From the NCBI GenBank assembly GCA_964188305.1, contig OZ076886.1: 64,000 nucleotides of DNA; one strand, written 5' to 3'. The translations under genes were made by a program, and so were the position numbers. The stretch is from Podarcis bocagei. Taxonomy: Eukaryota. The notes beneath the pieces were generated by a model. The model saw only the letters and a program-made list of their open reading frames with translations. It ran no database searches and was not told where the DNA came from. Positions 1 through 64,000 of this stretch are shown one piece after another; positions within the stretch are counted from its first letter, which is position 1; every line of letters begins with the position of its first letter.

Positions 1-440
1 AACCAACCTGCCACGAGTGCTTGGCTCATCTGCTGCATTCTGGAGCAGATCTGAACAAAACTGAATTATTAATGCCTCTTAAATGTGCTATACACATTCC
101 TTCCGTCCTCTGCAATAGTCTAAAAACCAGCTCTGCATCTCAACCACATCACGAAACTAGTAAGCTTTATGGCAAAAGTTTAGACCTGCCTTTATTAAAT
201 GAATCTGTGCAGCATCTAATTAACCCACAAAATAGCTCTGCCTCAGTAAAAACAGCAGGCACGCCTATGAAAACCCCATGTTCAGAATTTATCTCTGAAC
301 AAGCCAGCAAGGCAGAATGTACCCAGTGTTGCCACAAGCTTGGTCCAGATCAGACTTCAGTGATGCAGAATGACTACCTGACTCAAGGCCTACCAAACAT
401 TGGGAGAAGCCTAGCTTGTAAAAAAGATGCCAGAGCTGTG
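1..440 (+). CDS. WNK2: Candidate large cassette exon of WNK2 (3' part only), at the position equivalent to the WNK1 HSN2 exon
   Basis: Frame is open from base 3 to a stop at 471-473. Donor GTG|GTAGGT at 440/441 is phase 0 and matches the phase-0 acceptor at 3645. Confidence 0.55.
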
Positions 441-2223
441 GTAGGTGGAATGCCTCATTGCTTCCTCACTTGACTTAGAAGACTGAACAATTCCAAGAAT
501 GATACTGAATGCATCCTCTTTGACCCGGAATGACTTTCAATCAGTTAGAAAAGTCATGCTTGCCCTACTTTTCCCTTTTCTCTCTCCAAAATGCCTGTAA
601 TAAAACCTAAGGTGTACTTAGTTTGTATGGTCCCATGAATTCCATGACAGCATCGCTTTCTTAACCCGGGGGAGGGGAATAGCTTTGGTGATTGTACCAG
701 CCTTCCTTTGTTGTTGCAACGGTTCCTCAGATAAATGTACTACCTGCCTTGTAAGTTTTAATCTTATCTTGCTGCTTTATTATATAAAGCAAAAGGCCTG
801 CAACTTTGTGCAATTGCAAAATTCAACAATGTAGCTGGGTGCCTCAGTGCCCACCCAACATTTGATTTTCAGTTGTGAAGTATGGATGTGACACTCCTGA
901 TAGCTTTAAAAAGTAAAATACTTTTAACTTGACATTTGTGAGAAACATTGGTTATTGCTTTTTTATCTAAATGGAAACTCTTAAAAAGTAAAATACTTTT
1001 TCATAAAGATGCACTTTGCTTAATTTTAGTCATCACAACAATTATTTATATTTGATCAGTTGTGTTTCATTTTTTTCCTTCAACACCGTTTACATCAGAG
1101 TAAGACTTCAAATAGATGACATTATGTTTTAATGAGGTATTTTTGACATATAACATATTCCTATTAATCACTTACAAAGAAAAGTGCCAGAAGTCATCCT
1201 TTGTAATATGGCTTTTAACTCATCAAGTTTTCATTCAGCATCCAGCCACATACATTCTGATGTTTTGTAGAGGGTTCCTGCCTTTCTGTAAAAAAATAAC
1301 AATGCTATTTAATTTTTTTTAACAAGCCATTATTTGTTTTTGGCTAGCCATTTTTATTTCTGAAAAAAGCTGCTCTTTATCGACTCGTAGACTACCTAGT
1401 GCTAACATGGCTGTTTTTTATTCATTCATAAAAATATAAAGCAACTCACATATGTAGTAACTTCTCCCTTCCCTAATGTGTTACAGCATGCTTTTAGTTG
1501 CAAATCCCCTCTTCCCCCAAAGTTTATCAGCTGTTTTTAATCACTTGCCTGCCTTTCATGAAAATGTAAAGTGTGCTTTATGTGTTTCAATTCTGTTTTC
1601 TTTAAAGTCATTTTTGTTTATGCATTTTTCATGGTTGCGTAAGCTGTTCAGGTAGTGGAGTCTAGTGAATAAACAAGACTTCTCTATGGCCTTAGTGCCC
1701 AACCACTGAAGTTACAGTCGGGGTAGGAAATATGCTGTGGGCAGGCATCAGCTTATGGGGCTATTCATTTATTACTTTTCAGTGCCCTGGAGAGAATGAA
1801 TGGAATGATTTCCCCTCACCACAACCAGTCCACACTCTGCCATACATTTTGGGAATAGTGAAAATGTTCTCAGAAAGGGTTGAGTCTTTGACACCTCTCC
1901 TTTTAAAAACTAAACATTATTCTGTAATCTGACTGGTGCGTGGATGCCCTAGTGTGCCTGCTCTCTGCTTTATCACCTTCTCCCCCGCCCTCCCATAACA
2001 TCTTAGAGTCCAACTAGATGGGATGCAAGAGAGCCATGATGGGATGCTCCAGCATTTCCTTTAAAAAACAAAAACCACCACCCACAAAAGGAAGATAGTT
2101 GAAAAGTAGGCTGTATGTTTAGACATCATGTAGGGGGGAAATATTAGCTTTTGCAGGGAGGGGAATTTTGGCATATGTGAAGTTAATCTCCCTTACCCTT
2201 GTAACTGGTCCTGCTCAAATAGT

Positions 2224-2228
2224 GCGCG

Positions 2229-2271
<43 letters not shown>
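2224..2271. repeat. (GC)n(AC)n compound microsatellite
   Basis: Seen directly. Confidence 0.95.
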
Positions 2272-2273
<2 letters not shown>

Positions 2274-3644
2274 CTTGCTTGCTTTTGTTGGTTTAAGGAA
2301 GGCTGTGTACACACTCCCATTTATATTGCATCCACTTCTGGTTTGAGAAGCAGTTAGCCACAATCCATATCTATCCTGTCATTTATTCTGAAACACTGTG
2401 TTCTGATGCATTTCCACCCCAAAACCAGCTTCAGTCTGAATTGAAAATAAGTATGAGCCTTTCTGTGTTTTAAGCCAGTAATATGTACACAGTCAAAAGG
2501 TCAGGAGATCTAATGGCAAATCTCCTGTCCCATATCTGGTTTGACTCATTCTGACAATCCCAAGAAATAAATGGTCACTACTGCACTGTAAATACATTAT
2601 TTACCTTCATGTGGAACTGCTAGGAACTGTTGGTGGTGACTTGGAGATTCAGTGTAGGTCAGCATGCCTCGGTTTCCTCTCCACTCTCTTTCCCCCTACC
2701 CTTCAGTCCCCCTACCATTTCTCAGTAACATAATCATGCTTCCAGGGTTTTCCCACACCTGTCATCTGAGTCATAGGGAAAAGGGAAGTATAGGCATCAC
2801 GCAATATGCTTGGGTTTTACAACCGTGCTTTTATTGCCAGTTGCTTTAGTGTGAATATTTGTTTGTTTGAATGTTCACATTTTAATATACTTCTCTTGTG
2901 AGCCATAATGGGCTAAAAGGCAGATTGCATCAGTTGTAAAATAAATAAATAAGGTCTCATCCCATTCTTGCCTTGTCTCACAGGCATAAGATAATTGCCT
3001 CCGTTTAGTGCTAATTGCTCGAGTAGCAAGTTTGCATGCCTTGGTGGAAACAGTGGACACCATGACACCAGCCAGCTTGGGCCTTGTAAAGGCAGAGAAC
3101 AGTGTAAATGAAGGCTGTAAAAAACAGAAAGCCATCTGTGACTTTCTGCTCCAATGCTCATACTTATTAAAGATTTTTTTTAGAAAAAGAGAAAGAAAGA
3201 AATCTCCTTGCCCACTTACAAGGGAAGGAGGGAAATCTCCAGTAAACATTTACTGCACCTGAAGGTTATGTTCTTGGCATGTATGCATACATTGTTATTG
3301 TTTCTTGTGGACACATTTTGAGTATACTGTATTCAAGGTATTCATAGGATCACAGCACTGGAATTGAGGTTCCAGCAGCTTCGTTCCATCCTTTCAGCTG
3401 TAACTCCTGTGTCTTCTTTTCTGTATTTTATACCAAGTATGGATTACAAAACTTGGGTGTTGAGTTTTGTCATCACTGCTTACCATAGGAAAAGGTCCAC
3501 TCAGTTTATGGGCCTCACTTCTTGAACGGCTACGAGATTGCGATTAAGGAGTGATTCATAACACAACTTGGCTGTCCTGACAGCCAATAATTTTTGTAGC
3601 TTGTAGTTTTCTAAAGTAGTTTCCCCCCCCTTTCTTCCCTTCAG

Positions 3645-3797
3645 CCTGGACTTCCAGTGGTTCAGGCTCCACCTGCTGTTGTCTCTCAGCGACCACAACA
3701 TTATCAAGAACCAGCAATCCCATTCCCTCTCGTCCATCCCACCTCCGTTGCCCCTGTCCAGATGAGACAATCACAGCCTGTGTTAGCCAGCCAGCAG
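3645..3797 (+). CDS. WNK2: WNK2 exon (PGLPVVQAPP...VLASQQ), 153 nt, phase 0-0
   Basis: Pyrimidine tract + CAG acceptor; CAG|GTAAGT donor; resembles human PGLPVGSVPA...PPGQQ. Confidence 0.9.
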
Positions 3798-4551
3798 GTA
3801 AGTAGTTAGTGGTTGTTTTGCTTTTAAGTGAAGATGCTGAATAAACATAGGGGTGTTTTATTACCCTTTATATCAAGCCTGCTTGTGCATTATTACAAGT
3901 GTGGTGTAATCTTCAAATGCAGTGCTCAAATTCTAAAATGAGTTATTATAATTGTGCTGCATCCATTTAATATGCAAGAAAGACAGGGAGCACTGAGTTT
4001 TTAAGCCTCCATCCCTACCTGCGGTCCTTTCCGCAGCTCATCTCCTCAATTTTCTTCCATGACCAGGAGGAGAGGATACATTTCATTCTTTGGAGATGGA
4101 AAATAAGGTTTTCATCCATCATAACTTTGCGTGACCTACCTAGTACTGACCCAGATAGCGCCTCTGCAGTTTCCCAGGTTGCTTCATTTCTCACAAAAAC
4201 GGGGAGGTAGTTGGTGACTTTCTGTGGGGGATGTGGAATCTGAACATGGTGCTCCTCTGGTGCAGTCCTGGGACACAATGCACAATGGAATGACGCTACA
4301 TCACTATGGCATGATTCAGCCAGTCTGCAGGTGGTAGGCGATGGCTTTTCCTAGACTACATGGATTTCCCCCCTCAACTTTTCTCTTAACAGTGTTAATT
4401 TATTATTTTCTTAGCACTTAAGCTGGTCAAGAGAGTTGTTGTTGTTGACACCTATGTTGAGGTATCAGGTAGTGCCTATGACAAATAAATTATCCCCCAT
4501 GGCCAGAGCACTTTGGGAACTTACGGTGTACTCCCTTTTTCTCTCTACCAG

Positions 4552-4743
4552 CAGTCCATCCCACCTCCAGCTCCTCTACAGCATGTTCTAGCCAACCAGC
4601 CCATTTGCCCAGTGCAACAACCTGCACCTCACCTATTGCCCCAGTATCAAACTCCCAGTTCTCAGGTGGCAGCTAGCAATGCATCTCTCGCACCTCTGCA
4701 GATTCCCCCTGTGCAGCAACTTCCAACAGTCCCACCTGGCCAG
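4552..4743 (+). CDS. WNK2: WNK2 exon (QSIPPPAPLQHVLANQP...PPGQ), 192 nt, phase 0-0, NAGNAG acceptor (4552 or 4555)
   Basis: ctctctacCAG|CAG acceptor; CAG|GTAAGC donor; Pro/Gln-rich translation colinear with human. Confidence 0.9.
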
Positions 4744-5339
4744 GTAAGCTGACCTTCAAATTCAATAAGCATTATTTATTTTGTTATAAGTCATTAATTT
4801 TGGTAGAACTTCACAGCTAATAGTTGGTATGGCAGGCTTCGTAATTAGTGTGTGGCTTCTGTGCATTTGCATCTTGTTTAGGAAATTTATTTTTATTACT
4901 TAATTGTATAGTGCATAAAATAAATTGAGCACATCCAAAAAAGTTAAAGGAGATACATCATTGCCTGAAGACTTTCAATCTAAATACTGACACAAAAGAG
5001 AAGGGGTGGTTATAGTATGCAAATGGTATCATTTATAAAGCAGAGCAAATTGTTTCTCGCTCAAGAAAAATATAAAAGTAGGAAAAGCAAACAAAAATGC
5101 TAGGTTTTAACTATAAGAGAAGAAAGAGAATGTATTTGAACCAAAACTGTGGCTTGTCAGGATTGAACTTCAACTAGCCTCTAAGTACCAGTATCTGGAA
5201 CTGGTCTTCCAGTTGTTGAAACCAGCCCAGACATGGCCACTGTTACTGAAAAATTCCAGAGGCTGGAACACCGTCTGTTCTGTTGAAGTAAGCCATGGTT
5301 TACTGGCTTTGTGTTATGTGCAAAGAATGTCGCTTTGGG

Positions 5340-5922
5340 CATCAACCTGGATAGCTCAGTTGGTTAGAGTGTGGGATGCCTGATTATCGTTTTCCAAAGC
5401 AACTACTCTATTCTGAACTTAAAAATGGAAAGTGTAATTCTGGTGGTCAACAAAAGAGGTTTAAAGACTGTCTCAAGGCAAATCTAAAAAAAAAGTAGTA
5501 TAAACACCAACAACTGGGAAACACTGGCTGCGAGCGCTCCAGTTGGAGAACAGCCTTTACCAAAGGTGCCATGGGCTTTGAAGACACTCAAACGCAGAAC
5601 ACAAGGGAGAAACATGCTAGGAGGAAGGCACGCTTGGCAAATCCACATCGTGATCAACCCCCACCCAGGAACCAATGTCCCCACTGTGAAAGGACGTGTG
5701 GGTCCAGAATTGGCCTCCCCAGCTACTTACGGACTCATTGTTAAAACCGTGTTTATGGAAGACAATCTTACTCGGCTACAAGTGATCACCAAAGAAGAAG
5801 AAGGTGCTCATAATGCCAAGGATGCAGTTTTGATCCCCATATGGGACAGCTGCATATTCCTGCCTTGCAGGGGATTGGACTAGATGATCCTCAAGCTCCT
5901 TTCCAACTCTACAAGTCTATGA
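5340..5922 (+). mobile_element. tRNA-headed SINE with CR1-like 3' tail, split by a nested LINE fragment
   Basis: GGATAGCTCAGTTGGTTAGAG (A box) at about 5349; the head resumes at about 5803 (GGTGCTCATAATGCCAAGG...GATCCCC); tail GGACTAGATGATCCTC...TCCAACTCTAC...CTATGAT. Confidence 0.8.
5375..5802 (+). mobile_element. 5'-truncated RTE-clade LINE 3' end
   Basis: Translates as MPDYRFPKQLLYSELKNGK..GGQQKRFKDCLKANLK, typical of the RTE ORF C-terminus; ends in a (GAA)n tail. Confidence 0.85.
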
Positions 5923-6718
5923 TCTGATGGCATGGGCTCTAGCCCACAATAAGTTCTGTGCCATAATAAGCCAGTTAGTATTTTAATGTTCCTCGGTCTC
6001 CATTTGTTGTTATTGCTTTGCATTTTCTGAATGTATGCAAAAACAACTGAGGAAAGGAACAGTGGAAAGAGACTTCCAGCCATAGGAAAAGCAAAGCAGG
6101 ACAGTGAAAACAACAGAACAGCTGACACACAGGGATTACCAAAGAAAAGCAAAAACAAAGACCAATCAACCAGTGAACCAAAATAGATAGCAATAAAGAT
6201 AACGTTTGGGCTTCTTTGAATAAATTGTGTTATTTACATTCCTTGTCCTCCATTTGGTCTTAATTTTTCTGAATTGTTTTGTTGAAAATTTAATTAGTAG
6301 TAGGGTAGACAGGCCATAGATACTGAAAATTCTGCATGATGGACAGAATATGACTCTATTTCCCCCCATGAGCTCTCACTTACCTTCATCACCTCCCCCG
6401 CCTTCATTTCTTATTGTAGTGCTCAGGTTGTTACTTCCTTTAGCGGTAGCAGCAATATAGATGCTTTTCAGTGGCTTATAATAGATTTTCTGACCAATAA
6501 GTTGAAGGTGAACAAGTACCTTTGCTCTTTTTCTGACTGTATCAAAATGGGGGAGGGGGAACCCACAATGCTTTGTTCCAGAACAGAAGATGCCCATTGA
6601 AGACAAGGTCCCTGGCCTGATTAGATTTTTCTGCACTTTGTTTCCTATGTTAAATCCACATGTTAAGTAATAGCTGACACTGCCTTATGTTGGGTTCAAA
6701 TGCATTTGCCTCTTACCT

Positions 6719-6722
<4 letters not shown>

Positions 6723-6775
<53 letters not shown>
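6723..6775. repeat. (GA)n microsatellite
   Basis: Seen directly. Confidence 0.95.
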
Positions 6776-6779
<4 letters not shown>

Positions 6780-9372
6780 GCTCACATATTTTGAAAGCAT
6801 TTACATTTTCATATATTTTTTCTTGAATCTAAAAAATTGTGTGGGTATATCTTTCTATAACACAATTTTTATTTTTTTTCAGTATCTCTGCAAAATATTT
6901 TTGAACAGTTACACCAGTTGTTATGTCCATTTATTTTGCTGGTGCAACAAACTTTTTAAATTTTGAGCATTTAGTGTAATTGCTCCACCAGTATTTGTGA
7001 AGGAAACTTTCTGCTTCAGGACAGTGGTTGTGTACAATATATTGCACACAAATACTAGCTTTTCAGCTTCCTGTCATCATCCCCTTGCTTTCTTCAAAAG
7101 CCAGTGTAAGGTTGGGTGACTCTTGAGAGCAGCATTCCATGACACACAAAGGGTGCACAAGAAGGAAAAGATTGACAAATCTATGTCCACAAAGAAGCAC
7201 TTGGAGCACTGTGCATACTGCATATGCATTCTCGCGTGCGCAAACACACAGACAAGTCCTTGTGATCTCAGTCCACCAGAAAGAATGTGATTGTCTGTAC
7301 TGGTGAGTGTGGATAAAGAGGTGGTAAATAAAATGTTTAGGTCAGTAGTAGTAGGACTGGCAATATCAAGCCACTCACCATATTTTTAAAACTAAAAGAA
7401 TGAGAAAAGTAAAAATGCAGAACACAGTGAGGCAGACACATTGCTCAGACAATATTTTCAGGAGTCCCTTCACACTCTGATTCCCTCGTTTTTTTTCACA
7501 AAGTGGGAAATTTCAGCTGCTCTTAAAGCCCACATCAAATTAAAATTAGGATTCCAGGAAATTGGTTCTTTCCCCCTAAATGCTTAGCTTAATATATAAG
7601 AATGGACATATAATTGAGGGGTAGAGAGAGAAGAAGAGAGTGGTTTTGTTCCTTACTCAAAGGAAAATGGCTCACATATCTTCTGGATTTCTGCTCAGAT
7701 TCCCTCCTGCCTTTTTTCCACTTGAGGAGATACGGTACTTGTCCTGCTCTTTTTCAGAAACTGAGTTGCTTGTAGCTTGGCCTGTATCCCATAGCCAAAT
7801 TAAATTCTCCTGCTACCAGTCGAGGCCTCGTCAGATAGTACATATACAATTAGAAAGTTTGTGCTCACCAACGCTAATTGCTTTCAGAGTTCTGGTGTTT
7901 ACCCGCATGGATTGGCTGTTCAGAATAGAGAAGAGAAAGATTATCAAAGGAAGATAAGAGTGGGCAGTAAATAGCTTCATCTCTGTCAAGTGCTGAATCC
8001 TAGAGCATTCAACATGGAAGCAAACATGGGAGTAGAAATGCATTTTATACCTAGATACAACTGTTAGTCACCATAAGTGATGAAAGAAGTGCAATTTGTA
8101 TCCTTGTATAATCAATTTTAACATTTCCAAAATTTTACACAACCAAGCGATCGTGCCTTTATCCGATAATGCAAACAACTTTAAAACATACATGTATTTT
8201 TTTTTAAAAGTACCCCAGTATCTTTAGAACACAAGCTAGTGTGCAATAATATTTAAATGTGCATTAAATGAGGGAAGCAGGAGCTTCCAAAAATGGTTTA
8301 GTGCTGAAAATTCAAATGCATGTCAGTTTGCATCCCTGTAACTCCAAGGATTAATATCTTCAGTAGACGCTATCCTGTGATACATATATGCATTAAATGA
8401 GGTTTTTTGTTGTTTAATGCTGAACACTTTTGTGCATATCTGCTTGTAATGATTAGGATTAATCATATGTATATAGTTATTACCCAGTTTTTAAAAAATT
8501 ATAATAAATGTATAAAATATAGTAACTTGAATGGCATGCATTGGAGGCTTATTATGCAAGTTAAGTGTTTCTCAAACTATATGTAATTGCGTCCCAGCTT
8601 CTAATTGTGTTCAGTCTAACATGCTTTGCCCATCCTGAACTTCCTTAAGGATGCTTTCCCAGCTCTTATATCCCCTGCATTGCTTCTACCCACACAAACT
8701 GCAGTATTCTATCTCCCCATCCTTTGCATACCTGGTTTCCCCCCACCACATCGTCTCCAGTTGGAACAAAAGAACCTACAGCAGTTGGGACCTTTCAACA
8801 CCCCCATCTTCCTTATCAAGGATTCTAGTGGATTTCCAATCCTCACTTTGGAAAATGCTGAATTTTAACATTCTACCAATACAACATGCAAACCCTTGCA
8901 CAGACTTCTAGTTTGAGAAACACTGCAAAAATTAAGCTGCATGCAGAAGAAAATAAGTTTGCCCTGACTTGGCTGTAACTTTGCAGTGACTTGCAGCAAC
9001 TTCAATATGGGCAGAATCAGGGGTGGTGTTTCCTTCTTCACTGCTTGAGGCAAAACTGGAAGTGCCGTCCTGCTGGCAGAAAAGCACCACCGCCACCAAC
9101 CCTGATTTCAGGCAAGATCACCAATTTTTAGTGAGGTATTGCCCAAAATGGATGTGATCTTGCCTGAAATTGGCGCTGATGGTGATGGTGCTTCTCCACT
9201 GCTGGGGGAGGTGGTGGGGCCTCCCCCTGCCTAATACCTGGGCTGGCTCGGGTCAGGAAATTCTCCCTTCACTTCAAGTTACAAGAGTCTCTCTGCATAG
9301 CATGGCACTCCGCTGAACTGAACAAGAAAGCCTGTTCAAAATAGGAGCTCCATGTATACTGTATGTATAGTA

Positions 9373-9502
9373 NNNNNNNNNNNNNNNNNNNNNNNNNNNN
9401 NNNNNNNNNNNNNNNNNNNNNNNNNNNNNNNNNNNNNNNNNNNNNNNNNNNNNNNNNNNNNNNNNNNNNNNNNNNNNNNNNNNNNNNNNNNNNNNNNNNN
9501 NN
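9373..9502. other. Assembly gap (130 N)
   Basis: Run of N. Confidence 1.
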
Positions 9503-9845
9503 AACTCTGAATCAGGGCTGTGGTATTTAGAACCTGTGTGTGGGAGATGTGCAAAACACCTGCCCAAAGGTGTTTCTAGTGCAGGTACATAGAACGAGCA
9601 ATTATTAATAGATTGCTGCATGATTAATAAGTTTCCTTTGCAATAATTTTGAACTGCTCAGATTAACACGCAGTTGCTTTCAAGTCTTCTTCTCTGTTTG
9701 TTCTAAAATCAATCTTGCTTGCTCTCTGCGTAGACCCAAGAAAATGGGCGGAAATCACTATTCATCGTACTTATCATATTAGTAAGGCAAATGTGCCAGC
9801 CTGGAACGCTCTTTGCAATTCACGTAATATTATATTTTTTTTCAG

Positions 9846-10391
9846 ATTCCTCAGTTTCCCGTCATTCCTGCAGTTACTCCTCTGGCAGGACTTGATAGCC
9901 ACCCTCCAAACTTGTCTGATATACCTGCTGCAAATGCGCCCCCTATACCTGCTCCTTCTCAGTATTTTCCTCCAGCTGTGATTTTACCAAGCTTCCCCAT
10001 GAACCCTGCTCTGACATCAAATTCCCCTGCCCTGCCCATGCAAGCGGTCAACCTTCCTCATACTTCTGTGGCTTCCTTGGTCTTGCCCTGCCAAACAATT
10101 GTGCCAAATATGTCGGCTGCTCCAGTACCATTACTCGCTGTAGCTCCGCCAGGAGTGTCAGCTTTGCCAGCACATCATGCAGTAGCCCAGCTCTCCCAGC
10201 AGCAGATGTACCAGGCTACCCTCCAGCAGATAATTCAGAATGAAGTTCTTCCCTCTCCCCATCACACCCAGAACATGCAAGCAGTTTCACAACAGCAGCA
10301 GCAGCAGCTGCCTCCACTTCCTCAGTCACTTCAACCAAGCATAATTCATCCTTCAGAACAGACTATGTCTGCATCTGGGGCTGGTAATCAG
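9846..10391 (+). CDS. WNK2: WNK2 exon (IPQFPVIPAVTPLAGLD...QYFPPAVILPS...GAGNQ), 546 nt, phase 0-0
   Basis: tttttttcAG acceptor; CAG|GTAATC donor; strong similarity to human QYFSPAVILPS and PLLAVAPPGV. Confidence 0.93.
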
Positions 10392-12096
10392 GTAATCTGT
10401 TTGACATTGGACTTTCTCGGTACTAGAACATAGGAGTATCACTCTTAAGTAACAGTTCTGTAGCCTGTTTCACTATAAAAGCAAGTAGGGGAATTTGCCC
10501 TGCGGAGGTAGAATCAGAAAACCAGTCACTTTGGAAAAGGAATTTGTTTAATAAAAGTTTTAGGGTGATGAAAAGTAGAATATAGCAAGTGGCTGGCAAA
10601 CGATAGTTGATGGGCATGCATCAAGTGCCCCATCTTCTATCTCCTGTCGCAGGAGATGGTACAATATCTTATCAACAGTGAAGAAAATTTTGCTTTTGCA
10701 ATTAAGAAATAAATAAGTAGGTGATCTACACAGATCTACTTATATTTAATTCATTTATAATTTTGCTTATATACCACCAAAATTGCTTTAAAAGCAGACT
10801 GTTCTTCAACAAAGGGATTTTTACTGGGGACTAATTTCAGAAATATTATTTTGAGGATATTTATATATAATAGTAACAAATATTCTGCATTGTTGCAACT
10901 GCAGATTTTTAGGGTCACTGAAGCAATCAATACTAGCATTTACAGAGACAAAAATAGGAGTCTCTTAATAAAACAAGTTTATAACAGAATATAGAATTAA
11001 AGAATATTAACCACAATTTGAGCAGAAATGAGATTATAATGAGAATGAAGACTGCTTAAGAATGATAAAAATGGGAATTTTATAAGAAGCCATTGCATTT
11101 TATCATTATCGTCCACCTTCTTAAAATTCATAACATTTCATCTCAACCTATTGTTCTGTATCTTCAGCTTTACTGTATCTAAGTTTCTGTCTTCAGCCAT
11201 ATATTTGGTACACATAGATTGTTTGTGAAGAACTTAAGTTCATGTGATTCCCACCTACCCTCCACTGAACCAATGGTATTACTCCCATTGGATTCCATAA
11301 TAGTTGCACCAGGTCTTGTAGCTCTCTAAGCATTGCCTGTCACATACTGATAAACGTCTATCAGTTTTGACTTAAATTCATGATTTCTTATTTGTTCTCA
11401 AAGGAGACTTGTGGTACATGATGAGGAGCCTTGACCAGAAGATGTTTATGTTTTATGTCTTGCCATGGGAATGTGAAAAAATTGGCACCCCAGATTGCCT
11501 CTATTTCACTTGCACTGATCACTAAGTTAGTTTCTGTCTTCAGATTTAGAAATCTTGGAACTCCCTTGGCTGTAATTTAACTGTAATGAGTTGTAGCCAA
11601 TAACTCGTCCTACTCAGAGTAGAGCCACAGACAGGAGAAGTCCATTGATTTCAGCAGGCCTACTCAAAGCAGGGCTAGCATTGCCTAGAACCCAGTCTTT
11701 TAAAATGGATCAAAAATATAGGCTTTCCTCATCTTTCCCAAGTGCATGGAGATTGTGAAAGAACTGCTCTACTGGACTGTTGTGTCCACATGTTCCTTTC
11801 AAGGAAGCATTGTTCATTTTCACCCAAAATGAAACAATTATGTAAACTTGACAACATCCCTTTATATTAAATTTAAACTACTTTAAAACTATGTGCAGTG
11901 AATGCTAACAATGCAGGCTATTATTATTTTTCCCTGTCTTGGCGTCACAACACACACTACATATAAAATGCACACAAACATCAATTATAAGGCGCATTAA
12001 TAGTACTAAAAGTGACTTTCTCTGTCTTCTGTGCTTTCCTTTGCTGCTGCTGCCTCTTCTATTGTGTCTCTCTTCTGTATCCCATCCCTGCTTCAG

Positions 12097-12108
12097 CTTC
12101 CTGCTCAG
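12097..12108 (+). CDS. WNK2: Candidate 12-nt microexon encoding LPAQ, phase 0-0
   Basis: 82-nt AG-free pyrimidine tract with TGC motifs; CAG acceptor; CAG|GTAAAG donor; frame-preserving. Confidence 0.6.
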
Positions 12109-12227
12109 GTAAAGCTTGATTCAGTCATTTGAAACTTGCACAGTTCTAGCTTCTTGTACCAAGGAGAAATATATGCATAATGATGTGCCCATACTCAGTG
12201 CTGTTATGGAGAACTTCCCTTTTGTTA

Positions 12228-12295
12228 CTGCATTGCAAGGGGTTGGACTAGATGGCCCTGGGGTCCCTTCCAACTCTACAATTCTATAATTCTGT
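12228..12295 (+). mobile_element. CR1-tail SINE/LINE 3' fragment
   Basis: CTGCATTGCAAGGGGTTGGACTAGATG...TCCCTTCCAACTCTACAATTCTAT, the same tail as at about 5860-5920. Confidence 0.75.
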
Positions 12296-13373
12296 AAATC
12301 ATAGGTCATTTGTACACAAAGAAAAGGCTCTTAAACACTCATTTCAGTGAGTCTCTTTAGCACAAACACTTTGAGGTGTTTGCTTCTTTAACTATGTGGG
12401 ATTCAGTAATATAAGGCCTGAACACGTGATTTTCATGACAAAATGACTGGAATTGGCGCAGAATACCTGTTGCATAACACAAGCATTAGTAGAACTCATC
12501 CTTTAGATTTAGAACTTGGAAGAATCCATTTCATCTGAAGCTGCTCTAGAGACCATCACATATTCCACACAGGGGATTTGTGGAATAAGTGGCATTTTCT
12601 GCCCCAAACATTTGAAGTGGTTTTCAAATGCAATAACCAAATTAATATGTGCAAGGAAACAGAAGTCTGGTTTTCCCACCACCATGTGCTAAACCATGGT
12701 TTAGTGCAAACAAGGAAACGTGTGGGCTTGTGGAGCAGAGACTGTGTCGAATTCTCTGCTCTCCAGCAATTTTGTTGTTGCGCTTTGCTAAATAACTTCT
12801 CTCTGGAAGCCTGCAATTTTCTCGCTCATTCTGAGGCGTGATTTGGCTTAGTGTTACGTGCAAAAAAAGGTATAGTGTCAGCAATGTGTAAAGATGTGAC
12901 ATTATGCTTATTTTGTTGATTGTGGGGAGGACCCTAGTTTTATATTTTAAAAATCTACATCCAGCATTTAGACATTATGACTTGATCCAGTTCCTAATTC
13001 TTGAACTGAGCCCCATTTCACAGAAATAACGATGTTGTGATTGTCTGAAATGCAACCACTCTCACCTAAACTAAAAACTAAACTTCCCTGATGTGAGCTC
13101 TCTCACCGTGGGATAGGTTGGTAATCTTTATCATCCTGACAAGTTGTAAGGAAGGTGTGAATAGATCTGAGGTTTAGCTATGTGGTGAAATAGATGTGTA
13201 TGGGCTCTTAGAAGCTGCTTCATAAAATAAAGCATTCATGTGCAGCAACTTGCCACGCAGATCTGGTGATTTAACTCACAACTCGCTTTAGTTATCTGCA
13301 GTGGTGTGCTGAAAATTTTCAGATCTGAGTGGTGAGTTGTTGCATATGATAAGTCACTGTTTGTCTGAATGGG

Positions 13374-13423
13374 CCTTCCTTCCTTCCTTCCTTCCTTCCT
13401 TCCTTCCTTCCTTCCTTCCTTCC
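13374..13423. repeat. (TTCC)n microsatellite
   Basis: Seen directly. Confidence 0.95.
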
Positions 13424-13593
13424 TTTGTTTTTCAAAACAAAAAGCACTTAAGTATGGTTTCATCACACTACAGTGCAATGATTTGTATTAAAAAGGTTTT
13501 TTTATTTAAAACAATTATGAGTTTAGCTATGTGAATTATTAATATCATAAATGGAATTGATGTTACTAACAGGTGTGTGCTATGTTGCAACAG

Positions 13594-13899
13594 ATTATTG
13601 GACACCCTCAGTACACTGTGGATATTGGGACCCAGATGCCTGCATTGCCAGTGCAGCCTTCTGCAGTTATGTCACCACCATTGCAGTTGCAGCCTGAAGC
13701 ATTGCAACCCTGCATTGGTCCAGAAGGTCTTCCACAAAGCACCATTGCTCCATCAAATGCAGCAATGCCTATAGATCATGGGCTGCCTCTCCAGTCTACT
13801 GGTTATCTGCCGCCTCAGCCAGATAATCACCAGCCTCTGGGTCAGCAGGTCCAAACTTCATGCCCAGTTATGCCACAGGCTACAGAATCTTCTCAAGAG
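13594..13899 (+). CDS. WNK2: WNK2 exon (IIGHPQYTVD...TESSQE), 306 nt, phase 0-0
   Basis: Perfect TACTAAC branch point at 13564-13570; CAG acceptor; GAG|GTAGTA donor; matches human ILLGHPAPYAVD...VEPVQE. Confidence 0.88.
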
Positions 13900-14518
13900 G
13901 TAGTACTTGTTTTTTTGCTAATGAATCCTTAGTGCTGTTAACTATCAGAAAATTCATTGGTCTAGTTGAATGAGCTGTTTTCTCAATTGCCAGGGTAGAG
14001 TCTCCTAATATCAATTCACCTCCTGTGAATTTTTTATGATCCTCCTCTCAATGATATTTATAAGTTCTTTATAAGAAATAATTCAAAATCTTCGTTCTTC
14101 ATATTTATATTCATTCCACAGCTTTCTGAGTACCTTCCTTTCCATAAACTAATGCTTCTTTATTCAGTTTCCCACCACAATAGCATAGTGATAATAATAT
14201 AAAGTGACCTGCATTTTAAAGATTGGTCTTTTGTTAGTCTTTGGCTGAAACTTGCCACTGCGGATATTACCAGCTGATTCATCTGATATCAGTGCTAGCA
14301 CATGATGCTGCTCCATAGGGGGAACAGCTTAAAAGGCATTAGGACTAGTAATTTCCTCAAAGAGAGGGTGTCCTCAAAGATTGTTTGCTATGCTGGCACA
14401 AAGTTGGCCATTGAAATCAATGGGAATTACAAGTGCTAGGCCGTGGCTGGATTTGCACACAAATATTAATTTTGCAGCATGCCTCTGGTGAAAAAACTGT
14501 TTCTTCTTTCCATTTTAG

Positions 14519-14568
14519 GAGCATGGAATAATGGAAAAGCAGCAGTCACTATCACAGAGCTGTGAAAG
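14519..14568 (+). CDS. WNK2: WNK2 exon (EHGIMEKQQSLSQSCES), 50 nt, phase 0-2
   Basis: ttccattttAG acceptor; AAG|GTATCC donor; matches human LPQSCES. Confidence 0.88.
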
Positions 14569-14673
14569 GTATCCTCACCATTTGTCTAGTACAGTGGCAT
14601 ACCAATTGTTAACTGTTATCATGTCTACGCAAATTCCTGCAGAGGTGAAGATGATTTGAAACGTTTTCTAGGG

Positions 14674-15028
14674 CAGGGGTGGAGAACCTCCAGCTTGCAG
14701 GCTAATCTTTGTCCACTCAGGAGTCCAGTTTGGCCCACAAGGCCATTTCCCCAAGCCTGTCAATCATCCTACATCCCTTGTGATGTCAACTGATAGGTGG
14801 GAGGATGAGGGTTCAGTACTGCATTGGGTGTGGGTGCCTGTTCCCAGAAGGTGCATGCAGCCAAACTAAGCGGGAATTAATCTCTACTCAACAGCTGGGG
14901 TTGAGTAACTGGTGATTAGTTAAAAGAAAGAGAAAGAAGCATTTTGCTGGCCCTATGCTTAGCCGTTCCCAAACGACGGGGGCTAGCAAGGAGCCTAGGG
15001 CTGGAAAAGCACTTATTTCTCCCCTCTG
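14674..15028. mobile_element. Degenerate hAT-like non-autonomous element
   Basis: CAGGGGTGGAGAACC start; decayed inverted end; flanking TCTAGGG duplicates. Confidence 0.45.
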
Positions 15029-15888
15029 TCTAGGGCTGGGGGAGAAAGAAGCCTGCAGTTTACATCCTTGGTTTGTGTATTCTTGTTACAGCAGAGAAAC
15101 AGGCACATGAAGCCAAAGAACCCCTGTGAAACACCAAGCATGTGGCTAGCAACACCCCTGCTGCTGCAGTTCCCAAGACTGTGCTGATGTGTACCGCAGA
15201 AACATTTAATAATAATGGAGAAATTGTATTTTCGACAACTTGTCTTCTGCTGTTGATCATCTAATCAGAACACTATTTTAAAAACACTGTTCCAGACCCC
15301 CCCCCAATCTTCAGTTTTGTTGTTGTTTTTAGTCATTATGTTTCTGAAGGTACACTGAGAGAAGAGCATGAGGATATTTTTAATTAAAAACATAAATCCA
15401 TTTAAACAGCTGAAAGAAATAGTTGTCCATCTGATGTCTGTTTCCTAATTTGATATGAGGGACTGTTTGATTTGAGCAAATTCTGTGCAGTCAAAGCCTG
15501 GATGAAAAAGGAAGCACAGAATCTTAAATTTTATTTATAAATATCCTCTTCTACCAATGCATAGCTTGGGACCCTCCAAGCCAAATGTAGTTTGCCAGTA
15601 GGTCACCAAGTGAGTACTGCTTCTCAGTAGGTTCTGGACAAATAAAAAGAAATACTAAATTTAGACACATTGATGGATAGATCTGTCAGTGAACATGGCA
15701 GTTAAAATTCATAGTAAAAATCTTGCTGGCAGCATTAGAAACGGAATACCTAATGAGGTGGACCTTTGATCTCTTGCAAAAAGGCATGTTCTAAAGAGTT
15801 TGTGCTGATTTTGAGGGGGAGCTTTTAAAAGAATGCTGCATGTTCATACTATTTGTCTTCTGTCTTCATTTTACTCCTTATTGCAAAG

Positions 15889-16054
15889 TTACATGAGTCC
15901 TGATGTGGCTTCTGGTAAAGAGATGAGTGACAGTTTTGAAGGAACAAGTGGAAGTAGTAAACAGGAAGGAAAATCTTCCAAGAAGCATAAGAAATCAACA
16001 CGTACTCGTTCACGCCAGGAAAAATCCAACAGGCCCAAACTGACAATTTTAAAT
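15889..16054 (+). CDS. WNK2: WNK2 exon (YMSPDVASGKEMSDS...RPKLTILN), 166 nt, phase 2-0
   Basis: AAG acceptor after pyrimidine tract; AAT|GTAAGT donor; conserved WNK SDVxSGxE and basic stretch. Confidence 0.95.
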
Positions 16055-16259
16055 GTAAGTCAGCTACATTTGCTTAAGACTTACTTATATATTTATATTC
16101 CTGTTCTACCCACGCATGGGTAAAAGATACTATTTCTGGCAACCCTGAAATTTCTGGTTGGGAGAATTACTTTAATGACAGAATATTTATGAATGATATG
16201 TTTTTGCCACCCTGGGCTCCATTGGGAGTGTTAGAAATAATTATTGATTCTTTTTATAG

Positions 16260-16376
16260 GTATGCAACACAGGGGATAAGATGGTGGAATGCCAGCTAGA
16301 AACACACAATCACAAAATGGTTACATTTAAGTTTGATTTAGATGGCGATGCACCAGAAGAAATTGCTACTTACATG
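16260..16376 (+). CDS. WNK2: WNK2 exon, CCT-like domain ([39 protein letters not shown]), 117 nt
   Basis: Near-identical to human WNK2; TAG acceptor; ATG|GTAAGA donor. Not in the ORF track because it is too short. Confidence 0.97.
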
Positions 16377-17471
16377 GTAAGATCTTTCTTTAGATTCATT
16401 AGCTGAATTGATGCCACCGCCTTCTTAGCACAGCCACAGAAAAGTATTTCTGATCGTTCAGAAGGGAGCTATTGAGGTGCAGCCTGATTTCTGTTTAGCA
16501 TCCCATTTCTGGATGTGTGTTTGGTGCCCAGTATGGTGCTGATAGACACCCTGGCACCCATGGAAACCACATGCCAAGGCTCCCTACCCCTCCTATTTTT
16601 AATTATTTTTAACTTCTTCTTCTTTAAACCTTCTGAGTTGGCTGGGATCACGTCAAAGCAAAGGGCTGGCCTCTTCAAATTGACCCTGGGACCCATATGG
16701 ACCCAGAGGAGTTCTTAGGAAGTGACTATGGCTGATGGTTGCAAGCTGATGCTTTGCTCTGCAGTGTGCTCATCCTCCCAGAAGAAGAATAAAAGAAAAA
16801 GGGGTCTCTTTGTTGATGCCTGGTAAGCAGGAAGGGGAAGCTAGACTTAGACTATACACACAGGCTAATAGTAAGAGGGGATGTTATCTTACCTCCCAAT
16901 GAGTGACCCACTTTTGCACTCTTCTCCTTACTGTTTGGGAAGTCAGTGTGCCGTGTGGGATGAGAGGTGCTACTCTGGCCTTCATACATGCTAGTCACAA
17001 TTTATTATTGTTGCATATGTGCAACAGATGCTTCAGGTGTTCATGAATACTGCTGCTAATTTGGCTCAGAGATATTCAGTATGCTATCCTTAATTGCTCT
17101 GGCATAAGCAGGGCAAGTTGAAAGTTCCCAGTGACCCATCAACTAGTCCTTGAAGCTTGTGCATATTTTGAAATGCCTCTCATGCGCTAATGCATTCATT
17201 TACTGCTTAATCAAGATAGGTCAGTTACATAAGAGCAATGAATAATTTCTGTAGCTTTGCTCAGCTCTGTTGGCCAGGGAAAAGATTCGTTCATTTCAAA
17301 TGTAAAGCGTCATACACACTCAGTTCCATATATGTGGAACTTCTTTCCACTGCATGCTATTTTTAAAAGATTTACATTGGCCATACAGTTACTTCTTGTT
17401 ATGAAGTTACTACAGAGCGAACACTAAAGAGAATGCAGTTTTAAAATATATATATCTGTGTATCCCTATAG

Positions 17472-17639
17472 GTAGAAAACGAATTTATATTGCCTACTGA
17501 GAAAGAGATATTTATAGAGCAACTGAAAGAAATCATTGACAAAGCAGAAGATATGCTTAGTGAAGATACAGAAGGGGAACGAAGTTCTGATCAGGGTGCA
17601 AGCCCTCAGCAAGACATCTGCAGGCTGGAAAACAATGAG
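17472..17639 (+). CDS. WNK2: WNK2 exon (VENEFILPTEKEIFIEQLKEIIDKAEDMLSED...ENNE), 168 nt, phase 0-0
   Basis: TAG acceptor; GAG|GTATTG donor; conserved second half of the CCT-like domain. Confidence 0.95.
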
Positions 17640-17820
17640 GTATTGCTAAAAAAAACCCATCCCACCAAAGGTAGATGAAAGTCTACTCTAATTGTCTTCA
17701 ACAGCTTCCACTAAAAGAACTATGTAATAGTATAATATTTTTTGCTTATTTCATTAAGCAGAACTTTCAACCACAGATAAATGCCGGCAGACTACTAATG
17801 GTCTTTTTCATTTTAAATAG

Positions 17821-17866
17821 GTGAATCGGCAATCCCAGGCAAGAATGCCAGTGTACCAACAGAATG
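17821..17866 (+). CDS. WNK2: WNK2 exon (VNRQSQARMPVYQQN), 46 nt, phase 0-1
   Basis: TAG acceptor; ATG|GTAAAA donor; matches human ESRQSQANAPVYQQN. Confidence 0.92.
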
Positions 17867-19193
17867 GTAAAAGTGTTTCCATGATTATATAAGTGACAAC
17901 CCGCCCCCCCCACAAAAAACTCCTGTAAAGCAATTAATCTATAATGGATATCACTGACAATTATCTATTTTTAGAGTTCATCAGCCCAGCCACTAAACAT
18001 TCTACAGAGCAAGCCCCAAGCTTAAGTCTGATTAGTGTCACGGGGGAACAGTCTTCCAACTGCTATTAGTCTTGCTAGATGGCACCATCACATTAAAGGG
18101 AAATGAGCACTGACTGATTGTTCTCCCTATTGCAAGTAATGTTTCTTCCTGACTCTTACTTACGTTGGCAAATCAGTTATGAATATCATAGTAGCGCTGT
18201 GCTGGTGACACTTCCATCCTTCAGGATACCTTTCCACCTCAAAAGAGGTTTGTCTCTACATGTGCATATATGCACTACTGCAGACATAAAAGATAAGTGT
18301 AAGCATATTAATTGTGGCTTTCTGGTAGTCTACAGGTTTTGGCAGAAGATGAAATCTAAAACACATAGCCTAAGCATCAAAATCCTGCAAAGATTGCTTC
18401 TAGCTTTCAATTCACTTATTATGGGTGCTATTCTAAATTTTGTTCATAGTAAGCCTGTGGAAATTAATGAACCCAATTTTGTCATGGTCTGAATGCAACA
18501 CTGTGTTTCTGTGCACAATTACCTCAGATTTATTTCTGAGTAGGGATGGCAGGGAAATTCAGTTCTGTTTGCATTAAAAGTGAACCTACCTTGCTCAGAC
18601 TTTCTGAAAAAATATAAGAACTGAAACACTGCCATCAGTCAGAATTCAGACTTTTCCAAATTTTGCAATGCAGTTCTCCAGTCCAATAATGTTTACAAAA
18701 ATGCATATACTACAATGAAATGTGCATAAAAATGCAATATATCAGGGGAAATTGCTCTGCGTATATTCCACAGAACTCTGTACAAAAATGTGTATATTAG
18801 GAGAAACTTACTAATGAATTTTCATGATGACTTTTTTAAAGAAAAAAAATAAAACTCCTATGGAAATGTAGAGAACTGAATTTAAGATGGATAAGAAATT
18901 GGGAGAAACTGATATTGGCATGTTTGCTCACCCCTGTTCTTGAAGAAACATGTCTAGGATTAGGCTGCAAGCATGACGGTAGCCGTTGCTCTAGACTTCA
19001 TTATTTCTATCAGCCTTGGGGAAGCATCATCTTTAAATGTGGTAATCCTGCATTATTGTGTTTTGAATTTCTTCTTGAAATTAAAGACAGTGTATCTCTT
19101 GCATTATGTGCTGATTTCATTGGAGCAATATCAGCCTCTTGCTCGTGTTTGATATAGAAATAGTGACCATTCCAACCCTCCTTTTGTGATTAG

Positions 19194-19310
19194 TTCTGCA
19201 TACAGGAAAGCGGTGGTTTATCATTTGTCCTGTTGTGGAAAATCCAGCTGCTGAAGCACCAGAATTCACTTCACCAGCTCCTCAAAGTGCAAAACAGGCC
19301 GACGCTCCAG
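19194..19310 (+). CDS. WNK2: WNK2 exon (VLHTGKRWFIICPVVENP...ADAP), 117 nt, phase 1-1
   Basis: TAG acceptor; CAG|GTACTT donor; WNK2-typical KRWFII motif. Confidence 0.95.
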
Positions 19311-20252
19311 GTACTTGAGAACTTTAAAGATTTAAGAACAAATCATAGAATTCCTATATGTTCCTGTCCTTCCAGGCACTTACACAAAAATCATAGCATA
19401 AGAGAAAACTCGCTACCTTTTAAAACCTCATTTACTATTTTTCAAAAAGGAAACACATGGGAAAGTGAAAAGATATAGCAGGAAAGCATTTAAAACTAAC
19501 TACGTGGCCAATAAAAATATATTTGGAGTTATTTAAGATACCATCTTCAGGATTTTCATTTCTTTTGTCACCAGGGTTTGATGGGCCACAATCAATAATG
19601 CAGAGGCAGTTGCACGCAGAAGCCATCCACAAATGTGTGGGTCCCATAGCTTTAAAGTAGCAATTAGCTTTCCCCGGAAAAGGCATTTATTTCAATCATT
19701 CATTACTCAAGAGAATTGGAATAGCCAAGGGCAAGCAGAACAAGTTAGAGGCAAATTAGTGTCAAAACCTTGCTACAAAAGAGTACGCATTTATGAACAT
19801 TGAACTTGATCCTTTTTGTTTTACATGCGTAGATGTAATTGAAGTTCCTGTCACATAAATGAATTTTAAAGACTCTGTAATGTATGCACCACCTTGTTAT
19901 TAATCTCAATTTTCCAGTTGGTTGAAATGGGGCAGTGCATCATTACTACTAATAGCCAATAAGGGGCAATACATCTTGCATTAGAAAAATTGCTATATAT
20001 AGCTGTTATAGTAAGCGGGAGTAGCCTGTCGTTATGATCACGTTTTAGCTGTAGATGTAAAACAAAATGTACACAATATTCTTGTTTACATACAGAAAAT
20101 CATCTGTTTTAAAACTGCTTTAAGACAAGGAGAGCACGTCAGCTGTTTAAAGCATTTTATCATTCTGCTCTTACATTTCTGGTCATATGTTTGAGGCTAC
20201 AAACGGAAGTGCCATTCTCTGAACTCAGGGCTTCCTTTTCTGTTATTTACAG

Positions 20253-21417
20253 ATGTAGAACAGTCAGATGATCAGCAGCAGAGCTCTACAGCAACAGACA
20301 AGCCCACAAACACAGCCCATCAGCAGCTTTCAAGTCAAAGGAGTGCCACGGACAGCCCCAAAGCAACTCCTGCTCCTGCTCCTCTGACACAAGTCTCCAC
20401 TGCAGAACCAACCTCCCTTCCACAGGTCCAGCCAGAAACATCCACTGCAACACCCCCAGTGACGGCTCCATGTGCTCCAGAACAGGTTGCTGACAACACA
20501 GGCCAACTGGAGTACCCTCCGCAACAACAGCCTGTTGCATCCAGTCAGCCTAGTACACCTGCTGCCCCCAGTGCACCTTCACTCGAAGAACGTCCTGAGG
20601 CTCAGCTTCCTCTAAATCCCCCATTGCAGGCACTCCAACGAATAGATGAAAACCCTTGTGTCCCTGAGACAGAGGCTGAACAGGGCACTGCTGGGAGGCC
20701 AGAGCCGATCCAGACTGTTCCTGCACAGGCAGCAGAAGCCCGCCCACTCCCTGCTGTCTCTGATGCGACTATTTTGGAACACCAGCCTCCAACACAAATC
20801 CTCAGCTTGCCAGACAGCAGTCAGCCTAGTCAGATGCCTTCTTCTTTTGCAAGCCAGGCAGCTCCTGTGTCTGCTGTTCCTGATCCTCTGATTCTAGCAG
20901 CACCTCAGCTTTCAAGTCCCCCTCACTCATCAGCAGCTACATCCCAGTTACAAGCCCAGTCCCAGCCCACGTCATCCACTGGCCTTGCAGTTAGCGCTCC
21001 TCAGCCGCCTTGTGCTGTAGAATCAGACGGTGAAGGGCCACCAAGAGTTGATTTTGCTGACAACACAATAAAGAGTCTGGATGAGAAGCTGCGCAACTTG
21101 CTCTACCAGGAGTATGTCCCGACATCTTCTGCATCTGCAGCAACACCGGACAGCTTTGTACCTATAGACCAAGGAGATGGTGAATTTAACTTGGCACCTT
21201 TGCCTGCGCTTGTGTTGGACCTGAAAGTTCCTGTAGCTGGCATGGATGTTAAGTCAGCTGAGGATCAACCTGAACTCACCACGTCTCCTGTTCCGGCAAG
21301 TCAACCTGTGGCTGTGGTGCCTGTGGTACCACTGACACAGAAATCATGCAAACCTCTGCTAAGAGTGCTGCAGTTTATGGGCTTTGTAAACCAGAATTCA
21401 GAAACGAAGAGCCGATG
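20253..21417 (+). CDS. WNK2: WNK2 large exon (DVEQSDD...[31 protein letters not shown]...); 3' boundary uncertain
   Basis: CAG acceptor in phase 1; continuous Pro/Ser/Gln-rich ORF. The candidate donor ATG|GTAGCC at 21417/21418 has a phase conflict (see findings). Confidence 0.85.
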
Positions 21418-22231
21418 GTAGCCTTTTTCAAACTATTGCACTTGTTATGCTGTGTGGTCTGCTTCACAAAGCAAATACATGGTTCTCAGTTATTGGTGCA
21501 AATTTTAAAAATATTCTTTCTTTGTGGTGTACAATACATGCCTTCATCAAACATTGCAAACTCACTGTCATTATCCTTAAGAGACAAAAACCAAACTTGT
21601 CATTTGAGAGGGGTGCATTATGTTTCAGGGTATTTGAGGTCTAACTACCAAGATAGTACAAAGTCCTCTTAATTATTATTTTTTTTAAGTAAACTTTACT
21701 TCCTCCTCCACTCAAAAGTTCTATGCACAGAGAGAAAAATCTGGTGCCCATGATCAAAATAAATTCTAATGTGTTGTTACCATTGGCCCTGAAAATTTTC
21801 TGAACATTGGTGAAACCAAGCCTTATTTTAAACTTAACATTTTTTTTTCAACTAAGAAATTGCTTATTGGAATATGAGAATGAAAATAAGGTATACTGCA
21901 TTCATAGCCTTATTTCTCTCATTTGGCTGGCTGCTCATTATTTGATGTATAGGATTTTGCCAAAGGTGAGATCAAGGTAGGAATTCTGTGCTCTTCCTTC
22001 CCCCCAAGTCTAATGAAGAAGTCTGCATGTAGATATTGACTCTGCAATATCTTTTGCCCCTTTCTAGTGGGTTCTGTTTCCCAAGGAAGATTTCCTGTTC
22101 TGATAAACACATTTATCAGTACATTTATTAACTTCTTCCTGTAGTGATAGAAATGAGGAGAGGCGTGCACAAATCAGACATCTGCTCCTAATCTTGCCCT
22201 GGGAAGAATTTGGGGCAAAGTAACAAGTGAA

Positions 22232-22584
22232 AGGGATGCAGGTGTCGCTGTGGGTTAAACCACAGAGCCTAGGGCTTGCCAATCAGAAGGTTGGCAGTTC
22301 GAATCCCCGCGACAGGGTGTGCTTCCGTTGCTCCGTCCCTGCTCCTGCCAACCTAGCAGTTCGAAAGCACATCAAAGTGCAAGTAGATAAATAGGTACTG
22401 CTCTGGTGGGAAGGTAAATGGCGTTTCCGTGCGCTGCCCTGGTTGGCCAGAAGCAGCTTAGTCATGCTGGCCACATGACCCAGAAGCTGTACGCCGGCTC
22501 TCTCAGCCAATAAAGTGAGATGAGCACCGCAACCCCAGAGTCGACCACGACTAGACCTAATGGTCAGGGGTCCCTTTACCTTTT
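22232..22584 (+). mobile_element. Full-length Sauria SINE
   Basis: Typical head GGGATGCAGGTGTCGCTGTGGGTTAAACCACAGAGCCTAGGGC and (ACCTTT) tail; 11-bp TSD TAACAAGTGAA at 22221-22231 and 22585-22595. Confidence 0.92.
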
Positions 22585-23159
22585 TAACAAGTGAACAGAT
22601 TTATTTATTTTTTAATGGAAGCTACATGAAGCTGAGTTGTCAGAAGAATCCAGTACATGTTGGGATCCTGAACTGACAAAAGCCTAATAGGGCCCACCCT
22701 AATATCAGTTGTTGTGATGTTATTTTGGCCAGCAGCATGAACACATGTTGAATATTAGTTCTGTGAATTCATTATTACATACTTAGTTGAATCCCACCCT
22801 ATGAAACTTTTCTCCAGTGCATGGGTTCATTCAGGATAAAGGCCCTAGTTCCAGGGACTGGAGAGCACGAGAGAGATGTGCTTGAGCCATTTGCTAGTCC
22901 CTGCACCCTTTAACCAGGATTTGGCACACTACCAACTTTGGCTGATAGTGCCCTATTAGTGCAGTCTGGCACCTCCTGGGTGCCATAACCACATGAAATG
23001 CCCACCTTCTTTATAAGGCATTAATCAGGGGTGGGCCAAAGGTGAATAACAAATTCAATTGATTATCCTTGGCGTATGGATGATTTCATAATAGTAACTA
23101 GATTCCCCTAGAATTTACTAAAAATTGCAATATACACCTAAACACTCCACACATATTAT

Positions 23160-23530
23160 GTCATACTTATGACTCCAACACTGGAATTTAATGAATTGGT
23201 GTTTGTGAGTCGAGAACCCACCATCCACTTAGGGATAAATAAGACACAAGGACACATGCATTTTAGGTTAATGGGCTAAATAAGGCCACAGCTTTATTGG
23301 TTACAGCATGTAAGTGGTATTGGCTTAGGAATTGGATCAATCAATCAATATATGACTCCACCCTACTCAGCGGGGAGTCATTTGAAGGTTAACAACCAGT
23401 GGGAGGAGCTTGTTGATGCAAATACAACTGGAAGCTTCCCCTGATGTCACCGGGGGTCGTGCCATGGCCCTAGCCACCAGCAGGGCATTGGACAGGATCC
23501 ACGACCCCCAGATATAGCTATCTAAGAAAG
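23160..23530 (-). mobile_element. LTR-like remnant (boundaries approximate)
   Basis: Contains GGCCACAGCTTTATTG (minus-strand AATAAA), shared with the element at about 30860. Confidence 0.4.
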
Positions 23531-23691
23531 ACTAACATGGAACCTGGAAAATGGAAGAAAGCAGGTTACTGGTGTGTGATATACCTGTTTATGAAATAAG
23601 CTTGAGAGACGATGCATACATATTTCTATGTAAATCAAACATTCTGCTTTCTTTTGAAAGGTTAATTTGTATTATGGTCCTTTTATTAAAG

Positions 23692-23764
23692 GTGAGAAAA
23701 GCAGAAGTTACTTCTACCAGCATCCAGCCCTCAGAAATAACTCATGGATCAACAAGCAGAGCAG
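23692..23764 (+). CDS. WNK2: WNK2 exon (VRKAEVTSTSIQPSEITHGSTSRA), 73 nt, phase 0-1 (alternative acceptor at 23661)
   Basis: AAG acceptor; CAG|GTAGCA donor; positional and length match to human VEKSELAPTRGAVMEQGTSSSMT. Confidence 0.7.
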
Positions 23765-24240
23765 GTAGCATCAATGAATTTAATGTCTATTCTTCCTAAT
23801 AGATACTCTTCAGACCAACTAACATCAATGACTGGCAATAATTCTAGGAATCAAATTATGTGCAGTTGGGAATGTTCCTTCAGATATAGCTTCAGCAACT
23901 ACATCAGAAACTTAAATATTTGCCTTTATTCATATGTAACTACTTACTAGTTATGCATAAGGATATGTTATAATATATCTAAATTTTTAACATATGATAC
24001 AAAATATGGTACATTTAAACCCAGTTTGGATAATACTTGCCCCAACATGTAATGTGTGAATGAGATCACATTAATTTGACCACATGGCCTGGGCCGATAA
24101 ACATTATATTTTATATGTATATATACCCTATCCAAATTTGGCATAGATCTAGCTGCTATACAAGTCTTGTTCTACACATAGACAGAAGGTAGGGAAAAGT
24201 ATTTCCAAATATACTGAGGAGTGCACTCATCCCACCTCCC

Positions 24241-24242
24241 AT

Positions 24243-24289
<47 letters not shown>

Positions 24290-24290
24290 T
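24241..24290. repeat. (ATTT)n microsatellite
   Basis: Seen directly. Confidence 0.95.
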
Positions 24291-24519
24291 GAGAAGGAAG
24301 TCATGGCTTTTAATAAAAAAATCACATTGGGTGTTTTTGCAGATAACTGAGTGCCTTTTAAAGGGTTTTGTTTTAGTACCACTTAGAATCTGAAAGATAT
24401 TGACTGATATTTCCATGCAGAATCTCAATCAAATAGAGAAATGTTTTTCTTGCTATTAACTGAACTGCATTCTTGTGCATCCTAACTCCTTTCTGGGAGC
24501 AACAGGGTGAATAGAACAG

Positions 24520-24572
24520 CAGAACTACAGGCACATCAGAAACCTTGCCACTTGCACAGGTCAAGGCAGAAG
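24520..24572 (+). CDS. WNK2: Probable WNK2 exon (AELQAHQKPCHLHRSRQK), 53 nt, phase 1-0
   Basis: The candidate I found that bridges the phase-1 donor at 23764 to the phase-0 acceptor at 26742. CAG|CAG acceptor, AAG|GTAGAG donor, length like human AESSPRSMLGYDRDGRQ. The pyrimidine tract is displaced and similarity is weak. Confidence 0.5.
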
Positions 24573-26741
24573 GTAGAGGGGAACATAATCCCCCCCTTTT
24601 TTGCTGTACCAGATCTCTGGCAGCTGGACCCTTAGGATCCAGCAGATTCTTGGCCAGACCAACTCTGCTCCCAGCACGGTGCTGTTTGATCCCCTGTTTC
24701 AGCTATTGCTGGTAGGAACACCATCAGTTGTAGTATTGACTCTGCCATGCTTTCTGCAGCTGTAGCTCAGGCCTCTGCAGAGGCAGAGATCCTACCCCCT
24801 GCCTGCTGATGAAACACCCACTAGCTCCTAATCCCTTAAAGTATCATGGACTGAGGATTAAGATTGCACCTTTATTCTTTCAAATATAATTATGTTTTAA
24901 AAGGAGGCAAGCATTACACAATGTTATTAATTCAGGCCAAAAAAATCATCATTATCATCAACAACAACAACAGCCAGTATCAACCTGTCACAATAGCAAA
25001 GAAAATATTTAAGGAAAAAATCATAGACATCTTTATACAGAATCTGATTGAGATTTCCGGTTGCCAAATTACCTGACCTGTGTACATATATACCTCTGAC
25101 CTTTCTAAGGAGTCTTAATGTGGCCGGAGGTGGCATGTGCAGACTGCATGACCATCTATGATCTGCAAAACTTTCCCAGTATGAACTAGATGCTATAGCG
25201 TAGATGCAAAAGGTGGAGGTTTGAACATATATACCTATTGTGTTCAAAGTCAGTCCACCCTCATATTTTGAAATCTAGAATACTGAAAGTAATTTGTCAT
25301 GGACTGGGAGGAGGTAAAATGTGTAGATGCAGCCTAATCTGCTGAGGAGCTATACGTATTAAACTCACCATGGGCACATCTCCTTCCTTTAGACCTTGCT
25401 TCCATAGGGCGAATGCATGAAAAAGCAAGGACAATTATTGCACATATAATATTGGAATCAAGCCTACAATTCAAGCTTACACATGTTGGATGTTTTTGCA
25501 TGTAAGCTCTAGTGCAAATCAAACACCCACAGATCAGACACTGGGGCTGATCATGTGCTCACTGTGGGTGGGGCAAGCAGCTGTGATCTCATTCCTTTAT
25601 CACATATATTCAATTGCACTGCCCAGGGAGCCCTTTTAAGGACCAAAATATAGGGTATAAAAGGTTTTATAAGGAAAAGGCTTATCAGAGCTGTTAAGCA
25701 TATCCATTGCGTGCAGATAAACATCCAATTCTTTCCATTAAAGCCTTCTTAATCTTTTTCATTCAATTCTGCAGAGAAATGTGGGAATGGCCAGTTCATT
25801 ACACTGAACTTGTGTCTGAATATTCAAAGGTGGGGGGGGGGGGAGAGCTCCTGTTCTTAGCTCTTGCTTGCAGATTTCCCACGGGCATCTAGTTGGTCAC
25901 TTGTGAGAACAGAATGCTGGATCCGATGGGCCAGCAGGCTCTTCTTTATAGTCTTACATCATGAATGTTGGGATGGTTTCAAAACTTGTATCTGCCATCA
26001 TAATTTACATTGTGTTCTATAGACATGAGCTGTAATCTTGCACATTGCTATGACCCATTGACACAGGGATTTCAGCCTTGTGCAGCATCTATGCACGATA
26101 CCATTAAGCTACGTGTGCGTTGTGTGTGCTTTTTAAATAAACATGTCTGCTCATATGTGTGTCCATTTTTGTTTCCAATGCATTAAACAGGACAAGCTGC
26201 AAACATTACTTCCGCTTCTGTTGGCACACCATCAGGACTCCCTCAGGTATTCTGAACTTACAATTTACCTGTGTATTGTTTTCCTTTCTACACTGTCATA
26301 TCATTCTTAAAGCACTTGGTGTTAAAGCACCTGCTTTACATACAGGAAGTCCCAAATTCAATCTCTCCCATATCAAGATAGGGTTGGAAAAGACTCCTGC
26401 TAGATACCCTGAGTTGCTGCCAGTCAGTATACAGAAATTGACAAATGATCTGGCACACCACAAGGCAGCTTTCCGTGTTCTGGTGTAGTAATCAAAACTA
26501 GGGCTGGTGACAGAGGGTTGTCTCCAGTGCTGCACAAGCCACTCACCCTTTCTCTGCACCCACAGATCTGACTCAGAGGGTCCCCAATCATTGAGCAGAT
26601 TTTGAGGGTGTGTGGTAGGCTGGCGGGGGAAGAGGAAAGTGAAGTTCTGTTGCATAAGTGGAAGTCCATTACACAAGTAACAGCAGCATTAGATACAACC
26701 CATGTTCTCCAACTAGACCATGTTCTTGTATGTTACTTCAG

Positions 26742-27358
26742 GTTGCTCAGAAAGATGCTTCTAAGAGGAGTGAAAAGGAAAATACTGCGCCGTTACTTGA
26801 AGAGAAAAGTAAATCTGAAAAGGATGACTCTGTGGACTCAAGCTGTAGTGAGAAACAAGCTGAAACACACGACAGCACACCAGCAAAAACTATTGGCAGA
26901 TTTTCAGTGGTCAGTACACAGGATGAGTTAACTTTACCACCTGTGCATTCCTTGAGATACTCTGCACCACCAGATGTTTATCTAGATGATCAACCTTCTA
27001 GCCCTGATATGAAGACTTCTTTGCGGCGTGTGCAGACAGCATCCTCTATCGATGTACTTTGTGGTCAGGATTCTAGTGATTCTGGCGATGAATCTCTTCA
27101 AAGGAAACCATCTGCAGCTCCACCATCACCACAGAGCAGTAGTGCAGGAAATGACTACGTGAAAAAGACCTCATCTTTTCTGCAAAAGTCTGGAAAGTCC
27201 AGTTCACAAGGCCTTGATTCTCCTAACGGTCATGGATCAAAAATCCCAACCATCAACATAACTTCTTTCCATTCACAATCGTCATATGTGAGCAGTGACA
27301 ATGACTCGGAGTTTGAAGATGCAGACATGAAGAAAGAATTGCAGCACCTGAGGGAAAA
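26742..27358 (+). CDS. WNK2: WNK2 exon (VAQKD...PAKTIGRFSVVSTQDE...SSDNDSEFEDADMKKELQHLRE), phase 0-2; contains RFxV SPAK/OSR1-binding motif
   Basis: CAG acceptor; AAA|GTATGT donor; highly conserved motifs. Confidence 0.95.
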
Positions 27359-27579
27359 GTATGTTTCATTTCCATCAGAATGTCTGGTGTCATTTTGTGC
27401 GTTTGTGATATTTTTACAGCATTTAATCCGTTTCTGTTTCTTTCCTGCGCGTTTATTACAAGTTGGAGTCGCTTGATATTCCAAGTAAATCAACTTCCTT
27501 CCTTTGGCCTAGTTCTCCTGAGCTGGCAGTCAAGTATCTGGACGGCATCACGTAAGGTTAAAGGTGAAGGACTGAGGTT

Positions 27580-27830
27580 GAAGGATGGCTTCAAAGGAGG
27601 ATTAGACAAATACATGGAGGCTGTCAGTGGCTGCTAACACTGATGCCTATGTTCTACCTCTATTGTTAAGAGGCAGCATGCCTCTGAATACCAGTGGCTG
27701 GAATTCAGGAGAGGAGAGGGCTGTTGTGCTCAGGTCCTGCTTGCAGACTTCCCATGGGCATCTGGTTGGCGACTGTGAGAAATGGAGGGTGGACCCAGTG
27801 GCTGGTTTAGCAGGCTCTGGTTTATGTTCT
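27580..27830 (+). mobile_element. CR1-type LINE 3' end fragment
   Basis: GATGGCTTCAAAGGAGGATTAGACAAATACATGGAGG (DGFKGGLDKYME) followed by a 3' UTR-like segment; reverse-complement similarity to 29190-29440. Confidence 0.7.
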
Positions 27831-29189
27831 TCAGTTGGAGCAGCTTATTCCCCTTCTCTTTATTTTATAGGTGTTTTCCATTGTTGAAGATAGAATTGTT
27901 ATATGAACCTCACACTTAGTCTGAAGTGGTAGAGTCCCAACACAGTAAGAACTAGGCCTATATCAGAACATCTGAGAAGCAACAAGGTCATCATGATCCA
28001 TGACACTTGTGGATGTTAGCTTAATATAAAGTAAACACAGTTTTTCTTTCCATTAACAGGACACGTCTACCAGCCCCCCCCACATGCCCCTAAAACTGTT
28101 CCTCCTTCTCTCACTATTCTGTTGCCCTCATCTAATTTCATGTGAAGCTTTGATCCTGTCCTCTTCTAAAACCACATAGCCATCTTCTTTGTCATTTCTC
28201 CTCCTTTCCATCCCAGTATCAGCCTACGCCTTTCATCTAACTCCTCCCCTTCTGTATTCATATATGCCACTGTTCACCCTATTTCTTATCCCAGTCTCCC
28301 TCTCCAATTTCTCTTCTGGCCTTTAACTCCTCCTTTTTGCGTATTTCAGCTTCCTTCTTACTTTGTTTCCTCCAACTCTGCTGTTGATCACATTACATTA
28401 CATTTATTTAATTACTTAATTTCTACACCACCCTTTCTCCCAACGGTGGCCACCTTCAGCATTTCACTAATGCTCCTTTCACCCAAATCACCAGTAATTT
28501 ACTTGTGGAGGAAGGGAGGATGCTCAGGAAAGCTTTGCACACCTATTTCTTGTCCAACAGCTGCCCAACAGCCCTGCAGTGCTGCCAGCTGGGTTTTACT
28601 ATTCTGTTGTTGCTACCAGTACTACCCTGTTTTGGTCGCCTACAGCCACAGAAAAGGAGGAGCAACCAGGACTATTCAATTAGTTGTTCAATCCTGGCAT
28701 CCTGGACCAGTGCACCTCCAGCTAATCCACCGCTATTTCTTACCATGACTACTGCAACCTTCTCCTGTTTGGTTTTCCATTTTCTTAACTTGGTCCCCTC
28801 ACCTCTATTCCACACTCTTTCAAAATAATTCACCCTTTTCATTGCTCTTCTCATGTGTCATTCCTTTTTAAAGCTCTGCACTGGCTTCCTGTCTACTCCT
28901 GCATCATGCACAAGCTTTTCAGTATTAACTTTTAATAGCCTTCGTGGTCATGCCTCCTTTTCTTTTCCTACACAGGATTTTGTGTGTGTGTCTGAGGTGG
29001 TATCATATGACTGGTTTTCTATTGAAATATTTGCTTAACTCAGAGTTTGGGATATATCTCATGCAGTGTGCATGAAAAAGACTGCCTGTGATCCTAATGT
29101 GGATACTATGTACAAATTATATATTAGGCATATGCTCTCTCGGTGGGTGGGTGGGTGGGTGTTTTACGCACACGCACGCACACACATGC

Positions 29190-29740
29190 ACAGAGCCTTC
29201 TGGATCAGGCAAATGACCCATCTAGTGCAGAATCCTGTTCTTACAGCTGCCAAACAGAAGCCTGTGGGAAACCTGCAGGCAGGATCCAAGCACGCCCCCC
29301 TCCTGTGGTTTCCAGCAACAAGTATTCAAGAGCATTGCTGCCTGCAACTGTGGAGGCAGAGCAGAGCCATCATGGCTAGTAACATCCCATAGCCTTCTCC
29401 TACTTAAATCTGTCTAATCCTCTTTCAAAACCATCCAGCTTGGTGACCATCGCTGTTGGAGTGAGTCCCATTGTTCAGCTGTGTGCCGCGTGAAGAAGGC
29501 ATTTATTTTCTCTGTCCTGAATCTTCCAACATTCAGCTTCATCAGTAGTCCATGAGTTCTTGTGTTATGAGAGAGGGAGGAAAACTTTTCTCTATGTACT
29601 TTCTGCATCATTTTATAAATGTCTATCAGGCCACCTCTTATTCACCTTTTCTCTAAACTAAAAAGTTGCAACCTTTCTTCATAGGGGAGTTGCTCCATCC
29701 CCTTGATTATTTTCGTTGCCCTTTTCCGAACCTTTTCCAA
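29190..29740 (-). mobile_element. CR1-type LINE 3' fragment
   Basis: Minus-strand translation TRTHGLLMKLNVGRFRTEK..FFT..WDSL is typical of the CR1 ORF2 C-terminus. Confidence 0.8.
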
Positions 29741-29811
29741 CACACACACACACACACACACACTTAAGCAGCACTTTGAATTTGATGTAACAACCTGTTT
29801 CTGTTCTTCAG

Positions 29812-30026
29812 ACACATGAAAGAAATTACTGAGCTGCAGACTCAGCAGAAGAAAGAAATAGAAGCCCTGTACATCCGACTGGGGAAGCCTTTACCACCAA
29901 ATATCGGGTTCCTTCATTCTGCCCCGCCAACTGGCCGTCGACGAAGAACCAGCAAGAGCAAATTAAAAACTGGGAAATTAATAAATCCTGTTGTTCAACA
30001 GCTCAAAACAACAACATCCAGTACAA
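29812..30026 (+). CDS. WNK2: WNK2 exon, C-terminal coiled coil (KHMKEITELQTQQKKEIEALYIRLGKPLPP...TTTSST), phase 2-1
   Basis: CAG acceptor; CAA|GTACGT donor; conserved WNK coiled coil. Confidence 0.96.
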
Positions 30027-30857
30027 GTACGTGCATCAGATAACTTTCTCCTATGAGTAACTTTACCAGTGCTATCCTTTTGCTGCCACATGTTTATGAA
30101 GTGCACATGATGTGTGGTGAAAAGCATCTGTGTCAGTTTTACATTTGCATTGTTCTCGCAGAGAGACTCAAGATTTCAAATTGAGGACTGTTTTGTAAGG
30201 CAGTGGGTTTTTTGTTTTTGTTTTTACATTTGCACTATTTGACCCCAGAACAAACGAAGGCCTGTTAAAATGGATTTACTTAAATTGACCTTTAGCACAT
30301 TTTCCTGTTGCGTAAATTAACACGTAAATCCAGCACTGAAGCAACATTAAACACCACCGCAGCAACAGCATACGGAAACATTTGTAAAACCTTATTTCTA
30401 GGTATAAGACTGTGTCTTGATTAGAAAATGGTATTCTTCTGCCTGGTTGCAGCTTAGTCTCTATGGTCTGAACATGATCCAGCTCAGTATTGGGGAAGCA
30501 CCAGGCCCGATAGAGTTCTGCTTATGTCTTTCTTCCCCTTGGCACACCAAGCCATTAGTAGGCATGGGAAGGGTGGCATGCACAGAAGAAGCATGACATT
30601 CAAGTTCCTCCACATGTGGCTGTACCTATATAGGATATATCTATATTAACATCAGTAATAGCAAAACACCATTTTTTTGTTAAAAGAAATAATGGGGGGG
30701 GGACCACCCTAATTCTCATAATGCACTTTAAAACCCTACAGACTGTTTTATGATTTAGTTGCTTTTTGTTTCTGTTGGGTGGTATCCAACTATTTTTTAC
30801 ACAAAATAGACCCACTGATATGAATGAACATGACCACATTATGTGCATTAATTTCAG

Positions 30858-31530
30858 TAGTTGCGGGTCCAGGCATTGTGCTCCCCGTTCCCCAACCTCA
30901 GATAAATAAAAGACCACTGAGACTGGGTTTGGATCGAAACAGGCCACAACTTTATTGAATACAGATGAAAGAGGTTTGGCTTGGGCATGGGACAATCAAA
31001 ATACTTCCGGCCCGCCCACTGGAAGTTACACATAGGTCAATCCAGGCAGGGGTTCCTAAGACTTACATCAAATAGGGTGACCCCCAAATCCCTTTAACGG
31101 GTTACCCCAGCGTTTGGAGCAGCAGGCAGAAACTACAACCCCCTCTCCATCCAAGACAAAGGATTGTCCCAATGCCCAACTCAGTTGCGACGATTGCTAT
31201 GAGGTAGGCAAAACCACCAGGTTGGAGCCAATTTGCCCGGTGGACAAAGTCCTACCCAGCCCCATAAAATGGCGACCACAGCAAAGTCCTTGACTATCAA
31301 CTTGAACCAAGGGTGAGGAATCCGATGAGGGAAAAGCAGGTAGGGCCCCAGGTGTGGGCCGTTTAAATGGCCAGGGAGCGGACCCAAGGGAAGCCTTCCC
31401 GCTCCACCCGCTCCACCCCCTCGCCAAGCCCATGTCCTAGCATGCATCCCCATTCACCAAACCGGGATGCAGGCCAGGATCTGGCTCCTGATAGGCGGCT
31501 CAGGCTTACGCCCATGCCACCTATCAGGAA
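30858..31530 (-). mobile_element. LTR-like element (possible solo LTR; boundaries approximate)
   Basis: GC- and CpG-richer insert with GGCCACAACTTTATTG (minus-strand polyA signal); no recognisable coding content. Confidence 0.45.
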
Positions 31531-33544
31531 GGGGCACTGATGTTAGGATTCTCTCATCAGGGGGCCTGGTGGAACTTCTGCTGTCCTTCAACACCGCCTC
31601 ACCGAAAGGATGAGTGGACTTGGAACTCAATGTAGTGCTGAGGAGATTGCTGATAGAATGCAGTCCTCCACACCTCACACTGTTCTGTGGAATCTTCCAA
31701 GAGTAGATTTGAGGGAGGGGTGTGGGGTATGGGAGCCAAGCCCCCTTGCACTGGCTTCTCCTAGTGGAATGGGGTAGATGACATACCTTTTTAACATTTG
31801 TTTTATTATTTCTGTATACCAGGCTGAAGATATGATGGGTGATATTAAAAAGCACCTTTTAAATTGCATGTTCCCACCTCTGATTTTTGTATGCCCAAAA
31901 GGAAGTATGGGCTACCCTTGGAAATCGCCCACTTCCTGCAGTCTTTGCTGTAGCTGATGTGGGGCATCTTCCCTACAACCTTTGCATAGAAAATGCTGTA
32001 GCATTTTTCTATACTAAGTTATGAACTTTTTGTGTTTGAAACTTGTTTACATGGGGATTTTTTGCTTCCATCCCATAGGTTTCCAACCACTGTCAGCAGT
32101 TTTAAAGTAAATTGGGGCAGAGGGAAAGAATCCTTGTAAAACTCTTTAATTTCTTCATTACCACGCCTACTCATTGCGTAAAAGTTGATAGGTGAAGACC
32201 ATCTTTTTTCCCTAATCTCTGTTCTCCAGAAAATGGGACAATGAAATTCAGTATTTTAATTTTTATTTCTGACTAATTTCTACTTAAATGTGAAGGCCAT
32301 TGTAGTTCCTGGAGAAAGGGAGGACGGGTTTTGCTCAGCCATTCCATCTGATAGAGTGGCTCAATCTTGCACTGTTTATCTGAAATGATTCCTTTCAGTC
32401 TTCCCCCCAACTGCCCTCAACCCAGGTGAGCAGTATTGCTTTTTTCCTCACAATGCAGAAGTGCAGTTTCATCTCTGCCCTTTATCCAGTTTCTTCTTCT
32501 TTTAGGGTTATTCATTCATAGGATGTTGGGAAATGAAGCAAGCTTCTTCAGGGAAGTGATGGTCTCTCCTTTCCCTGGAGATCATTTTAAGAGAAGGCCA
32601 GATGAGTTCCTGTGAAAATGGGTTTAAGTTTGGGTGGCTGGGGGGGGGGGGTGAATTCCGCCCAGACTCTGGATGGACTAAGACTTTAATCCTTTATGTA
32701 CCTACTTGGGAGTGAATCCCATTGCATAAACTTTTAGTTATTTCTGAGTGGTCATGCGTAGGACGAGGCCACGAGTAACTCTTTCAAGTCTCTTAAAAAA
32801 TCCAGACAATAACAACATTGTTTTGTGTCCCCATTTTACGTGCCCATTGGGGTTTTCATCTTGTGTTTCCCAAACAGCAGTCTTTCACAAACACATACAT
32901 ACACCAGATTTCTAAAATACACTTTTTAAAAAATAGTTTGGATATGGCAATGGAAAAGTCCTGAAAAACCTTTGCCATCACCTAATGTAGCTCTCAGTCA
33001 TGGCATCCATCAATAATCCTATGTAGGTCTACTCAGATGTAAAATCTCACTGCATTCAGTGGTGTTAGTCAGCATACAAACATAGCTTATGTCCAAAAAA
33101 TGTAAAATGGGGTGGCTCTGCAAATTTTGTTGGACCAACTTCTATTGTTTACAGCCAGCATGACCACATGACCACTCGCCTGACCCATTGACAACTTAAT
33201 CACTGCTGTTTACTAGAAGGTGGTGCCAGGGAGAGGTGGTAGGAAGGTCAGCATGGTGCAAACACTAGATTGGTTATGCTGGTGTGTTTGCATTGTGCCA
33301 AACTTCCCACCTCCTCACCTTCTCCTTCTTGGTAAGGAGAAGTGATTCAGCTGTTGGGAGATCAGGTGAGTACCACTATGCCACCCACTACTGGTCAGGC
33401 ATCATAGGAATTGTAGTCCAAGGATATCTGTAGGCCCATAGCTTAGCTAAAGGCCCATAGCTTAGCTTAGCTATGGGCCTATTGTACAGCTACTGTTTTA
33501 AAGCTACTTTATTGTAAAGCTGCTGTCAGTTTTATTTCATATTA

Positions 33545-33870
33545 CAGTGGTGCCTCGCAAGACGAAAATAATCAGTTCTGTGATTCTCTTCATCTAGCGG
33601 TTTTTTCGTCTTGCGAAGCAAGCCCATTGACGGATTAGCGCTATTAGCGGCTTTTAGCGGCTTATCGGCTTATTGGATCAGCTGATAAGCGGCTTAGCGG
33701 CATAGAAAAAGGGGGGGAGGAAAAAAACCCCACAGGAACTCGCAAGACATTCTCGTCTTGCAAAGCAAGCCCATAGGAGATTCGTTTTGCGAAGCACCTC
33801 CAAAACGGAAAACTCTTTCGTCTAGCGAGTTTTCCGTCTTGCGAGGCATTCGTCTTGCGGGGCACCACTG
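33545..33870. mobile_element. Tc1/mariner-type MITE, copy 1
   Basis: TIRs CAGTGGTGCCTCGCAAGACGAA / TTCGTCTTGCGGGGCACCACTG; TA target duplication. Confidence 0.9.
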
Positions 33871-34070
33871 TATATTGGCATCAACACTTGCAAACTGAAC
33901 AGCAGGTTGGTTACCTGCAGTTGGAAGTGTTTCAACTGTGCAGCTTCATGCAGCTGTAGATTTCTTGCACTGCCTCAAAATATTTGAAGCGTTCTTCAGT
34001 AATGACCTGCTAGTTGGCAGCCAATCTTATTTCTTGGCGTTTGGTGATTTTTGCATGTATCCTTTTTTAG

Positions 34071-34286
34071 GTAGTGTATCAGACTGCAAAGACACTCTGG
34101 CTAAAGAAAATGCTAAAGCTCAGACTGGTTCTACTGAAGCGGCAGCACTAACTTCGTCCACATCAGCCATACTTGGAAAGTCCGTTCAGACACAGCAACC
34201 CTGCTCTGTCAAGGCTTCCTTGTCCACTGACATCTGCTCTGGATTAGCTACTGAGGGAGGCGATGCCCATGAAAATTCTGCCCAAG
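34071..34286 (+). CDS. WNK2: WNK2 exon (SVSDCKD...GKSVQTQQPCSVKASLSTDICSGL...SAQ), 216 nt, phase 1-1
   Basis: ttttttAG acceptor; AAG|GTGATT donor; matches human GKAVQTQQPCSVRASLSSDICSGL. Confidence 0.93.
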
Positions 34287-35268
34287 GTGATTCTATATAC
34301 TTGGGGTCATCATTCCTTCTATACTGAAATTAGCAATTATTTCAACATTAAAAGTGAATTTGTATGACGTTGGGAGTTGCAGGTTCAAACAGCTGCTCAG
34401 CGCACTGACTCGCAGTCTAAGCTACTTTATAGAGCGGTTAATAGGATAAATGTGATAAGAAAAGAAAGGGTCCTATAGTGATGATAACATTATTATAATG
34501 GGTCTTCAATTATCGTGAAATTGTAGATGTCCAAGTCATTAATGCATCTTTTGATAATGAGCAATATTTGAAAGGTTAGTACTGTAGTGTGTGAAAAATG
34601 AAGGTATCACATGTCTTAGATTCACATAATAGAAGAATTGCCAGTTTTCAAGGAATTGTACATCTTTTTTAAAAAAATAAGGAAATGGTCCTTTGTACAT
34701 TTAAACAATTTGGTAGGAGGGAAAGGCTGGCTTATTTTTCTTTTGGTTCATATTCTTAGATCCAAATCTGGTTCAGAATTTTGTTCCTAAGACATTCTTT
34801 CATATTGGGCCTATGCAAATATAGCATGGGAGCAATTAAGCTTTTACCACCTTGCAAGTTAGTTCCGTTATTCTCATGGGTTTCTGGCTTCACTAGAAGA
34901 TCTCTATCTCATTTGAGACACAGTTTCATATAATTGTAGTATTCGTATCTTGCAGTGCACAGTTCCATAGATTAGTCACGATATGTGTAGCAATATTTGT
35001 TGCAAAGTGTAATGATGATTAAAAAAACAATACTTTACTCAGTTCTGCATGTCCTGCCAAACTAATCCTACAAAGTATCTATTTTCTTCTGCTGTTATTT
35101 TTTGCATCCTTTTGCATATAGCCAATGAACTTACTCCTCTTTGGCAAGGCTAAAATGGAGATGTGGATGATAAACTAACAAAGCTGATATGACTGATGGT
35201 GACAACTGATCTCAGCTATTTGTACTTTATAAGTGTCTTTGTTTTCTTCCCTTTATATTCATTTGCAG

Positions 35269-35367
35269 GCTGGACGGTTTTCCACCAAACGTCTGAGAGA
35301 GTGACCTATAAATCTAGTAGCAAACCTCGTACCAGATTCCTCAGTGGACCTGTGTCTTTGTCCATCT
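35269..35367 (+). CDS. WNK2: WNK2 cassette-type exon (GWTVFHQTSERVTYKSSSKPRTRFLSGPVSLSI), 99 nt, phase 1-1
   Basis: Strong acceptor; weak TCT|GTTTGT donor; near-identical to human. Confidence 0.93.
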
Positions 35368-38300
35368 GTTTGTATTTGTTCTTTTGTATTTTATCATAGC
35401 CCATCTTTCTTTTGTCCCCCTTTTTCCAAAACTCATTTTCATATATATATATCTAAAACGTTTGACCGGGTGTCCTTTTCCCCCCACCTAGACACTCTCT
35501 TTGATTTCCTTCTTTAAAAGTTAATCATCATTGACACTATTTTTATTTATTTATTTTTTATTTTTTTATTTCACGTGGAAAGCTTTTGTGCACTGCTTTT
35601 GGCTCATGCCTGGGTACCAAAAGCATGTGTGGAAGATCTCATAATTTATTCTATAGCCTTATGGCAAATCTTACCCTGGACATATCTTTTATGTGATTTT
35701 ACGTTTAAGTAACTTTTAATTTCCAATGTGGCAGTTATAAATGTCTGCTGTCCCAGTTCCAGCGATACCAAAAAGAAATCCAACGTTCTGTAGACGAATG
35801 GTCTCTTTCACACATGTTTGGACTATGAAGACATGCATGTAGCAAGCTGACACAATACTAGAAGGTCACTGAAGGGTATAACTTCTGCACAAGGGCTGTA
35901 TTCAAACAATATACAGTACTGTCTATATCCACCCTTTTTATTACTGTTACTATTATTATTATTTTATTTGTTCTATCCCTTGCATGTGGAAATGCTGAGA
36001 AATGCTCCTGCTAGTTTTTTTTAAAACATCTTTTATGAGCAGTATTTTCTCCCCACACACAAAATGTATACTTTGGGTTTCTTTAAGTGAATTTTGTTAA
36101 ATGCAACTGTCGAGTTATTCTGCTACAAAGTGCAGTGTGGCTTTTATTGTTAACTCACCTAGCTGGAGCACTTTACTCGGTTGATTTTTACTATGACCTT
36201 ACGTGACCTCAGAGATGAAGTCAATAAGCAGTTCATCAAAGCACAGAATATTTTTTAAAAGAAAAATTAAAGTTCTAATGGCACTCTAGAATGTTTCACT
36301 GATACAATGTTTGGATTGATTTCAAATAGCCGTACAACTAAAAGCAAGTAGATGTTTCCTTAATTGTACAAGTATACCAATTGGCAGTTCAATCAACTCT
36401 CACATATATTTAACTTTTTTAAAGCAGGTATCAATTATAAGGCAAATAGATTTTTTTACTGTGCAGTCAAGATACATTGTACTGATAAGGTGATCTAGAC
36501 CTTTGTTACATGTAGTGCCAAAAAACAGGGACAGCGTTTTGGTAACTAAACATCCAGTTAATTCAGTGTTCATTTCCATTTGTATCAAACTTTTACCATT
36601 GGAACTATGCATTTTTTATCATTATTGAGGTGATGCAGATCAAAGGCACAAGACTACTCAAAATGCATCCTCCTTGATTCCCAAATAATTATATTTTTTT
36701 ATTTTAAAGCTTCATTAATATTTAATTATAAAGGGCTGGTGAGAACTGATACATATAGAGATCAGCGTATGAAGCAAGTCACCTTAAACTTTAACAGTAC
36801 TTTCAAGATCTAGAACTAATGGATAATATCCAACTAAGTTATATACATAATAGTTGATTTCAATGGGTCAGTTACAAGTATGATCAACATTGGATATTGC
36901 TAAGTGCTACTGAAATTTTCTGTATATAATTATTCTTGTTAACAATCTGGATGTGGTTGTAACTTTTTCTGTAGTCACAAGTAGTCAGAATAGTTCCATT
37001 TGTCTTCTACACTTTTGCTGTACACAACCCATTCTAATTTTAAACATTAAATGTTCTTAGCATTTGGTTCCATGACAGTAATGACAAAGATAACACACAA
37101 CTTACATTCTTAAACTAGTCATTTTAACTACTCACATGAGCCCTCAATTTTTTAGCATGGTGATGCAATTCTTTAGCAAAGCATTCTAAAGGGAAAACAA
37201 ATCAATTAATTGAATATGCTATCAGATGTTGTCATCTGGTTTGAAAGCAGAGAGTGGATGTGATCTGTTGGGTGAACTTTGCCATTTTTAATAAATCTTT
37301 TGCCCAAAGTTAGATGTTGTTAGACTGAATCTCACATATAATTTGACATCATCCGTTTCAAGTTATCTGGCTAGTATAGCAAAAAACAACTTCAATTTTG
37401 ATGCCCAGGACACACAAGAGGATAATGGGGCCACCACAATATCTGACACCTTTCAGTTGTCCAACACAATGAATTGGTTACCTGATTTCTATTTCTATTT
37501 TATTTATTTATTTTAGAGCTTTCTACCTCATCAGTTCCCAGAGCAGTTAACAAAAGTTAAAACCAAAACAAAACAAAAGCATTAAAACGTACTGCATAAA
37601 AGCAGTTGACTTCATAGTCTAGAATGAAATGTTTCTCATTTTAGCTGGTCCTCACCTCCACCTGCACATGCATAAACATTGTTGAGCAAGCATCATATCG
37701 GATAATGAACTTCAACTTCCATTAAAATAAAAAGTAACTGTCTTGTCCCTCCCATTGTGGAGAAACACTTGGGCATGGTGGGCTAAGTCTTCTGAAATTT
37801 CATAGCATTTTAGCCCCTTGTCCAGTGACAACTTTTCCATTCTCCTCATGCTTCTTTCCCTTGAGCAAGACTAGTATGGCCACATTTCAGTTTTTTTAAA
37901 AAAGCCTTATGTGCATCTGGAGCAAAAAAAAATAAAAATTTTCCCCTATCTGAATTTTAATCTCCATAAAAAGAAAGTTCTCGGAAGTACAAAGTACTTT
38001 CCAGATTCCCCTCCGTACCGTGGGCTGAAGTGTTGCTTTTCTGTAGTACAAACTCTTTCCTTGCATTTTGCTGGGATGATATATTGGTTGATACTTCAAC
38101 CAAAAAAAGGTTGACTTGTACTCTCCTTCTTCATTATATACATATCTGAAGGGCATGACAGAAACTCCATATACTGCCTTTTAGTGGGACTAAAGTGGTA
38201 CCTTGAAATCGTGTCTAGAAAAATACCTAATTTTGGTGGCAGTTTGCATAGCAATAGAATTTTATTTATTTCTTTTAAAAGATGACAGATATTTTTAAAA

Positions 38301-40022
38301 ATGTGTATCTAATGTACCTTTCTATTTACATTGTAATTCAGTTAAGCTGATGCATGGCAAGAAGAATTCTTATCATGCAGTTGATGTGAATTTTGATTCC
38401 TCTTGTCCGGGAAATAACATAACTTTGCATACAGTCACTGAGGGAAAATGGGAACATTCCCAAAGAAAGGGATGTCTTAACAGTTAATATGAATGAAAAA
38501 AATATTTTCAGTTTGTTTGATTAAAGATATCATCCTGTTGGTGCTGTTTGAAAGAGTTCTAGCCGAATCAAGCAGCTAATGTTACTTCCTAAAGAGAAAA
38601 GTGTTCCCCAACTCAAGAAAGTAATAGCTGGTCCAGCTCTGCCATGCCATGTTTATTTGGACAAAATATCTCTCTCACATCATAACTGAAAGTCCCTCTT
38701 CTTTACAGGGATGGGTTGTGGAGGTGTGAGGGATACATCTGTTGTGGGCATTCTATTCTTTACTTATTACACTTAAATTCAATATTGGTCATCATTCCTG
38801 AAGTAAAAATACTATTGTTGGCTTTCATACCCAGGGCATTTCTTGTCCCATTTCACATGCAGTATCGACAGATGTGGTGTAATCTAGCCTGGTTTTATTT
38901 TTCAGGCACAAAACACAATTTCTGACTTGTGTACAGTAGCATGTGGAGTCTGCTTGGAATACTTAATGACATTCAGCAAAATGCTAATTAAATGTTTCAT
39001 ATGGCTAAGAGAAATGTGCAGTAAGGGCCTCTCCCTAGTTTACAGTAGCATGAGGCTGCAGGTAAAGCAGGTAGGACTGTTTGGCAAGGCATGCTTTTGT
39101 TTAGCATGTCATCCAAACCTGGGCTGGTGGTTTAGTTCTCTCCAGGCAAACCATGAACTGTAACCAAGGTTTGTCCTAGAGTTGTAGCTCATGATTTGTC
39201 TGGGAAAGCGAAACCTTGAGCCCTGGTTGGAACAACCCACCAAGCCAGACCATGGCTTAGTTCAATGCAGTACAGCAGCAGAATGACTCAAACAACAACA
39301 TGGCTTTGGTCTATCTGCTTAATATTAAGTTTTTTTTAAAAAAATAGTTTAAGGAATCTAGTAATTAAATAGATAGCAAATGATGCTCTTGTCAGAGTTC
39401 TCCCTTAGAAGTAACTATACTTAACATTTGGAAAATGAGCAGTACATCACTGAATGTATCATAGCATCTCACCAAGCTTTTGAAACTGATGAATTGGAAT
39501 ACCCCCAATAGATCTATTAGAATCCAGATGCATTTTGAACATATTATAGAGATTAGATGGCTCAGTATTTTGTATTTGGACACATAATTTGAACTGGATG
39601 GTCCTCAGCTCTGCAGAACTTTGTGGTCTTGTAAAAACAATATATAGCCGGCTTAGTTTTGCCTTTTTCTTAATATTTATTATTCATTAATTAATCAGAT
39701 GAATATAGTTTTGAAGCACAATTAAAACAGGCACCAACATATTTTTTAAAATGTGCTTTTTAAAATTCACCTTCAGATTTATGCAGGTCCAAATAAAAAC
39801 TGCATAGCATTTGTTTGGATAGCATCAAATTTCTGTAGGTTTTGAGCTGCCCAGTTATTTCTTCTTTTCACACCTGAACTGCTGACTTTCTGTCTGTTCC
39901 TTCTTGCATAATGGTTACTTTTTGTTGTTTAAAAATGCAGAAGATTTTCCATCAGACTTTTTTCTTTCCCCCCTTTTTAGTCTTGCCTAACTCTGTATGT
40001 CTTGTATCATTTTACCTTGTAG

Positions 40023-40067
40023 GGTCCACCCTGAAACGACTATGTCTAGGCAAAGATCACAGTAGTA
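40023..40067 (+). CDS. WNK2: WNK2 cassette-type exon (WSTLKRLCLGKDHSS), 45 nt, phase 1-1
   Basis: TAG acceptor; GTA|GTAACT donor; matches human WSALKRLCLGKEHSS. Confidence 0.92.
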
Positions 40068-41757
40068 GTAACTATCCCTCTCTCTTTTGTTTTTTGGGTT
40101 TTTGTTATTTCTTTCTGAGCATGAGCTGCTTTATTTAAATGTAATCTAGTGGTTTATTTAAACAACAGGCGTTGCATTCATGATCGTATTAAGTTAGGCT
40201 GCATCTGAATTAAGTGCAGGTATCCTTTTGGTAGCTTTGCATGCTGGTGATGCTTTGGGATGCCTGCATGCTGCAAGATGATCTTAATCTCAGTATGTAC
40301 ATGTGTGTATATGAGACAAAGCTGGGTAGTGTGCTCATCTAATATGTCAATTAACACTGCTTCTTTACAATGCTGTTTTGCTGCTGGTTGGCTAATGCAA
40401 CCTAACACTTCCTCACACCTATTGAGATGCTTGAAGTACTGAATAGTTGCTGAGATTCAATCCTTGAAAAAAGAACTTACCTTTTCATGGGTTCGTTTTT
40501 TCAAAAGAACCTAAGAATTCACAAAAGTTTGGAGCACAATTATTTTTAAAGGAAGGTGCGAGTGTTCATTCGAACAAATCACTAATAGATTTACTTATAG
40601 CACACATCACAGTCTCCATGGCAGCAGAAATAAGATTATAGCACATTGGCTCATCATAAATAATGTCATTTCAATACAGCTTTGAACTTTTTTGCTTCAA
40701 ATTGGTATTTTTAGGAATTAGAATTCAAATATTTTTCAAAAAACTAAAAAAAAGAATTCATTTTAGATTCACCTACCAAACAATATTAGAGACTGTTTCA
40801 CTTTATGTTAGATATTGGTTTTATCATCTTGCTGTGAATAAATTGTAGTTCAACATTAGGTATCCGAGTTTCAGGATGTAAGTGAGATAATTGTTTCCAC
40901 AGCCAAGCTACATTACAATACATTACTATATATTGGGTATATGTAGACACCATGTTTCTAATCCTCCAAATCATGGTTTGATGAATCAGTGACATGACAT
41001 CTGACTGTTACTGTGTGTAATTTATTACCACAGCTGGTGCCTATAGGTATAGCACATTTATCTTTAAAAGTTTGTCATGCAAAATATTTTAACTGCTTTG
41101 TAAACTTGGAAAGATAAATGGAAAGAGAAACATGGGAGTTTTGTGGAAGCAAGAAGGTTTGGATGGCAGCAGATATACTCTTTCCTTGAGTCATTTAGGA
41201 TTTCTGCAGAATCAGAATTATGTACATGAAGGATGGGATTTCACCAGCCTACACCGGAAAGAAAGAAAACTTGAATCCTTCTTATCAGCTTTTTTAGGAG
41301 GGTAATTGGGGTCCTGGATAGGAAATCTGTAAATCCCAAACCAATCATGGTGTTGGTTATTAAAGTGGAGCCAATTATGATTGTGCAGAGCACGAGTAAC
41401 ATATCCCTGATATCTGTGTCATCTTTAGGCTATCCATATTTCCTTTTCTATTCTTCTCTCCTCTGTCAATTCCAGTGGATTTGCATAAAGACATAATCAC
41501 CAATATTTAAATTTTTTTGGATGAAAAATTTATTTACAGTGCCATTTTGAAAGCTGCACCTAACTGGTGAAATGCATATCATTTCTTAAACCATTTTTGA
41601 AGCAAAAAAAGTTCTTCAGGAGAAGCAGCTGGGTGAAAACCAGATAGTTGTGTGGTTGTAGAACTGTTGTGCGATGAAGTAAACAAAAGCAAAAGTGGAA
41701 TGTAGTACGGCTTTGTTGATGCGTGCAGCTGATTCTTATCTTTCTGTGGCATCTTAG

Positions 41758-42017
41758 GATCCTCGACAAACAGCCTTGTAGCATATCCGGACCCTCTACC
41801 ACAAACAACGCTGCAAGTACAAGTACAAGCCAACAACAGCAACAACAAGAAAGGAACTTTCACAGATGATCTCCACAAACTGGTGGATCAATGGACAAGC
41901 AAAACCGTGGGAGCTGTGCAGGCGAAACCATCCTTAAATCAACTTAAGCAGAACCAAAAGCGGCAAGACATGGAGCCAAAGGCTAACCCCATGCAGACAC
42001 AGAATGAGACGTGTGGA
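41758..42017 (+). CDS. WNK2: WNK2 exon (RSSTNSL...[24 protein letters not shown]...NETCG), 260 nt, phase 1-0
   Basis: TAG acceptor; GGA|GTAAGT donor; WNK C-terminal signature. Absent from the ORF track on the + strand. Confidence 0.96.
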
Positions 42018-42996
42018 GTAAGTGGCACTCCTTGAAGAGCGTTACCTTTTACTTTGTGTCTGAAAGAGATTGCAGAGCTGGTGTTTGGAGGACATAAGCT
42101 TAAGGAGCATATTCCATATAAATATCCATTTCACTTCATTAACTATTAAAAATAGCTTAAGAATTTTTATCTACTTGGACTTCATCTTGACACTGTTTGG
42201 TTCAGTATATAACTTTTTACAAATGGAGAATTGTGACAAAATGAAGAATACGAATGGAGAATAGTTGATACACAGCAATACATTTACTGGTAATCAAATG
42301 TTGCTTTGTCTTAAAACAAATTTAAACAATGGTTGCTGAAGTTTTTTTTTTATTTAATTCCTTTTCCAACTGTGTCATTAATCTTCCAGTTGTTGGTTTG
42401 CTGTAATAGCTTGCTGGTAGCAGTTTGTAGGCTGTTCTTCTGCGAGAGACTGTGCCAGTACTTTTGCCTTTTAAAGGGGAGGACGGCAACTGGTACTGTG
42501 GTCCTATGGATGTCTATGCAGAAGTTAAGTCCCATTGAGAGCAGTCTCACAGCAAAATCCTAGACATGTCTGCTCAGACATGAAACCCGTTGAGTTCAAT
42601 GGGACTTACTCCCAGGTAATTGGGTACAGGATTGCAGTTTTAGTGTTCTTTTTTACATTTCATTGATAATACTTCATAGAACCCTAATTTAATGATGTGA
42701 ATGTGGTTTAAAGTGAAAGATGAAAGATGGACACACTGTCATCTCCTCACCACGCCACTTTCATCACTGCCACCCATTCCAATGCTACAACTGATTATTC
42801 CCAACCGCCACATGTTTCTAACTGCATGTTGTTGTTGTTAAAAAGGCTAGTACTAAATCATAACACCAGTGCTCCACTCCCCTATAGTGTACACACACAA
42901 AGATACTGCAATCAAGGAATGTCCCCATTCCCTTTTTTAGGTAAATTTGGTGAATCCACTCTATTTGAAGAGACTGGGGCAAGCCCTCTTCAAAGA

Positions 42997-42997
<1 letters not shown>

Positions 42998-43060
<63 letters not shown>

Positions 43061-43076
43061 TCTCTCACTCTCTCTC
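42998..43076. repeat. (TC)n microsatellite
   Basis: Seen directly. Confidence 0.95.
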
Positions 43077-43640
43077 TGTGTGACTGTTTGTGCACACTCC
43101 AAGTCCCAAATAACACATTGGAACCGCTGAACTAGGGCACATGTTATTTAGAGGAGATGCATGCAGACCAGGAACTTAATATACTGTGTGTTGAATCCAG
43201 TGCACCCTTCTGTTTGTGAAAGGGCTTTAGATCAAGCAGATGCTTCCACTGATAGAAGGGAAAGGGAGATTATTTTTTGCAAATACATTTCTCCCCTCTG
43301 TGGCTCCCTACACCCACCAAAAAGTATTCCAGAGGGTTGCAGGGACTGATAGAATGACATGGAAGATACCAGGGGGCTGCAGACTGGGAAAAGAGGGGTG
43401 ACACAGAGAATGAATCGATGAAAGGAATTCTTCAATTCACAAAGGAATACAACCCTTATCGGACAGAGGCAGTATCTGGCAAATGCAATTTACAAAACTG
43501 TAGGTGGCATGCTTAGGTTACATCCATTTCTTGGGCTTCCCTGACAAATTGCTGATGTTTAGAGCTGGAAATCTGTAACCATAAAACATAGTGATGGGAA
43601 ACACAAATACATACCTAAATCCAGCAGAGGGAAATCAAAG

Positions 43641-43643
<3 letters not shown>

Positions 43644-43677
<34 letters not shown>
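43644..43677. repeat. (GT)n microsatellite
   Basis: Seen directly. Confidence 0.95.
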
Positions 43678-43678
<1 letters not shown>

Positions 43679-46600
43679 AGAGTCAGATTTATGCCGGAGT
43701 CTAAACTCAGAAGCCTGGCTCACACATCATGTTCCCAGAGAGGAGGCCACAGCCGATTCTCTCCTCCTTGATCCCTTTTGCTGCTACAGTAAGCTGAGCC
43801 AAGTTCAGCTTAGTGTGTCATACAGGCCAAGGCACAAGGTGAAGCCGTACAAGCAGAGGGTTGGTGGAACCCTTAGAGCAGATTTGGGGTTGGAGGATTG
43901 CCGGTGGCACACAGGGAAAGGAGACGGAGGGGATGTTTTGCTGCGTGAGCAGTGGTTGTTCTGTGCACCCAACGGCTTAAGTGGATACAGCGCCTAGCTT
44001 TTTTCAGGAAGGGAGCTCGAACATGAATTTGGTTTTGAATGACATGCGAAGCCAAGCTTTGACTTCAAGCAGTGCAGCACAGCAGCAGGAGCAAAGCAGC
44101 TGTGAGCTACTCTGTGGTAAGACAGTGCACCCATGCATAGTTTGGCTTAGCGTGATATGTGAACCCAGCCAGAAAGGTAACACGAGAAAACCAAGAAGCG
44201 AGAAGGGAATGAGTAAGAGGAAGAGCTATGTGCTCTTATCAGTTATTCAATATTGATGGGAAATACCATCTTTTAAAAAACAATAACATTAATGTTTGAG
44301 CTGGCTTTCTCTAGTAGAGTGTTTTTTTAATTAAATGCTTCATTTTAGCCGTAGCAGCTTTCCTATGAAAATGACACTTTAAATTTGTTTTAAAAATTAA
44401 CAGATCATATTGTTAAGGGAGAATAGCAAAAATAAAGGAACTTGGTATAAGGAGGCTGTCTTAGCAAGGTGGAAAGTTCTCACAATCTCAGGTCTTGTTT
44501 CTTCAGAGGGCTTTTGGCCTCGTTAGCTGCAAATGGTTACAAGCTGTGGTGTCTGTCTACAAGAACACGCTTCCTATATACCTTCGGTAACTGAGATCCG
44601 TTTGATTTGCATGTCGGCACTCACCGAAATATTTTCTCAAACACTTGCACAGCTTCCATTACTTGAGGAAATAGCATGTGATGTAATTATACTTGTGTTG
44701 CAGCACTAGAGCATCAAGACAATGCTACAGGGTAATCAAGGCAAGAAGCACGATGGAAATATAAAGCGGTCTTGAAGCAGTGAAGCCTCCTTGCCCAGCA
44801 ACCTCTATATATTTTTTCTCTCTCTCCCCTTTCCAGTGATACAGATAAATGCAGAAAGTAGGCTTGCACTTCCCTAATTGTCTGTCCAGTTGGGAACAGC
44901 AGTTGCAGTGGAGCAAACATACCAGGTTTGCTCAGCTGCGGCAGTCAGGGCTTTGATAAAGCTGGTGCTAAGCTTCTGCAAATAATGTGTTCATACTTTT
45001 GTATCCAGTCCTAAGAGAAGAAAAGGGCTGAGAAGCACTGCATTTGAAGAAGAATACGTAACTTCTTCTGCCATATTTTGTACATTCTTACTATATACAT
45101 TCGTACGTGATGGTTCTATGGGCAAGTCTCTACAGATAATGAGAGTTGCATGCATACTGTTTAAGTACAGATTTCCTATTTGTCTCTCTCTTTGCCCAGC
45201 TATACAGAGTACTCGCCCTGTGATATTTTTTATTCAACCAATGGTACTGTTGCTTTTCAGCATCATCCTTTCTCTAAGACAAATCTTTGTATATTTTTTT
45301 TTGGGGGGGAATGGTGGTTCTTCTTGGATCAGTTGCATAAAAGCTTATAAGAATTTGCTTGTCCTGTTTTATTTGCTTATCAAAAGCACGATAGACAGTG
45401 CAACCCACATCTCTGCTTTTTCTTTCTTGGATTAAAAGGAATTCACTTCTCTTTACTTCTGTTGCAGTAAGAACTCCTACAATAAAGTACATCAAATAAA
45501 TTTGGCAATGAAGCACGAATGGCCAGCACAGATTTGTTCATTTGTTTTCAAAGCCACTGATAGGCAAGGGTGGCCATGCTAGCTGTTAGTTTTTTAAAAA
45601 CATCATGAAATGTGCATGGAATGTAAGTTTCAAACAGTAAGGGAGATAAGTAGTATGTACTGGTGGCAGCCCATCATCTACGAGCTTTTCATTAATGCTA
45701 CTGTAACCCATGTTCAACAACTTCAGTGGATGCGAGAGCTACAAGCTAAAAATAGCACCTTGAGCTGTACTGCATATAGAATTCCTTGAACTGGAAGAAA
45801 TTATCTTAACAGGAGGTTGTACAAAACAATATGTGTTTTCTTTTGCGTGATAATAAATGTGTCAGACTAGGACTCCAAAGGGATGAAGATGGGGTAGGGG
45901 GGAAAGCTGTGAGACGGGAAGAAAATGCTGAAGGAACCTTAAGAGTGCAGTTCTTGTTTCAGTGGCTGGTAGGTGATATGTTAAACAAACTGGAAACAGC
46001 AGAATTTTACATCTGTTTGAGCTTGATGCTAGCTGGCAAGGAAGCAATAATTCTTGTGTGGGTGAAGAATGGAGAATTAAAAATAGGAGGGGGTAAAGTC
46101 CTCAGTGTTTCATATCTATTGCCTTGCCTTGGATAAGTTTGAGTAGCATTTGCAATTCACCATTATCTTCCCTAATATAGGAAAGATAATATAGTAACCT
46201 GTCAAAAATACTAGAAGGAATCCAGATAAAGAGGTTGTGTAGAGCTGCTGAGGTTTAGTTCTGTTAAAACAAGGCTTGATCCCTGTTCACATATCACAAC
46301 TGGTGGTCCCTGGTGTGGCTGTACATTTTCATTTGTAACAAAAGACACATCCAGTCAATTCTATAGGGCCCATGGGTATTGTGGACAGAAGTGTGTGTGC
46401 AGGCACACATCTAAATCCACATTGCAAACATGCTAGGAAGTTGCCTTTAGTGGTAGAGTCATGATTGAAATAGAGAAAAACTGGGAATTCAAGCTAAAAG
46501 GAATGGTTAGCATAGGCAGAGTTTTCTTGCTGGATTTGGACAATGGTAATTTAATCTAAGGCGATATTGGACATAATCCACAGGAAGATCAGTGTCCTTA

Positions 46601-48412
46601 TGCTCCACTGATTTCAACAAGATTTGAGCAGACATGCAGCACAATTCCAAAAATAAGTCGCTGTGATTTTAATGGAAATTTACAAGTGAGTGTTCATAGG
46701 ATTGCAGCCTTGACTTATACAGAACTCTACTAACTTGTAAGAAGGGGAAAGTGGTTTTTGAAAGAAACATGAAGAAAGAAAAGATGAATGTTCAAACAAG
46801 GAAAGACTTGAGTGTGATTCATCTTAGCATTAAAAAAATATGGAGACCTTAATAGGGAGAAACAATTTTCTTATTCTCTCTGGAAAGCAAAATCATGGCT
46901 GTGGTTGCCATGGAGTATGTATGACAAAGGCCCAAAATGAACTTACACGCTGTTTCAATATGAGAATATGGCAAGATGTTGATAGAAGGCTAAAATGTTC
47001 AATTACAAGCATATTTTCCTTTGGGAATTTTGGAGCTTATTAAAAGAAATTAAAAGAGCTCAAATAAAATGCATACCTTTAATTACAAAAGGCAGGGAGG
47101 GGAAGCACAAAAGGTGGTCAACATTATTGGATGTTGGAGGGGAAGCGAATGAAGAAAGCAAAACAGTAAAACTGACAAAGCAAATGTAAAACTGAAATTT
47201 GAAGAGCAAATTGTTAAAAATTATAACAACTAACACTAAAAATCCTATTCAGCCTATGGACCAATTAGCACATCACATTAGTCACATGTTTTGTCATTTG
47301 TGTGCCAGATTTTTCATTCAATAGCCAGCCTGGTGGACTTGATCAAGATTGTGAGCTGGCCTTGCAGGTTAGGAGTACTTTAACCCTTTCTCCCTTGCTG
47401 TGGCCCTGACCTGTTTCAGGCCACCCGCCACAACTATTGTTTGTTTTGAGGGGAGAAAGCGGTCACAATATTAAAAAGCTCTCACAGTGTTGAAAGAGTT
47501 ATTATCTAAACAGAAAGGTGTTGATTATTGTAACTGCCAGATTAATATATGCCAAATATCAGAAGAATCCACAAATGCCCAAAGGGTATGCAAAACTATG
47601 GGGGTATGGCTCTCTTATATAAATTAGCATGGATGCTGTGGGTTCAATTTGGGAGCACATAATGAAAATCAGTTTGAAAAGGCTTTGCGTTCTATCGTAT
47701 TAAAATAGTTTCCACTGCTTCTATTGGTGAGGGAGCTGTGTGTATATGTGCCCGGAGGGTTGAAGTGCATACTGGGCGGGGCTGGCTATTTGCAAATAAA
47801 ATATCAGTGCAAAAGGCAAACATGCAACCAACGTAATGTGTAGTTTGGCTCAAAAAGATCTCCAAAAGGATGTCTTCAAGCTGGTTGACTGAACAGCAAA
47901 GTGACAGATGAGTAAAACATACTGAGAGAAGAGAATCCTAAATAAGCTGTATCCACCCAGGGACTGGCCTTAGCAGAAAGCTCATGCGCATACACAGTGC
48001 CATTTGGATTCTCTGGCTTTCAAAAAAGTTGAAGGTCTGAGCACATTATTCTTGTTTATCAAACTGCCAGTAAGTTTCCCATCCAAATGCAGCAAGCCTT
48101 TATGGAAACATAGTGATAAAGATGAGCCGTGGCTGAGCAGCTGGCAAGTGCCAGCCCCAGCTTCCCTTTCGTATTCCTAGCTGGCTTTCCTCCATCTTTC
48201 TAATTTTGCCTTTCCTCCTGTTAGGTACCCTGCCTCTTCTTCCTTGTGCCATCCTCTCACTTCCTTGTCTTTTTCTGCTGCATCACCTGCTCCCCTTTAG
48301 TCAAGCCTCAGGCCTCTGCTGTCTTCCTCTTTCCTCTTTTTTTAGGCCCTCAAACAAGGTTTAACCTCAGACCACCTAACTAGGCCAATACATTCCCCCC
48401 ATATTAGACTAT

Positions 48413-48413
<1 letters not shown>

Positions 48414-48469
<56 letters not shown>
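48414..48469. repeat. (CT)n(AT)n compound microsatellite
   Basis: Seen directly. Confidence 0.95.
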
Positions 48470-48659
48470 GTTGTTCAGGAATGCATGTGAACTTCCATTA
48501 TAAGGTAGCCTATAAGTAGTACAAATAAATGAATGAAGGTTTGTGGTAGGTGGTTATAAAAAAAAACACCCCACTAGGAATCAATGAATTTAAAAGTTGC
48601 ACAACTGTAAATATTTTTACAGACAAATTAGTAATTTATTTGAAATTAGTTTTCAAATA

Positions 48660-48885
48660 CAGTGGTACCTCAGGTTACATACGCTTCAGGTTACAGACTC
48701 TGCTAACCCAGAAATAATGCTTCAGGTTAAGAACTTTGCTTCAGGATGAGAACAGAAATTGTGCTCCGGTGGCGCGGCGGCAGCAGGAGGCCCCATTAGC
48801 TAAAGTGGTGCTTCAGGTTAAGAACAGTTTCAGGTTAAGAACGGACCTCCAGAACGAATTAAGTACTTAACCCGAGGTACCACTG
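48660..48885. mobile_element. Tc1/mariner-type MITE (different family)
   Basis: TIRs CAGTGGTACCTCAGGTTA / TAACCCGAGGTACCACTG; TA TSD; internal TTCAGGTTA repeats. Confidence 0.9.
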
Positions 48886-50718
48886 TATAGGTATGCATTT
48901 AGTTTATATTTAGGACTCAGGGCCAGCAGACTATCTGGAAACCTCTAGGATAGATAGGCTAGGATAGGCAATTTCGAGAAATGATGGAATCTGGAGCTAT
49001 TAGGAGAGAAAAAGCACAATATTATTTCCTTCTCAGTAGTATTTAATTAGTCTTCCAGTCTTCGAGACAATGAGCTAATATTAGCCACTGTAGGGCATGA
49101 AAGCTAGAACTGTACTTCAAAAATGCCTAAAAAGAGAAGTTTGAACTAAATTCATCCTGCAAAACAATGTTATCCAACCACAGATGGCCTGAGCAAAGTA
49201 AAAAATAGTACCTGATATTTTTTTTCCCTTTTCTTTTTTAAGGTTCTATGATAGAGTGCTCACTTTCATGGCACATACCTCTTGTACTTTGTAATACTCT
49301 TGCCAATTGCTGCTAAGAGAAGCTATCAACATTCTGCAAATCTGTTGCCCACATACAACTGCTCATTCCATGAAGAACTAATTCTTGGCTAAATGGGCTA
49401 CCGGTGAATAGAGTCTCTTAAGATTGTTAGGAAAGCCTCTCATCTCCCTTGTATCTTTTAAAGGAAATAAATATTTTGAGGTTGTCATTCTTGGAGCCAA
49501 AATGGGTAGCTGACGTGCAATCCTACACATTTCTACTCAGAAGTTAGTCCCACTGAGTTCAATGGAGCTTAGTTTTGGGTAAGGAGTAGGAACCCTGTTC
49601 AGTAGTTATGCCTAAGATAGTACTATTGACTTTTCAGTCTAGATATTGCAAGCAAAACTCCCTCAAAATGCTTTTTCCCTATTAACAAGTTTTCATTTCA
49701 GTTCATGCACATTTTCTGCCTTAAAAATTCTCACTCCATCTCCTGGGTATAATTACCAATTTGACCCTGATATTATAGACAAAGGGATTGCCTGAAAGAA
49801 CCATCATTCAGGAGTAGGTGCTGACTTAATGAAATCACTGCCAGAAGTTGTAAATTATATGTGAAATTAAAACCTGCTAACCAAATCCATGGGGGAACCA
49901 GACAGATCTCTTGTACAATAATTGCTTTTGTGGCATTTGGACTATATTTAAGCTCATAATTCTCAGGAAGTCAGCTGTTCTCAGTGTTTAGAAAAGAAAG
50001 CCCTTTCTCTCATCCAGTTCTGCATTGTCTAGATATTTTCAGAGCTGTGGAGCTGAGCTATATAGTCCCAAGAGCTCTGTGTGTGTGTTCAAAGAATTCT
50101 CTGGAGAGCCAGTGAAAAGATGTTATGGGGTGGCTGAAAGCACGGAAGGGAGTTAACTGGTACATATATTTTTTCTACCTACACATGAATATATTGTGGA
50201 CAACAGTTTTGGGTGGTTTTTCCCCAGATTTGGCTATATGCTGCTTACAGCCAATACAGCAACACTGTTCTCCAGATTGTGTTGAAAGGAGATAGGTGTG
50301 GGACTTGGGTGGGTGGGTTGTTATTGTTTTAAGGAAAGCAATGATTGATTATCAGCTCTTATATACTGACGGAGAAATAATGCAGGTATTTTGCAGACCG
50401 CCACATTGCCTAAATTTCATGTGGAATGTAGACAGTTCAGAGGATTTCCCCTGAAGTCATTATGTCTATGAAAACCTAGAGGGTGTGTGTGTATGTTAAA
50501 GCAACTGGCCAAGTTTCTGCATTTATTGCCCCATTCACAATCTACAATCTCCTCCACTGGAGGGCGCAGAACCAGGACGTCCCCTCAGAACAGAGTAGCC
50601 GAGTGTGATGCAACTGTTGAGTTTGAAATGATAAACTGCCATAAAGCGATGATGTCTCACTGCTCAGCTAGGAGGGTACAAGCGTAATAGCTGTTGCTTT
50701 TTATGTTTGTTTTTGTAG

Positions 50719-51069
50719 GTTAATTCAGTCAGAACAGGAGTGGGGGAAAAGACAATTGTTCCAGTCTCTTGCCCAGTGCCAGCTGCATTAACTCCTGGAG
50801 TTTCACCATCCCTGCCAGTGCCTATGCCAGGTACTACCCTTTCTGGCACAGTAAAACCTTATGTGATGCCTCTTTGTCAATATGGAGGAGTTTTTCCTAC
50901 ATCCGTTTTTGGAGTGCAGTGGTTGGGCCCAGCCACACAGCCTGGGATTGTAGGAGGCCAGAGCGTTGCTCCATTCCCACCTCTGGGCAAAAACGGCTTG
51001 CAGCTGTTTCCAGTGCCGCTGCAGCAACCTGTGGTCAGCCCGCCAGGCTCTAACATGAGAATAACTTAG
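50719..51069 (+). CDS. WNK2: WNK2 proximal terminal coding exon (VNSVRTGVG...SPPGSNMRIT-stop), with internal alternative donor at 50830
   Basis: tttttgTAG acceptor in phase 0; ORF to TAG at 51067-51069; ends like human WNK1 (SNPPGSNLRTT). Confidence 0.9.
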   Translation, partial: VNSVRTGVGEKTIVPVSCPVPAALTPGVSPSLPVPMPGTTLSGTVKPYVMPLCQYGGVFPTSVFGVQWLGPATQPGIVGGQSVAPFPPLGKNGLQLFPVPLQQPVVSPPGSNMRIT

Positions 51070-53045
51070 CTCGGCCGCCTTTCGATAGCTGACGGTGCTT
51101 TCCCACATCGCCAGGGTGGCGCGTTTGAGCCTATGCACGGGGTGTGTTGACCTGCCAGCATTCGGTTCAGGCCTGCTAGCGTGCACACCATCCATACACT
51201 GAATCAAGCAATCACTGTGAAATGTTTTCACACCGATTCGTTTGTGGTTATGGCAATATTTGCTTCTCCTTCCTTGCCGAAGATCACTTTATTTTGTGCT
51301 CTGGTGTTTGAAACCGCAAACTTCAGCGTTAATGTACTTGAATTGATGGTTAAGACAACTGTATTAATCCTGCAGGAGTATTAGTGCCTTGAATTCAAGC
51401 TTTTCAGTTCTCGCTGGAAAGATGTAAATAATAAGAATAATTGAAAAGTGTATTTTATTTACAATCTGCTTGTGTGAGGTTAATTTTTTTTTAATTTGCA
51501 AAAATATATATAAATATAAATATATTGGAAAAAATGTTGAAGGTTTACATTTGAAACTCTTGCCCAGTTTTGTTCCATTTTTCTCCTGTAAATGCTTTTA
51601 TTTTAACTGGTGGTTAAAGGGTGAGTTTAAAAAAGAAAAAGGGTGGCTTAAATGTTTACAGAGTGAGTTACTGATGGAAGACGTTTCATTTTAATGAAGA
51701 GTAATAACATGAGTAGCTTTCTTTTTCAATAGGAGCATTTACAAGAGCTTGAACTTAAGTTGTATATATGTGTGCAGGTAATAGCTTTGGGCAGTGCAAT
51801 TCACTTTGTTATGCAATCTTTCTGGAAAAGCTGTTGCAAGTGAAAACTTCTGTTTTAATATGAAATAGCAAATTTGGCAAGCAGTTTAAGATGCTTTTCT
51901 CTCCCTCCCCCTTTTCTCTCCTTCCCTCCCTCTTTTTCTCATTTAGCCGCAAAAGCAAAAAACAAAAAATATTCTGAACAAATTATGTAATTTAAATTCA
52001 ATCCATGCATGTTTCATTTGTGAAATGAACTAATCAAAATATTGGTTATAGGAGAGCCCATCCCAAAGTTACTATTTAAAAAAAGTATGTAAGTACAGAA
52101 CTTTACTTGCATGCCATTGCCTTTATTCCAACAGCAGTCGTAGTTCAGAACCATATTTGAAGTGCTTACAGTATTTTCACTGAAGTGGAATTAAATGTGA
52201 AGCTTTCTTTATTATTATCCACCCTACTTATTTAGTAGTGTTGGTGTTTGACCACATTTGAATTTATTTTGTCATTTTTCACTCCGTTTGTACTGTAGAT
52301 AGAATGGGCACCTCTTTCTTTTTTTGACTTGAGCTTTCTTTCATTGGGTTCACTTGTACATAGACTTTGCACCTTCACCTCTCAGTATAAAGGCACAAGG
52401 TAACTACTAAGATTGATTTGCAGATTGGTAAGTCTCTATTTACTTGAAATTTAAAAAAAAAAAACTAGGACAAGCATAATGGCACACATTTTAAAATAAA
52501 AAGCTTTGCAACAGAAAAGTTGAAGGCACACTGCACTCACATTCTCTCTTTATGGCAATGACATTTTTGAACTACCTGCTGAAGAGTCGGAGCTGTTTTG
52601 CGCTGCCGATCTGTGAATTGTATAGTTCTATTGTACTTTGAGCATTAAGAACTGTCTGAAACGTTTTGTTGGTTCCATTTAGTTTATATTATTCCATCAA
52701 TTCAGTTAGAATTGAATTTTGTAGAACATGGTGCAGAGTCATCTGCCTGGGCAAAATACATGCTGTAGTAAGAGATTTCTGCTCTCTGTAACATGTATAT
52801 TTCATTTGTTTGAGACTTTATTTTAGATTCATGTCTGTATGCTTTATGAGCAAAATATGGAAAATCTTGTTCTCACTATTCCTACCCCCCTTGGCTTGCA
52901 CTGAAACCTTCGGTTTGTTGGTATTGCCTGTTGTATAGCCGTGCCCCTTGTAAGCTGACAAGTCAGTGGCACTAACTCCTCACTCCCAAGAGATTGTATA
53001 TATTCAAGAGAAGACAAAATAAAACATTTTTGTGCTTGAAAAATT
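51070..53045 (+). other. WNK2: Probable 3' UTR of the proximal terminal exon (end approximate)
   Basis: AT-rich stretch without recognisable TEs after the stop; several TGTA motifs; AATAAA at 52495-52500 and 53018-53023. Confidence 0.65.
53018..53023 (+). promoter_or_regulatory. Polyadenylation signal AATAAA (proximal isoform)
   Basis: Upstream TGTA elements and downstream T/GT-rich sequence. Confidence 0.55.
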
Positions 53046-54120
53046 TGTGGAAAACCCAGTGTGTTGCTAAAATTCTAAAAATATCACAAGATAGCACCGC
53101 TCTTTAATTCCATTCTTTGCAGCTTCAGACACTGACTTAAGGAATCTGTGACCAGGGATCCTTAACTGGGAGCACTAAAATAACTCTGTGTCCCCTTGCT
53201 GTCTCCACCAAGTCCAATGAGTAAATCCTTCAATGGGTGCCCTTGGCAGATCTCATGTTTTTTTGCCACATTGAACTCAATGAATTGAACTTTTTTGTTG
53301 TTATTTTTAGTCAAAAAATTTAGTGCACCATTCTGTTGATCCATTTCACACCCATGAATCTTATGGTAAAGGATGAGGAGGAAATCTAAATAAAAAAACA
53401 GCAATCGGCTTGCTTGATAATTCTAGGTACAGAACTTTGAGTATATGCTATTGTATATGTTTGGGGTGGAAAAAGCTGTCAACTTGGGAAAGGAATGGTT
53501 AAATGGTAACAGTGGTGGCAAGATTCATGACACAAAAATTCCAACAAAATCAAAGTATATTGGACTGGAGAAATCACTGTAGGTTCAGACACTGACTACA
53601 ATTCAGCCTCTTATCTAAATTTATCAGTAGTGTTGCTTCTTGTATCTATTTAATAGCAAAGGAGCAGCCTTGACTGGGCTCATGATCACTGAGTAAAATA
53701 GTCTCAGTTACTATGAATGAGGATGCCATTCATGCTCCAAGTCCTAATCCTGCCTTCTGCAGCTGGTATTTTTGAGCCCAGTGAGTCTTGCTTGATGTTA
53801 AGAAATTGAGCTCATTCTCATTTAAAGTGAGAAGGACTTCTGCCCATTTTAATGTAACCTGAATCCTGTTACATTTTGCTGATGGGAGAGGTGGCTTACT
53901 GGATGTGTAGTTCTGTATAGCCTGAACCACCAGAGATCTGGAAGACAGCCCTTGAATTGTATCTTAGAATTCTAAATGTATTTGTTTCCCCAGCCCACAA
54001 TTGGGTTTTTTTAAAAAAAGTATGTTATGATTTGCCCTTTCACATAGATGGATGAATGAATATGGCATGGAGCTCAGCAAGAGATCATGGACAGGGTATA
54101 TGGGCCACAGCATTCTTATA

Positions 54121-54455
54121 CAGTGGTGCCCCGCAAGATGAATGCCTCACAAGACGGAAAACTCGCTAGACGAAAGAGTTTTCCGTTTTGGAGGTGCTTC
54201 GCAAAACGAATTTCCTATGGGCTTGCTTCGCAAGACGAAAATGTCTTGCGAGTTCCTGCTGGTTTTTTCCCTCCCCCCCCCCTTTTCTAAGCCGCTAAGC
54301 CGCTTATCAGCTGATCTGATCAGCAGATAAGCCGCTAAAAGCCGCTAATAGCGCTAATCCGCTAATCCGTCAATGGGCTTGCTTCGCAAGACGAAAAAAC
54401 TGCTAGACGAAGAGAATCACAGAACGGATTCTTTTCGTCTTGCGAGGCACCACTG
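54121..54455. mobile_element. Tc1/mariner-type MITE, copy 2 (inverted relative to 33545-33870)
   Basis: Same TIRs and TA TSD; internal sequence is the near-identical reverse complement of copy 1 (ORFs 33662- and 54087+ give nearly the same peptide). Confidence 0.9.
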
Positions 54456-55130
54456 TACAGTACATTTCAGTTGTGTACTTAAGTCAAAATCAAGAGTTTG
54501 AATTCAATCCTAAAGGGAGTCAGTAGAAGTGCATTGATGTGTTCCAAGCAAAAGAACCTGTGTCTGAACACTCAAAAATGATAGCTTCAGATAGCATATA
54601 TTAGTAATTCCAGTCTTGAACTGATAGTGGTAATGAACTTCATGTCTGAATCTAAAATAAGGGATCGCTGCTTTATTACTTGAAGAAGATCACTACAGCA
54701 CTGACACAATTCCAGAGCATCAGTGATGAATGTCCCTCTGCCCTTCCAGAGCAGAAGATTTGTCAGCTATTACTTCTTTAGTTTTTTGTCTCATGCTGAA
54801 TTCTACTGCAATCAAGTTACTGGTATCCATTCTCCCTCCATCACCAAATACCAAATAAGCAGTCAGTTGGACAGATTAGGCCCTGCAGCCAGCATAATAT
54901 TTCATTCTCATCTTTCTCATGATGTTGTCCCACTGCCTCTATGCAAATTGAAATGGAGATGTAGCTGGCTGGGATCTCATGGGGAATGCTCTGGGGGATT
55001 TCAGAAAGTTGCTTTCTGAACTGTTGTTGCACTGAACCAAAACACCCAAAGATGCTGCTACAAGTGCTTGTCTCAACTATCTCCAAAAACAATGGCAACA
55101 GAAGGTACAAAAAAATCTGTAATGTGTCAT

Positions 55131-55131
<1 letters not shown>

Positions 55132-55182
<51 letters not shown>

Positions 55183-55195
55183 CAACAACAACAAC
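55132..55195. repeat. (AAT)n(AAC)n microsatellite
   Basis: Seen directly. Confidence 0.95.
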
Positions 55196-58111
55196 GGCAT
55201 CAATCTATTAGCTAACAATGGTAGATCCAAGTGGCAAGCAAGAGTGCAGAACTGTAGGTCCAGAAAAAGCCAGACTGGCAGAGGTATTAAAAAAAAAACC
55301 CTACCCTACACAAAACACAACCAGCCATATCTAGAGGAAGCTGAAAAGTAACAAGTTCCTCTGTCCACAGGTGATGAGGGCCATCTTCAACAGCCTTTTG
55401 GGTAAAGAGTGATTAAGATGGGAATGGAAGGATATCTGCCCTGTATGTGTTTTGTTGATGGTGTTTTAGCTTCAGGGCCTAAAAGATTACCAATTTCAGC
55501 CTATCTAGTTTCATGTTCTAAAAATGGTGCTGAGTGCTGTATGTATATTTTGCCAACCAAATGATTACAAGTGATAGGTTCATGGAGGCCCAATACTCTT
55601 AAGTTAGTCCAAAAACAGTTCACAAGAATTTGGGTAACTGTGCTGTTAGATCACACTAGCAGAATAAGCAGATCCAAATTATGTCTTTCTCGTTTATGAG
55701 ACAAATATAAATATATAGCATCTTATCAGCTATCCAACTTATACTTCTTCTCAAGGAATCATCAGGAATTAGGTCTTTAATGGCAAAAACTAATAGATAA
55801 AGGAATGTTTTCCATTAGGTAAACTTGAGTCACTTGTGAATCAAGATACAACGCAGTGTGAAAGTTTTGTGACACATCTCAGTTTAGCTACTGGATGCAG
55901 CTGGTATTTTGTTCCTGGATCGTTAGAGATCATGAAGTTGCAGAAGAACTGACTGTATAGAAAGAGCACAGGCTTCTTGGTGCAGCCCTAGATTGTGAAA
56001 TTTGAAATGGCCACTGTTAAATCTTACTTTCAAAACAAACCTAGAACAGTAACACTTGAGCATTCAGGTTTCTACTGAAAGTACACAAATGTCACAGCAC
56101 ATTTTGTGGACCTTTTAAAATGTGGCTGCATATAGGGAAAGTCATACATTATGCTGAGGCCACTTGAATACCAAGGATTTGCAGGATATGAACCATGCAT
56201 GTGTTTATAAGAAAACAGGAAGAGCCTTACTGGATGAGTCCAAAGGTTCATCTAGTTTAACATCTTATTTTCAATGACGACTTCAGAAAGTTCACAAGCA
56301 GGGAATGAAGACAACAGTGTTTCCAGTTATGTATTCAGCATCTGCTATTCACAGGCATTCTATTCAACCCTCATTTATTTAATTTATTTTAAGCACTGAT
56401 TGTCTGCCCTTCATCTTGTAGTTACAACAATGGAAGCACCGGATCTCTGTCTCTCTCTCTCCTCTGTGTTTGTGGGTGCAGAGGTGCAAGCTTTTGAATT
56501 ATATGCAATAAAGTTAGCATTGCTGCGTAGAATTTAGCATCTTGCCCCCTGCTATTACACCAGCCTGATGGATACAAAAATGACATAGTGGATATGCTGA
56601 ACTTGAATATGGTAAACACATGAGCTGACGGCTGGAAAATTCATAACACATTGGCTTAGAATGCACAACTGAACAAAGAAAAATTTGATTTCTTGGAACA
56701 TTTTGTGCCACTACATTTGTCATTACATCAATTAGGGGTAAAAAAGAAATGTTTTCAGAAGAAAAGCTGTGATTCTGTCTATTATGAAAATTACCTACAT
56801 GACACAAAAATACTTTGGAAATTTTAACTGGCCTGTATGCCATGTGTTGTCTACGCCAAAAAAATGTGATGTTTTTAAATGTTGCTTTTTAAAAATGCTG
56901 GGCATGTTCATTTTTTAACTTACAACTATTTGTTATATCTGTACTGCAAGTAACTATGCAGGGGTATTTTCTGCCCTGCATGTGCCTAGAATGTCTTAAC
57001 AATGCTCCACTTTATAGTTAAGAGAGAAATAATAATGTTTCCAAGTAGAATTGAGGGTGTGGGAAACCGCGAAAGTAAAAGGGACTTGAATATTAGCTGT
57101 TAATGTCTGAATAAGGAACCTTGTATCATCCTCTCTCTTCACCTGATGAGATGTGTGAGCTATACCTGTAGTTATTGACAATCCATCTCACAACAGGGAA
57201 CAGGTGTGAGTGCTGCCTGTGAATGTTATGTAAGAAAGAGGAGATTGGCTAGAATTCAGAAGAGTTTATGGTGAGGCTTGCTGCTTGAAAAGCCATGTAA
57301 TACTCAGGACCATCTAGAGATGTTGAGAAAGCAGGTTTGAGGACTGGAGTGGTCAGTTTAGAAGGTTGCAACCCAGTCCTTGTGCACCAGGGCTGGGCGA
57401 TGTCTGGCTTTCAACAATGCAAAATATCACCAGGTAAACATTGTGATATACCGATATATCACAATGTCTGAACTATGTAGAGGCGAACAGTAGGGCTGGG
57501 TGATATATGGGTTTCAACTTCATGATATATCACCAGCTAAACATCGCAGCAAGGTTTCAGTTCCCCTTTGGAAGATAAGCCTTGAAATTCCTCCAGTGTA
57601 AAAGGCAATTCCCTGTCTGCTACAATACTAGTGTGTACATGCTTGCCAGTTTGAGTATAGAGAATGCATGCCTTAACAATGTAAACTGAGAAAATGTATT
57701 TCTCTTTGCTTTAGTTAACTAACAGTGCAATCCTATACATGTCTACTCAAACATCAGTTGCACTGCAGTCAACAGGACTTCCCAATTAAGTGTGCTTACC
57801 ATTGCACCCTAATAATTTCTAATCTGTGCCTGTAACTTATTCAAGCATGATCTGACAGTGGGAAACTGTGTAGTTTTCTTATGTACTAATCCATGCTTTG
57901 ACTGGGACTGCATGATGTCAGTGGATTTTGACAACAGCAATTAATGCCCAATGGGCTCTGGGCCCTATATTCCCTGCTGTGTTCAGTCATGAGAGAGGTT
58001 AGTTGATACAATCACATGAAAAAGCTTTAGATCACCTAAATTATTATTCATGTTGACTAAACATCATGCTTGAGCCTTCACACATTGGGTGTTTCCAGAC
58101 AATATTGTTAG

Positions 58112-58113
<2 letters not shown>

Positions 58114-58161
<48 letters not shown>

Positions 58162-58166
58162 ACACA
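58114..58166. repeat. (AC)n microsatellite
   Basis: Seen directly. Confidence 0.95.
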
Positions 58167-59649
58167 ATCAATTTGCAATTGTTACTCCTTTTGGAGTGTT
58201 GGAGATATTGCATTTCTCCAACACTCCAAAATGCAGTATTTCTTCACTGGGAAAATGTAATTTCTACATCTCCACCTCTCAACAGAAAAGCCATTACTAC
58301 TGTGAGTGGTTGGGTGAAGAGTTACAGGATTCTCCTGAGACATCATTTGTATCAAGGCACACACCCTCTTTTCCCATGCCGACACTTTGTGATTGTGGTT
58401 ATTTGTGTGATTTCTGTCACCAGTATTTCTAGGCTATTGTATGTTTGAAGTGGGTTACAATTGAAAAAAAACACCCCACAATATGCACAGTAATATAGCA
58501 AAATAATCAAATAAGAAGAAGCTAAACAAACAGAAACAGAATTTAAGAGATCCTATTAGTCTCATTATTGTATTTAATGTTGTTTGGAGGCTGAGCAGCA
58601 GCTGAGTGTGTTTGACAAGCTCACATATGACTATCTCAAACAGGAGCCCTGGGTACCTCTGCTATGTCTTCTCCCCCTACACACAAACACACTTAAATAA
58701 GAATATAATATTGTGTTACTGGTATTGGGCTGGGGTTAATTCAAGTATAGTGCTAAGGATATTCCTTATAGAAAGGCAGGCATGGAAGGAGCAATAGCCC
58801 TCCCGATTTGTTGTACAATAATCCCCGTATCATCCCTGACCATTGACGATACTGACTGGGGTGCAGATAGGGGCTGGAATCCAGCAGCATGTGAAGGAGC
58901 AGAGTTCTCCATCTCCTCCACCACCTATTAGTAATGGCTTTCCTGATACTTGATTTCTTAATTATTTCCTTGTACAACAGGAGCCAATGAAATGAGATCC
59001 TTCCCACCCCCCAATCTCACCATTTATGTTGGTGGTCTTGCTTCACACTTCCCATAAAAGGATGAGCTTTGTCCAGGGAGGAACTGGCCTGGTCAAAACA
59101 TCAGCACTGCTAAGCCCTTTGCTTCTATGTGCCTTATTAAGGAAGATGGAGCTATTCGGACATTGTGGTGCTTCTTAAGAATTCTATGGCTTTCTATGTA
59201 GGATTTCCTGGCCCATGGAGCAGCTCGTGCATGGCTTCTCTTTATTTTATTGTTTTCATTTTTAAAAATAATAATCTGTTTTTCTCTTTGTACATCGCGT
59301 CATATACATTAATTGTGGCTGCTTTCCGTCTTTTTCATCTATCCATTTTTTGGGTTCCATATGGATAGAAAATGCGGCTCAGATTGTATGATGACTGTTG
59401 TGCCCAAACTGAATGGTTTTGCAAGGGTGCCTCTGTTTTGTTGGATTAGATGAAAAATATAATAAAAGGTAAACCATTGAGCTTTAAGCATGGCACTGGT
59501 GTCTGCGATTGTCATGAGTTTGGCTTGCTGTTTCTGTAAGGCACCTGAAATATCCATAGTGCAAGGTTATGCATATAATACGATGTTTAACGAGTTTGGG
59601 CCTCTAATTCTAATCATACATGATTTTGATATTTTTATTTTTATTTTAG

Positions 59650-59678
59650 ATTCTGAGGAAGAGGACACCCACAAGTGA
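59650..59678 (+). CDS. WNK2: Alternative distal terminal exon (DSEEEDTHK-stop), spliced from donor 50830
   Basis: Strong T-rich acceptor (ttttattttAG) in phase 1, matching CAG|GTACTA at 50830; resembles the recalled human isoform end PTP|DPESEKPD; AATAAA at 59865. Confidence 0.7.
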
Positions 59679-59864
59679 CGCATGTCCAAGCTTGGATATA
59701 GGGTCAACATCAAGATCTTACTTCAACTAAGGAAAGGGAAGAAAAGCTGGGAATTGATGTCACATGTGAGAAACTCTGTACTATTCTTATCCATTAAATT
59801 CAATTTTGTAACTTCTTTCTAAACCTTTTTTTATTTATAGTTGGAGATTCAAACATTATGCAAA

Positions 59865-59874
59865 AATAAATAAA
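59865..59874 (+). promoter_or_regulatory. Overlapping AATAAA polyadenylation signals (distal isoform)
   Basis: AATAAATAAA about 190 nt after the stop of the distal exon. Confidence 0.5.
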
Positions 59875-60890
59875 CTATAATTATTTTGAGGAAAAGGCTT
59901 GATCCATTTTTGAGTGGGAAATTATCTGTTTTTCTTATGGTATAAGATTAAATTCATATGAAAACCCATGCAATTATTTTATTTTGCCAAATCAGCCACA
60001 TTCAAATTCTACTTTGGCTGGCAAAATCTCTTGTTCCTTTTAGGATATAAATGATACTCCACTTGGGTGGTATTCAACAAAATTTCACTCAAAAGTAGAC
60101 CCACTGAAATTAATGAACATGGCTAAGAGAGGTCCATTAATTACAATGGGTCTATTCTGAGTAAACTGGGTTGCATACCATTCCTTGATCCAAATGTCAC
60201 CTTTTAAAAATATATATTTAAAAGTCAGGTTCATATAGCCATTTTGAGATTGTGGTGATGTGGCAAAGATGCCAAAATTCTGTGTTGTGATGGGCCTTCT
60301 ATTTAAACAAGAAAAACAGGAAATAAGGATATAACCTGAAGAAGGTTATATTTGCATATGTTGATGTGGTCATGCCTAATCTTCATGCTGTGAATTTGCC
60401 TCTCAGCAAGTGAACTGGTGCTGACAGTTACATGAAAGATGCAGCAATGGGAATTATTCTTCAAAACTGCCTCTGACTAAAATGGAGGTCTAAATGAGTG
60501 CCTGAATATTTAGGGAAGGGTCCTTTTGGACACTAAGCTCACACCTGCATCTGGCAGGCTAGATCAAAAAGTGGGCAACCATCCGCAGACCACATTTGGG
60601 TTGCGAGTGGAACTTTCCATCTGTCAATCATAGTTACGCTTTTAGGGCATCTGTTTTAGAGTGGCGCAACTGGTGCAGCTGCAGGGGTCACCATGCTGCC
60701 ACAAAAATGTTGTAGAATGGAACACAGGAGGTGAGGGGCGCATGAATTTTTAGCCAAAGCAAATTGCTCCAAATCACCCCATATTGAATTGAGCTCACTA
60801 GCTATTCAGTGTGATCTGGAAATTTAAAAAAACTGCAGTGCATCTGCAAAAATTGAAACATTTGAAGAAAATGCCAAGGTGATGAGAGGG

Positions 60891-61059
60891 CAGTGGCGTA
60901 GCGTGGGGGGTGCAGGGGGGGCCGACCGCACCGGGCGCAACATCTGGGGGTTAGGGTTAGGGGGCGCAAATCCACGGGTTAGGGGGCGCAAATCCACGGG
61001 TTAGGGGGCGCAAATTACTTGCCTTGCCCCGGGTGCTGACAACCCACGCTACGCCACTG
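60891..61059. mobile_element. hAT-type MITE with internal TTAGGG-containing tandem repeat
   Basis: Perfect TIRs CAGTGGCGTAGCGTGGG / CCCACGCTACGCCACTG; 8-bp TSD TGAGAGGG at 60883-60890 and 61060-61067. Confidence 0.9.
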
Positions 61060-62444
61060 TGAGAGGGAAGAGGGTAAGCTCTTTTTTTGAGTGACAGGTC
61101 TAGGTTCTAAGCTAAGAGAAGGATTTTACCTGAGATTCCTCGGCTCTGTAGTCAAAATACTTTAGGGGAGGGATGCTGCAGTATATATCACCTTGTTCTT
61201 GTCTGTTCCATGCTCTTTGCTAGTTCTAGTGCTTGCTTGGAAAATGCTGGACATTCATATTCTTCTGCCTCCACCACATGCCCACAGACCTCCTTCTATC
61301 AAATCAGCTTTGCACTTTGTTTCTGTGATTTGGGTAACAACTGAGGAGAAAACAGGCCCGAAGCTATATATTTTTCATTCAGCATAACTCTCTAACTCCT
61401 TCAAGTACCTTTCTGGAATATTGGAGGTTACATAGAGCAGATATAATGTATGCTTTTTTAAAAAAACAACACTAAAATTGTTGCCCAGAAAACTGCAGGA
61501 AGGGAAGCAAATTCCTTTTAAAAATGTGTTAGTATGAAGCAGCAAGCAAGGACAGCATTGAGAGAGTTCCCAGCAAAAAATAAAATATCCAATGAACTCC
61601 AGACACACTAGTTTGCTTTTCACATAGACACCTTATGTCACTTTCCCTGCACCTAAGGACTTAGATCAAGCAAAACCAACAGCTCTTCATGTGGTAGCTA
61701 ATCAAATTACTTCATCAAACTAAATTGTTCCCATGAACCAATTAACATAACGAGATCTCCAAGAGAAAGTGGTTCCTCCCTCCTGCCCACAGTGCATGGG
61801 AAATCTAGATAGTTAATTGCAATATGTAAAGAAGTTAAGGCTACAATCCTATGAGATGAAACTCCATTGAAAATGAGACCTTCCTCTGAGCAAATATATA
61901 TAGGAATGTACTGTAAGTAATCTATCCATAACAAGAGAAGATTGATTGCTGCATCCTAGAATCTAGCATAATGGGTTTCTTTTACAGTTGTACAATTTTT
62001 GATAGATCCATAAGTTTTGTTTTCATGTAAGAAAATTGTTCATGGCACCTATTTTTTAAAAAGAATCTGCTTTAGCCTATTATTTTCAACTTGAATGACT
62101 AAGACAAATGGAAGGTAATTGCCTAGCTAAAATGAAAAATCAGTAGATGCATAAAATTACCTGATTCACAATCTGTTGTTTAGTCAGTCGGTACACTGTG
62201 TAAGAGCACTATTCTCTTTCCATAGATCAGAAATCTTGTCTGTGACTGACAGAGAATGCTACCAGAATCAAGCTTTTCTATATTAAAATTAACATCTTTG
62301 TGAAATATTTGGGAGAGAGTAGGAAAAACTGATGTTTTGGTCTCTTTTGGCAGTTTTGAGGCTGCTGACTCAGGCCTAACTTTAACCCCAAAGATAGTCA
62401 GAAGCAGTTAGCCACCTTTAGACATCAGTGTAGATTATGTAGGA

Positions 62445-62747
62445 CAGGGGTCAGCAAACTTTTTCAGCAGGAGGTCGGTCCACTGTCCCTCAGACCTTTT
62501 TTGGGGGAGGGAATCAACGAATTCCTATGCCCCACAAATAACCCAGAGATGCATTTTAAATAAAAGCACACATTCCACTCATGTAAAAACACCAGGCAGG
62601 CCCCACAAATAACCCAGAGATGCATTTTAAATAAAAGGACACATTCTACTCATGTAAAAACACTCTGATTCCCAGACCGTCCGCGGGCTGGATTGAGAAG
62701 GCAATTGGGCCGGATCCAGCCCCCGGGCCTTAGTTTGCCGACCCATG
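62445..62747. mobile_element. hAT (Charlie-like) MITE with an internal duplication of about 60 bp
   Basis: TIRs CAGGGGTCAGCAAACT / AGTTTGCCGACCCATG; 8-bp TSD ATGTAGGA. Confidence 0.9.
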
Positions 62748-63499
62748 ATGTAGGAAGTTTTCACCCATTCCACTGAGTCATTTACATGGCTATGAATAAC
62801 AGATACTATCACAAGTTTTATTTATGTGTAACCTATGGAAAGAAATCCAGCTCAGATTTATGGCTTTTACCTTTCTTTTTAATTCAGTTCGGAGGAACAA
62901 AAGATCACTGCAGCCATTTGTTACCCATGACAACTATATATTTTTATAACTATTTGCATGTACAGGTTGAGTTGGGGGAAGCTTTTTGTAAGTCTGTTTG
63001 TTTTTGAGATAAATATCACCAAGTGCAGACTAGGTGAACAATTGTGTCACTGTAGAGAATGGAAGCAAAGTGAGGGATACCAAAAGGATACTTTAGGGAC
63101 AAAATGAGGAACATTAAAGGTGTTCTCATAGTGTAAATTATGAGTTGTGGTGGGGAATGGGCTGTATGCCAAGACCATTCTAACTCCTGGATTCTCCTCA
63201 CCCCTGGATCTAGCAAGTGTTAAAATATAAGCCAGGCTTGCTTCCTGGTGAGGCAATTGCCTGGGTGATGGGCCATTAAGGGGAACAAAGGAAAGGAGCT
63301 CTGTGTGCGATGACAAAAGCTGAGGAAAAAATGTTGGGCTAACATAAATATAAAATATAAGTGCCCCTGTTATCTATTGTATTTAAACCATGGAACTTGG
63401 GGGAGCAAATTTTATTTACAGCTGACTCAACTTTTTGTTTTTTGATCTGGTTTTAATATTACGATAAATATATTGCTAACTTGAATTATACAAGAGTTC

Positions 63500-63900
63500 C
63501 AAGTCAATACAAATAGATCTGATTTTGCCATGTAAGAGTTGGAACCATTTGGATTTATAGCAGTCCTTAAGTAACTCAGAGCAGACTTGAAGGTTGGCAA
63601 TGCAAACGGCAATGCAACCAGTATTTTATAGTGCCAGCCCACACCCAATAGTCCATTGTGTGTATACCTATTTCTGCACACATCATCTCATAACTGGTTG
63701 AACTTGGGGGCCCCAGGATACGTCTCAAGAAACTTGACTGTATTTTAAAGACACCACAGTTCCCAAAGCATTTCCACACTCATGGGGAAGGAGAGTAGCA
63801 GCACAGCATTTCCAGCAACAAAACTGCCCTCCTATTGAAGTAAATGCCCCCCTCTATGCAAAAGGAACATGAAGAAAAATGGCAAATAAGTTCAGTGTGA
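63500..63900 (-). mobile_element. Degenerate LINE fragment (boundaries approximate)
   Basis: Minus-strand peptide IQSSFLRRILGPPSSTSYEMMCAEIG resembles the post-RT region of non-LTR retrotransposons. Confidence 0.45.
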
Positions 63901-64000
63901 CTAGTGCAGTGATGCACAGTTGTAAAGTAGTAGATGCCCTTATAATAAAACTGCTGTTGTTTTATATACCGGTTTGTAGCTTACTGGAAATTATTGTTCT

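Follow-up and report, generated by a model that had tools for sequence, protein, structure and literature searches.

The left edge of the lizard window, by which we mean the whole 64,000-nucleotide stretch analysed here, cuts through an open reading frame that had been read as a large exon of the kinase gene WNK2, placed like the HSN2 exon of WNK1. The locus thus raises two questions: whether this frame is an exon at all and, if so, whether it is HSN2-like in anything but position. On the plus strand the frame is free of stops from position 3 to 440 (146 codons) and extends leftwards beyond the window. It remains open to position 470, with a TGA at 471–473, and the junction GCTGTG/GTAGGT at 440/441 forms a phase-0 donor. 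Reading the window confirmed what the initial annotation had stated here: a stop-free frame of at least 146 codons ending at GTG/GTAGGT, and a donor compatible with the exon at 3645, which is likewise phase 0.

1–440, plus strand: last 146 codons of the candidate large cassette coding exon of WNK2, as judged from the stop-free frame, the orthologues and dN/dS

In frame +1 the edge stretch contains no stops; each of the remaining five frames has 6–12, and its composition would predict 7.8. The length of the frame alone proves little, because the window contains seven stop-free runs of at least 150 codons, of which only three are obvious exons. Its coding status was settled by comparison with other species, in which the orthologous frames are open. 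Of about 338 codons, the last 146 fall within the window and the first ~190 to its left; the lizard exon is therefore seen only over this part, and a break further upstream in the lizard is possible.

The gene itself was identified from its other exons:

3645–3797, plus strand: next WNK2 exon, PGLPVVQAPP...LASQQ, 51 codons, phase 0 at both ends, acceptor ending in cccttcag, donor CAG/gtaagt
4552–4743, plus strand: following Pro/Gln-rich WNK2 exon, 64 codons, splice sites read in the window
16260–16379, plus strand: exon of the second CCT-like domain, an anchor in the WNK family through its match to WNK1 chain 5g3q_A
20195–21418, plus strand: large constitutive exon, a 408-codon frame used for naming the gene, with WNK2 as best named matches

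The exon at 16260–16379 shares 33 of 40 residues (82%, E = 1e-17) with the WNK1 CCT-like 2 domain 5g3q_A. Because this identity is too low for an orthologue, the gene is not the WNK1 orthologue. The best named matches of the exon at 20195–21418 are "WNK2-like, partial" proteins of the birds Chlamydotis and Merops (P0052 and P0053) and WNK2 of the fish Sparus (P0091). As these proteins also match further downstream exons of the window, such as KTIGRFSV(V/I)STQDELTL, the homology identifies the gene as WNK2. None of the named WNK2 proteins found contains the peptide of the large exon, P0052 and P0053 covering the C-terminal part only. An ORF at 50740–51069 (plus strand), ending in ...PPGSNMRIT and a stop, resembles the C-terminal tail of WNK1 and is probably a terminal WNK2 exon; the strand opposite to it is likewise open, over 161 codons. 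We also noted a stop-free run of 192 codons at 28170–28745 (plus strand), which lies just after the large exon 26658–27473 and lacks obvious exon character, and a total of 130 N in the window, with an N stretch in 9274–9621.

An exhaustive phmmer search with the 146-residue peptide against 1.84 billion representative sequences, one per 50% cluster, returned five true matches (E from 6e-34 to 8e-5), all of them unnamed ORFs in assemblies of public sequencing runs. In the four longer matches ...DVVG is terminal or followed by a few more residues, while the fifth, P0006, is a decayed copy that stops earlier. One candidate, the Bacillus Ig-like protein P0003 (3527 aa, E = 3e-12 over seven stretches), was set aside because its match to the Ser/Thr-rich part is compositional. 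A profile built from the matches added seven further unnamed ORFs and no named protein in the range of 186–591 aa; this search was limited to candidates sharing words with the query and does not exclude distant kinship. A word-index search with the 146 residues, for which proteins of 80–255 aa were eligible, gave no match, nor did scanning the exon peptide and the orthologous peptides against Pfam and NCBIfam, and ESM Atlas feature searches gave none above 0.84. Among the 1.84 billion representatives, again one per 50% cluster, there was no spliced ORF joining the exon to its neighbours, and among the phmmer and profile matches we recognised no fish or amphibian copy. In a library of one representative per 50% cluster, and with a word search limited by length, these results are suggestive of an exon found in no named protein.

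The matching ORFs lie on seven contigs from public sequencing runs (L001–L007), four of which, from three species, hold the exon complete. The contigs, none of which was taken to be human, derive from runs SRR31508491, SRR18112698, SRR33677564/68, ERR14244242, SRR9860178 and SRR13336341. In these copies (L001, L002, L003/L005 and L006) it is open over 327–340 codons (981–1020 nt) and is phase 0 at both ends. The frame opens right after a long pyrimidine tract and a TAG, which doubles as upstream stop and acceptor AG, and it ends at GTG/GTAGGT. The length of the exon is a multiple of three, and its phases fit both neighbours, the upstream exon ending and the downstream exon starting in phase 0. 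The exon is placed exactly between the ...YQQPSG exon and the PGLPV exon.

441–446, plus strand: 5′ splice site GTAGGT after GTG, phase 0; GTG/GTAGGT is identical in L001, L002, L003, L005, L006 and L007
L001 91–280, L002 2302–2491, L004 537–726, L006 114–303 and L007 1249–1438: upstream constitutive WNK2 exon (...TFDSGQGSTVYSDSQSSQQSVIYSS...YQQPSG)

L004 has GCGGGT as donor, unlike the other six contigs. The upstream constitutive exon, which reads ...TFDSGQGSTVYSDSQSSQQSVIYSS...LGxYQQPS(G/V/A), ends in phase 0 with a GTAAGT donor 305–393 nt before the large exon in the five contigs listed. The intron on the 5′ side of the large exon is thus unusually short (305–393 nt), and the one on the other side measures ~3.2 kb. 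At the nucleotide level the upstream exon is 78–91% identical across species, while the peptide of the window exon is 51% identical to that of L001 and 32–39% to those of L002, L003 and L006. By these alignments, the large exon evolves much faster than the adjoining constitutive exon.

The complete copies allowed us to weigh the reading that the frame is a chance opening in neutral, noncoding intron sequence. Some features of the locus would agree with it: the window holds other, non-exonic open runs of 150–190 codons, the peptide has no Pfam family match, and, as far as gap-rich alignments can tell, the exon does not clearly exceed the short intron next to it in nucleotide identity. However, the same frame is open over 327–340 codons in three independent species at a dS of 0.4–1.7, and splice signals lie precisely at its two ends. 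In frame +1 the complete copies on the four contigs contain no stops as compared to 15–19 expected from shuffles and 6–34 in the other frames, and the third codon position is the most variable. The dN/dS test that had been proposed for this exon gave values of 0.28–0.58 in all 15 pairs, each significantly below 1 (p = 5e-3 to 2e-16). Pairs that include the window peptide gave 0.29–0.52 (p = 5e-3 to 2e-7), and the window and L001, at 51% amino-acid identity, gave 0.52 (p = 0.005). The conserved open frame, the dN/dS values and the stop counts together refute a chance frame, which we regard as hardly credible, and the substitution pattern identifies the exon as protein-coding and under moderate purifying constraint.

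The initial annotation had placed a large WNK2 exon upstream of the PGLPV exon and had ascribed it to reptiles. The first part held, with an exon of ~1 kb that is real, has conserved splice sites and evolves under purifying selection; the restriction to reptiles did not. The exon is present in two well-separated contig groups, and on this evidence it is not limited to reptiles; as aligned, the exon and its splice sites are conserved across distant land vertebrates.

A conserved coding frame could also belong to an independent single-exon gene nested in a WNK2 intron, which is how HSN2 was first described. With its end just past the donor, the ORF could be self-contained, and ORF callers indeed gave it as a separate protein. 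However, no start codon is conserved: the first ATG lies at codon 81 in L001, and there is none near the start in L002. Moreover, the most conserved N-terminal stretch starts at the very first codon after the AG (P-x-I-I-V-P-S-F/L-V-Q-E-P-L-G-S). Because conservation peaks at these first codons and no ATG is conserved, the frame appears to be entered by splicing and not by initiation. Together with phases that are frame-compatible with both neighbouring exons, this makes a nested gene very improbable.

At its 3′ end, the frame had prompted a further suggestion, namely an alternative terminal exon. In this case the donor would be read through, translation would stop after 10 codons and polyadenylation would follow the AATAAA at 599–604, leaving a WNK2 truncated after the kinase and the first CCT-like region. 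Both the read-through peptide VGGMPHCFLT with its stop and the AATAAA are present in the window as described.

441–473, plus strand: read-through tail VGGMPHCFLT and stop, not conserved
485–510, plus strand: conserved intronic block 1 (GAACAATTCCAAGAATGATACTGAAT), with TCCAAGAATGA common to the window, L001, L002 and L005 and near-identical in L004
585–600, plus strand: conserved intronic block 2 (TCCAAAATGCCTGTAA), with AAAATGC.TG identical in seven sequences (six contigs and the window)
599–604, plus strand: AATAAA, private to the window genome, at the edge of intron block 2

In all contigs conservation extends into the intron for about 200 nt past the donor, and the window and L001 are 82–86% identical at +51 to +200 as compared to 73% within the exon; at the position left open in the block 2 motif, L005 alone has T for C. 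These ~200 nt could equally be a 3′ UTR. In addition, a stop follows within 2–17 codons past the donor in every species, and in the window the AATAAA lies 128 nt after that stop. On the other hand, none of the six other contigs has AATAAA at the corresponding alignment position; they carry AAGGAA (L001), AACAAA (L002), AACAGA (L005), AAGAAA (L006), AAGAAG (L007) and GATAAA (L004). The tail peptide is conserved neither in sequence nor in length, with 2 codons in L003, L005 and L006, 12 in L002, 17 in L001 and 10 in the window, and the GTG/GTAGGT donor, identical in six contigs, points to splice-site use. Because the AATAAA is not conserved and the tail is variable, we consider a terminal exon that truncates the kinase improbable.

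We therefore favour the reading, made highly probable by the genomic comparisons, that WNK2 has a large cassette exon which is real, conserved and apparently unannotated. Conserved intron next to an exon is typical of regulated alternative exons, and the conservation just after this donor would fit regulated, probably tissue-specific, splicing. Since the exon is flanked by intron on both sides in all of the fetched contigs, these are silent on splicing. The exon is probably included alternatively rather than always. An Rfam scan of window positions 1–1200 gave no match. RNAalifold pairs the GCCUG(C/U) contained in the block at 585–600 with the donor GUAGGU (441–446) through six pairs, two of them G-U, across a loop of ~155 nt (−3.65 kcal/mol) and without any compensatory change; L004 differs on both sides and still forms the pairs. 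This model gives a weak lead that a complementary, U1-like element might mask the donor.

Not all species have kept the exon intact. Stops and frameshifts in orthologous sequence, named by the initial annotation as counter-evidence, are absent from the complete copies of three species and present in L004 and L007, which come from two other species. In L004 (1067–2170) the whole orthologous stretch is kept, but it contains 19 stops in the original frame and frame shifts, has lost the motifs and has a GC donor. In L007 (1798–2798) the stretch has two in-frame stops and a length of 1001 nt, not divisible by three. Both copies largely retain the acceptor, the donor region and the intron blocks downstream. 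Further ORFs are shortened or broken and split (P0004, which stands for a cluster of many members, P0023 with P0028, and P0025). Because the exon is decayed in L004 and L007 and shortened or split elsewhere, it is, by this pattern, dispensable in some lineages. If the decayed copies were still spliced in, they would act as stop-carrying exons and introduce a premature stop.

Subsequently, we considered the segment that the exon would encode. An AlphaFold2 model built from nine aligned sequences, of low confidence, is disordered (mean pLDDT 37.7), with three short helices, two of which fall on the CxxCLxxLL and LDLPLLxESLQxII motifs. Conservation concentrates in short motifs: PxIIVPSFVQEPLGS at the start, QRRRSTSxxEAPK, RRHSDSxVAL, CxxC...C...C and LDLPLLxESLQxII. 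The last two are visible in the window, the first three visible codons of which fall just before the CxxC:

9–113, plus strand: Cys cluster TCHECLAHLLH...LKCAIH...LC (CxxC, then C, then C), the first part predicted helical (AlphaFold2 helix 196–206)
177–221, plus strand: best-conserved motif of the visible part, SLDLPLLNESVQHLI, predicted short helix (AlphaFold2 258–271)

In the six-row alignment A1, which does not include L006, the invariant columns of the Cys cluster are C198, C201, L202, L205, L231 and C232. The Cys of LKC is absent from this list, and L006 has LG for the last LC. The motif at 177–221 has the invariant columns L257, L260, E262, S263, Q265 and I268. QRRRSTSxxEAPK, RRHSDSxVAL, the Cys cluster and the LDLPLL helix are all lost in the decayed copies L004 and L007. 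QRRRSTSxxEAPK and RRHSDSxVAL are putative basic RRxS sites, a type of site that basophilic kinases use.

As both ends are in phase 0, inclusion or skipping of the exon would keep the WNK2 frame. Inclusion would insert a fast-evolving, disordered, Ser/Cys-rich segment between the kinase and first CCT-like region on one side and the Pro/Gln-rich region and second CCT-like domain on the other. This optional segment may act as a docking or regulatory piece, its motifs serving as docking or phosphorylation sites. A neural bias of its inclusion may be proposed solely because of the analogy with HSN2 of WNK1.

To our knowledge, WNK2 is the least studied WNK kinase, and HSN2 of WNK1 is the only comparable large extra exon in the WNK family. 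HSN2 was overlooked for years and is the site of all mutations causing one human sensory neuropathy (hereditary sensory neuropathy type II). In the literature searched, including a 2026 review of WNK kinases, we found no report of a WNK2 exon of this kind. The brain is the main site of WNK2 expression, and the kinase regulates chloride transporters of neurons (PMC3191056). A second HSN2-like exon would define a new WNK2 isoform, relevant to chloride homeostasis and neuronal excitability. Where intact, the exon would represent coding sequence missed in gene models and in variant interpretation, and its repeated decay would serve as a natural experiment to learn under which circumstances the isoform is required.

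How far does the likeness to known WNK exons go? The intron between the YQQPSG and PGLPV exons may be equivalent to intron 8 of WNK1. Tissue-specific coding cassette exons in the disordered C-terminal half are known from WNK3, which has brain-specific exons, and from exons 26a and 26b of WNK1 (PMC3365125). The WNK2 exon resembles them as a coding cassette exon of a WNK kinase, here read from genomic DNA alone. Unlike 26a and 26b, which measure 72 and 42 nt (PMC3365125), it is ~1 kb long, and both these exons and those of WNK3 lie elsewhere in their genes.

HSN2 is the closer counterpart. Situated in intron 8 of WNK1, it often comes with a small exon, 8b, shows enrichment in dorsal root ganglia and lacks any recognisable motif (PMC3365125). 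This large in-frame exon is conserved from primates to zebrafish and evolves fast, with 38% identity between chimp and zebrafish, and its neighbour 8b is decayed in humans, where it carries frameshifts (PMC3536653). The WNK2 exon is likewise large and in frame and likewise lies between the part with the kinase and the first CCT-like region and the second CCT-like domain. Its ORF also overruns the donor by a few codons (2–17), and the encoded sequence is similarly disordered, domain-free and fast-evolving (PMC3365125, PMC3536653). Decay in particular lineages is also common to both genes, affecting the neighbour exon 8b in human WNK1 and the large exon itself in WNK2, in L004 and L007 (PMC3365125, PMC3536653). 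In contrast to HSN2, the exon belongs to a different gene, has no detectable sequence similarity to it and shows no 8b-like companion in its upstream intron of 305–393 nt. The initial annotation had seen no direct similarity to HSN2 in the visible part, and neither phmmer (146 residues, 1.84 billion representatives) nor the profile search (186–591 aa) found a match to HSN2 or WNK1. The WNK2 exon is thus, as compared here, HSN2-like in layout, size class, overrun, disorder and decay, and not in sequence.

Such a likeness could reflect true paralogy, with a large alternative exon of an ancestral vertebrate WNK gene inherited by both WNK1, as HSN2, and WNK2. This would be a stronger version of the WNK2 exon explanation, not an alternative to the exon being real. 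The general layout, with both exons between the kinase region and the second CCT-like domain, would fit common descent, as would the similar size, lack of motif and fast evolution of HSN2, and the decay of 8b recalls that of the WNK2 exon (PMC3365125, PMC3536653). Moreover, a disordered segment that is only 32–51% identical among land vertebrates is not expected to have kept detectable similarity since ancient duplications. Nevertheless, phmmer and the profile search gave no match to WNK1 or HSN2 and Pfam nothing at all, no fish or amphibian copy was recognised among the matches, and the equivalence of the introns is presumptive. By analogy, common ancestry with HSN2 is possible although doubtful. 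More speculative, and on the whole rather unlikely, is the full proposal that the ~340-residue WNK2 segment is an ancient sister of HSN2 that predates the vertebrate gene duplications and is spliced in chiefly in neurons, controlled by the conserved intron blocks. If this were true, WNK2 would be a second WNK kinase with a hidden nervous-system isoform, equipped with its own RRxS and Cys-rich docking motifs and, in some lineages, lost again.

Follow-up and report, generated by a model that had tools for sequence, protein, structure and literature searches.

In the 64,000-nucleotide stretch of Podarcis bocagei DNA analysed here (referred to below as the window), the 12 nt at positions 12097..12108 of the + strand (CTTCCTGCTCAG; CTT CCT GCT CAG, read as L-P-A-Q) can, judging from the letters of the window and the matching database isoforms, be taken with high confidence as a genuine alternative cassette microexon of WNK2. 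The original prediction had proposed a neural LPAQ microexon of the SRRM4 type, and two of its parts stand: a 12-nt cassette exon of WNK2 is present in RefSeq models of two species, and the SRRM4-type cis architecture is present as well. Its further step, from the exon itself to inclusion in neurons driven by SRRM3/4, is the reading that we moderately favour, with tissue specificity and factor dependence argued from cis features and from analogy with known microexons.

The 64-kb stretch corresponds to the WNK2 locus, as its protein matches are named WNK2 and carry the Pkinase (PF00069), OSR1_C (PF12202), and CCTL2_WNK (PF24889) domains. This identity was reached by a search with the exon upstream of the microexon, which returned full-length proteins, and by a word search from one of these, which returned hundreds of WNK2-named proteins. 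Nineteen exons of P. muralis WNK2 were placed in the window by tblastn, and the junction peptide in the window is identical to that of Podarcis WNK2. Over 947 aa from six exons, the protein encoded in the window shares 98.3% identity with P. muralis, 97.7% with P. lilfordi, 97.4% with P. raffonei, 95.9% with Lacerta agilis, 95.1% with Zootoca, and 77% with Pogona and Anolis; by these sequence comparisons, the WNK2 of the P. bocagei window is lacertid and closest to that of P. muralis. A bird origin, to which a CR1-like repeat at 12228-12298 had pointed, was rejected on these comparisons.

The microexon, its splice signals, and the two flanking exons lie on the + strand. The microexon is flanked upstream by a P/Q-rich exon of 182 codons (9846..10391), which follows the acceptor ttttttcag|att (AG at 9844-9845), ends in ...SASGAGNQ, and has the donor gtaatc; it aligns to residues 907-1092 of P. 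muralis WNK2 (tblastn) and is covered by RNA contigs X1 and X5. Downstream lies an exon of 102 codons (13594..13899; IIGHPQYTVDIG...), which starts with IIGHPQ after cag. The ~3.2-kb intron between them is in phase 0, so that the 12 nt read Leu-Pro-Ala-Gln in frame; their length is divisible by three, the reading frame is kept, and no stop codon is introduced. The predicted phase 0-0 insertion between GNQ and IIGHP is thus borne out by the frames of the flanking exons and by the RefSeq peptides. In the 2407-residue P. muralis isoform, the insert corresponds approximately to residues 1092-1095, within a P/Q-rich linker that a Pfam scan of the same isoform places between OSR1_C/CCTL1 (591-654) and CCTL2 (1263-1336). 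A recursive splice site and a poison exon were also considered and were rejected, given an intron of only 3.2 kb and an in-frame exon free of stops.

The strongest evidence for the exon comes from annotated isoforms. The GNQ/IIGHP junction was read from database proteins, each flanking exon being searched separately, and lacertid WNK2 isoforms were read from a 90%-identity cluster (15/69 members). Among the matches listed, at least six RefSeq models from two Podarcis species contain the exact GAGNQ-LPAQ-IIGHPQ sequence: isoforms X2, X6, X9, and X15 of P. muralis (XP_077781019.1, XP_077781023.1, XP_077781027.1, and XP_077781033.1) and isoforms X7 and X13 of P. raffonei (XP_053233750.1 and XP_053233757.1). 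Residues and junction both agree with the window, which marks this as the same exon, although these isoforms belong to other species and are automated models that state neither tissue nor regulation. Both species also have the skipped form, in which GNQ is joined straight to IIGHP (isoform X3 of P. muralis and isoform X3 of P. raffonei). In NCBI Gnomon, alternative variants are derived from aligned transcripts or RNA-seq reads, and a 12-nt exon would not be placed by its ab initio prediction; the appearance of such an exon in these models would therefore imply spliced reads. Taken together, the LPAQ models, the isoforms with a direct join, and the corresponding join in RNA contigs argue for a real alternative cassette microexon.

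The RNA examined comprised two raw-read runs and two contig sets (from two studies) of a close relative that differs by ~2% in the intron. The 10391->13594 join (GT..AG, no letters between) was present in both WNK2-expressing contig sets, whose tissue is not given, and represents the skipped form. The join expected for LPAQ inclusion was found in neither of these two sets, in which contig assembly drops minor variants. The raw-read runs X23 and X24 had zero depth on WNK2 exons, and when each flanking exon was searched against transcriptome contigs, all that came back were genomic ORFs, unspliced and reading into the intron. One contig of unspliced RNA from the close relative covers 12016-12207 (192 nt) with no substitutions and a single 3-letter gap. 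Other intron contigs from the same runs show ~2% differences, at which rate ~4 changes would be expected over this segment (Poisson P about 0.01-0.02); the absence of substitutions around the microexon hints at constraint, as far as a single post hoc comparison can.

A separate RNA signal lies ~120 nt downstream of the microexon, where the 3′ end fragment of a CR1-like LINE occupies 12228-12298. RNA piles up on this segment, from hundreds (raw reads) to ~20,000 (contigs), with loose ends diverging before 12228, which marks the segment as a short and truncated copy of a repeat that is abundant and transcribed. An origin of the microexon as an exonised transposon was rejected: 12228-12298 is the sole repetitive part, its copies diverge before 12228, and 12076-12211 shows no repeat-level depth.

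The layout of the splice signals agrees with the original prediction when the sequence is re-read, including the AG-free stretch, the TGC at -8, the exon, and the donor. The acceptor AG is at 12095..12096 and the donor GTAAAG at 12109..12114. Together with the last three bases of the exon, the donor matches CAG|GTAAGT (CAG|GURAGU, with A at +3) at 7/9 positions, the two departures being A at +5 and G at +6, and is predicted from its sequence to be of average strength. Upstream of the acceptor, an AG-exclusion zone that coincides with an extended pyrimidine tract spans 12013..12094 (82 nt, 80% C+T), the last preceding AG being at 12011-12012. No other of the 20 WNK2 acceptors in the window has so long an AG-free zone (82 nt here; median 29 nt and maximum 80 nt for the remaining 19). 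The tract contains a (TGC)4 run at 12042..12053 (-55 to -44 from the exon) and a UCUCUCUUCU element at 12067..12076, which is a PTBP1-type motif and can also be read as the upstream half of a bipartite UCUCUC[N1-50]UGC enhancer, its UCUCUC (12067-12072) lying 16 nt ahead of a UGC at -8 (12089..12091). This UGC, a putative SRRM3/4 site, is located between the pyrimidine tract and the acceptor AG. A candidate distal branch-point region is found at 12004..12016, at or just after the last upstream AG, where TACTAAA and then GTGAC resemble the yUnAy/CURAY consensus; no other branch-point candidates precede the AG-free zone, and these two lie ~81-88 nt upstream. No RBFOX site (UGCAUG) is found near the microexon, and the predicted RNA fold of 11990-12140 is not more stable than that of shuffled sequences (z = +0.59); an unstructured region of this kind would fit an accessible acceptor region, a property that does not discriminate between readings.

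How often such an arrangement arises by chance was assessed by scanning the window on both strands (128 kb) for every AG followed by a GT at a distance of 3-27 nt, which gave ~11,000 pairs. Pairs were retained if the donor matched the consensus at 4/6 positions or more, if the AG-free zone reached 50 nt, and if the pyrimidine content was 75% or higher. Three of the ~11,000 pairs passed, and of these only 12097-12108 combines a length that is a multiple of three with a TGC close by; by a rough estimate, chance would produce ~0.1 in-frame sites of this kind per 64-kb strand. Splice-site architecture alone is therefore suggestive, not decisive, and it is the database isoforms that settle the exon. 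The same rate, which translates into thousands of such sites genome-wide, lends some weight to splicing noise or an annotation artefact, in which a chance AG...GT pair would be used in few transcripts or carried between annotations and would have no selected function. Assembled RNA containing the skipped form only points the same way, as does the fact that the exon is missing, among the matches listed, from the models of P. lilfordi, Lacerta, and Zootoca and from those of all other taxa. We nevertheless consider this account quite improbable, because two separate NCBI annotation runs in two species placed the exon in several isoforms, because the exon and both of its splice sites are intact in the window species, which represents a third lineage, because the 192 nt around the exon are free of substitutions in a relative whose intron otherwise differs by ~2%, and because the reading frame is kept without a stop.

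Tissue-regulated microexons of ~12 nt are mostly neural, and WNK2 is a brain-enriched kinase. Both points weigh against an account that we regard as possible but rather doubtful, in which the microexon is real without being an SRRM3/4 neural one, and is instead included in several tissues or placed under other control, such as PTBP1 relief or muscle or endocrine programmes. Several observations would suit that account: nothing links the RefSeq models that carry the exon to brain, PTBP1-type UCUU/UCUC motifs abound in the tract, the donor looks no better than average, and absence from the models of other vertebrates is unlike a conserved neural programme. A considerable share of microexons is, in addition, SRRM4-independent, and a UGC is not decisive (10.1101/2024.09.17.613571, PMC12871342). 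Against this, the combination of a UGC at -8, UCUCUC, and a long AG-free zone is a specific SRRM3/4 signature (10.1101/2024.09.17.613571).

The SRRM3/4 reading itself builds on this signature. Among SRRM3/4 microexons, 74-79% have a UGC between branch point and AG, and the class is also characterized by a bipartite UCUCUC[N1-50]UGC enhancer and by strong but distant pyrimidine-tract and branch-point signals (10.1101/2024.09.17.613571); predicted branch points at neural microexons are farther from the acceptor (median 45-47 nt vs 34 nt; PMC12871342). The corresponding features in the window are a UGC at -8 between the candidate branch point and the AG, a UCUCUC[N16]UGC arrangement, a long pyrimidine tract, and a distant candidate branch point. 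The same literature reports that a UGC is neither necessary nor sufficient for the SRRM4 response, that strong donors tend to accompany SRRM4 microexons (10.1101/2024.09.17.613571), and that a sizeable share of microexons shows no SRRM4 dependence (10.1101/2024.09.17.613571, PMC12871342). A donor without G at +5, set beside the strong donors typical of SRRM4 microexons, thus counts against the SRRM3/4 reading, and we counted against it as well the missing UGCAUG, the non-decisive nature of the UGC, and the contigs with skipped joins only.

Under the SRRM3/4 reading, regulation would proceed as follows. A 12-nt exon would be too short for normal exon definition, and the distant branch point and long pyrimidine tract at its acceptor would lead to skipping by default, probably aided by PTBP1 bound to the UCUU/UCUC tract. 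Inclusion would follow from binding of SRRM3/4 to the UGC at -8, together with SRSF11 or U2AF2 at the UCUCUC, and from the recruitment of early spliceosome components by SRRM3/4; this would occur mainly in neurons, where WNK2 is presumably most used. At the protein level, inclusion adds Leu-Pro-Ala-Gln to the disordered P/Q-rich linker between the first CCT-like domain (OSR1_C) and CCTL2, and skipping joins GNQ to IIGHP directly. The four residues would most likely cause a small change to the geometry of the linker or to a binding site close to CCTL2.

Besides the Podarcis isoforms, two known systems offer close comparisons. The SRRM3/4 (nSR100) neural microexons are likewise 3-27 nt long and frame-preserving, with a UGC, a bipartite enhancer, an extended pyrimidine tract, and a distant branch point (10.1101/2024.09.17.613571, PMC12871342), and like them the LPAQ exon contributes to a disordered part of a protein in neuronal signalling. 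Unlike typical members of that class, it has a donor that looks average (A at +5) and, among the WNK2 models read, is seen in those of Podarcis only, the likeness being one of cis sequence. Within the WNK family, the HSN2 exon of WNK1 is a nervous-system-specific alternative exon that also lies C-terminal to the kinase domain, within the long disordered part of a WNK kinase (PMC3581481). It differs in being a large exon in a paralogue, at another position, and with a sequence unrelated to that of the 12-nt LPAQ exon.

Beyond the two Podarcis species, no insert was found at the GNQ/IIGHP junction in ~320 other WNK2 models at the level of annotation. Among the matches listed, the lacertid models without the insert come from Zootoca (1), Lacerta agilis (2), and P. 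lilfordi (4). Other squamates without it include Pogona (15), two Anolis species (15), Sceloporus (4), and Rhineura (6), together with Paroedura and Gekko (14) and Sphaerodactylus (9); a further ~240 models are from turtles, birds, crocodilians, marsupials, and monotremes. Deep conservation is usual for neural microexons, and conservation across vertebrates, which is typical of the SRRM3/4 class though not strictly defining, was not found among these annotated models; the lack of an insert in ~320 models, compared with the usual deep conservation, is thus a further count against the SRRM3/4 reading. Annotation often misses microexons. On the sequences compared, the LPAQ exon would be either lacertid-restricted or under-annotated elsewhere. 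A tentative and rather unlikely extension of the first option is that it is a young, lacertid-born exon that arose, once lacertids had separated from other lizards, from an ordinary intronic pyrimidine tract with a TGC microsatellite and was captured by the neuronal SRRM3/4 programme. If true, this would be a rare recent birth in a class known for deep conservation, and absence outside lacertids, if so, would make the exon a usable example of microexon birth.

Other small differences occur at the same junction in birds. Some avian models read GNQ-ITGH and others GNQ-Q-ITGH, a one-residue Q difference of the kind produced by a NAGNAG-type acceptor, and isoforms X6, X9, and X10 of Rhea pennata add six residues (VSVVLQ) through an upstream acceptor.

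With regard to novelty, the LPAQ exon is already known at the level of gene models (RefSeq) and is ordinary in kind. In the literature searched, no paper links WNK2 to a microexon, papers on WNK2 splicing are silent on this exon, and the supplements of microexon papers yielded nothing on WNK genes. The methodological point is that a 12-nt exon was recognisable from its splice-site architecture alone, without tools. The biological gain is small: four residues in a disordered linker of WNK2, encoded by an exon that RefSeq already contains and to which no function is attached.

Several further features of WNK2 were observed in the window. The downstream exon (13594..13899) is also a cassette, as models that join GNQ straight to EH.../EQ... 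(the exon at 14519) skip it; these include P. raffonei X10 and Rhineura X5, together with isoforms from turtle, duck, owl, ostrich, and alligator, and the depth of the 13594 exon in run X5 is approximately half that of the upstream exon. Within the P-rich upstream exon, transcripts of the relative (runs X1 and X5) carry six added letters, CTGCCA, behind 10010, equivalent to two in-frame codons. The intron that precedes the 9846 exon contains 130 N at 9373-9502, reflecting an assembly gap or masking. Farther downstream, a TGC at -7 and an AG-free zone of 55 nt mark the acceptor of an exon that begins at ~15889. The 56-nt WNK2 exon at 26191-26246 has an acceptor with an 80-nt AG-free zone, the second-longest in the gene, and a TGC at -12, and may be another regulated exon; its exact peptide is not matched in some Lacerta and Ensembl models, which could reflect divergence rather than skipping.
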